Both the position numbers and the translations under genes were made by a program. A stretch of DNA of 32,000 nt. It comes from Candidatus Saccharimonadota bacterium. Its GTDB lineage: Bacteria > Pseudomonadota > Alphaproteobacteria > CAJXXZ01 > 1604HC. This document shows, one piece after another, positions 1-32,000 of this stretch. How positions within the stretch are numbered: position 1 is the stretch's first letter; every line of letters begins with the position of its first letter. The DNA lies in NCBI RefSeq assembly GCF_008189525.1, contig NZ_CP043314.1, positions 583,989 to 615,988 of the forward strand, read 5' to 3'. Under the pieces are notes generated by a model that saw only the letters and a program-made list of their open reading frames with translations, ran no database searches and had not been told where the DNA came from.

Positions 1-272
1 CTGCAAACGTAATTCTTAACTTTGCATTCAAAAAACCGACTATGCCAGTGGATACCCATGTGCTGAGAGTATCCAGAAGGCTTGGACTTACAAAAGAAAA
101 GACTCCAGAGAAAGTAGAAAGAGATTTGCTAAAGATAGTTCCTGAAAAACTAAATCTAGAAGCTCATAACTTACTTGTTTGGCATGGAAGAAATGTATGC
201 CAAGCCAAAAAACCTGATTGCAAAAATTGCTGTTTAAAAGACATTTGTGAATCAGAAGACAAAATAATTTAG
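1..272 (+). CDS. nth: endonuclease III (DNA glycosylase/AP lyase), C-terminal part; the 5' end lies upstream of the window
   Basis: The frame is open from the window edge (ANVILNFAFKKPTMPVDTHVLRVSRRLGL...). The C-terminus carries a 4Fe-4S loop, C-x6-C-x2-C-x5-C (CQAKKPDCKNCCLKDIC), typical of Nth. TAG stop at 270-272. Confidence 0.85.
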   Translation, partial: ANVILNFAFKKPTMPVDTHVLRVSRRLGLTKEKTPEKVERDLLKIVPEKLNLEAHNLLVWHGRNVCQAKKPDCKNCCLKDICESEDKII

Positions 273-374
273 CAGCATTAAACAACTTTATACACATAAT
301 TAAATGACTCTCATAAAGTCAAATTTATATGTAGAAAAATCTTTTGATATTAAAGGTTATTATGGTAATATTCC

Positions 375-992
375 GTGATGAGCCTATCTATAGAAGAAAT
401 CGTTTCCAGAATAAAAAACTCAAAAGATGGTAACAAGAGATCACAAGATGATAAATCTAATCAAAAACCTACATACCTAAATCCATTGGAAAGTGACATA
501 GAGTCTCAAACACATGATGAGGAAAAAAGAACTGAACAAGAGTATAGCTTAGAACTTAAAACAGAAAGCTTAAATGATAAAAGCATCAATCCAAGCTTAC
601 AAAGCTCTGTAGAAAAATTAAGAGAGATTATGGGCGATTCTAATCATAGAAAAAGCATATATGTAACTAAAGAAGAAAAAATCAGCTTAGATAGCGATAT
701 AATCAAATCCTTAGTAAAACCTTTGGTACAAAAATGGACTGAAGAAAATATGGACAAAATAGGTAAATATATTAGCTATTCATTAAATGAAAATGTAGTA
801 AAAGATCATCATGTTATGGATTTTCTACAGAAAAACATAGATATTGTGCAGTCAATAATAAAAGAATCTATAGAGTCTTACATAGAATCCTACAGGCATT
901 ATGTAGAATCTAAAACAGAAACTATGGTTAAGAATTATGTAGAAGAATGTGTCAAAAAAGAATTATCTTCTATTCTAAAAGAAAGTTCTTAA
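375..992 (+). CDS. acidic hypothetical protein, PopZ/DUF2497-like
   Basis: 205-aa ORF with a GTG-ATG start. The N-terminal SIEEIVSRIKNS resembles the conserved MEEILASIRRII head of DUF2497/PopZ proteins. SLVKPLVQKWTEENMDKI resembles their C-terminal LLRPLLKEWLDxNLP motif. An acidic S/E/K-rich linker lies between them. The gene sits directly upstream of valS, an arrangement I recall from other alphaproteobacteria. Confidence 0.55.
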   Translation: MMSLSIEEIVSRIKNSKDGNKRSQDDKSNQKPTYLNPLESDIESQTHDEEKRTEQEYSLELKTESLNDKSINPSLQSSVEKLREIMGDSNHRKSIYVTKEEKISLDSDIIKSLVKPLVQKWTEENMDKIGKYISYSLNENVVKDHHVMDFLQKNIDIVQSIIKESIESYIESYRHYVESKTETMVKNYVEECVKKELSSILKESS

Positions 993-1126
993 AAATATTT
1001 TAAGCTATCAGAACTCAAACCCATTTAATTAAGCAATTTTTTTATTAAAAAAGAGCAAGATATAACATTCATAACGAAAATTACAAATAAACAAAAAATA
1101 ATATAGAATTAGAGAAGGCAAAATAA

Positions 1127-4100
1127 ATGAATTATTCTAAATCAGTAACGAACATGGAGAAAAATTTCTTCTCCAAAGCAGATCCTTTTCAAAAATCATC
1201 AAAATATGAATCCAAATCTCGAATGGTTTTACCTCCACCAAACATTACCGGAAAACTACATATAGGACATGCACTAAATGCTTTTGTTCAAGATTTAAAA
1301 GTTAGATATGAAAGGTCATTTAACAACAATAAAATATCCTGGATCCCTGGAACTGATCACGCAGGAATTGCAACACAAATAATGGTAGAAAAATTATTAC
1401 TAGAATCAAATATTAAAAAAGAAGATTTGGGCAGAGAAAAGTTCCTAGAAAAAGTTTGGGAATGGAAAGAAAAGTATCAAGATAATATATATGATCAATT
1501 AAAGAAACTTGGTTTGGAGCTAGATTGGGATCAAGCTAAATTCACTATGGATGAAGATGTACAGGAGGCTGTATCGGAAGCTTTTTGTAAGTTTTATAAA
1601 TCAGGATTGATATTCAAAGATAATAGAATTGTACATTGGGATACAAAGATGCAAACTGCCATTTCAGACCTAGAGGTAAGAAATGAAGAAGTCACTGGCT
1701 ATATGTATTATATAAAATATTATTTTGAAAACTCTTTATCAGAAGATTCACCAAAGAATACTACAGAAGAGCCTATTTCTGAAAACTTCGTAACAGTTGC
1801 CACTACAAGACCAGAGACTATGTTCGGAGATAAAGCAATAGCCGTAAATCCTAACGATGAAAGGTATAAAAACCTTATAGGAAGATCTGCATATATTCCA
1901 ATGACAGATATCAAAATTCCTATAATTTCAGATGAAAGATGTGATATGGAAAAAGGATCTGGAGCTGTAAAAATAACTCCTGCACACGATTTCCTAGATT
2001 TCGAAATAGGAAAAGACCATGACCTAGAGGTACAAAATATTATAGATAAGTACGGAAAATTATCAGGAGATTCAGTACCAAAATCATTACAAAATATAGA
2101 TAGATTAGAAGCTAGAAAAAAAATAATAAAAGAATTAAAAGACAAAGAATTATTAGTAAAAGAAGAAAAGATAAAACATATCATTCCTCACGGAGATAGA
2201 TCTGGATCTATATTAGAACCTATGGCTACTAAGCAGTGGTTCTTAGATATGGACAGCATGGCTTCTGAAGCAAAAGAAGATATACAAAATATTGCAGTAT
2301 TTCCGCAGAATTATATTAAGATATTTAACCATTGGATGAACAACATACAGCCCTGGTGCATATCCAGACAAATATGGTGGGGACATCAAATACCTGTGTG
2401 GTATTTTGATGATAATCATATATATGATTTAGAGAAATATAATAGTTACAAAAAACATGGAACAAATTATTTAACATCCGATTATGGGCAAATAAATAAA
2501 GACAATGAACAATTTAGTAAAAATGCAAACTTGAATCATGAATTTTTGAATCAGGTGAATTTTGAAAAGAGATTTATAGTTGCTAAAGACATAGAGTCAG
2601 CTAGAAAAATAGCTAAAGACATAGGCATAAAGAATGATTCTCTAACACAGGAAACTGATGTCTTGGATACTTGGTTTTCTTCTGCCTTGTGGCCTTTAGT
2701 AAACTCTAAAGAAATAAATAGCATATTTACAAACTCACTAAACCAGGAACTAAATCAGAAATCAACTCAGGAACTAAGCAAGGGCTTAGATCCAAAAAAT
2801 GAAGAATATCCAAATGAATGCATAATAACTGGAAGCGATATATTATTCTTCTGGGTTGCTAGAATGATTATGTTTTGTAAATTCTTTTCTAAAAAAATTC
2901 CTTTCAAGCAAATATATTTACATGGACTAGTTCAAGATAGCTTTGGGAAGAAAATGTCTAAATCTAAAAACAATGCAATGGATCCTTTAGATATAATTGC
3001 AGAAGAAGGAATTGATGTATTGAGATACGCCCTGCTATCCTCTTCTGTTCCTGGTAAAAATGTAAAATTCGGGAAACAAAACATAGAAAAATCTAGACAT
3101 TTCTGTATAAAAATATGGAATGTATTTAAATTTATAAAATCAAACTGTTCAGAGCTATTTGATGTAAATATACACACTCCAGAAAACATGGAAGATAATC
3201 TAAAATCAGGAGAATCAAGCCAAACACATGACTCACAAGAAATAAAAAAACAAAACATACCTCAAGAAGAAAGTAGTTATAACTTGCCTGAAAATCTTCA
3301 TCCATGGAACTCTTTTATAGTATTAAAAATCTCTGATATAAGGAAAACAATACTTGATTTTATAAGTGAATGGAAAATACATGAAGCATCAAACGAAATA
3401 TATAAACTAATATGGGAAGATTTTTGCAGCCTATACATAGAAGGATGTAAGAGTATGCTTAACTCAGAACATTCTATGGAGACAAAGATTGTAATAACAG
3501 AATCTTTTAAAGAGTTAATAAGAATACTGAATCCATTTATGCCTGTTCTAAGTACAGAGATATTCTCTCTTATGGAAAATATAAACCCACAAACTAAAGC
3601 ATATAATTCTAACCTGACCAACAAACCATGTAATACATCATGCAGCTTTGATTCTATTCTTGATTCAATATTAAAAAAGAAATCTCAAAAAGAAAACCAA
3701 GAAAACGAAACATTGATAAAGTCTAAAACATTGGATTATATAAAAGAAATTACAGAAATTACAGATTCAATAAGATACTGCAAAGGTGTATTGGGAATAG
3801 AGAACTCAATTATATATCATGTAAACATAAAGCAGGATCATGTAGGAGAAAATATTATACAGGGTTCCAAATCCCATTTAGAGTCAAATGTAGAAAAGGA
3901 TGAAGTGTTTTATAATATAATTGAAAAGTTGTCTGGGTTTAAAATCCATCCTTCAAAAGAACCTAAAAATGACATGACACCTTACCCGCTGCAACAGGGG
4001 GTTTTATACATAAATTTCTTAGATAAAGATCTAAACAAGTTAAAAAATAAAATAAAGAAAGAGAAAGAGAAATCTTATCAAGATCTTTCTGACGCAGAAA

Positions 4101-4231
4101 GGAAAATTGAGAATAAGCAATTTATTGAAAATGCTCCTACTGAAATCAAAGAGGAAATCAAGGAAAGAATTGCAAAACTAAAGCAAATTGTAGATAATTT
4201 TGATAAAGTGGAATTGATGTGGAGCAAGTAA
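1127..4231 (+). CDS. valS: valine--tRNA ligase (bacterial type, with several lineage-specific insertions)
   Basis: HIGH motif (PPPNITGKLHIGHALN) and KMSKS motif (GKKMSKSKNN) are present, as are DVLDTWFSS and ILFFWVARM. The C-terminal coiled-coil arm (FIENAPTEIKEEIKERIAKLKQ) is typical of bacterial ValRS. Confidence 0.95.
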   Translation: MNYSKSVTNMEKNFFSKADPFQKSSKYESKSRMVLPPPNITGKLHIGHALNAFVQDLKVRYERSFNNNKISWIPGTDHAGIATQIMVEKLLLESNIKKEDLGREKFLEKVWEWKEKYQDNIYDQLKKLGLELDWDQAKFTMDEDVQEAVSEAFCKFYKSGLIFKDNRIVHWDTKMQTAISDLEVRNEEVTGYMYYIKYYFENSLSEDSPKNTTEEPISENFVTVATTRPETMFGDKAIAVNPNDERYKNLIGRSAYIPMTDIKIPIISDERCDMEKGSGAVKITPAHDFLDFEIGKDHDLEVQNIIDKYGKLSGDSVPKSLQNIDRLEARKKIIKELKDKELLVKEEKIKHIIPHGDRSGSILEPMATKQWFLDMDSMASEAKEDIQNIAVFPQNYIKIFNHWMNNIQPWCISRQIWWGHQIPVWYFDDNHIYDLEKYNSYKKHGTNYLTSDYGQINKDNEQFSKNANLNHEFLNQVNFEKRFIVAKDIESARKIAKDIGIKNDSLTQETDVLDTWFSSALWPLVNSKEINSIFTNSLNQELNQKSTQELSKGLDPKNEEYPNECIITGSDILFFWVARMIMFCKFFSKKIPFKQIYLHGLVQDSFGKKMSKSKNNAMDPLDIIAEEGIDVLRYALLSSSVPGKNVKFGKQNIEKSRHFCIKIWNVFKFIKSNCSELFDVNIHTPENMEDNLKSGESSQTHDSQEIKKQNIPQEESSYNLPENLHPWNSFIVLKISDIRKTILDFISEWKIHEASNEIYKLIWEDFCSLYIEGCKSMLNSEHSMETKIVITESFKELIRILNPFMPVLSTEIFSLMENINPQTKAYNSNLTNKPCNTSCSFDSILDSILKKKSQKENQENETLIKSKTLDYIKEITEITDSIRYCKGVLGIENSIIYHVNIKQDHVGENIIQGSKSHLESNVEKDEVFYNIIEKLSGFKIHPSKEPKNDMTPYPLQQGVLYINFLDKDLNKLKNKIKKEKEKSYQDLSDAERKIENKQFIENAPTEIKEEIKERIAKLKQIVDNFDKVELMWSK

Positions 4232-4725
4232 TGATTTTCATAAAAAAAGCAACAAGTTTTATAAAAAATTTAACAAAGACAATAGTTAATAAGATAAATA
4301 CGAAGAATTTATTTTATAGCACAAACTCCAAACAAAACATATTCACAAAACTTCTACTAATATCTTCCCTTGTATTTATTCTTCAAGGATGTGAAGAAGA
4401 GAAACATATGAACTGCCCAAAAGGCAAATTAATAGGAATGACAAAAACAGAATTTATCAGTAAATATGGAGAAGGTGCAATAAAGCATCCGCTAGATAAC
4501 AACACATGGTTTTACGTAGATCTGATTTACATAAACAGTCTTTTTTCTAAGACTGCAAAAGGAAATTGGATGAGCGTAAGGATCAGCAATAACAAGATTG
4601 TAGAATTGAGAAAAGGCAAGCTTCCAAAGAAAATGAAAATGAAAGAACATAAAAAAGAAACATTAGTAAAGAAAAAGATTGCTGAAGAGCTGTTTGGATA
4701 TGTTGGATCTGCATCTTCATACTAA
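4231..4725 (+). CDS. bamE: BamE/SmpA-OmlA-like outer-membrane lipoprotein
   Basis: Signal peptide with lipobox ([14 protein letters not shown]). This is followed by [28 protein letters not shown], which resembles the SmpA_OmlA fold signature. The ATG at 4231 overlaps the valS TAA (TAATG). The ORF track's GTG at 4219 is an alternative start. Confidence 0.6.
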
Positions 4726-4802
4726 AATTATATGTTATTAAAACTATAAATATATATCTTTGGAATATTGTTTTCTACTGTTTTTCATGTAGAATGACTG
4801 TT

Positions 4803-4928
4803 ATGAAAGTATTCAGTTCTCTAAAAGGCTTAGTGTCAAGAAATAAATATTCTAAAATGATCAGAAGACGTGGAAAGATCAGAATAATAAATAAGAGATT
4901 TCCTAGGTTCAAAGCAGTACAAGGTTAA
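4803..4928 (+). CDS. rpmJ: 50S ribosomal protein L36 (alpha-proteobacterial long-type)
   Basis: Not in the ORF track because it is only 41 aa. It translates to [41 protein letters not shown]. This matches the MKV..SLK....R......RRKG+..VINK...RFKARQG pattern of alphaproteobacterial L36. The TAA at 4926-4928 lies 2 nt before the next start codon. Confidence 0.85.
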
Positions 4929-4930
4929 AC

Positions 4931-5206
4931 ATGCTTAAAGACAGAAAATACACCAAGTATGAACTTGTTTCAGCATTAACTCAAAGAGCTAAGCAACTGT
5001 TTGCAGGAGATGATCCTAGAGTAGAAACAAAGCATTCTGAAAAACTATCTTACATAGCGTTAAAAGAGTATATGCAAGGTCTTTTGGACATAGAATCTTT
5101 ACTTAATGAAGCTAAAATGATTTACACAGATCAGGCTGTAGCTTTTGAAGATGATGAAGATGATGACAACTATGCATTCGATGCAAACGAAGAAGACAAG
5201 CAATAA
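4931..5206 (+). CDS. rpoZ: DNA-directed RNA polymerase subunit omega
   Basis: KYELVSALTQRAKQLFAGDDPRVE....KLSYIALKEYMQGLL matches the omega core (nRFeLv.lAakRArQL ... K.v.iALrEia.G). The acidic C-terminal tail is also seen in Rickettsiales-type omega. Confidence 0.72.
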   Translation: MLKDRKYTKYELVSALTQRAKQLFAGDDPRVETKHSEKLSYIALKEYMQGLLDIESLLNEAKMIYTDQAVAFEDDEDDDNYAFDANEEDKQ

Positions 5207-5447
5207 TCTCCATCAATTTATTTCAATATTAATTCTAAACAAACTAATTAATTATCATAAATTATTATTTTAATTATTCTCATGACAAGCGTTACGTACA
5301 ATTTCTATATTAAGATTAAATATCTTAAATTAGATAAACATTTTGTAGAGCCCCTGAAATCAGAATAGTATAAAAAAAAAGATATTCTTATTCCTAGAAA
5401 TTCATTTCATTTTTTATTTATAAACGACATAAATTATACTTATAAAA

Positions 5448-5506
5448 ACATAAACATTGTGTATAAGGGTATATTTTGGTAAGTTCTTTGCAAGATCTCA
5501 GGAGGG
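5448..5506 (+). promoter_or_regulatory. conserved 5' leader with Shine-Dalgarno (AGGAGGG) and a possible promoter of the LRR operon; mirrored at 17238-17295 on the minus strand
   Basis: About 60 nt upstream of the LRR1 start are almost identical to the sequence upstream of LRR4 (acataaacattgtgtataagggtatattttggtaagttctttgcaagatctcaggaggg vs acataacattgcgtataagagtatattttggtaagttctttgcaagatctcaggaggg). A weak sigma70-like TTGTGT-17-TAAGTT can be read. The promoter call is only an inference from conservation. Confidence 0.35.
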
Positions 5507-5727
5507 ATGATGACAAGTAATTTGGATAAATTTACATCTGGAGCTAGTGCAAAACAGAGTGCTAACGCTAACGGAAGTACGAACAAGGCAAGCAAATCAA
5601 GCACTATGAGCAAAATGAGGAGCATACTGAAGCTATGCACACTTGCACTTACAGCCCAACACACAAACACGGTTGACATCCCGAAACTACACGACATCCC
5701 TAACGAACATGGTTGTTTTTATCATTT
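5448..5727 (+). repeat. outer inverted repeat, left copy (leader + first ~74 codons of LRR1)
   Basis: Aligns to the reverse complement of 17018-17295 with only a handful of mismatches and a 1-nt indel in the leader. Homology stops abruptly after ...ggttgtttttatcattt. Confidence 0.9.
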
Positions 5728-7522
5728 GAAATATACAAAAAATGGAACTTTGGATTTATATGAAAGCGGATTGCCAAAATATGAAAGTGGATTGGTAGAT
5801 CTGTTAGATGGAATGGTAGAAATGCATAAATTCAGCAAATCTGACATAGAATTTGTTGCGTTTCTAAGACATGAAATAGAAAAAATCCTTGAAGTTGATT
5901 ACAATAAGGGACTAGAAAATGACTTCTTACTTAAATTTCCAAAAATAAAGGGCATAATAGGAGATGGTGAGCTTGAAGAAGAAGTTTTAGCTGAACATGG
6001 ATACTCAAAAGAAGATTATGACAGTACTATTACTGGGTATAATGTTAGAGATTCTTTGGATTGTTTGATTCGTGCCAAGAGAATTTGGGGCAAAATGATT
6101 GACCAATATGGGGAAGAAGATCTTAACAAAATCAAAGATTCAGTAAAAAATGCAAACCATGAATACGAATTAGGGAAAAAAACTCACCTAAACTTAAAAG
6201 TTATGCATAATTTGGTAGGATATGGATTAAGGCAAAGAGAAGCAGCTGGTATGCCAGATGAATCTACATTTTTGCAAAGATGGTACTCTGGAAGACATGC
6301 TTATGCAGACGATAAAAAGTCTAAAGTATCTATAAAACTAGATAATAGTGCGTTTATTTATCAAGTAATTCCTACTAAAGATTCAGGCACAGACTATGAG
6401 AAGAAACCTTGCGAACGTCATTCGAATATTATGTCTGTTTCATATTTCGATGCAAATACAAAAACAGACAATTTAGTTTGGGCTGGAGATGAAAGAGAAT
6501 TAAAAGAGAGAACCTGCAAAGTTGTTCAATACAACAGCTTCCCAGATTTAAGAAACTTGGATAGAATCGGTCCAATTTTCCAATATGCACTGGCATTGAG
6601 ATATGTTCATTTAGATATCACAAGCCCTGATCATTTGTATTGGATGAGATTTGCGCAAGACTTGGAATATGTGAAATTGAGAGTTACAGAATCAGACCAC
6701 CTAAAGCACTTGGGTTTGTTGAAAAACACACAATACTTAGGTATTACTAACATAAACGTAGATGATGCAATCATTCTTCCTGAAGAAATCGGCACATTAA
6801 GCAAATTAAGGTGCTTACACTTGAGTGGAGTTGAAGGATATCCAAACCAGATTCATGGAATTAAAGGATTACGTGAAATTAAGTTCGTGGAATCCGAAGG
6901 TAAGATAGATAAAAGCTTAAGTGATTTAGATAAATTGGTACATTTGGAGTTAAGTGGTAAGGTAGAATTGCCTGAAACTATAGAATTATGGGGGCTAGAA
7001 TCTCTTGTTGCACCTAGCGCAGATATAGAAAAAATGCCTAGATTTATCTGCCCTGAATTAAGGTATTTAGATTTAGGAAGTGCAAGATTAGACCATGCTT
7101 TAGAGCCTGGAGCAAAATTACCTATATTTGCAGGTGGTAATGAAATGACCAAAGCAGTAGATTTATCTGAATGCCCTGAGCTACGTGAAGTTTGGGTTGG
7201 AAACAGAATCAACGAAGTTGACGTGTCTGTGTTTAAGAGTTGCAAAAAGTTGATGTATATTGGACTTGGAGTTGATTTTAAGTACAGTATTAAATCAGGT
7301 TTGACTGAGTATGTTAAGAAAAATGAGCTATTCTTCGAGTTACTACATCCACTTAATGCAGGTGAAAAATTGCAATACAACTGTAAGATTCCAGGAGAAG
7401 ATGGTGAGTGGCTGAAGTTAAAGAGATACCAAGAAAACCAAAAGAGAAATTGGGTAAGAAATAAAAATGCTAGATATAAGCATATGGCAAAAATCTTGAA
7501 AGAAAATGGTCAGCTAAAATAG
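5507..7522 (+). CDS. leucine-rich-repeat protein, island paralog 1 (candidate secreted effector)
   Basis: 671-aa ORF, very long for an AT-rich genome. The C-terminal half has LxxLxxLxL repeats with a eukaryote-like LPEEIGxLxxLxxLxL unit (LPEEIGTLSKLRCLHLSG, LDKLVHLELSG, PELRYLDLGS, CPELREVWVGN). The N-terminal ~330 aa have no motif I recognise. The S/T/N/A-rich head is followed by the shared MSKMR.ILKLCTLALTAQHTNTVDIPKLHD module. Confidence 0.8.
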   Translation: MMTSNLDKFTSGASAKQSANANGSTNKASKSSTMSKMRSILKLCTLALTAQHTNTVDIPKLHDIPNEHGCFYHLKYTKNGTLDLYESGLPKYESGLVDLLDGMVEMHKFSKSDIEFVAFLRHEIEKILEVDYNKGLENDFLLKFPKIKGIIGDGELEEEVLAEHGYSKEDYDSTITGYNVRDSLDCLIRAKRIWGKMIDQYGEEDLNKIKDSVKNANHEYELGKKTHLNLKVMHNLVGYGLRQREAAGMPDESTFLQRWYSGRHAYADDKKSKVSIKLDNSAFIYQVIPTKDSGTDYEKKPCERHSNIMSVSYFDANTKTDNLVWAGDERELKERTCKVVQYNSFPDLRNLDRIGPIFQYALALRYVHLDITSPDHLYWMRFAQDLEYVKLRVTESDHLKHLGLLKNTQYLGITNINVDDAIILPEEIGTLSKLRCLHLSGVEGYPNQIHGIKGLREIKFVESEGKIDKSLSDLDKLVHLELSGKVELPETIELWGLESLVAPSADIEKMPRFICPELRYLDLGSARLDHALEPGAKLPIFAGGNEMTKAVDLSECPELREVWVGNRINEVDVSVFKSCKKLMYIGLGVDFKYSIKSGLTEYVKKNELFFELLHPLNAGEKLQYNCKIPGEDGEWLKLKRYQENQKRNWVRNKNARYKHMAKILKENGQLK

Positions 7523-10500
7523 ATGGAGGCAAAAAATATGATTACAAACAAATATAAAATGGGTAATATGAGCAAAATGAGGAACATACTGAAGCTATGC
7601 ACACTTGCACTTACAGCCCAACACACAAACACGGTTGACATCCCTAAACTACACGACACCCCTAACGAACATGGTTGTTTTTATCATTTTAAGTACGTTG
7701 AAGGAACTTTTAGCATAGAAAAGAATGAAACTTTTGAACTTTTAGAGCAAATGTATGAACAAAGTAAATACAGCATAGAGGATATTAAATTAATCGCATT
7801 TCTAAGACATGAACTAGAGAAGATACTTGAAATTGATTATAAAAAAGGATTGGAAAATGATTTCTTGCTAAAGTTTCCAAAAATAGAAGAAGTTATGGGA
7901 GATGGAGAATGGGAAGAGGAGGTTTTCCTAGGTCATGGATATTCAAAAGAAGAGTATAGACAAACTGATATAGTCTGTAACGTCAGAGATGCTATTTCTT
8001 ATATGGAATATACAAAAAGAATCTGGGGCAAAATTATAAAACAAGAAGATGAGGAAACTGCTAAAGAAATAAAAGATTCAGTAAAAAATACAAATCATGA
8101 ATGCGAGCTAGGTCAGAAAACCTATCTAAACTTAGGAGCTATGCTTAATTCCATAGGATATGGATTGAGACAGAGAAAAGAAGCTAGAATGCCAGGTGAA
8201 TCTACATTTTTGCAAAGGTGGTATTCTGGAAGACATGCTTATGAAGATGACAAAAAATCTAAAGTATCTATAAAGTTGGATAATAGCAAATTTATCTATC
8301 AGGGCATACCCACTAAAGATTCAGGAACTGACTATGAGAAAAAACCTATAGAATATAATAATTCTACAGATTTGATGTATTTATCCTATTTCGATGCAAA
8401 CACAAAAACAGATAATCTGGTATGGTGTGGAGATGAAAGAGAACTTAAGGAAAGAACCTGCAAAGTTGTTCAATACAATAGCTTTCCAGATTTGAGAAAC
8501 TTGGATAGGATAGGTCCAATTTTCCAATATGCACTGGCTTTAAGGTATGTTCATTTGGATATAACAAGCCCTGATCATTTGTATTGGATGAGATTCGCAC
8601 AAGATTTGGAATATGTGAAATTGCGTGTAAAAGAATCAGATCATCTAACACATTTAGGTTTGTTGAAAAATACACAATACCTTGGAATTACCAACATAAA
8701 CGTAGACGAAGCGATCGTTCTTCCTGAAGAAATCGGCACATTAAGCAAATTAAGGTGCTTACACTTGAGTGGAGTTGAAGGATATCCGAACCAGATTCAT
8801 GGAATAAAAGGATTACGTGAAATTAAGTTCGTGGAATCTGAAGGTAAAATTGATAAAAGTTTGAGCAACCTAGATAAACTTGTTCATTTAGAGCTAAGTG
8901 GAAAAGTAGAATTGCCTGAAACCATAGAACTATGGGAACTACAATCTCTAGTTGCACCTAGTGCAGACATAGAAAAGATGCCTAAGTTTATTTGCCCTGA
9001 ATTAAGATATTTGGATCTAGGAAGTGCAAGATTAGAGCATGCTTTAGAACCTGGAGCAAAATTGCCTATATTTGCAGGTGGTAATGAAATAACAAGCGTA
9101 TCTGACTTATCTGAATGTCCAGAATTAAGAGAAGTTTGGGTTGGAAACAGAATCAACGAAGTTGATGTTGAAGTGTTTAAGAATTGCAAGAAGTTGATGT
9201 ACATAGGATTAGGAGTTGATTTTAAATATAATATCAAGCAAGGATTAACTGAGTATGTTAAGAAAAATGAGCTATTCTTAGAGTTACTACATCCACTTAA
9301 TGCAGGAGAAAAACTTCAATACAGCTGTAAGATTCCAGGTGAAGATGGTGAATGGTTGAAATTGAAGAGATACCAAGAAAATCAAAAAAGAAATTGGGTA
9401 AGAAATAAAAATGCTAGATATAAGCATATGGCAAAAATCTTGAAAGAAAATGGTCAGCTAAAATAGATGGAGGCAAAAAATATGATTACAAACAAATATA
9501 AAATGGGTAATATGAGCAAAATGAGGAACATACTGAAATTGTGTACGCTTGCACTTACAGCCCAACACACAAACACGGTTGACATCCCGAAACTACATGA
9601 CACCCCTAACGAACATGGCTGTTTTTATCATTTTAAGTACGTTGAAGGAACATTGAATCTGGAACAGAATGAAACCTACGAACTTTTGGAAGGAATGTAT
9701 GAGCAAAGCAAATACAGCTCAGAAGATATAAAATTGATTGCCTTCTTAAGACACGAACTAGAAAAGATTCTTGAAGTTGATTATAAAAAGGGGTTAGAAA
9801 ATGACTTCTTGCTCAAGTTTCCTAAAATAGAGGAAGTTATGGGAGACGGAGAATGGGAAGAAGAAGTTCTACTAGGTCATGGATACTCAAAAGAAGATTA
9901 CAGACAAACTGTTATTACCTGTAATGTTAGAGATTCTTTTGATTGCTTGATTCGCTCAAAAAGGATCTGGGGCAAGATGATTGACCAATATGGAGAAGAG
10001 GATCTAAACAAAATAAAAGATTCAATAAAAAATGCAAACCATGAGCATGAATTTGGAAAGAAAACTCATCTTAATTTAAAAGTTATGCATAATTTGGTAG
10101 GATATGGATTAAGACAAAGAGAAGCAGCTAAAATGCCAGATGAATCTACATTTTTGCAAAGATGGTACTCTGGAAGACATGCTTATGAAGATGACAAAAA
10201 ATCTAAAGTATCTATAAAGTTAGATAACAGTGCATTTATTTATCAAGGCATCCCTACTAAAGATTCAGAAACTGATTATGAAAATAAACCTTGCGAACGT
10301 GATTCAAATATTATGTATGTATCATATTTCGATGCAAATACAAAAACAGACAATTTAGTTTGGGCTGGAGATGAAAGAGAATTAAAAGAGAGAACCTGCA
10401 AAGTTGTTCAATACAATAGTTTCCCCGATTTAAGAAACTTGGACAGAATCGGTCCTATTTTCCAATATGCATTGGCTTTAAGGTATGTACATTTGGATAT

Positions 10501-11330
10501 CACTAGCCCTGATCATTTGTACTGGATGAGATTTGCACAAGACTTAGAGTATGTGAAATTGAGAGTTACAGAATCAGACCACCTAAAGCACTTGGGTTTG
10601 TTAAAAAACACACAATACCTTGGAATTACCAACATAAACGTAGATGATGCAATCGTTCTTCCTGAAGAAATTGGTAGTTTAAGCAAATTAAGATGCTTAC
10701 ATTTAAGCGGAGTTGAAGGATATCCAAACCAGATCCATGGCATTAAGGGATTACGCGAAATTAAATTCGTAGAATCTGAAGGTAAGATAGACAAAAGCTT
10801 AAGTAATCTGGACAAGCTTGTTCACTTAGAACTAAGCGGTAAAGTAGAGTTGCCTGAAACCATAGAATTATGGGAACTACAATCTCTAGTTGCACCTAGT
10901 GCAGACATAGAGAAAATGCCCCAATTTATCTGCCCTGAATTAAGATACTTAGATCTAGGAAGTGCAAGATTAGAGCATGCTTTAGAACCTGGAGCAAAAT
11001 TGCCTATATTTGCAGGTGGTAATGAAATTACTAGCGTATCTGACTTGTCCGAATGTCCTGAGCTACGTGAAGTTTGGGTTGGAAACAGAATCAACGAAGT
11101 TGACGTGTCTGTATTTAAGAGTTGTAAGAAGTTGATGTATATTGGACTTGGAGTTGATTTTAAGTACAGTATTAAATCAGGTTTGACTGAGTATGTTAAG
11201 AAAAATGAGCTATTCTTCGAGTTACTACATCCACTTAATGCAGGTGAGAAATTGCAATACAACTGCAAGATTCCAGGAGAAGATGGTGAGTGGTTGAAAT
11301 TAAAGAGATACCAAGAAAACCAAAAGAGAA
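5606..11330 (+). repeat. tandem direct repeat of whole LRR genes, about 3 units (period 1944 bp between units 2 and 3, 1962 bp between units 1 and 2)
   Basis: The ATGAGCAAAATGAGG (MSKMR) anchor recurs at 5606, 7568 and 9512. The two inter-unit junctions (…gaaaatggtcagctaaaatagatggaggcaaaaaatatgattacaaac…) are identical. Homology ends near 11330, where unit 3 acquires a different tail. Confidence 0.9.
7523..9466 (+). CDS. leucine-rich-repeat protein, island paralog 2
   Basis: 647-aa ORF starting immediately after the TAG of paralog 1. GGAGG at 7525-7529 lies 8 nt upstream of the ATG at 7538, so 7538 is the more likely true start. The gene is highly similar to paralogs 1 and 3. Confidence 0.8.
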   Translation: MEAKNMITNKYKMGNMSKMRNILKLCTLALTAQHTNTVDIPKLHDTPNEHGCFYHFKYVEGTFSIEKNETFELLEQMYEQSKYSIEDIKLIAFLRHELEKILEIDYKKGLENDFLLKFPKIEEVMGDGEWEEEVFLGHGYSKEEYRQTDIVCNVRDAISYMEYTKRIWGKIIKQEDEETAKEIKDSVKNTNHECELGQKTYLNLGAMLNSIGYGLRQRKEARMPGESTFLQRWYSGRHAYEDDKKSKVSIKLDNSKFIYQGIPTKDSGTDYEKKPIEYNNSTDLMYLSYFDANTKTDNLVWCGDERELKERTCKVVQYNSFPDLRNLDRIGPIFQYALALRYVHLDITSPDHLYWMRFAQDLEYVKLRVKESDHLTHLGLLKNTQYLGITNINVDEAIVLPEEIGTLSKLRCLHLSGVEGYPNQIHGIKGLREIKFVESEGKIDKSLSNLDKLVHLELSGKVELPETIELWELQSLVAPSADIEKMPKFICPELRYLDLGSARLEHALEPGAKLPIFAGGNEITSVSDLSECPELREVWVGNRINEVDVEVFKNCKKLMYIGLGVDFKYNIKQGLTEYVKKNELFLELLHPLNAGEKLQYSCKIPGEDGEWLKLKRYQENQKRNWVRNKNARYKHMAKILKENGQLK

Positions 11331-11389
11331 GCTGGATGAGAAAAGAACACCCAAGGTACAAACGCATGGAAAAGATCTTTAAGGTTTAA
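9467..11389 (+). CDS. leucine-rich-repeat protein, island paralog 3 (mosaic of paralogs 1 and 2, unique C-terminal tail)
   Basis: 640-aa ORF with the same TAG-ATGGAGGCAAAAAATATG junction as at 7520-7540, so the likely true start is 9482. The sequence alternates between paralog-2-like and paralog-1-like blocks. The last ~20 aa (SWMRKEHPRYKRMEKIFKV) are unique. Confidence 0.8.
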   Translation: MEAKNMITNKYKMGNMSKMRNILKLCTLALTAQHTNTVDIPKLHDTPNEHGCFYHFKYVEGTLNLEQNETYELLEGMYEQSKYSSEDIKLIAFLRHELEKILEVDYKKGLENDFLLKFPKIEEVMGDGEWEEEVLLGHGYSKEDYRQTVITCNVRDSFDCLIRSKRIWGKMIDQYGEEDLNKIKDSIKNANHEHEFGKKTHLNLKVMHNLVGYGLRQREAAKMPDESTFLQRWYSGRHAYEDDKKSKVSIKLDNSAFIYQGIPTKDSETDYENKPCERDSNIMYVSYFDANTKTDNLVWAGDERELKERTCKVVQYNSFPDLRNLDRIGPIFQYALALRYVHLDITSPDHLYWMRFAQDLEYVKLRVTESDHLKHLGLLKNTQYLGITNINVDDAIVLPEEIGSLSKLRCLHLSGVEGYPNQIHGIKGLREIKFVESEGKIDKSLSNLDKLVHLELSGKVELPETIELWELQSLVAPSADIEKMPQFICPELRYLDLGSARLEHALEPGAKLPIFAGGNEITSVSDLSECPELREVWVGNRINEVDVSVFKSCKKLMYIGLGVDFKYSIKSGLTEYVKKNELFFELLHPLNAGEKLQYNCKIPGEDGEWLKLKRYQENQKRSWMRKEHPRYKRMEKIFKV

Positions 11390-11393
11390 TTCA

Positions 11394-12143
11394 GTGGGAG
11401 CAAGAGGAGATCGTTCTACTAAGGAAAAAAAAGAAAAAGCAAAGGAAGTAGAACAGCAGCAAGAAACCATAATTGATGAAGAACCCGTCGATCCAGATAT
11501 AGGAAGTATATGTCAGATATACGATGAGAAGTGGGGCGAGACGGTAAGGAACGTAAATGCAGGTACGTATCAGAAACTGATGACGCTTACAAATTTCGGT
11601 ACAATTGAAGAACTAGAAATAGAGGAAGAGCTGTCTGAGCCTTACACTATAAAAGGTAAGTGTTTCTTTTGGGAAGAGATATATGGCGACGTAGTTGGCA
11701 TGGAACCGAAGGTCACATTAGCAACAGAAGGTAAAACAAGATATTGGCACGGAGTTATAACTGAGTGGATCGAAGGTGGAACTGATCTTAAGGACGAAAG
11801 ATATTACTACGAATTCGAGATGCGACCAAAATTATGGTATAGGATGCAAAGCAGGCAAAACAAGATACATGTGTCGGATAAGGGCATGCGTGTTAAGGAA
11901 CTGGCAAGCAAACTAATCGAAGATGCGATGCAGAATAATAAAAATACGAAAGTAAAGTTTGAGCAAAAGTACGATGTTAATTTCGCAAAAGTGAAATCAG
12001 CTCAAAATAATCCAAATGAACCATTGATAGAATATGCTGTGCAATATGAAGAAACTACTTACGGTTTCTTCCAAAGATTACTAAGCAATCATGGTATATT
12101 TTATTATTATAAAGTCGAAGACAATTATTCCTGCCTAAGCTAA
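11394..12143 (+). pseudogene. vgrG: vgrG 5' fragment (gp27-like N-terminal ~240 codons only); truncated paralog, possibly still translated
   Basis: Residues ~33-240 are identical to residues ~28-235 of the full VgrG (12853-15426, minus strand) except for two positions. After ...GIFYYYK the sequence diverges and stops 9 codons later (VEDNYSCLS*). There is only a GTG start, 5 nt after the LRR3 stop, and no ATG. Confidence 0.75.
11489..12113 (+). repeat. inner inverted repeat, left copy (vgrG 5' region)
   Basis: Hand alignment to the reverse complement of 14722-15346 gives ~625 bp with about 31 mismatches and no indels seen. The first ~110 bp are identical. Confidence 0.9.
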
Positions 12144-12274
12144 ATTCCACTTATTTAAAAAATCTGATTACTAGAGCTTACAATTAAAAAGATTGATAAG
12201 TGATAAAACTACAAAAACATAAACATACAAAATCAGAATTATCAACAAAATATTTCAACTGTAGTAAGAAAATA

Positions 12275-12853
12275 CTAACCCATCTCTACGCCAGATTCAA
12301 AATAAGTTTTCTTGATTATTTTTCCTTCTGGATCATATACAGTCCATTGCCCATCTTTTAAATCTTCAAGATACATTCCAGACTCCATGATAGAACCTGT
12401 TTTCGGATAAAAAGTCACAGAAAAACCATTCAATTTATTTTTCTGGAAAATTTCTTGTTTTAACAATTCTCCTTTTTCGAAAACCAAAAACAGCCCGCTT
12501 TTCTCTCCATTTTTGTAATTACCCTTATTAGATATTCCATTTGCATCAAATACGTACACAGGTCCGTGCATCAAATCATCTTTATAATTTGTAATCATTA
12601 ATAAATTCCCAGATTCATATATTTCCATAGGCCCATTCATCTTATTACCAGAATAATTTGTGCGTCTCGTTATGACACTTTTCTCATAAAGAGTCTCTTC
12701 GCCTTCTTTTTCTCCAGCTTTGGAATAGTATCTCTGTACCAGATTTCCTTCTTTATCCCTTATTTCATTATAATCTAAATCACTTTGATCTGATTCTTTG
12801 ACTGCTCCACAAGGCTTATAAAAATCGACTATTTGTTCTTTTGTTATATTCAT
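12275..12853 (-). CDS. MORN-repeat-variant (YwqK-like) protein, translationally coupled to vgrG
   Basis: 192 aa with repeated units of G....Y..G...G of ~23 aa (NYSGNKMNGPMEIYESGNLL, NYKDDLMHGPVYVFDANGIS, NYKNGEKSGLFLVFEKGELL, FQKNKLNGFSVTFYPKTGSI, MYLEDLKDGQWTVYDPEGKI). The ATG overlaps the vgrG TAA by 1 nt (CTAATG at 12851-12856). Confidence 0.7.
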   Translation of the reverse strand: MNITKEQIVDFYKPCGAVKESDQSDLDYNEIRDKEGNLVQRYYSKAGEKEGEETLYEKSVITRRTNYSGNKMNGPMEIYESGNLLMITNYKDDLMHGPVYVFDANGISNKGNYKNGEKSGLFLVFEKGELLKQEIFQKNKLNGFSVTFYPKTGSIMESGMYLEDLKDGQWTVYDPEGKIIKKTYFESGVEMG

Positions 12854-15426
12854 TAGTTTATTTTTACCATTGAACCCTTTATATTAGCAATTGTGTCTGC
12901 CTTTAAATCCAATTTAGCTCCTTTTATAGACACTCCCGCTTTTCCTTCTATTGAAACTTGTCCCGAAGATTTCAAGCTTATATTAGCATTCGAAGAAATT
13001 TCTACAGATTTGCTAGATTCCATATTAATTCCATCTGCAGAAATTTTTATAGCACCTCCACTTATAGATATTGTATAATCACCAGACTTTATACTAATTG
13101 ACTTGTTCCCTTTTATATCAGATTTAAAGTCCCCACTTGATAATGAAATTGATAAATCACCTTTTTCTAATGTTGTACTCAAATTTCCTGAAGCCAATTT
13201 CATATCCAAATTACCTTTTTCTATTTCGTTAGAAATATTTCCTTCTGTGATTTTCTCTATCAAATCACCTTTGGAGATTTCTATTTTATGATGTGATTTC
13301 TCATCTCCCTTGGATAATAGAGAAATTTCCTTGCTCCCTTTTTCTAGTGTTATTTTATAATCACCCTGCTTTTCATCATCTTCAGCTAGAGTGCTTATTT
13401 CTATATTTCCATTATTTACCTGCGTATCAATATCCCCTTGTTTTACAAGCAAAATTTTGTCATTTTCTATTTCTGTAAGTAAATCTTTCTGTGCATGGAT
13501 ATAAATTTGCTCTTCTTCAGCTTTATCAGATATAGTAATTTCATTGAATCCAAAATCTTCTTTTTCATCATCAATTGTTTTGGTTCTCAATCCAGTTTTA
13601 TGAGAATCATCTGGCAAATCATATGGATTAGAATTTATGCTATTAAATACCGTACCTATAACAATAGGGTTGTCTGGATTTCCATTTTCATAAGTAACTA
13701 TTACTTCTTGTCCAACTCTAGGTATGTAAGAGCCTCCAAATCCAGCGCCTGATCCTCCCCATTGTGCGACTCTCACCCAGCAAGATCTTTCAGAATAAGA
13801 AAGCGTATCATCGTTGTCCCAGTTGAATTTTATTTTCACTCTACCTAAGTCATCAGTGTTGATTTCTGCATTATCAGGCCCTACCACAATAGCAGATTGA
13901 TATCCTAATATTTGTCTTTTTACTTTAGGAAGCACTTTAAAAACTGTATTCTCTTTCAGGAAAATAGATTCATTTACATAAGAATATTCAAACCCACTTA
14001 CTTGACCAGCTTTGCTTTTTATATTTTGTTGTTTGTACAAAGGGTCAGTTAACGACTCTTCTGCCATTTCTGGGTTTTTCAAAAACAGTTTATGCTTAGT
14101 TTTTCTAGCATAGTATTTATTATCTATGACTTCTTTTACCTGATCAGGAAGATCTCTTTTTGATGCTGCTTTAACATCTGATTTAATTTTTTTTATTTTA
14201 CTTTTCTTTTCAGTTTTGTAAACTTTTGTATGTTGATATAAATCTAGGGCAGATTTTAGCTCAAACAAATATCCAGGGCTAATCAAAAAATTACTTGTCA
14301 CAGACTTATATTGAGTTTTTACAGACTCTGATGAGTCAGTAATATGCTTTGCATGGTCCTCTGCAGCATCTGGGTCAGTTAATGTTTCGAAGTATTCATT
14401 ATTTTCAAAGCCTTCTTCAGCATTTCCCTCATGCTTTTTCTCTTCAACTTTTCCAAGTTTATCGAATTCTACCTCGATACCTGCTTTTTCGTAATTTCGA
14501 CCTCTTGCCTTTTGTTTTCCTATCGCATATCTGTTTACTTTTCCCCATGTATCCACAAAAGGGCTGTTTATTTCATCTGATCCCTGTTTAGATAAGAACA
14601 AGTTGTCATAATTAGCTTCGACCTTGTCATTATCACCTATTTCAATCTTACGTATGCCTGTAATAGGTTCCATTTTGGAAGTGTTATCCTTGAATATGAT
14701 TTTACTTCCATCTTTCGCATGTTTATAGTAATAAAATATACCATGATTGCTCAGTAACCTTTGAAAAAACTCATATGTAGTTTCTTCATATTGAACTGCA
14801 TATTCTATTAACGGTCCGTTTGGATTATTTTGAGCTGATTTCACTTTTGCGAAATTAACATCGTACTTTTGCTCAAATTTTACTTTCGTATTCTTGTTAT
14901 TCTGCATCGCATCTTCGATTAGTTTGCTTGCCAGCTCCTTAACACGCATGCCCTTATCCGACACATGTATCTTGTTTTGCCTGCTTTGCATCCTATACCA
15001 TAATTTTGGTCGCATCTCGAATTCGTAGTAATATCTTTCATCCTTAAGATCAGTTCCACCTTCGATCCACTCAGTTATAACTCCGTGCCAATATCTTGTT
15101 TTACCTTCTGTTGCCAATGTGACCTTCGGCTCCATACCAACTACGTCGCCATATATCTCTTCCCAAAAGAAACACTTACCTTTTATAGTATAAGGTTCCG
15201 ATAATTCTTCCTCTATCTCGAGTTCTTCAATTGTACCGAAATTTGTAAGCGTCATCAGTTTCTGATACGTACCTGCATTTACGTTCCTTACCGTCTCGCC
15301 CCACTTCTCATCGTATATCTGACATATACTTCCTATATCTGGATCGGTAGTTTGAGATTCAGCACTTTTCTGTGCAGAAACTTCACCGTCTTTAGTTTTC
15401 TTTTTCTCTTTATTTTGTTTAATCAT
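12853..15426 (-). CDS. vgrG: type VI secretion spike protein VgrG (gp27-like + gp5-like OB fold + beta-helix; no C-terminal effector domain evident)
   Basis: The classic VgrG core is present: GYQSAIVVGPDNAEINTDDLGRVKIKFNWDND....SCWVRVAQWGGSGAGFGGSYIPRVGQEVIVTYENGNPDNPIVIGTVFNS...PYDLPD..HKTGLRTKT......GFNEITISDKAEEEQIYIHAQKDL. It is followed by short K/S/G/D-rich beta-helix repeats (EKGDLSISLSSGDFKSDIKGNKSISIKSGDYTISISGG...) and ends in ...GSMVKIN. Confidence 0.92.
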   Translation of the reverse strand: MIKQNKEKKKTKDGEVSAQKSAESQTTDPDIGSICQIYDEKWGETVRNVNAGTYQKLMTLTNFGTIEELEIEEELSEPYTIKGKCFFWEEIYGDVVGMEPKVTLATEGKTRYWHGVITEWIEGGTDLKDERYYYEFEMRPKLWYRMQSRQNKIHVSDKGMRVKELASKLIEDAMQNNKNTKVKFEQKYDVNFAKVKSAQNNPNGPLIEYAVQYEETTYEFFQRLLSNHGIFYYYKHAKDGSKIIFKDNTSKMEPITGIRKIEIGDNDKVEANYDNLFLSKQGSDEINSPFVDTWGKVNRYAIGKQKARGRNYEKAGIEVEFDKLGKVEEKKHEGNAEEGFENNEYFETLTDPDAAEDHAKHITDSSESVKTQYKSVTSNFLISPGYLFELKSALDLYQHTKVYKTEKKSKIKKIKSDVKAASKRDLPDQVKEVIDNKYYARKTKHKLFLKNPEMAEESLTDPLYKQQNIKSKAGQVSGFEYSYVNESIFLKENTVFKVLPKVKRQILGYQSAIVVGPDNAEINTDDLGRVKIKFNWDNDDTLSYSERSCWVRVAQWGGSGAGFGGSYIPRVGQEVIVTYENGNPDNPIVIGTVFNSINSNPYDLPDDSHKTGLRTKTIDDEKEDFGFNEITISDKAEEEQIYIHAQKDLLTEIENDKILLVKQGDIDTQVNNGNIEISTLAEDDEKQGDYKITLEKGSKEISLLSKGDEKSHHKIEISKGDLIEKITEGNISNEIEKGNLDMKLASGNLSTTLEKGDLSISLSSGDFKSDIKGNKSISIKSGDYTISISGGAIKISADGINMESSKSVEISSNANISLKSSGQVSIEGKAGVSIKGAKLDLKADTIANIKGSMVKIN
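14722..15346 (-). repeat. inner inverted repeat, right copy (5' region of intact vgrG)
   Basis: Reverse complement of 11489-12113; see the left copy. Confidence 0.9.
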
Positions 15427-15431
15427 GCTAT

Positions 15432-32000: not shown

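Follow-up and report, generated by a model that had tools for sequence, protein, structure and literature searches.

What is the short segment that four leucine-rich repeat (LRR) genes around the T6SS gene vgrG of Candidatus Nesciobacter abundans share in their 5′ parts, and does it represent a new T6SS delivery domain, as a preliminary description of the locus had proposed? N. abundans is a 616-kb endosymbiont of Diplonema japonicum, whose single mitochondrion it adjoins or sits within (PMC13462478). The window analyzed here is the whole 32,000-nt stretch of DNA from this organism that contains the locus. The LRR genes beside the Nesciobacter vgrG have already been published and are the same genes as those treated here. 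George et al. (bioRxiv 10.1101/719211; Curr Biol 2020), in the passages drawn on here, report that Cytomitobacter and Nesciobacter have LRR-domain proteins both upstream and downstream of their T6SS VgrG, a YwqK-family protein adjoining VgrG in these endosymbionts, and a T6SS without recognizable Hcp (TssD) and TssJ genes. Those passages make no mention of a shared head, of the leader, of gene conversion, of a vgrG fragment or of an inverted-repeat layout. The genome encodes T6SS core genes and an IglG/PAAR-like gene.

Two convergent operons surround the window's only vgrG island, namely LRR1-LRR2-LRR3-vgrG′ on the plus strand and LRR4-vgrG-MORN on the minus strand. Their genes are as follows:

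5507..7522, plus strand: LRR1, an open reading frame of 671 aa, also 671 aa in OY490516.1
7538..9466, plus strand: LRR2, 642 aa, start MITNKYKMGN, with GGAGG 8 nt upstream of the start
9482..11389, plus strand: LRR3, 635 aa
11394..12143, plus strand: vgrG′, a truncated N-terminal vgrG part of 249 aa, 4 nt downstream of LRR3; repeat arm 11489-12113
12275..12853, minus strand: MORN_2/YwqK-like protein, 192 aa, with Pfam MORN_2; its start overlaps the vgrG stop
12853..15426, minus strand: vgrG, VgrG/TssI spike, 857 aa; repeat arm 14722-15346
15432..17237, minus strand: LRR4, a divergent paralog of 601 aa

Between the stop of LRR4 and the start of vgrG there are 5 nt, and between the stop of LRR3 and the vgrG fragment 4 nt. 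The linkage to vgrG claimed earlier for this genome is therefore real, and the tie of the LRR genes to the T6SS is one of genetic linkage. The position of the LRR genes upstream of vgrG counts against an export or loading role, since the genes for T6SS cargo effectors usually follow vgrG. The full-length VgrG passes TIGR03361 (305.5 bits against a cut-off of 186.35), with Pfam Phage_GPD, Phage_base_V and Gp5_trimer_C all above cut-off, and vgrG′ matches Phage_GPD (E = 1.3e-18). The order VgrG then MORN recurs at many other vgrG loci. The two operons carry nested inverted repeats, the outer of which (I2) comprises leader, pre-head and head and the inner of which (I1; 625 nt at 95%) comprises the N-terminal parts of vgrG and vgrG′. 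The locus is a nested palindrome of conserved head, divergent LRR body and conserved vgrG N-terminal part. Though incidental to the question of the head, this layout, with a vgrG fragment conserved in it, is of greater interest.

The shared segment itself, here called the head, measures 129 nt (43 aa, MSKMR..FYH(F/L)KY) and occurs in exactly four copies, each at the 5′ part of an LRR gene, as had been stated in the preliminary description. The copies, located by repeat search, and the regions preceding two of them are:

about 5606..5734, plus strand: head copy 1, 43 codons, MSKMRSILKLCTLALTAQHTNTVDIPKLHDIPNEHGCFYHLKY
about 7568..7696, plus strand: head copy 2
about 9512..9640, plus strand: head copy 3
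17010..17138, minus strand: head copy 4, the inverted copy
5453..5506, plus strand: LRR1 5′ leader, with TATAAG/TATATT -10-like hexamers and an AGGAGG Shine-Dalgarno sequence; common to LRR4
5507..5605, plus strand: LRR1 pre-head, 33 aa, rich in S/T/N/A/K, MMTSNLDKFTSGASAKQSANANGSTNKASKSST; common to LRR4 only
17139..17291, minus strand: LRR4 pre-head and conserved leader, from repeat and base-by-base comparison

DNA identity is 91-96% among the three plus-strand heads and 97% against the inverted copy. A 38-nt core, GCACTTACAGCCCAACACACAAACACGGTTGACATCCC, is invariant in all four heads and has no further occurrence in the window; none of 100 shuffles matched. LRR1 and LRR4 have 281 nt in common at 96% (5453-5733 and 17011-17291, inverted repeat I2), which bears out the extension of their similarity through the pre-head and leader. 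These upstream 153 nt, consisting of leader, ribosome-binding site and 33-aa pre-head, show 3 mismatches, with 100% identity from about 5468 to 5603; the LRR1 pre-head is 99% identical to 17139-17237, with 1 synonymous difference. A promoter-like TTTACA-18-TATATT site is found in the LRR4 copy of the leader. The shared leader would provide both operons with the same promoter-proximal region and ribosome-binding site. At the other end, DNA similarity to LRR4 stops directly after the FYHFKY codons, as abruptly as had been noted, and the 43 codons directly 3′ of the head are the most variable part of the gene within LRR1-3 (pN 0.11-0.38). The earlier view of an N-terminal module of about 45 aa holds in that the segment is N-terminal and conserved, but it has 43 aa and is not the extreme N-terminus. 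The annotated starts (NCBI), which are supported by Shine-Dalgarno sequences, lie 33 aa upstream of the head in LRR1 and LRR4 and 10 aa upstream (MITNKYKMGN) in LRR2 and LRR3.

Judged by their sequences, the four LRR proteins are paralogs of one family. In a colinear alignment, LRR2, LRR3 and LRR4 show 83%, 88% and 36% identity to LRR1, and all four have a common architecture of head, helical middle region, LRR domain and basic tail. To call the bodies of LRR1 and LRR4 barely alignable was an overstatement, as without the head the two proteins can be aligned colinearly over their whole length (23% identity in 568 columns, BLASTP E = 3e-20). A profile of the four proteins matches solved LRR structures, for example 4u08_A (E = 3.9e-20, positions 387-496), and the nearest of these are the Leptospira proteins LIC11098, LIC10831 and LIC12759. 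Pfam LRR_4 is found in LRR4 (27.3 bits against a cut-off of 27), the LRR_14, LRR_4 and LRR_8 matches of LRR1 are sub-threshold, and AlphaFold predicts an LRR solenoid for LRR4 with a pLDDT of 70-88. LRR2 (P0002) bears the database name [quoted passage not shown]. The image of one head on divergent, polymorphic cargo does not fit these proteins, which are four paralogs of a single architecture with no unrelated C-terminal domains.

This bears on the proposal of a novel, generally used T6SS domain for delivery or loading, comparable to the MIX, FIX, Rhs and PAAR heads found on unrelated cargo. The head is indeed N-terminal, sharply bounded and homogenized across genes adjoining vgrG, and no known domain accounts for it. 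Its cargo, however, is one paralog family, and its distribution is narrow. An exhaustive HMMER search of 1.84 billion representative proteins with a profile of head and middle region returned only the organism's own P0002 and P0003, and a word-indexed search of 5.8 billion proteins with the full-length profile returned three clusters, all from this organism. The 76-aa head query gave no match in the word-indexed protein search, an index that evidently misses short queries. Scans for the head peptide in 185,579 species genomes (among which the source genome itself is apparently absent or masked) and in the JGI metagenomes yielded pattern matches only, none of them confirmed by tblastn. Neither the head nor an upstream LRR homolog was present at 80 vgrG loci of other lineages (Cytomitobacter not among them). 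A VgrG protein search for Cytomitobacter loci recovered one unrelated Logan contig, and the LRR proteins of Cytomitobacter showed no homology to the head or middle region detectable with HMMER. Because the head occurs in no other genome or protein searched, we read it as a species-private tag and not as a new widespread delivery domain. The preliminary description had itself held that confinement of the module to these four genes, with no vgrG linkage in any relative, would count against a delivery-domain family; this is in part what was found, as no relative carries the module. The likeness to MIX, FIX, Rhs and PAAR heads also fails, since those families are defined by their spread over many effectors and taxa and the present module belongs to these four genes of one species.

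Comparisons with known motifs point in the same direction. Pfam gave no match up to E = 10, either for the N-terminal 296-324 aa or for the head alone, and NCBIfam, PADLOC and PDB sequence profiles gave none on the head, all their matches falling in the LRR region; the earlier remark that no named domain matches the module is thereby upheld. No Pfam match to PAAR (PF05488) or RHS was found on the full proteins. The prePAAR motif is AARxxDxxxH, and a regular-expression search detected it in none of the four proteins. Equally absent from the four by regular expression was the MIX motif, including its relaxed RxGhhY form; MIX is defined by a central hRxGhhYhh with flanking shhPhR and hh[F/Y]SxxxW[S/T] (PMC10025392). 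For FIX, the HMMER search with head and middle region, which returned self only among 1.84 billion proteins, is an indirect test, as this public-genome library should include FIX carriers. Taken together with the single-family cargo, we regard a general delivery domain as quite unlikely. Two further candidates were rejected. A zinc-binding or PAAR-like role of the H-x9-H-x5-H-x-C-x2-H pattern has composition as its sole basis, and 43 aa are too short for a PAAR fold. A structured RNA leader is not indicated by the fold z-score (+0.59 for 5448-5740) or by any Rfam family at the head; the Rfam matches in the window are two tRNAs only.

The first half of the head resembles in part a Sec-type signal peptide, perhaps with an extended n-region, by which the LRR proteins would bypass the T6SS and reach the periplasm or outer membrane, or exit by a reduced T2SS/T4P secretin. 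The parts would be an n-region MSKMRN, an h-region ILKLCTLAL and a cleavage site LTA|QH, that is, a basic stretch followed by 9-11 hydrophobic residues (Kyte-Doolittle (KD) hydropathy 1.9-2.2) and an LTA of small-x-small-like type. Retained in the genome are secABDEFY, gspD and pilQ, LRR1 has a secretin gene some 10 kb upstream of it, and the nearest solved LRR relatives are, as given above, Leptospira proteins. The n-region and LTA|Q are acceptable for such a signal. However, the h-region is short and contains a lysine, and its best 12-residue KD mean is 1.4-1.6, compared with 2.5-3.1 for real lipoprotein or membrane N-termini in the same window. It also starts only at residue 17 or 40 (40 in LRR1 and LRR4), and the internal ATG has no Shine-Dalgarno sequence, whereas AGGAGG or GGAGG precedes the upstream starts. 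Neither a lipobox ([LVI][ASTVI][GAS]C) nor a Tat motif was found by regular expression in the four proteins, and the 26 residues past the putative cleavage site are equally conserved (5 synonymous vs 2 non-synonymous sites). Export through Sec is therefore unlikely.

In two AlphaFold models (LRR4 at full length and LRR2 residues 1-356, both of low confidence, with only four sequences behind them), the head forms a helix over MSKMR..AQH followed by coil, with a pLDDT of 26-40 and no docking onto the body, and the LRR4 pre-head has a pLDDT below 30. By composition the head consists of a basic helix, MSKMRNILKLCTLALTAQH, and then a coil rich in His, Cys and Asp. From the models we infer that the head may be a flexible N-terminal appendage and not a folded domain. 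Alternatively, once delivered, the pre-head and head might serve as a host sorting peptide, such as a mitochondrial presequence-like signal, and direct the LRR proteins to the host mitochondrion. Over residues 1-56, LRR1 and LRR4 have 7 Lys/Arg, one Asp, a richness in S/T/A/N and the predicted helix. The symbiont is physically associated with the host mitochondrion (PMC13462478), and an interaction of effectors with this organelle is raised as speculation in the passages of George et al. (bioRxiv 10.1101/719211). Composition is nevertheless the sole support for such a signal, the helix has only a modest hydrophobic moment (0.25 for 20 residues), the pre-heads of LRR2 and LRR3 are short and different, and the conserved His/Cys-rich second half is left unexplained. 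We thus find a sorting peptide very improbable.

The substitutions in the head indicate what has been conserved. Its variable sites are 10 synonymous against 3 non-synonymous (binomial p = 1.7e-5), which shows selection on the protein sequence, and none of the four copies has lost the reading frame. On the evidence of these substitutions, the head is translated, conserved and under purifying selection on the encoded peptide. Two observations weaken the case for a tag: the dN/dS ratio of the head (about 0.08) is equal to that of the bodies (0.08-0.14), and among LRR1-3 the head is not alone in its conservation, as other 43-codon windows have a pN of 0.00 or a low pS. The synonymous divergence differs between the two parts: head dS is 0.12-0.46 over all pairs and 0.17-0.33 against LRR4, compared with gene-body values of 0.68-0.93 within LRR1-3 and saturation against LRR4. 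Moreover, synonymous variants at head positions 27, 30, 33 and 36 group LRR1 with LRR2 and LRR3 with LRR4, while position 78 groups LRR1 with LRR3 and LRR2 with LRR4. The heads have a third-codon-position GC (GC3) of 0.47-0.49 and the vgrG repeat one of 0.38, compared with 0.23-0.28 elsewhere; of the 188 43-codon windows that reach a GC3 of 20/43, 155 fall in the head regions at the four LRR 5′ ends (70) or in the vgrG repeat (85).

The low head dS beside saturated bodies, the incompatible informative sites and the raised GC3 together indicate repeated gene conversion, and the earlier suspicion of ongoing conversion of the head, drawn from its patchy synonymous variants, is confirmed in this respect. 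The elevation of GC3 in the homogenized segments fits GC-biased conversion. Whether gene conversion in bacteria is GC-biased is debated. Conversion acts in short tracts and repeatedly, between the 5′ ends of both operons and among the tandem copies, keeping synonymous sites alike and yielding a mosaic of shared variants, with purifying selection on the peptide working alongside. The near-identity of the LRR1 and LRR4 leader and pre-head indicates that this tract is younger than the head tract.

Such homogenization could in principle be all that there is, the segments being conserved at the DNA level as substrates for inversion or cassette exchange, or as a remnant of recent duplication, and the peptide having no function. 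The nested geometry of I1 and I2, the homogenized non-coding leader and the raised GC3 of the repeats count in its favor. The 10:3 ratio speaks against it, a single recent duplication is incompatible with a head dS of 0.2-0.3 beside saturated body dS, and the window and L001, the locus from an independent assembly, do not visibly differ by an inversion. Conservation of the DNA alone is accordingly highly unlikely.

Concerted evolution like that of the heads also affects vgrG and vgrG′, over their first 625 nt. Over 207 codons, dS between the two is 0.29 and dN is 0.005 (dN/dS about 0.02), and the tail of vgrG′ has decayed by 99-nt and 10-nt deletions. A plain pseudogene was rejected as an explanation of vgrG′: the decayed tail would suit it, but a dN/dS this low argues that the 625-nt core has not been decaying neutrally for long. 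One could speculate, though we hold it to be rather improbable, that the head is a lineage-specific VgrG-loading tag and that the nested inverted repeats form a recombinational flip-flop. Its repeats would be 5453-5733 with 17011-17291 (head and leader) and 11489-12113 with 14722-15346 (vgrG N-terminal part), and inversion of 12114-14721 would re-attach the sole complete VgrG C-terminal part, together with MORN, to either LRR4 or the LRR1-3 operon. The endosymbiont would then alternate which set of host-directed LRR effectors is coupled to the spike, and the strong purifying selection on the truncated vgrG copy would be explained.

The reading that we favor, and consider reasonably probable, is that the head is the conserved, translated head of a species-restricted family of four LRR paralogs, shaped by gene conversion and purifying selection, and that it serves the whole family as a tag for export or VgrG loading. 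The head is the only part kept by all four proteins and each copy is co-transcribed with or near vgrG, for which reason a common address shared by the LRR family (export or VgrG loading) appears to be its most likely role. If so, it may offer a handle on how a T6SS reported to be without recognizable Hcp and TssJ genes delivers host-directed LRR proteins, in an unculturable protist endosymbiont living against the host mitochondrion. For now, the chief value of the locus is as a clear case of concerted evolution in a strongly reduced genome, where the conserved flanks of a small effector family undergo conversion and purifying selection and have a raised GC3. The analysis also corrects the idea of a new widespread secretion domain at this locus.

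Among known systems, the LRR effectors of Salmonella provide a parallel. The SPI-2 effectors, including the LRR proteins SspH1, SspH2 and SlrP, are said, in work of Miao and Miller from 2000, to share an N-terminal region that directs secretion and is thought to have been spread by recombination. That case reportedly differs in concerning a T3SS, a region of about 140 aa with WEK(I/M)xxFF, and unrelated C-termini, and sequence similarity to the Nesciobacter head would not be expected. The Nesciobacter head resembles MIX and FIX in being a short, sharply bounded N-terminal region on several vgrG-linked putative effectors, apart from the “business” domain. However, MIX and FIX (the latter about 80 aa) occur widely among taxa, joined to toxin domains that are unrelated to one another (Salomon 2014; Jana 2019; summarized in PMC10025392), whereas the head lacks the MIX motif, has no homolog beyond one species, and is carried by paralogs that all have the same body. 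Polymorphic toxin systems (Zhang et al. 2012, PMC3482391) likewise set a conserved 5′ part beside a divergent 3′ part and recombine via the conserved part. In contrast to those systems, the LRR locus has no toxin domain, no immunity gene per variant and no promoter-less C-terminal cassettes, and the variable parts of its genes are homologous to one another.

[quoted passage not shown]

Features of the LRR/vgrG locus
5507-7522, plus strand: LRR1, first LRR gene of the plus-strand operon
5606-5734, plus strand: head copy 1, in LRR1
5735-5860, plus strand: hypervariable stretch after the head of LRR1
7538-9466, plus strand: LRR2
7568-7696, plus strand: head copy 2, in LRR2
7697-7820, plus strand: hypervariable stretch after the head of LRR2
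9482-11389, plus strand: LRR3
9512-9640, plus strand: head copy 3, in LRR3
9641-9765, plus strand: hypervariable stretch after the head of LRR3
11394-12143, plus strand: vgrG′, a truncated vgrG starting 4 nt past LRR3 (Phage_GPD, E = 1.3e-18)
12853-12275, minus strand: MORN_2/YwqK-like protein, its start overlapping the vgrG stop
15426-12853, minus strand: full-length VgrG, 5 nt past LRR4 (TIGR03361, 305 bits against a cut-off of 186)
17237-15432, minus strand: LRR4, whose set converges on the plus-strand genes
17010-17138, minus strand: head copy 4, in LRR4
17359-17431, minus strand: tRNA-Gln (anticodon ttg), ~70 nt upstream of the conserved LRR4 leader
11489-12113 and 14722-15346: inverted repeat I1 (N-terminal part of vgrG), 625 nt, 95%
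5453-5733 and 17011-17291: inverted repeat I2 (leader and head), 281 nt, 96%

The two inverted repeats are nested and frame the locus, and the gene order shows a tight operonic linkage of the LRR genes to vgrG. The remaining genes of the window are housekeeping genes (valS, rpoZ, xth, dnaQ-like, rnd-like, ndk, tkt, der and bamB-like). The LRR4-vgrG-MORN operon begins directly downstream of a tRNA gene.

All four heads proposed in the preliminary description are present and share an identical 38-nt core, which occurs exactly four times (shuffled sequence: 0). The near-identity of LRR1 and LRR4 does extend upstream of the head, through a pre-head of 33 aa and a leader of 54 nt, with only 3 of 153 nt mismatched. 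The abrupt end of homology after the FYHFKY codons is true of the likeness of LRR1-3 to LRR4, with which the head is the only segment they still have in common; within LRR1-3 it is one among several well-conserved windows. Variation among the tandem LRR1-3 peaks in the ~43 codons that directly follow the head (pS 0.61-0.84, pN 0.11-0.38), and this junction is sharp even between these close paralogs. As an N-terminal module beside vgrG, the head is conserved and vgrG-linked but does not form the extreme N-terminus: the MMTSN start of LRR1 and LRR4 is preceded by AGGAGG, the MITNK start of LRR2 and LRR3 has GGAGG 8 nt before it, and the NCBI annotation uses the same upstream starts. The bodies of LRR1 and LRR4, previously called barely alignable, can be aligned over their whole length (23% identity, E = 3e-20), and both run from a helical middle region through the LRR domain to a basic tail. 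Therefore, the four proteins are paralogs, not polymorphic cargo on a shared head.

Variable sites in the head number 13 in 129 nt, 10 of them synonymous (binomial p = 1.7e-5, with 26 of 129 sites synonymous); the three non-synonymous changes are all private to LRR1. None of the four copies interrupts the reading frame. An RNA element was considered and ruled out: the fold of 5448-5740 was no better than shuffles (z = +0.59), and Rfam matched only two tRNAs in the window. The synonymous bias, the open frames and the missing RNA signal together indicate that the conserved object is a peptide, and the head, judged by its substitutions, is translated and under purifying selection. A purely DNA-level repeat, to which the nested inverted repeats might also point, is thus very unlikely.

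By Nei-Gojobori estimates, dS is 0.12-0.46 and dN 0-0.03 in the head, against 0.68-0.93 and 0.07-0.11 for the bodies among LRR1-3, and saturated dS with dN of ~0.86 for the bodies compared with LRR4. A head dS of 0.17-0.33 beside a saturated body is beyond the reach of purifying selection and indicates that DNA was copied between paralogs. The patchy sharing of synonymous variants noted earlier was recovered, and at least three conversion signals are visible: leader and pre-head were copied between LRR1 and LRR4 very recently, positions 27-36 of the head form a short tract in which LRR3 and LRR4 agree against LRR1 and LRR2, and head position 78 groups the genes another way. With the same pattern in the vgrG/vgrG′ repeat (dS 0.29), these alignments show repeated, and for the head apparently ongoing, gene conversion of head, leader and N-terminal part of vgrG. 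GC3, the GC content at third codon positions, is 0.47-0.49 in the heads (5606-5734, 7568-7696, 9512-9640, 17010-17138) and 0.38 in the vgrG repeat (11489-12113, 14722-15346), against 0.23-0.28 in other genes. Windows of 43 codons that reach a GC3 of 20/43 or more number 188 (2.2% of all), and 155 of these fall inside the homogenised segments. We read this as a likely mark left by GC-biased gene conversion on an AT-rich, reduced genome.

Across the 625-nt repeat, vgrG′ and vgrG differ over 207 codons by dS 0.29 and dN 0.005 (dN/dS ~0.02), with 2.5 non-synonymous differences against ~70 expected under neutral decay over the whole divergence time. Past 12113 similarity has decayed, and the vgrG′ tail has lost 99 nt in one deletion and 10 nt in another, the latter shifting the frame. 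An apparent gene fragment thus seems to be under strong purifying selection. This fits a very recent truncation, a functional fragment, or both arms serving by turns as the 5′ part of the sole complete vgrG through inversion of 12114-14721. The repeat geometry would allow such an inversion, which would shift the vgrG C-terminal part and the MORN gene between the LRR operons. No orientation difference was visible against the independent assembly GCA_960610765.1 (contig OY490516.1, 616,058 bp; 100% identity over 19,466 bp). This observation is possibly of greater interest than the head.

A profile of head and middle region, searched exhaustively with HMMER against 1.84 billion representatives, found only two proteins of the same organism (P0002, which is LRR2, and P0003), and a word-indexed search of 5.8 billion proteins found the same family and nothing else. 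In the latter, the full-length profile of the four proteins retrieved only three clusters, one named 'leucine-rich repeat domain-containing protein [Candidatus Nesciobacter abundans]'. Head peptide patterns had no confirmed match in 185,579 species genomes or in JGI metagenomes. By tblastn, none of 80 vgrG loci of other bacteria, a set including Holosporaceae MAGs and Odyssella and lacking Cytomitobacter, had the head or an LRR1/LRR4 homolog. Taken together, the searches, all of which would miss a diverged 43-aa peptide, show a species-restricted paralog family and an apparently lineage-private head limited to it. A new general delivery-domain family like MIX or FIX, as first proposed from the shared head, is accordingly quite unlikely.

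The VgrG-then-MORN pair recurs widely among the retrieved loci, and in several a small Cys-rich protein (~127 aa), possibly PAAR-like, follows.

MORN_2/YwqK-like and Cys-rich proteins downstream of VgrG in unrelated loci
L004: 2645-3163, MORN_2/YwqK-like; 3163-3546, Cys-rich
L019: 4636-5154, MORN_2/YwqK-like; 5154-5537, Cys-rich
L040: 2083-2556, MORN_2/YwqK-like; 2558-2944, Cys-rich
L082: 2396-3079, MORN_2/YwqK-like

These loci point to a conserved VgrG-MORN(-PAAR-like) module with a candidate adaptor or immunity role.

Pfam gave no match to the head or the N-terminal parts, even with E allowed up to 10; NCBIfam and PADLOC gave none to the head either, and all PDB matches lay within the LRR region. 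The LRR proteins lack MIX motifs (as defined in PMC10025392), prePAAR/PAAR motif, lipobox and Tat motif. Two agreeing AlphaFold runs predicted MSKMRNILKLCTLALTAQH as a helix and what follows as coil, with head pLDDT of only 26-40 and no packing on the body. The second half is His/Cys/Asp-rich (H-x9-H-x5-H-x-C-x2-H). A weak Sec signal is conceivable in the stretch ILKLCTLALTA, and a secretin gene (PF00263, 628 aa; L001 1-142 in the independent assembly) lies ~10 kb upstream of LRR1, ~2.3 kb beyond the window start, which is relevant to LRR proteins using Sec plus secretin instead of the T6SS. However, this stretch contains a lysine and has KD12 of only 1.4-1.6, clearly weaker than genuine signal or membrane segments in the window (2.5-3.1), and we consider such a signal unlikely. 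As an internal positive control for export signals, the protein at 4219-4725 (plus strand; 164-168 aa, without a Pfam family) begins with a long basic N-terminal stretch and then carries a typical lipoprotein signal. The host of N. abundans is the diplonemid Diplonema japonicum, in which this obligate alphaproteobacterial endosymbiont (Holosporales or Rickettsiales) is positioned against or inside the single mitochondrion; for the head, a host-organelle sorting peptide is highly improbable.

The overall picture is probably that of a vgrG-linked paralog family whose head is selected, converted and given a common function. That function, shared by all four paralogs, would have kept the heads alike enough for continued recombination, and through the common leader, promoter-proximal sequence and ribosome-binding site would be the same in both operons. 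Because of the tight linkage to vgrG, our tentative best guess for the function is T6SS loading: the head may recruit LRR proteins to a VgrG/MORN/PAAR-like spike complex so that they are exported into the host, with binding to the host left to the LRR domains. The head is best regarded as a lineage-private N-terminal tag carried by a small family of putative vgrG-linked LRR effectors and kept by concerted evolution.

A T6SS VgrG flanked by LRR-domain proteins in Nesciobacter and Cytomitobacter, and a YwqK-family protein after VgrG, were already published in George et al. (bioRxiv 10.1101/719211), whose supplement lists for N. abundans tssBCEFGIKLM, vgrG and iglG/PAAR, and only two LRR_4 matches genome-wide. 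VgrG residues 705-855, a C-terminal extension, weakly match the small Francisella-type TssI/VgrG model NF041249 (E = 1.6e-8, below cut-off). Taken with the iglG/PAAR gene of that supplement, the match hints at a Francisella-like system (T6SSii), which could account for the reported absence of Hcp and TssJ.

Follow-up and report, generated by a model that had tools for sequence, protein, structure and literature searches.

What do three tandem LRR genes represent when they lie in a single reading frame, parted by nothing but TAG codons and differing from one another in patches: one recoded gene, a cassette array that renews a protein surface, or a family of ordinary genes? We analyzed this question in a stretch of 32,000 nt (the window) from Ca. 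Nesciobacter abundans (Holosporaceae), an endosymbiont of Diplonema japonicum with a 616-kb genome. The locus consists of two convergent LRR-vgrG operons, one of which has a truncated vgrG' as its last gene. The gene order is head-LRR1, LRR2, LRR3 and vgrG' in operon 1, and head-LRR4, vgrG and MORN/YwqK in operon 2:

5453–5733, + strand: shared 5' module of LRR1, comprising 54 nt upstream (SD AGGAGG at 5500–5505) and the first 76 codons
5507–7522, + strand: LRR1, 671 aa, stop TAG; a 33-residue polar extension, the 43-residue head (nt 5606–5734), an orphan N-domain, the LRR solenoid (~aa 365–615) and a basic tail
5606–5734, + strand: head core, 129 nt, with copies at 7568–7696 and 9512–9640 (+) and at 17010–17138 (−)
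7445–7593, + strand: junction 1, comprising the LRR1 tail, TAG at 7520–7522, a 15-nt spacer with GGAGG, ATG at 7538 and the LRR2 head
7523–9466, + strand: LRR2, 647 aa from ATG 7523 or 642 aa from the SD-preceded ATG 7538, stop TAG
9467–11389, + strand: LRR3, 640 aa, or 635 aa from ATG 9482, stop TAA
11394–12143, + strand: vgrG' (truncated), 249 aa, gp27/Phage_GPD N-terminal part only
12275–12853, − strand: MORN-repeat (YwqK-type) gene, downstream of vgrG
12853–15426, − strand: full-length vgrG, 857 aa, T6SS spike
15432–17237, − strand: LRR4, 601 aa, divergent paralog
17011–17291, − strand: shared 5' module of LRR4, comprising the promoter/SD region and head, the partner arm of 5453–5733

LRR1–3 and LRR4 constitute a lineage-specific, four-member LRR protein family, which is essentially the entire LRR complement of the 616-kb genome and takes up ~1.2% of its length. 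An earlier note on this DNA had dealt with LRR1–3; it did not mention the paralog encoded on the opposite strand (LRR4), the presence of vgrG genes beside the LRR genes or the nested inverted repeats, all of which are described below.

LRR1–3 are separate cistrons

The earlier note had described LRR1–3 as tandem genes in a single frame, interrupted by TAG codons only and with a ribosome-binding site built in after each TAG. The ORF coordinates and a stop scan agree on both points. Within 5507–11389, the shared frame contains three stops, namely TAG at 7520, TAG at 9464 and TAA at 11387, and ATGGAGGCAAAAAATATG stands directly 3' of both TAGs, with GGAGG 8 nt ahead of the second ATG (7538 and 9482). 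The public gene calls for LRR2 and LRR3 begin at this second ATG, giving proteins of 642 and 635 aa.

That two TAG codons alone break the frame between 5507 and 11389 could point to read-through or recoding of the TAGs, which would yield a polyprotein of ~1,960 residues. We consider this extremely improbable, since TAG also terminates four further ORFs in the window (12275, 22583, 25759 and 28019), no suppressor tRNA is present within the window, whose tRNAs are limited to Gln-UUG and Asn-GUU, no RNA structure was detected at the junction (fold z = 0.67), and each TAG is followed by a strong SD and an ATG. On the evidence of the window, programmed stop read-through and TAG recoding were thus rejected as a class for this locus. 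Furthermore, junction 2 (9389–9537) is an exact 149-nt copy of junction 1, the longest exact repeat in the array; because the two junctions are copies of one sequence, they count as one event, for which the prior of being in frame is ~1 in 3. The common frame results from the length of the repeat unit, 1944 nt (648 codons), and has no significance beyond chance. LRR1–3 are separate cistrons, each with a genuine stop and with the next start 15 nt on at a GGAGG-preceded ATG. The spacing from TAG to ATG is an ordinary tight operon arrangement that permits coupled translation.

Tandem repeats are notoriously prone to misassembly, and the array or its mosaic might in principle be an artefact of collapsed or chimeric repeats. 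This is almost certainly not so: the sequence was assembled from PacBio HiFi reads, the LRR1–3 proteins are 12–18% different from one another, no exact repeat exceeds the 149 nt given above, and the four LRR proteins, VgrG, VgrG' and the MORN protein are all found exactly on a second contig (616,088 bp). The array, which the earlier note had taken as real unless a misassembly came to light, is therefore present in two assemblies.

Mosaic structure and age of the copies

The mosaic was analyzed by HMM segmentation of informative sites and by 3SEQ-like excursion and runs tests, each with 20,000 permutations. LRR3 is the most mosaic of the copies. In the HMM segmentation it is LRR2-like at alignment residues 64–178 and 475–558 and LRR1-like at residues 179–260, 278–425 and 559–648, while its tail (residues 650–673) is unique to it. 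On the DNA, the blocks of LRR3 are as follows:

9470–9528, 9634–9921, 10188–10220 and 10805–11056, + strand: LRR2-like
9925–10168, 10222–10655, 10777–10804 and 11059–11326, + strand: LRR1-like
9538–9619 (LRR4-like), 10672–10771 and the tail 11331–11386, + strand: distinct from LRR1 and LRR2

The 3SEQ-like maximum excursion is 79, compared to a null mean of 27.5 and a null maximum of 53, and the informative sites fall into 92 runs vs. 161.7 ± 8.9 under the null; in three tests on these sites, none of the 20,000 permutations reached the observed value. The same is true when synonymous sites only are used (44 runs vs. 68.9 ± 5.6; 0/20,000). Thus, the mosaic of LRR1–3 is statistically solid and holds at synonymous sites too. 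The chimeric LRR3 with LRR1-like and LRR2-like blocks and a unique tail, as proposed in the earlier note, is borne out by the segmentation, and the breakpoint test that it had called for supports the mosaic blocks. Its further observation, that amino-acid differences are clustered on a nearly invariant LRR scaffold, also stands: 95 of the 284 N-domain columns are variable vs. 20 of 265 in the LRR region, the latter even though dS there is 0.5–0.8.

Along the gene, the genealogy of LRR1–3 changes ~10 times, with block dS ranging from 0 to >1; seen in three sequences with no usable outgroup, these switches give neither the direction nor the number of conversion events. They would be the outcome of homologous gene conversion over short tracts, or of unequal exchange, that took place repeatedly. 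Conversion would be occasional and RecA-dependent, and the genome has RecA and RecFOR (George et al. 2019/2020, doi 10.1101/719211).

The earlier note had gone further and taken the locus for an array of recombining cassettes by which a surface of the protein is diversified. In such an array, frequent recombination would keep renewing the part that is exposed, in the manner of antigenic variation. The mosaic blocks are real, the amino-acid differences are grouped in N-domain patches, the exact 149-nt tract at the junction is very recent, and the genome carries recombination genes, all of which fit such an array. However, pairwise dS among LRR1–3 is 0.69–0.85 over the whole gene and mostly 0.15–1.25 in ‘sister’ blocks, so that most exchanges are old and must have been rare. 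Whole-gene omega is 0.08–0.15 and does not exceed ~0.34 even in the blocks that vary most; among LRR1–3, neither whole genes nor single blocks show a signal of diversifying selection. All four LRR proteins are identical in the two assemblies (616,058 and 616,088 bp), which, together with block dS of mostly at least 0.15, speaks against frequent conversion as far as a comparison of two assemblies goes. In addition, conversion among three fixed copies homogenises them and makes no new sequence. A silent-cassette system of the pilE-pilS, vlsE or msp2 type does not apply, as each of LRR1–3 is a complete ORF that has an SD and an ATG of its own and is under purifying selection. An active diversity-generating array is thus unlikely, and the claim was not upheld. 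LRR1–3 are old duplicates retained by purifying selection.

LRR domain, shared head and vgrG linkage

LRR1–4 belong to the LRR superfamily and carry the solenoid of tandem LxxLxLxxN-type repeats. Pfam LRR_14 matches at E = 1e-8 to 3e-7, below its gathering score, and LRR_4 is above the cut-off in LRR2, LRR3 and LRR4. A PDB profile search matched the Leptospira LRR protein LIC11098 (E = 4e-20), all top Foldseek matches are LRR solenoids, and 2,150 LRR proteins match profile positions ~375–580. The ~330-residue N-domain has no detectable homolog, and Pfam and NCBIfam gave no match outside the LRR region, the sole NCBIfam match being a weak one (XopAE, 19.7 and 21 bits vs. a cut-off of 600). Both AlphaFold models are poor (pLDDT 49 and 39) and do not give the fold of the N-domain.

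Common to all four LRR genes is a head of 43 residues, MSKMR(N/S)ILKLCTLALTAQHTNTVDIPKLHD(T/I)PNEHGCFYH(F/L)KY, and the identity of the four genes starts exactly at the ATG of MSKMR. The head-core repeats (D5, I3 and I4) are 91–97% identical, and LRR3 and LRR4 have synonymous variants in common within the head. LRR4 is 31–36% identical to LRR1–3 overall and near-identical over the first 76 residues; its promoter is near-identical to the shared upstream module of LRR1. The two 5' modules (5453–5733 and 17011–17291) form an inverted repeat of 281 nt that is 96% complementary, with matches at 52 of 54 nt upstream and 217 of 228 nt in the coding part. A second inverted repeat, of 625 nt and 95% complementary, joins 11489–12113 in vgrG' to 14722–15346 in vgrG. 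Conversion or exchange may therefore have extended to the two inverted operons, in the head and in the 5' part of vgrG.

In both operons an LRR gene directly precedes a vgrG gene in the same orientation: the LRR3 stop lies 4 nt before the vgrG' start and the LRR4 stop 5 nt before the vgrG start. LRR3 and LRR4 thus show the genetic linkage to vgrG/hcp/PAAR by which T6SS cargo effectors are recognized. VgrG matches TIGR03361 (E = 6e-91) as well as Pfam Phage_GPD, Phage_base_V and Gp5_trimer_C, and its N-terminal part is found in the D. japonicum Trinity transcriptome. VgrG' matches Phage_GPD (E = 1.3e-18), is 94% identical to VgrG in amino-acid sequence and has an omega of 0.02 over 208 codons; it is truncated yet selectively maintained. 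The vgrG-MORN pair recurs in 5 related loci, and the MORN gene has been considered a putative immunity protein (George et al. 2019/2020, doi 10.1101/719211). Among 28 more distant metagenome vgrG loci, none has a gene of the Nesciobacter LRR1–4 family; hence the linkage is a lineage-specific one that may be incidental. In the ORFs of the locus, Pfam and NCBIfam found none of the T6SS markers and adaptors MIX, FIX, PAAR, Rhs, DUF4123, DUF1795 and DUF2169.

Taken together, LRR1–4 are a lineage-specific family in two convergent vgrG-linked operons, and we favour, with reasonable confidence, the reading that they have been shaped by conversion, are linked to the T6SS and are probably secreted host-interaction proteins. 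It is from synteny only that we infer both their secretion and their dependence on the T6SS. The LRR proteins would be exported host-interaction factors tied to a T6SS that lacks Hcp and TssJ (George et al. 2019/2020, doi 10.1101/719211). In this reading, the invariant 43-residue head would direct loading or export, the LRR solenoid, which hardly varies, may bind a common partner, and the variable orphan N-domain may confer the specificity of each paralog.

Alternatively, these could be Sec-exported periplasmic or surface proteins or T2SS-like cargo, whose position beside vgrG is historical and non-functional. In our own reading, the head sequence MSKMRNILKLCTLALTA, cut before QH, resembles a short signal peptide (basic n-region, hydrophobic core, A at −1), and its short hydrophobic stretch ILKLCTLALTA could be a Sec signal. 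The genome retains Sec and a reduced T2SS/T4P, with a secretin gene nearby, and the missing T6SS marker domains would also be expected. Against this, the hydrophobic core is just 11 residues long and includes a Lys, and in both LRR1 and LRR4 it is 38 residues away from the start that follows the SD. The 33-codon extension responsible is conserved between these two genes and open (a chance of ~5% in this base composition, by our own estimate). Moreover, the stop of an LRR gene stands 4–5 nt ahead of a vgrG start in both operons. We regard Sec export as possible but rather improbable.

A more elaborate form of the T6SS-linked reading deserves mention, in which the nested inverted repeats act as a RecA-driven switch of the LRR set that is co-expressed with the complete spike, and the head is a new loading signal of the Hcp-less T6SS. 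Recombination in the 625-nt vgrG arms would invert 12114–14721, so that the 3' part of vgrG would leave the LRR4 operon, together with the MORN gene, and join the LRR1–3 operon. Such a switch, if true, would explain the low omega of vgrG' and the lack of pseudogene decay, but we consider it doubtful.

Relation to known LRR systems and biological meaning

Tandem LRR genes that are mosaics from recombination between neighbouring paralogs are known from the Listeria internalin clusters, e.g. inlGHE and inlG-C2-D-E. An internalin carries an N-terminal Sec signal and a cap as well as an inter-repeat Ig-like domain, and is anchored through LPXTG or GW; the Nesciobacter proteins showed none of these features. 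The Nesciobacter genes resemble them in being tandem mosaic LRR paralogs with a similar solenoid (InlA, InlH and InlF are among the Foldseek matches), but differ in two ways: their variation lies in the orphan N-domain and not in the LRR, and they stand next to a T6SS spike gene. Membership in the internalin family was rejected, as only the LRR solenoid is in common and Pfam scans found no internalin-specific domain.

The Salmonella and Shigella proteins SspH1, SspH2, SlrP and IpaH are paralogous LRR substrates of the T3SS, with a conserved N-terminal translocation region and a C-terminal NEL E3-ligase. Their conserved N-terminal region and diverging rest are analogous to the head and body of LRR1–4, whereas the domain order of LRR1–4 is reversed, with the LRR toward the C-terminal end. 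No NEL or other catalytic domain was found by Pfam and NCBIfam, and LRR1–4 were not assigned to the IpaH/SspH NEL-LRR effectors.

The locus resembles vgrG-linked cargo islands and polymorphic toxin loci in several respects: its genes run in the direction of vgrG and adjoin it closely, divergent bodies follow a conserved N-terminal segment, vgrG' is a truncated ‘orphan’ copy, and the small gene downstream (MORN/YwqK) has been proposed as an immunity protein. In contrast to those loci, the Nesciobacter candidates lie upstream of vgrG, have no adaptor or marker domain, and vary in a part other than a C-terminal toxin.

The closest precedent concerns the same organism and the same genes: in Cytomitobacter and Nesciobacter, LRR-domain proteins were described on either side of the T6SS VgrG, upstream as well as downstream, and an interaction with the eukaryotic host was proposed for them (George et al. 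2019/2020, doi 10.1101/719211). Neither the tandem triplication and its conversion mosaic nor the truncation of vgrG' is part of that description, and the same goes for the nested inverted repeats and for the shared promoter and 43-residue head. Thus, LRR genes beside vgrG were already known, and the present analysis adds the mosaic and the head common to the paralogs.

As tandem paralogs with conversion mosaics, LRR1–3 represent ordinary gene-family evolution, and the locus indicates that homologous gene conversion may still be working in a highly reduced endosymbiont genome. According to a review, no secreted molecule is known for the T6SS of Holosporineae, which is conserved and lacks Hcp. 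Given this and the strong purifying selection beside both vgrG copies, LRR1–4 are the most concrete effector candidates. The invariant 43-residue head is a testable candidate for an export or loading tag, and the four proteins are candidates for the interaction of Nesciobacter with its diplonemid host and the host's mitochondrion.

Organization of the tandem LRR genes

As the earlier note had written, translation of the region yields three consecutive leucine-rich repeat (LRR) ORFs on the plus strand, all in one frame:

5507-7522, plus strand: LRR1, ORF of 671 aa
7523-9466, plus strand: LRR2, ORF of 647 aa
9467-11389, plus strand: LRR3, ORF of 640 aa

In the one-frame translation of 5507-11389, the only stops are TAG at 7520, TAG at 9464 and TAA at 11387. 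Both TAG codons are directly followed by ATGGAGGCAAAAAATATG, which places the Shine-Dalgarno (SD) motif GGAGG 8 nt ahead of a second ATG, at 7538 in LRR2 and at 9482 in LRR3; this part of the earlier description is thus borne out too. The public gene calls of record begin LRR2 and LRR3 at the second ATG, giving proteins of 642 and 635 aa, respectively. LRR1-3 are separate cistrons, with an SD-ATG arrangement 15 nt past each stop. The simplest reading of the junction is a 15-nt intercistronic spacer containing an SD, i.e. normal tight operon packing that permits coupled translation. Since the two junctions belong to an exact 149-nt repeat (7445-7593 = 9389-9537), the in-frame arrangement counts as one event only, for which the prior is about 1 in 3. 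In the window, TAG is an ordinary terminator that also closes the ORFs at 12275, 22583, 25759 and 28019, and the tRNAs there are limited to Gln-UUG and Asn-GUU. An Rfam scan of the window found two tRNAs and nothing else, no RNA structure was detected at the junction (fold z = 0.67), and a promoter and terminator scan did not rise above shuffled expectation.

That the array is an artefact of assembly is excluded for practical purposes. The proteins of all four LRR genes (LRR4 being a divergent minus-strand paralog), VgrG, its N-terminal fragment VgrG' and the MORN protein recur exactly on another contig, 616,088 bp long; the LRR copies are 12-18% divergent, and their longest exact repeat is 149 nt. 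In addition, OY490516.1 (GCA_960610765.1, 616,058 bp), to which the LRR2 protein maps, is a PacBio HiFi assembly of Candidatus Nesciobacter abundans (Diplonema japonicum data note).

The C-terminal halves of LRR1-3 are LRR solenoids. They match Pfam LRR_14, LRR_4 and LRR_8, a PDB profile search gives E = 4e-20 to Leptospira LRR proteins, and the Foldseek matches (Leptospira LRR proteins, internalins, SHOC2 and LRRC8) are to LRR solenoids only. For the N-domain, the part of about 330 residues that precedes the solenoid, Pfam at E up to 10 returns nothing credible, and AlphaFold models from the full-length alignment (pLDDT 49) and of the N-domain alone (pLDDT 39) are too poor to interpret this domain or to place the variable patches.

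Mosaic structure and age of the copies

Aligned by codon, the three units give 1,920 ungapped nucleotides with 447 variable sites, whose patterns show strong clustering along the gene. In a 3SEQ-like test with LRR3 taken as 'child' and LRR1 and LRR2 as its parents, the maximum excursion is 79, compared to a permutation mean of 27.5 and maximum of 53 (0/20,000 permutations); 92 runs are observed where 161.7 +/- 8.9 are expected. The breakpoint analysis that the earlier note had proposed thus upholds its mosaic. Furthermore, the longest identical tracts in a GENECONV-like test exceed the null for every pair. The clustering persists when only codons for amino acids shared by all three copies are counted (44 runs vs. 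68.9 +/- 5.6; 0/20,000), indicating that the pattern is genealogical rather than a product of selection on the protein. At these synonymous sites the single-excursion test is weak (924/20,000), its one excursion being diluted by the many alternating blocks, whereas counting runs there gives a decisive result. Segmentation with an HMM recovers the blocks that the earlier note had listed and adds others.

Closest pair in successive blocks of the LRR1-3 alignment (HMM segmentation; alignment residues)
14-39: LRR2 and LRR3, 100% identical
42-62: LRR1 and LRR2
64-178: LRR2 and LRR3
179-260: LRR1 and LRR3
267-278: LRR2 and LRR3
278-425: LRR1 and LRR3
430-463: LRR1 and LRR2
465-474: LRR1 and LRR3
475-558: LRR2 and LRR3
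559-648: LRR1 and LRR3
650-673: LRR1 and LRR2, 100% identical; LRR3 tail unique

The genealogy of LRR1-3 switches about 10 times along the gene. These switches would have accumulated over a long time through unequal exchange or RecA-dependent conversion of short tracts, with the junction tract as the probable most recent exchange. RecA/RecFOR are retained in N. abundans (George et al., doi 10.1101/719211). Within 'sister' blocks, dS is 0 at the junction, 0.05-0.15 at the head (the common N-terminal segment), 430-464 and 559-649, about 0.5 at 179-266, 279-429 and 475-558, and up to 1.25 at 74-178. This spread indicates that the exchanges occurred at different times and that most of them are old.

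Over the whole gene, dS among LRR1-3 is 0.69-0.85 and omega is 0.08-0.15 (Nei-Gojobori): these are old paralogs under purifying selection. In the LRR region, dS is 0.5-0.8 but dN only 0.03-0.05. Variable patches set against a near-invariant LRR scaffold, as first described, are real, with 20 of 265 columns variable in the LRR region vs. 95 of 284 in the N-domain; yet the highest omega of any block is about 0.3, which gives no sign of diversifying selection. Nor does the locus resemble the recombining cassette array then suggested, since neither silent partial donors nor a single expression site, the defining features of cassette or antigenic-variation systems, is present. LRR1-3 are all kept as functional, non-redundant paralogs.

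Two convergent LRR-vgrG operons

The tandem genes, with vgrG' following them, face a second operon on the opposite strand:

11394-12143, plus strand: vgrG', 249 aa, 4 nt past LRR3
12275-12853, minus strand: MORN/YwqK gene, directly after vgrG
12853-15426, minus strand: complete vgrG, 5 nt past LRR4 (TIGR03361, E = 6e-91)
15432-17237, minus strand: LRR4, 601 aa, 31-36% identical to LRR1-3 overall

LRR4 and LRR1 are 96% identical across their first 76 codons and the 54 nt that precede them; the two segments make up the inverted repeat 5453-5733 / 17011-17291. In all four LRR genes, nucleotide identity sets in precisely with the MSKMR start codon and covers 129 nt, a core that encodes the 43-residue head MSKMRNILKLCTLALTAQHTNTVDIPKLHDTPNEHGCFYHFKY. 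Within it, LRR3 has synonymous variants (AAA/TTG-CTG/TGT/ACG) in common with LRR4, against LRR1 and LRR2; thus, the inverted operons have exchanged sequence with each other as well. Both the 5' modules and the vgrG 5' parts are homogenised between them.

Ahead of the head, LRR1 (5507-5605) and LRR4 (17139-17237, minus strand) carry an identical 33-residue polar extension rich in Ser, Asn and Lys, and LRR2 and LRR3 have a different leader of 10-15 residues in its place. A derivation of this LRR2/3 leader from the vgrG start was considered and dropped, as the alignment is unconvincing. The head could possibly be a Sec signal, a reading weakened by the 33-codon extension, which is SD-preceded, open and conserved in LRR1 and LRR4. 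Judging from synteny and LRR biology, the head is more probably a common loading or export determinant.

vgrG' and vgrG form a 625-nt inverted repeat of 95% identity (11489-12113 / 14722-15346). The 208 codons compared show 28.5 synonymous changes against 2.5 non-synonymous ones (omega 0.02), so vgrG' has not evolved like a decaying pseudogene; on this sequence comparison it may be functional, may have been truncated only recently, or may be reunited with the 3' part periodically. The nested inverted repeats (281 nt, 96%; 625 nt, 95%) frame the two operons, and recombination in the inner pair would transfer the MORN gene and the 3' portion of vgrG from one operon to the other. The orientation of the locus is alike in both assemblies. 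A D. japonicum Trinity transcriptome contains the N-terminal portion of the complete vgrG, indicating transcription.

The island has a GC content of 0.32-0.39, against 0.28-0.31 in the flanks, and is bordered by rpoZ (4931-5206) and by tRNA-Gln(UUG) (17359-17431, minus strand), which abuts the LRR4 end. The flanks (20677-21447, minus strand; 17641-20539, plus strand) contain genes for xthA-like, DnaQ/RNase T-like and RNase D-like exonucleases, an Hda-like DnaA regulator, transketolase, the Der GTPase and a BamB-like protein, along with ndk and a pgsA-like gene. With these housekeeping genes in its flanks, the LRR-vgrG island is embedded in the core genome. Farther along, at 23973-24602 (plus strand), this 616-kb genome encodes a GH108 muramidase with PG_binding_3, a lysozyme of phage, GTA or T6SS type.

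Relatives and possible function

Among 5.8 billion word-indexed proteins, LRR1 matched nothing but its paralogs in the window. When 1.84 billion representatives were searched exhaustively with a profile, 2,150 LRR proteins came back; the matches listed all fall at profile positions ~375-580 and none of them extends into the N-domain, and 148 of the matches re-scanned with an N-domain profile reached a best E of 0.38. An alignment search with the N-domain found no match, a weak negative as it also missed the query's own proteins, and a metagenome scan with the head patterns NEHGCFY and MSKMR[NS]IL found no relative. With the N-domain, Pfam and head-pattern searches empty, the head and the N-domain of ~330 residues are orphan.

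For VgrG, a search of genome contigs returned only an unrelated Gardnerella stretch, and a word-index search gave a single Logan contig, on which vgrG and MORN are paired and upstream sequence is missing. Among 28 distant vgrG loci (metagenomes and Logan), the MORN/YwqK gene lies directly downstream of vgrG in five (L003, L005, L009, L010 and L011), and none of the 28 has a gene of the LRR1-4 family in its flanks. The closest description is that of George et al. (doi 10.1101/719211), whose own note of LRR genes adjoining vgrG covers both Cytomitobacter and Nesciobacter; they report two LRR_4 and zero LRR_8 Pfam matches genome-wide in N. abundans, and a T6SS without Hcp and TssJ.

Synteny and LRR biology suggest that the LRR proteins are exported, interact with the host and are tied to the T6SS spike; the invariant LRR would bind a common partner and the variable N-domain would differentiate the paralogs. 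The closest evolutionary analogues are the Listeria internalin clusters, with tandem LRR genes and recombinant members, and the SspH/SlrP/IpaH effectors, which have an N-terminal translocation region in common, although the defining domains of both groups are absent from the proteins described here.

LRR1-3 form a lineage-specific tandem family of effector-candidate genes shaped by gene conversion. The selectively maintained vgrG fragment inside nested inverted repeats is an intriguing side issue, and for the Hcp-less, unstudied T6SS of this 616-kb endosymbiont the four LRR genes are concrete candidate effectors.

What the first reader, a model, noticed from the sequence alone, without database searches (positions are those of the whole stretch)
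11394..12143. Truncated vgrG 5' copy differs from the intact gene almost exclusively at synonymous sites
I hand-aligned 11489-12113 to the reverse complement of 14722-15346 and counted about 31 nucleotide mismatches over ~625 bp. Only two codons change the amino acid (E/G and G/E, near the 3' end). One 40-nt stretch alone has 8 mismatches, all silent (gaactagaaatagaggaagagctgtctgagccttacact vs gaactcgagatagaggaagaattatcggaaccttatact; both encode ELEIEEELSEPYT). A decaying pseudogene should not show this pattern. Either the fragment is translated and under selection, for example as a gp27-like N-terminal protein or as a stored alternative 5' end. Or it was truncated very recently from a functional second vgrG, or it is kept in register by conversion from other functional copies. 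It has its own K/E-rich leader (MGARGDRSTKEKKEKAKEVEQQQETIIDEEPV), comparable in character to the intact gene's MIKQNKEKKKTKDGEVSAQKSAESQTT. It has only a GTG start. The repeat region also looks visibly richer in G+C than the surrounding DNA.
Basis: seen in the sequence. Interest (0 to 1): 0.7.

Follow-up and report, generated by a model that had tools for sequence, protein, structure and literature searches.

The report
Truncated vgrG copy, synonymous-only divergence
A tiny endosymbiont genome holds a cut-off, inverted second copy of the 5' third of its only type VI secretion spike gene (vgrG); the two copies differ almost only at silent sites, so the stump is not a slowly rotting pseudogene but was either truncated very recently or is still kept by selection.

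Summary
Window 11489-12113 (+) and 14722-15346 (-) form a 625-nt inverted repeat with 31 mismatches. Of these, 28 are at codon position 3 and only two change an amino acid. A codon model gives omega 0.018; omega = 1 and omega = 0.5 are both rejected (p = 4e-16 and 1e-10).

The organism is Candidatus Nesciobacter abundans, a 616-kb Holosporaceae endosymbiont of Diplonema japonicum. The stump is already annotated (QEK39303.1).

New points:
- The mismatches are clumped into two patches that are saturated at silent sites.
- GC3 is raised in the repeat.
- The four neighbouring LRR genes share a 5' module with the same mosaic pattern.
- No third vgrG copy was detected anywhere.
- The stump ends in the middle of the gp27 fold.
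- A Cytomitobacter-like relative also brackets vgrG-ywqK with near-identical inverted paralogs.

Conversion from the intact gene alone predicts omega of at least 0.5, so it cannot explain the pattern.

Best reading (about 0.5): this is the remnant of a second LRR-vgrG operon that evolved in concert with the intact gene and was truncated recently (at most about 1% neutral divergence). Two rivals stay open at about 0.2 each: a RecA-driven flip-flop of the gene body between two 5' ends, and a functional 249-aa product. Public HiFi and RNA-seq reads could decide between them.

The parts
11394..12143 (+). Truncated vgrG copy (249 aa, GTG start), annotated QEK39303.1 / WP_148972426.1
   Evidence: ORF list. 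Pfam Phage_GPD positions 2-148 of 305. TIGR03361 positions 14-167 of 513, 68 bits, below the 186-bit cut-off. Accessions.
11394..11488 (+). Stump-specific K/E-rich leader (32 codons). It starts 4 nt after the LRR3 stop codon.
   Evidence: No significant DNA similarity to the leader of the intact gene (shuffle P 0.41).
11489..12113 (+). Repeat arm F (209 codons), 95% identical to arm I
11615..11645 (+). Divergent patch 1 (arm codons 41-51): 8 silent mismatches over the conserved VgrG motif E-x-LS-x-P-Y
   Evidence: Motif comparison with P0005 in alignment A2.
12017..12083 (+). Divergent patch 2 (arm codons 175-197): 14 mismatches, including both amino-acid changes, over the conserved motif EYxVQYxE...F..RL
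12114..12143 (+). Stump-specific tail VEDNYSCLS*. Its first 15 nt match the intact gene 99 nt beyond the break (13 of 15).
   Evidence: P about 0.004 within 400 nt, 0.02 over the rest of the gene. (KVEDNYSCL against KVEANYDNL).
12144..12274 (.). A/T-rich spacer between the two convergent operons. No homology elsewhere in the window and no terminator-like site.
12275..12853 (-). ywqK-family (MORN-repeat) gene, start overlapping the vgrG stop
   Evidence: Described as an 'immunity' partner of VgrG in bioRxiv 10.1101/719211.
12853..15426 (-). Intact vgrG (857 aa, QEK39305.1): gp27 + gp5 OB-fold + beta-helix
14722..15346 (-). Repeat arm I (codons 28-236 of the intact gene)
15432..17237 (-). LRR4 gene, 5 nt upstream of the intact vgrG
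5507..11389 (+). Three tandem LRR genes (LRR1-3) directly upstream of the stump
   Evidence: Pairwise dS 0.68-0.85, omega 0.08-0.15.
5453..5733 (+). Outer inverted repeat, left arm: 54 nt upstream + Shine-Dalgarno AGGAGGG + the first 75 codons of LRR1
17011..17291 (-). Outer inverted repeat, right arm: the same module in LRR4 (96% identical, 12 mismatches)

Best explanation
The 249-codon ORF is what remains of a second LRR-vgrG operon, which lies tail-to-tail with the surviving LRR4-vgrG-ywqK operon. The two vgrG paralogs coexisted as full-length, translated genes for a long time. During that time silent sites in unconverted stretches reached saturation. RecA/RecFOR-dependent gene conversion between the inverted copies kept the rest of the first 209 post-leader codons nearly identical and raised their GC3. 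One copy then lost everything beyond codon 241 of the stump ORF (codon 236 of the intact gene). This loss was so recent that the stump has taken at most about 1% neutral divergence since. The silent-only pattern is therefore inherited from the functional past and is not evidence of a present function.

Shown directly: the repeat, the rejection of neutrality, the mosaic structure, the raised GC3, the absence of any detected third copy, and the mid-domain truncation.

Inferred: that the lost copy was once full length, the direction and timing of the loss, and that conversion is the homogenising process.
For: 1. Every class of difference is silent. Overall omega is 0.018. Even the 9 scattered 'background' differences are all silent, which rejects omega = 0.5 at p 2e-4.
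2. The differences are mosaic. Of 28 third-position differences, 19 fall in 34 codons (P 1.5e-4 for the densest 23-codon window, P 0.002 for gap variance). Inside the patches 56% of third positions differ and ML dS runs to infinity; outside them dS is 0.06. This is the signature of partial homogenisation of old paralogs.
3. The same behaviour is seen in genes that are certainly functional. LRR1-3 have dS 0.68-0.85 with omega 0.08-0.15, and some 50-codon blocks have 11-14 silent and 0-1 replacement changes. The 75-codon LRR 5' module is 96-97% identical among four otherwise divergent genes. Its site patterns are mutually incompatible (sites 27-36 group LRR1 with LRR2 against LRR3 with LRR4; site 78 groups LRR1 with LRR3 against LRR2 with LRR4), which indicates conversion among copies.
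4. GC3 is raised in exactly the recombining modules: 0.37 in the vgrG arms and 0.41 in the LRR module, against 0.21-0.29 elsewhere. This fits GC-biased conversion.
5. The recombination machinery is present: RecA/RecFOR and MutSL are reported for this genome (bioRxiv 10.1101/719211).
6. The flanks of the arm are unrelated (leaders: shuffle P 0.41; LRR 3' ends: P 0.83). The arm's identity is therefore not the result of a young duplication.
7. The stump stops right after the conserved 'GIFYYYK' strand, which aligns to about residue 172 of P. aeruginosa VgrG1 (4MTK). It covers only HMM positions 2-148 of 305 of the gp27 model. It may also lack 33 codons that canonical VgrGs possess. It looks like a broken gene rather than a designed domain.
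8. A Cytomitobacter-like relative shows the same recombining inverted-paralog architecture around vgrG-ywqK, with arms of 1310 and 263 nt at 99%.
Against: 1. Recency is a narrow window. With 505 replacement sites and at most 2 replacement changes, the stump can have been neutral for only about 0.6-1.2% divergence. I judge the chance of catching a fragment that young at only about 5-10%.
2. The leader (32 codons, with an A8 run prone to slippage) and the whole 249-codon frame are still open in a 31% G+C genome. The ORF sits 4 nt after the LRR3 stop, much as the intact gene sits 5 nt after LRR4. It is therefore probably still transcribed and translated.
3. The genome is reported to have only 8 pseudogenes, so non-functional DNA seems to be rare or short-lived.
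4. No trace of the supposedly deleted 3' part or of a second ywqK is left.
5. No second strain or outgroup was available to place the substitutions on branches.
Confidence: 0.5

Rival explanations
1. Flip-flop. RecA-mediated crossing-over between the two 625-nt inverted arms inverts the 2.6-kb segment 12114-14721 (vgrG body + ywqK). The single gene body would then alternate between two 5' ends: LRR1-3 plus a 32-aa leader, or LRR4 plus a 27-aa leader. Each arm would spend part of its time in the working gene, and both would stay under purifying selection.
For: The arms are in the same codon phase. An in-silico inversion gives an open 862-aa VgrG with the stump's leader, plus a reciprocal 244-aa stump. 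Perfect-identity blocks of 126, 104, 74, 59 and 53 nt are available for crossover. RecA/RecFOR are present. Both leaders are open and closely follow an LRR gene. Both operons have near-identical upstream regions and Shine-Dalgarno sites. The relative L084 has its vgrG-ywqK cassette between 99% identical inverted repeats of 1.3 kb. A weak hint comes from the EukProt Trinity ORF P0004 (isoform i2), which starts at the first ATG (codon 58 of the intact gene) and runs into the gene body. That is what an ATG-only ORF caller would report for a transcript carrying the GTG-started stump leader joined to the body. It could equally be an assembly chimera.
Against: Both independent assemblies of the culture, Illumina-era and PacBio HiFi, encode the same 249-aa and 857-aa products (PMC13598402). 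No protein of the inverted isomer is in the 4-member 90% cluster. Crossovers are expected mainly in the long identity blocks upstream of patch 2. Patch 2 of the stump would then almost never join the body, yet it shows about 14 silent and only 2 replacement differences. The two states seem functionally equivalent, so no advantage of switching is evident. No site-specific recombinase is encoded in the window.
Confidence: 0.2
2. The 249-aa N-terminal polypeptide (a unique extension of about 65 aa plus the first half of the gp27 module) is itself a functional protein. It would be translated by coupling to LRR3 and kept by purifying selection, for example as an accessory part of a type VI system reported to lack Hcp/TssD.
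For: Omega is 0.018 over the whole arm, including patch 2, which recombination can hardly reach. The frame and leader are open, GTG lies 4 nt after the LRR3 stop, and AAGG lies 9 nt upstream. There is no terminator-like site between LRR3 and the ORF. The stump persists in a 616-kb genome with few pseudogenes. Hcp and TssJ are reported missing in this lineage.
Against: The stump ends in the middle of the gp27 fold. It may lack a conserved strand. No comparable stand-alone protein was seen in the Cytomitobacter-like locus. In the exhaustive search the short hits cannot be told from contig-truncated genes. Structure prediction gave no usable model (pLDDT 31). I know of no precedent for a functional N-terminal half of VgrG (own knowledge).
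Confidence: 0.2
3. A neutral pseudogene kept similar only by repeated conversion from the intact gene ('selection by proxy').
For: Conversion clearly happens: clumped differences, raised GC3 and mosaic LRR modules.
Against: If the stump were neutral, replacement differences would arise in it at the mutation rate and be erased at the same rate as silent ones. The expected dN/dS among surviving differences would be 0.5-1. The observed value is 0.018; omega = 0.5 is rejected at p 1e-10 overall and p 2e-4 for the background sites alone.
Confidence: 0.05
4. An assembly artefact, or collapsed strain variation, creates a false second copy.
For: None beyond the general difficulty of assembling repeats.
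Against: The sequence is identical in the HiFi assembly. The same proteins occur on two contigs from separate projects. The arms have unique flanks on both sides.
Confidence: 0.02

Closest known systems
Multi-copy vgrG islands with truncated or orphan vgrG copies and intra-chromosomal recombination (for example Neisseria subflava, PMC10210955; Pantoea agglomerans, bioRxiv 10.1101/2023.03.17.533219)
   Same: A vgrG-derived fragment lies next to putative effector genes. Conserved vgrG sequence serves as a substrate for homologous recombination. The paralog families are mosaic.
   Different: Here there is only one intact vgrG and one stump, in a 616-kb endosymbiont genome. The stump is 3'-truncated in mid-gp27, inverted and 2.6 kb from its partner. 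A formal silent-only signature is documented.
Campylobacter fetus sap locus: RecA-dependent inversion between the conserved 5' regions (about 600 bp) of oppositely oriented sapA homologues (own knowledge; a literature search in the held library found nothing)
   Same: Inverted 5' gene segments of about 600 bp with high identity. No dedicated invertase. General recombination would produce alternative full-length genes.
   Different: In sap the invertible piece carries the promoter, and complete alternative genes with different products are swapped. Here the piece carries the gene body, the two states differ only in a 27- or 32-aa leader and the upstream operon, and inversion has not been observed.
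Concerted evolution and flip-flop of large inverted repeats (plastid IRs), and GC-biased gene conversion in bacteria (own knowledge)
   Same: Inverted copies are homogenised in tracts, GC is raised at silent sites of the recombining segments, and the homology has sharp borders.
   Different: The arms are short (625 nt) and lie within a protein-coding gene. Unconverted islands are saturated at silent sites.
Orphan rhs/cdiA toxin fragments and Neisseria pilS silent cassettes (own knowledge)
   Same: Partial gene copies share a homology block with an expressed gene and can recombine with it.
   Different: Those fragments are 5'-truncated and promoter-less, and they store protein diversity. This one is 3'-truncated, sits behind an operon, and stores almost no amino-acid diversity (2 differences).

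Membership tests
VgrG / TssI spike protein | Complete gp27-like hub module (Pfam Phage_GPD, about 305 positions) | tested here: not met
   The stump matches positions 2-148 of 305 only. It ends at the equivalent of about residue 172 of VgrG1 4MTK. The intact gene matches positions 2-281.
VgrG / TssI spike protein | gp5 OB-fold and beta-helix (Phage_base_V, Gp5_trimer_C); NCBIfam TIGR03361 above its cut-off | tested here: not met
   Absent from the stump. TIGR03361 scores 68 bits against a 186-bit cut-off. The intact gene scores 305 bits and has both domains.
Neutrally decaying pseudogene | Relaxed constraint (dN/dS near 1 on the pseudogene lineage, at least 0.5 pairwise), frameshifts or internal stops | tested here: not met
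   Omega is 0.018; omega = 0.5 is rejected at p 1e-10. The 249-codon frame is open. Only the 3' truncation is pseudogene-like.
Gene-conversion / concerted-evolution tract | Non-random (mosaic) distribution of differences with sharp homology borders | tested here: met
   Clumping P 1.5e-4 and 0.002. The flanks are unrelated. The LRR module shows incompatible site patterns.
Gene-conversion / concerted-evolution tract | Recombination machinery present in the genome | not testable with these tools
   RecA/RecFOR and MutSL are reported by George et al. (bioRxiv 10.1101/719211). These genes lie outside the window, so I did not verify them.
Invertible DNA switch | Inverted repeats flanking the segment, with both products in frame | tested here: met
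Invertible DNA switch | Both orientations present in the population | tested here: inconclusive
   Two assemblies of the same culture show one orientation. The Trinity ORF P0004 is ambiguous.
Invertible DNA switch | Dedicated site-specific recombinase nearby | tested here: not met
   No recombinase domain in any ORF of the window scanned against Pfam.

The most novel reading that the evidence does not exclude
The stump's reading frame is under selection today. One route is RecA-mediated inversion, which would let the only vgrG body alternate between two LRR-effector operons and two N-terminal leaders: a recombinase-free flip-flop inside a structural type VI secretion gene, in a 616-kb genome. 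The other route is that the 249-aa half-gp27 product has its own role in a type VI system reported to lack Hcp.
Probability: 0.38. Interest if true: 0.65.

Novelty: new member of a known kind. Interest (0 to 1): 0.42.

Why it matters
Holosporaceae endosymbionts keep a type VI secretion system even at about 0.6 Mb, and it is thought to be central to their interaction with the host. How its effector loci evolve is unknown. This locus shows that homologous recombination still shapes paralogs in such a reduced genome: conserved 5' modules, mosaic tracts and raised GC3, in both vgrG and the flanking LRR genes. It is also a clean case where a 'pseudogene' annotation and a selection signature disagree. 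If the stump proves old, or the segment proves invertible, it would be a simple recombinase-free way to re-wire a secretion spike to different effector operons. If not, it dates a very recent loss of a second spike gene.

Tried and rejected
1. Close relatives. Scanning genome contigs with the arm peptides gave 12 pattern matches but no retrievable locus; I suspect the source region is masked.
2. A second genome-contig scan, using a profile of the central domain, was swamped by generic VgrGs. The one Holosporaceae MAG recovered (L080) showed only a vgrG + ywqK pairing.
3. The metagenome scan found only a hit at 24% identity.
4. Three word-indexed protein searches found no Cytomitobacter or other close homologue.
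5. Nucleotide sequences of the Trinity transcripts were not obtainable, so the 31 diagnostic sites could not be used to ask which copy is transcribed.
6. AlphaFold2 on the stump with a 5-sequence alignment failed (mean pLDDT 30.8). I ran no fold search, and the idea of an Hcp-like stand-alone domain stays untested.
7. I looked for remains of the deleted 3' part or of a second ywqK in 12114-12274. Nothing was significant apart from the 15-nt / 9-codon match at +99 nt.
8. I found no intrinsic terminator between the convergent operons (0 sites, against 6.0 +/- 2.4 in shuffles), no Rfam family apart from two tRNAs, and no recombinase.
9. The leaders show no significant DNA homology.
10. A literature search for the C. 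fetus sap inversion in the held library returned nothing, so that comparison rests on my own knowledge.

Full report
**What is there**

The window is from Candidatus Nesciobacter abundans, a Holosporaceae endosymbiont of the diplonemid Diplonema japonicum with a 616-kb genome. It is identical to OY490516.1 over the parts fetched. The proteins carry GenBank accessions QEK39300-39306.

The locus is a nested inverted structure inserted between housekeeping genes: valS, rpmJ and rpoZ on the left, tRNA-Gln, an exonuclease-family gene, rnt and rnd on the right.
- On the + strand, three tandem LRR genes (5507-11389) are followed, 4 nt after the last stop, by the 249-codon vgrG stump (11394-12143).
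- On the - strand, LRR4 (15432-17237) is followed 5 nt later by the intact 857-codon vgrG (12853-15426) and an overlapping ywqK-family gene (12275-12853).
- The two operons converge on a 131-nt spacer.

Two inverted repeats exist. The inner one is the finding (11489-12113 against 14722-15346). The outer one (5453-5733 against 17011-17291, 96% identical) joins the upstream region, Shine-Dalgarno site and first 75 codons of LRR1 and LRR4.

**Checking the observation**

There are exactly 31 mismatches in 625 nt, and both arms are in the same codon phase. By codon position the mismatches split 1/2/28. There are two amino-acid changes: E/G and, 15 codons later, G/E. Nei-Gojobori gives dN/dS 0.017.

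A pairwise maximum-likelihood codon model gives omega 0.018, dS 0.25 and dN 0.004. It rejects omega = 1 (p 4e-16). More relevantly, it rejects omega = 0.5 (p 1e-10). That value is the lowest expected if one of the two lineages had been free of constraint.

**New structure in the data**

1. The mismatches are not spread evenly. Nineteen of the 28 third-position differences lie in two patches of 11 and 23 codons (P 1.5e-4 for the densest 23-codon window, P 0.002 for gap variance).
   - Inside the patches 56% of third positions differ, which is saturation, and ML dS diverges.
   - Outside them dS is 0.06, and all 9 differences are silent (omega = 0.5 rejected, p 2e-4).
   - Both patches lie on the most conserved VgrG motifs.
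2. GC3 is 0.373 in the arm against 0.230 in the rest of the same gene (p 9e-5), and against 0.21-0.29 in other genes. The shared LRR 5' module has GC3 0.41.
3. The LRR genes behave in the same way.
   - LRR1-3 are old paralogs (dS 0.68-0.85) under strong constraint (omega 0.08-0.15).
   - LRR4 is nearly unrelated to them except for the 75-codon 5' module.
   - That module's variable sites give mutually incompatible groupings of the four copies, which indicates conversion.
4. The flanks of the vgrG arm are unrelated on both sides. The 95% identity is therefore not the residue of a young duplication. It is a homogenised block inside old, diverged paralogous operons.
5. No third copy was detected.
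   - The scan of species-representative genomes matched 12 stretches, which I read as 6 peptides x 2 arms (inference).
   - The word-indexed search found only the gene's own 4-member cluster.
   - The exhaustive HMMER search of 1.84 billion representatives found nothing above 34% identity outside that cluster.

**What the stump encodes**

It carries a unique N-terminal extension and roughly the first half of the gp27 module: Pfam positions 2-148 of 305, and TIGR03361 positions 14-167 of 513, below the cut-off.

It stops right after the conserved 'GIFYYYK' strand, which aligns to about residue 172 of P. aeruginosa VgrG1. The first 15 nt after the break match the intact gene 99 nt further on (13 of 15; KVEDNYSCL against KVEANYDNL; P about 0.004-0.02). 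If that match is real, the stump has also lost 33 codons that canonical VgrGs possess. After it, all similarity ends.

Structure prediction failed for lack of homologues.

**Explanations**

Conversion from the intact gene into a neutral stump cannot give the pattern. Replacement differences would arise in the stump and be erased at the same rate as silent ones, so dN/dS among the surviving differences should be 0.5-1. All 29 silent differences must therefore have accumulated while both arms were parts of selected reading frames. Three scenarios satisfy this.

A. Recent truncation (about 0.5).
- Two full-length paralogous operons coexisted for long and exchanged tracts.
- One vgrG was then truncated so recently that fewer than about 3-6 neutral replacement changes were expected in 505 sites, that is, at most about 0.6-1.2% divergence.
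- This is simple, and it fits the broken-looking 3' end and the general behaviour of the locus. But it needs a narrow time window.

B. Flip-flop (about 0.2).
- Crossing-over between the arms inverts 12114-14721.
- The in-silico product is an open 862-aa VgrG with the stump's leader plus a reciprocal 244-aa stump. Identity blocks of 126, 104, 74, 59 and 53 nt are available, and RecA/RecFOR are reported.
- Against it: both assemblies (Illumina-era, and PacBio HiFi of the same culture) show one orientation. Patch 2, next to the 3' edge of the homology, would almost never be carried into the working gene, yet it is constrained.

C. A functional 249-aa product (about 0.2).
- This explains patch 2, the open leader and the persistence of the ORF in a genome with only 8 reported pseudogenes.
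- But the protein ends in mid-fold and I know of no precedent.

**Transcription**

The stump lies 4 nt behind LRR3, and no terminator-like site occurs anywhere in 4700-17700. By inference it is co-transcribed with LRR1-3.

EukProt holds two Trinity ORFs from the host transcriptome.
- P0001 starts with the intact gene's leader.
- P0004 (isoform i2) starts at the first internal ATG and continues into the gene body.
- The second form is what an ATG-only ORF caller would report for a transcript carrying the GTG-started stump leader. That hints that the stump's 5' end is transcribed, and it is compatible with either an assembly chimera or an inverted isomer.
- Both ORFs end in a frame-shifted re-read of 14542-14460, which is an assembly loop. 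The nucleotide sequences were not retrievable.

**Comparison with a relative**

The best non-self homologue with a genome context, P0056 (33% identity), lies on a 621,866-bp circular contig. I take this to be a Cytomitobacter, on the basis of genome size and source.

There, vgrG and a ywqK-like gene are bracketed by two inverted paralogs of 556 and 558 aa.
- They are 99% identical over 1310 + 263 nt, including about 108 nt upstream.
- An ~85-aa cassette in the middle is completely different.
- No vgrG stump is present.

So recombining inverted effector paralogs around the spike gene recur in this lineage, but a stump does not.

**Verdict**

The thing itself is already annotated. Its kind, a truncated vgrG paralog in a recombining effector island, is known from larger genomes. 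What is unusual is the setting (a 616-kb genome with a single intact vgrG), the inverted geometry that would regenerate a full gene on crossover, and the clean silent-only, mosaic signature. Public long reads and RNA-seq can settle the open alternatives quickly.

Noticed in passing
window 5453-5733, 7567-7695, 9511-9639, 17011-17291: All four LRR genes share a G+C-rich 5' module (up to 75 codons, 96-97% nucleotide identity). For LRR1 and LRR4 it extends 54 nt upstream and includes the AGGAGGG Shine-Dalgarno site. Beyond the module, LRR4 is only distantly related to LRR1-3. The variable sites show incompatible groupings, which indicates conversion among copies. The module may be a shared export or targeting domain.
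   Followed up: partly
window 5507-11389: The three tandem LRR paralogs have dS 0.68-0.85 but omega of only 0.08-0.15. Blocks of 50 codons show 11-14 silent and 0-1 replacement changes. Block-wise similarity differs between pairs, so the array is mosaic.
   Followed up: partly
L084 8118-15308 (621,866-bp circular contig, Cytomitobacter-like): vgrG (964 aa) and a ywqK-like gene are bracketed by inverted paralogs of 556 and 558 aa with a signal-peptide-like N-terminus. They are 99% identical over 1310 + 263 nt, but an ~85-aa internal cassette is completely different. This looks like a hypervariable cassette inside a homogenised inverted repeat.
   Followed up: partly
window 14298 and 14460-14542 (-), proteins P0001 and P0004: Two 'Diplonema japonicum' proteins in EukProt are endosymbiont vgrG transcripts. 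Both end in a frame-shifted re-read of an upstream part of vgrG, which suggests a Trinity loop artefact or, less likely, a real local duplication.
   Followed up: partly
window 15230-15426 (-) and 12856-13310 (-): The intact VgrG has an N-terminal extension of about 50-65 aa that aligns with no other VgrG. Its last 150 residues weakly resemble the small Francisella TssI (NF041249, E 1.6e-8, below the cut-off).
   Followed up: no
window 12114-12128 against 14608-14622: The first 15 nt after the end of the repeat match the intact gene 99 nt further downstream (13 of 15, in frame). This suggests a 33-codon deletion in the stump before all similarity ends.
   Followed up: yes
window 4700-17700: There is no intrinsic-terminator-like site on either strand, against 6.0 +/- 2.4 in shuffles. 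The two convergent operons are separated by only 131 nt, so read-through antisense transcription of ywqK and vgrG seems likely.
   Followed up: no
window 17359-17431 (-): A tRNA-Gln gene lies directly outside the outer inverted repeat, next to the LRR4 upstream region. The whole LRR-vgrG block (5453-17291) is richer in G+C than its flanks, which is island-like.
   Followed up: no

What the first reader, a model, noticed from the sequence alone, without database searches (positions are those of the whole stretch)
11489..15346. Inverted vgrG 5' repeats bracket the vgrG 3' part and the MORN gene: possible recombinational switch of the intact spike between the two effector arms
The ~625-bp inverted repeats flank a 2.6-kb segment (12114-14721). 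That segment carries everything needed to complete a vgrG (codons ~236-857) plus the coupled MORN gene. Homologous recombination within the repeats preserves the frame and would flip the segment. The result would be LRR1-LRR2-LRR3 -> intact vgrG -> MORN on the plus strand, with LRR4 left beside the 9-codon dead-end tail (VEDNYSCLS*). The first ~110 bp of the repeat are identical, which is ample for RecA-mediated exchange. A switch of this kind would also explain why both 5' copies stay protein-coding (see the previous finding). No site-specific invertase is visible, so any switch would be RecA-type, or this is the fossil of a single inversion or deletion event.
Basis: inference. Interest (0 to 1): 0.7.

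Follow-up and report, generated by a model that had tools for sequence, protein, structure and literature searches.

The report
Truncated vgrG copy forms inverted repeat
In the tiny genome of the protist endosymbiont Ca. Nesciobacter abundans, a cut-off second copy of the type VI secretion spike gene mirrors the start of the intact copy; this looks like a young relic of an old duplicate kept partly alike by gene conversion, not a working DNA switch.

Summary
Arms 11489-12113 and 14722-15346 form a 625-nt, 95% inverted repeat around the vgrG 3' body and its coupled MORN/YwqK gene. An in-silico flip preserves the reading frame. The window is Ca. Nesciobacter abundans, a 616-kb Holosporaceae symbiont of Diplonema japonicum.

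The switch reading is not supported:
- An Illumina (2019) and a PacBio HiFi (2025) assembly show the same orientation.
- No invertase is present.
- The arms are not kept homogeneous: dS is 0.18 over the outer 525 nt and about 1.7 over the inner 100 nt.
- The left copy's inner third stays attached to the dead-end tail whichever way the segment flips. Flipping therefore cannot explain its strong protein conservation (omega 0.014).
- A flip would change only the first ~30 residues and two internal residues of the spike.

Best reading: these are two old convergent LRR-vgrG modules. The left vgrG was recently truncated in the middle of its hub domain, and patchy RecA/RecFOR gene conversion acts between the 5' parts.

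Open leads:
- One Trinity isoform may join the left 5' end to the right body, but that component is demonstrably mis-assembled.
- The closest relative (a 622-kb genome) has vgrG-MORN bracketed by ~99% identical 1.3-kb inverted repeats.

The parts
5453..5733 (+). Shared 5' module of LRR1 (54 nt upstream plus the first 227 nt of coding sequence). It forms an outer inverted repeat with 17011-17291, the 5' end of LRR4.
   Evidence: 281 nt, 96% complementary. LRR1/LRR4 identity is 96% in the first 150 nt and then ~45-50%.
5507..11389 (+). Left arm: three tandem LRR genes, LRR1 5507-7522, LRR2 7523-9466 and LRR3 9467-11389. They are paralogues with mosaic identity of 62-98%.
   Evidence: ORFs. Pfam LRR_14/LRR_4/LRR_8 hits, LRR_4 above its cutoff for LRR3. 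Direct-repeat families with ~1.94-kb period. Identity profile.
11394..12143 (+). Truncated vgrG (249 aa, GTG start 4 nt after the LRR3 stop). It consists of a divergent 32-codon N-terminus, the left repeat arm, and a 9-codon tail VEDNYSCLS followed by a stop.
   Evidence: Phage_GPD profile positions 2-148 of 305 only. TIGR03361 scores 68 bits against a cutoff of 186. The truncation point aligns to ~residue 172 of the 645-aa solved VgrG 7q5p, which is inside the hub domain. Annotated as QEK39303.1.
11489..12113 (+). Left arm of the 625-nt inverted repeat (vgrG codons DPD...YYYK).
12114..12274 (.). Unique junction: the dead-end tail (12114-12143) plus a 131-nt spacer up to the MORN stop. It holds no relic of a vgrG 3' end or of a second MORN gene, and no terminator-like hairpin.
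   Evidence: blastn-short and tblastn find nothing above chance. Terminator scan finds 0 sites.
12275..12853 (-). MORN_2/YwqK-family gene (192 aa), translationally coupled to vgrG with a shared base at 12853.
   Evidence: PF07661, E 9e-6 but below the gathering score. Sources name it a YwqK-family antitoxin. vgrG followed by a coupled downstream gene is conserved in the relatives L003, L008 and L009.
12853..15426 (-). Intact vgrG/tssI (857 aa).
   Evidence: Pfam and NCBIfam. Matches solved VgrG structures. Annotated as QEK39305.1.
14722..15346 (-). Right arm of the 625-nt inverted repeat (codons 28-235 of the intact vgrG).
15432..17237 (-). Right arm gene LRR4 (601 aa), located 5 nt upstream of vgrG. 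It shares only its first ~230 nt with LRR1-3.
17359..17431 (-). tRNA-Gln (anticodon UUG) at the right border of the island.
   Evidence: ARAGORN and Rfam.

Best explanation
The repeat is the shared 5' third of two old vgrG paralogues. Each closes one of two convergent LRR-effector operons in the T6SS spike island of Ca. Nesciobacter abundans: LRR1-2-3 -> vgrG' on the plus strand, and LRR4 -> vgrG -> MORN on the minus strand.

Shown:
- The right paralogue is intact.
- The left one stops after codon ~240, in the middle of the gp27-like hub domain, and no downstream remnant survives.
- The two arms are a mosaic of identical tracts and old, synonymously saturated patches.

Inferred:
- The left gene was complete and under purifying selection for nearly all of its history, and it lost its 3' body (and probably its own MORN partner) only recently.
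- RecA/RecFOR gene conversion has occasionally copied stretches between the two 5' parts. It has done the same between the 5' modules of the LRR genes.
- A reciprocal crossover in the 126-, 104- or 74-nt identical tracts is physically possible and would invert the 2.6-kb segment in frame. It would be rare, unregulated and almost without phenotypic consequence, so the locus is not a programmed switch.
- Inverted repeats persist around vgrG because exchange between them only inverts the intervening DNA, whereas direct repeats would delete the single spike gene.
For: 1. Both independent assemblies carry the exact 857-aa and 249-aa proteins and the same neighbours. The window is identical to the HiFi locus over 22.6 kb. 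The two sequencing technologies are documented.

2. There are 29 synonymous and 2 nonsynonymous differences, giving dN/dS of 0.014-0.017. If the left copy had been neutral throughout, 68% of differences would be nonsynonymous (P=7e-13). The neutral period is at most ~6% of the divergence.

3. The inner patch has dS ~1.7 and omega 0.014, and the outer 525 nt have dS 0.18. The N-terminal 32 codons are unalignable. This indicates old paralogues, not a recent duplication.

4. Differences are clustered (P=0.0005-0.02), with identical tracts of 126, 104 and 74 nt. This is the pattern expected of a gene-conversion mosaic. LRR1 versus LRR4 shows the same pattern: 96% identity and then ~47%.

5. The truncation lies inside the hub domain: Phage_GPD profile position 148 of 305, and ~residue 172 of 7q5p.

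6. The genome is reported to have RecA/RecFOR and MutSL but no RecBCD. No invertase is present in the window.

7. Seven sampled relatives' vgrG loci each have a single vgrG. Those with downstream sequence held also have a coupled downstream gene. None has a vgrG fragment, so the second copy is lineage-specific.
Against: - The left ORF is fully open (249 codons, including A-runs) and shows no excess of amino-acid changes. That pattern would also fit a fragment that is itself under selection.
- 'Recent' truncation is an inference. No deletion scar or remnant was found.
- One Trinity ORF (P0006, isoform i2) starts at the first ATG expected on a left-type 5' end yet continues into the right-type body. 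This is what a flipped molecule would encode.
- The closest relative has vgrG-MORN bracketed by ~99% identical inverted repeats. Inverted-repeat bracketing of the spike gene therefore recurs and might be selected.
- No close strain could be compared.
- I could not check whether a third vgrG copy elsewhere in the genome donated the diverged patches.
Confidence: 0.6

Rival explanations
1. One reading: a RecA-type flip-flop. The 2.6-kb segment inverts repeatedly by homologous exchange in the arms. The intact spike plus MORN is thereby attached alternately to the LRR1-3 operon or to the LRR4 operon, and this alternation is biologically used.
For: - The geometry is frame-preserving.
- Identical tracts of 126, 104 and 74 nt exceed the usual minimal length for RecA exchange (the minimal length is my own knowledge).
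- RecA/RecFOR are reported.
- The conversion mosaic shows that the arms do interact.
- Trinity isoform i2 (P0006) is compatible with a left-5'/right-3' junction.
- The nearest relative has vgrG-MORN bracketed by ~99% identical inverted repeats.
Against: - Two assemblies made years apart, with different technologies, show one orientation.
- The arms are 5% diverged, with dS of 0.18 and 1.7. A frequently used homologous switch would homogenise them. MutSL is reported present and should suppress exchange between diverged DNA (own knowledge).
- The left inner haplotype (arm positions ~450-618) is permanently tied to the dead-end tail, so flipping cannot account for its omega of 0.014.
- The flip changes only ~30 N-terminal residues and 2 internal residues of VgrG. 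Both operons share the same 281-nt 5' module.
- The Trinity component is demonstrably mis-assembled. Both ORFs end in a 245-nt back-jump read in another frame. A chimeric path through a 126-nt identical tract is expected whenever both copies are transcribed.
Confidence: 0.12
2. The 249-aa product is a functional, selected protein in its own right, for example an N-terminal VgrG piece that modulates spike assembly or binds LRR cargo. On this reading the repeat is simply two related genes.
For: - The ORF is open and omega is 0.014, with no nonsynonymous change in the outer 422 nonsynonymous sites.
- It lies 4 nt behind the LRR3 stop, with an AAGG sequence about 10 nt upstream of the GTG start.
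- The genome is reported to have very few pseudogenes.
Against: - It ends in the middle of the gp27-like hub domain, so less than half of the fold is present.
- None of the seven sampled relatives has such a fragment.
- The 9-codon tail is unique sequence followed directly by a stop.
- Low omega is equally explained by a young truncation plus conversion from the intact copy.
Confidence: 0.12
3. A recent partial inverted duplication of the 5' end of the single vgrG. On this reading there was never a second complete gene.
For: The outer end has 126 identical bases, both repeat ends are abrupt, and no remnant of a second 3' body survives.
Against: - The inner 100 nt are saturated at synonymous sites (dS ~1.7) yet conserved in protein. 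This requires a long period as a selected coding sequence separate from the right copy.
- The N-terminal 32 codons are unrelated.
- The flanking LRR genes are also old paralogues.
Confidence: 0.04
4. Assembly artefact: a collapsed or mis-joined repeat.
For: None.
Against: An Illumina and a HiFi assembly give identical sequence and identical gene products. The arms differ at 31 positions, so they can be told apart.
Confidence: 0.01

Closest known systems
Campylobacter fetus sap (S-layer) nested inversion system. Cited from my own knowledge (Dworkin & Blaser, 1996-1997); a literature search here returned nothing.
   Same: The inverted repeats are the conserved ~600-bp 5' coding parts of oppositely oriented paralogues. 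Exchange is by RecA-dependent homologous recombination, needs no invertase, and preserves the reading frame.
   Different: In C. fetus the flipped segment carries the single promoter between divergent 5' ends. All partners are complete genes with different products, the 5' regions are near-identical, and inversion has been demonstrated. Here the 5' ends converge on a shared 3' body, one partner is a dead end, the arms are 5% diverged, only one orientation is seen, and both products would be nearly the same.
Concerted evolution of inverted paralogues such as tufA/tufB in Salmonella (own knowledge: Abdulkarim & Hughes 1996).
   Same: RecA-dependent gene conversion produces a mosaic of identical tracts between inverted coding repeats. 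Occasional reciprocal exchange gives an inversion as a by-product.
   Different: Both tuf genes are complete and essential. Here one partner is truncated.
T6SS vgrG/Rhs effector islands with displaced or 'orphan' gene fragments (own knowledge).
   Same: A spike-gene island carries several effector modules and a truncated homologous fragment that can still recombine with the main gene.
   Different: Orphans are usually 3' toxin/immunity ends in direct orientation that can replace the main gene's tip. Here a 5' fragment lies in inverted orientation, and the cargo genes (LRR) are upstream of vgrG.
Site-specific invertase switches and shufflons (Hin/Gin, Rci, hsdS systems) and intragenic invertons (own knowledge).
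   Same: A DNA segment bounded by inverted repeats, whose inversion re-joins coding sequence in frame.
   Different: Those systems use short (tens of bp) recombination sites and a dedicated recombinase, and they are observed in both orientations. None of these features is found here.
The vgrG locus of the nearest relative (L008, a 621,866-bp circular genome, probably a Cytomitobacter-type diplonemid symbiont).
   Same: The vgrG -> coupled MORN-like unit is bracketed by long inverted repeats made of flanking cargo-like genes.
   Different: In L008 the repeats are two outward-reading copies of an unrelated ~557-aa gene. They are ~99% identical over 1310 and 263 nt and enclose a swapped ~80-residue cassette. 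The whole vgrG lies inside the repeats, and there is no vgrG fragment.

Membership tests
T6SS spike protein VgrG/TssI | gp27-like hub (Phage_GPD) plus gp5 OB fold (Phage_base_V) plus a beta-helix, scoring above the TIGR03361 cutoff. | tested here: met
   The 857-aa protein has all three Pfam domains and scores 305.5 bits on TIGR03361 against a cutoff of 186. It matches solved VgrGs at E 2e-44.
T6SS spike protein VgrG/TssI (the 249-aa left copy) | A complete hub and an OB fold. | tested here: not met
   It covers only Phage_GPD profile positions 2-148 of 305. TIGR03361 scores 68 bits, below 186. No OB fold is present.
Site-specific DNA inversion switch | A recombinase or invertase gene in or next to the element. 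| tested here: not met
   All ORFs of the 32-kb window were assigned or scanned, and none is a recombinase.
Site-specific DNA inversion switch | Both orientations present in sequence data. | tested here: inconclusive
   Two assemblies show one orientation. One Trinity ORF is compatible with the other orientation but comes from a mis-assembled component.
RecA-dependent homologous inversion system (C. fetus sap type) | Long inverted repeats formed by the 5' coding regions of paralogues. | tested here: met
   625 nt in the same codon phase.
RecA-dependent homologous inversion system (C. fetus sap type) | Arms kept (near-)identical by frequent exchange. | tested here: not met
   95% identity. dS is 0.18 in the outer part and ~1.7 in the inner part.
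RecA-dependent homologous inversion system (C. fetus sap type) | The alternative orientations express different products. | tested here: not met
   The flip yields an 862-aa VgrG that differs only in its N-terminal ~30 residues and 2 internal residues. The LRR genes are unchanged.
RecA-dependent homologous inversion system (C. fetus sap type) | recA present in the genome. | not testable with these tools
   RecA and RecFOR are reported present and RecBCD absent by George et al.. The rest of the genome could not be read here.
Pseudogene / gene relic | Truncation that removes essential domains. | tested here: met
   The ORF ends inside the hub domain and lacks 622 codons.
Pseudogene / gene relic | Relaxed selection, seen as excess nonsynonymous changes, frameshifts or stops. 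| tested here: not met
   omega is 0.014 and the ORF is intact. If this is a relic, it must therefore be young or refreshed by conversion.
MORN_2 / YwqK-family partner of VgrG | MORN_2 repeats, and a position immediately downstream of vgrG. | tested here: inconclusive
   PF07661 scores 25.7 bits, below the gathering score of 29.6. The position and the coupling are conserved in L003, L008 and L009. The 'immunity' role is an annotation and has not been tested.

The most novel reading that the evidence does not exclude
In diplonemid Holosporaceae symbionts, the spike-plus-MORN core may be a recombinationally invertible cassette. Long inverted repeats, made of vgrG 5' parts in Nesciobacter and of cargo-gene copies in the 622-kb relative L008, would let RecA flip the core. 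The single spike gene would then be coupled alternately to different cargo arms. This would give a minimal genome stochastic variation in T6SS loading or expression without any dedicated recombinase.
Probability: 0.1. Interest if true: 0.65.

Novelty: new member of a known kind. Interest (0 to 1): 0.33.

Why it matters
As it stands, this is a well-resolved example of how paralogous effector/spike modules decay and exchange sequence in a 616-kb symbiont genome that was reported as stable and nearly free of pseudogenes. It shows that RecA/RecFOR-type conversion has still been shaping the T6SS island.

It also corrects the annotation: the 249-aa 'VgrG' (QEK39303.1) is a truncated copy.

If inversion were shown to occur, here or at the much better preserved repeats of the relative L008, it would be a recombinase-free way of varying T6SS spike-cargo coupling in an obligate intracellular bacterium. 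Existing PacBio HiFi data can test this directly.

Tried and rejected
- Close-strain comparison failed. The metagenome scan found no relative.
- The word-seeded protein search with the full VgrG was swamped by K/E-rich low-complexity words and gave 2 hits.
- The search with the OB-core alignment returned only short fragments of query-like length.
- Searching with the relative P0001 gave a large Holosporaceae VgrG family, all ~35% identical to the query and none close.
- I looked in the 90% clusters for flipped-orientation proteins. Only two Trinity ORFs turned up. The LRR clusters held no Trinity ORFs that could reveal the 5' context of isoform i2.
- I searched the 161 nt after the left arm for a deletion scar or a relic of a second vgrG 3' end or MORN gene, and found nothing above chance.
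- Promoter and terminator scans were uninformative: 50 promoter-like sites against 56 expected, and 0 terminators.
- Literature searches for vgrG inversions and for the C. fetus precedent returned nothing usable.
- I considered a GC3-skew test of the segment's historical orientation and dropped it because the segment is too short and the test would be too noisy.
- I rejected the recent-duplication and assembly-artefact explanations (see rival explanations).

Full report
**What is there.** The window is part of the 616-kb chromosome of Candidatus Nesciobacter abundans, a Holosporaceae endosymbiont of the diplonemid Diplonema japonicum. The exact proteins carry accessions QEK39300-39307. The locus is 100% identical over 22.6 kb to OY490516.1 (GCA_960610765.1).

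An island lies between rpoZ (4931-5206) and tRNA-Gln (17359-17431). Its G+C content is slightly raised, 0.32-0.39 against 0.28-0.30 in the flanks. It holds two convergent operons:
- On the plus strand: three tandem LRR genes (5507-11389), followed 4 nt later by a 249-aa vgrG fragment (11394-12143).
- On the minus strand: LRR4 (17237-15432), followed 5 nt later by an intact 857-aa vgrG (15426-12853) and an overlapping 192-aa MORN_2/YwqK-family gene (12853-12275).

**The observation.**
- The arms are codons 28-235 of vgrG and share the same codon phase.
- The outermost 126 nt are identical.
- Both ends of the repeat are abrupt. Upstream, the two N-terminal extensions of about 30 codons are unrelated. 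Downstream, the left copy runs into VEDNYSCLS and a stop, while the right copy continues as HAKDGSK....
- Reverse-complementing 12114-14721 in silico gives an 862-aa VgrG plus MORN behind LRR3, and a 244-aa dead end behind LRR4.
- No recombinase is encoded anywhere in the 32 kb.
- All repeats of at least 60 nt in the window lie in this island.

**What the differences between the arms say.** Of the 31 differences, 29 are synonymous and 2 are not, giving dN/dS of 0.014-0.017. If the truncated copy had drifted neutrally since the copies separated, about 68% of the differences should change an amino acid (binomial P = 7e-13). The data allow a neutral phase of at most about 6% of the divergence.

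The differences are not spread evenly. Identical tracts of 126, 104 and 74 nt alternate with dense patches, and clustering is significant (P = 0.0005-0.02 in 20,000 permutations). The inner patch (arm positions 525-599) holds 14 differences in 75 nt. Over the inner ~100 nt, dS is about 1.7 and omega is 0.014. Over the outer 525 nt, dS is 0.18 with no amino-acid change.

The LRR genes show the same mosaic. LRR1 and LRR4 are 96% identical over a 281-nt 5' module that includes 54 nt upstream of the start codon. They are only about 45-50% identical afterwards.

The simplest reading is two old paralogous modules whose homologous 5' parts have been homogenised in patches by gene conversion. This rules out a recent partial duplication.

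**Why this argues against the switch.**

1. Linkage. A crossover in the outer identical tracts carries every SNP that lies inside it along with the segment. The left copy's inner haplotype (19 of the 31 differences lie at arm positions 450-618, including both amino-acid changes) therefore stays joined to the dead-end tail in either orientation. It can never be exposed to selection as part of an intact spike, yet it is as protein-conserved as the rest. Its conservation must date from a time when the left gene was complete, or else the fragment is itself selected.

2. Arm divergence. Homologous switches that are really used keep their arms almost identical. Here even the better-matched part has dS of 0.18. 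The genome is also reported to retain MutSL, which suppresses exchange between diverged sequences (own knowledge).

3. One orientation. Two independent assemblies of symbionts from the same host strain both encode the exact 857-aa and 249-aa products, so both show the same orientation. One was built from Illumina reads with SPAdes (2019) and the other from PacBio HiFi reads (2025).

4. Little to switch. A flip would change only the N-terminal ~30 residues and two internal residues of VgrG. The LRR genes lie upstream of vgrG in both operons, and both operons begin with the same 5' module. Very little would actually be switched (inference).

**What remains in favour of inversion.**
- RecA and RecFOR are reported present.
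- The identical tracts are long enough for RecA exchange (own knowledge).
- The conversion mosaic shows that the arms have interacted.

There is also one piece of RNA-level evidence. The 90%-identity cluster of the VgrG contains two ORFs from a Trinity assembly of the host transcriptome (EukProt EP01064).
- P0005 (isoform i1) has the right-type start and the right-type body, as in the genome.
- P0006 (isoform i2) begins at MTLTNFG. This is the first ATG an ATG-only ORF caller would find on a left-type 5' end, because the left copy starts with GTG and has no earlier ATG. It nevertheless continues into the right-type body.

That is what a flipped molecule would encode. However, both ORFs end in a 27-residue tail that maps 245 nt back in the same gene in another frame. 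This Trinity component is therefore demonstrably mis-assembled. A false path through a 126-nt identical tract is expected whenever both copies are transcribed. I treat this as a lead, not as evidence.

**Relatives.** No close strain is available. An exhaustive HMMER search showed that the nearest VgrG outside the query's own cluster is only 36% identical (P0256).

I sampled seven vgrG loci in relatives (L003-L005, L007, L009, L011, L013). Each has a single vgrG, and those with downstream sequence held also have a coupled downstream gene, which is MORN_2-like where a Pfam hit is recorded. None has LRR arms, a second vgrG fragment or long inverted repeats. The vgrG-MORN pair is thus the conserved unit, and the double-arm layout is lineage-specific.

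- Its whole vgrG plus MORN-like core (9919-13501) is bracketed by inverted repeats of 1310 and 263 nt.
- These are two outward-reading copies of an unrelated ~557-aa gene.
- The repeat interiors are essentially identical, with one difference in about 1,280 nt.
- They enclose a swapped, unrelated cassette of about 80 residues.

Inverted-repeat bracketing of the spike gene therefore occurs twice among these tiny genomes, with non-homologous repeats and opposite geometry. This may simply reflect survivorship. Direct repeats around the only spike gene would delete it, while inverted ones do no harm (inference). It also keeps alive the more interesting possibility that inversion of the spike core is used, and L008 is the better place to test that.

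**Verdict.** The repeat is real and correctly described.

The best-supported explanation (confidence about 0.6) has three parts:
- The left copy is a young relic of a second, formerly complete vgrG paralogue.
- It was truncated inside the hub domain: Phage_GPD profile position 148 of 305, about residue 172 of the solved VgrG 7q5p.
- Occasional RecA/RecFOR gene conversion acts between the paralogous 5' parts.

Rare in-frame inversion is physically possible, but it is unsupported as a switch and would be nearly neutral.

Rival explanations:
- A used flip-flop switch (about 0.12).
- A functional 249-aa fragment (about 0.12).
- A recent partial duplication (about 0.04).
- An assembly artefact (about 0.01).

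Existing HiFi reads would settle the matter directly.

Noticed in passing
L008:8118-15308 (circular 621,866-bp contig ena:ERZ25333236:ctg610_525x_c): In the nearest relative, the whole vgrG plus MORN-like core (9919-13501) is bracketed by inverted repeats of 1310 nt and 263 nt. Their interiors differ at a single position. They are two outward-reading copies of a ~557-aa gene with a signal-peptide-like N-terminus. The two proteins are identical except for an unrelated ~80-residue cassette (residues 53-133). This locus is a much better candidate for homologous inversion than the Nesciobacter one.
   Followed up: partly
window 5453-5733, 7568-7696, 9512-9640 versus 17010-17291: All four LRR genes share a 5' module at 96-97% nucleotide identity (protein MSKMRNILKLCTLALTAQHTNTVDIPKLHD.PNEHGCFYH.KY). 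LRR4 is otherwise only ~45-50% identical to LRR1-3. For LRR1 and LRR4 the shared stretch includes 54 nt upstream of the start codon. The module looks like a conserved targeting or signal-peptide-like domain on variable cargo. It also creates nested inverted repeats that could flip the whole 11.3-kb island.
   Followed up: partly
P0005/P0006 (EukProt EP01064, Diplonema japonicum, TRINITY_DN1348_c0_g1_i1.p2 and i2.p1); window 14299 and 14462-14542: The symbiont's vgrG is present in the host transcriptome assembly, so the locus is transcribed. Isoform i2 may join a left-type 5' end to the right-type body. Both isoforms contain a 245-nt back-jump (after window position 14299 the sequence resumes at ~14542 in another frame), which marks a Trinity mis-assembly. 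No ORF with the VEDNYSCLS tail is in the cluster.
   Followed up: partly
window 17359-17431 and 4931-5206: The LRR/vgrG island is bounded by tRNA-Gln on one side and rpoZ on the other. Its G+C content (0.32-0.39) is higher than that of the flanks (0.28-0.30). An rpoZ homologue also lies ~4 kb from vgrG, in convergent orientation, in the distant relatives L005 and L006. This may be a remnant of synteny.
   Followed up: no
L003:175-3079; L009:10001-14664; L008:10001-13497; window 12275-15426: A gene overlapping or directly following the vgrG stop is conserved across Holosporaceae-type VgrG loci. It is MORN_2-like where a Pfam hit exists, and its length ranges from 190 to 426 aa. The literature calls it an immunity protein, but this is annotation only, and a conserved spike partner or adaptor is equally possible.
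   Followed up: partly
window 7523-7537 and 9467-9481; 5507 and 17237: Start codons of the LRR genes are called differently between annotations: 647 vs 642 aa, 640 vs 635 aa, 671 vs 670 aa, and 601 vs 600 aa. If translation really starts at the internal MSKMR..., the proteins would begin with a Sec-signal-like sequence. That would bear on whether they are T6SS cargo at all.
   Followed up: no
window 12853-15426 (VgrG residues ~240-480): Compared with its relatives and with solved VgrGs, the Nesciobacter VgrG has a long K/E-rich low-complexity insertion between the hub and the OB fold. This insertion swamped the word-based homology search.
   Followed up: no
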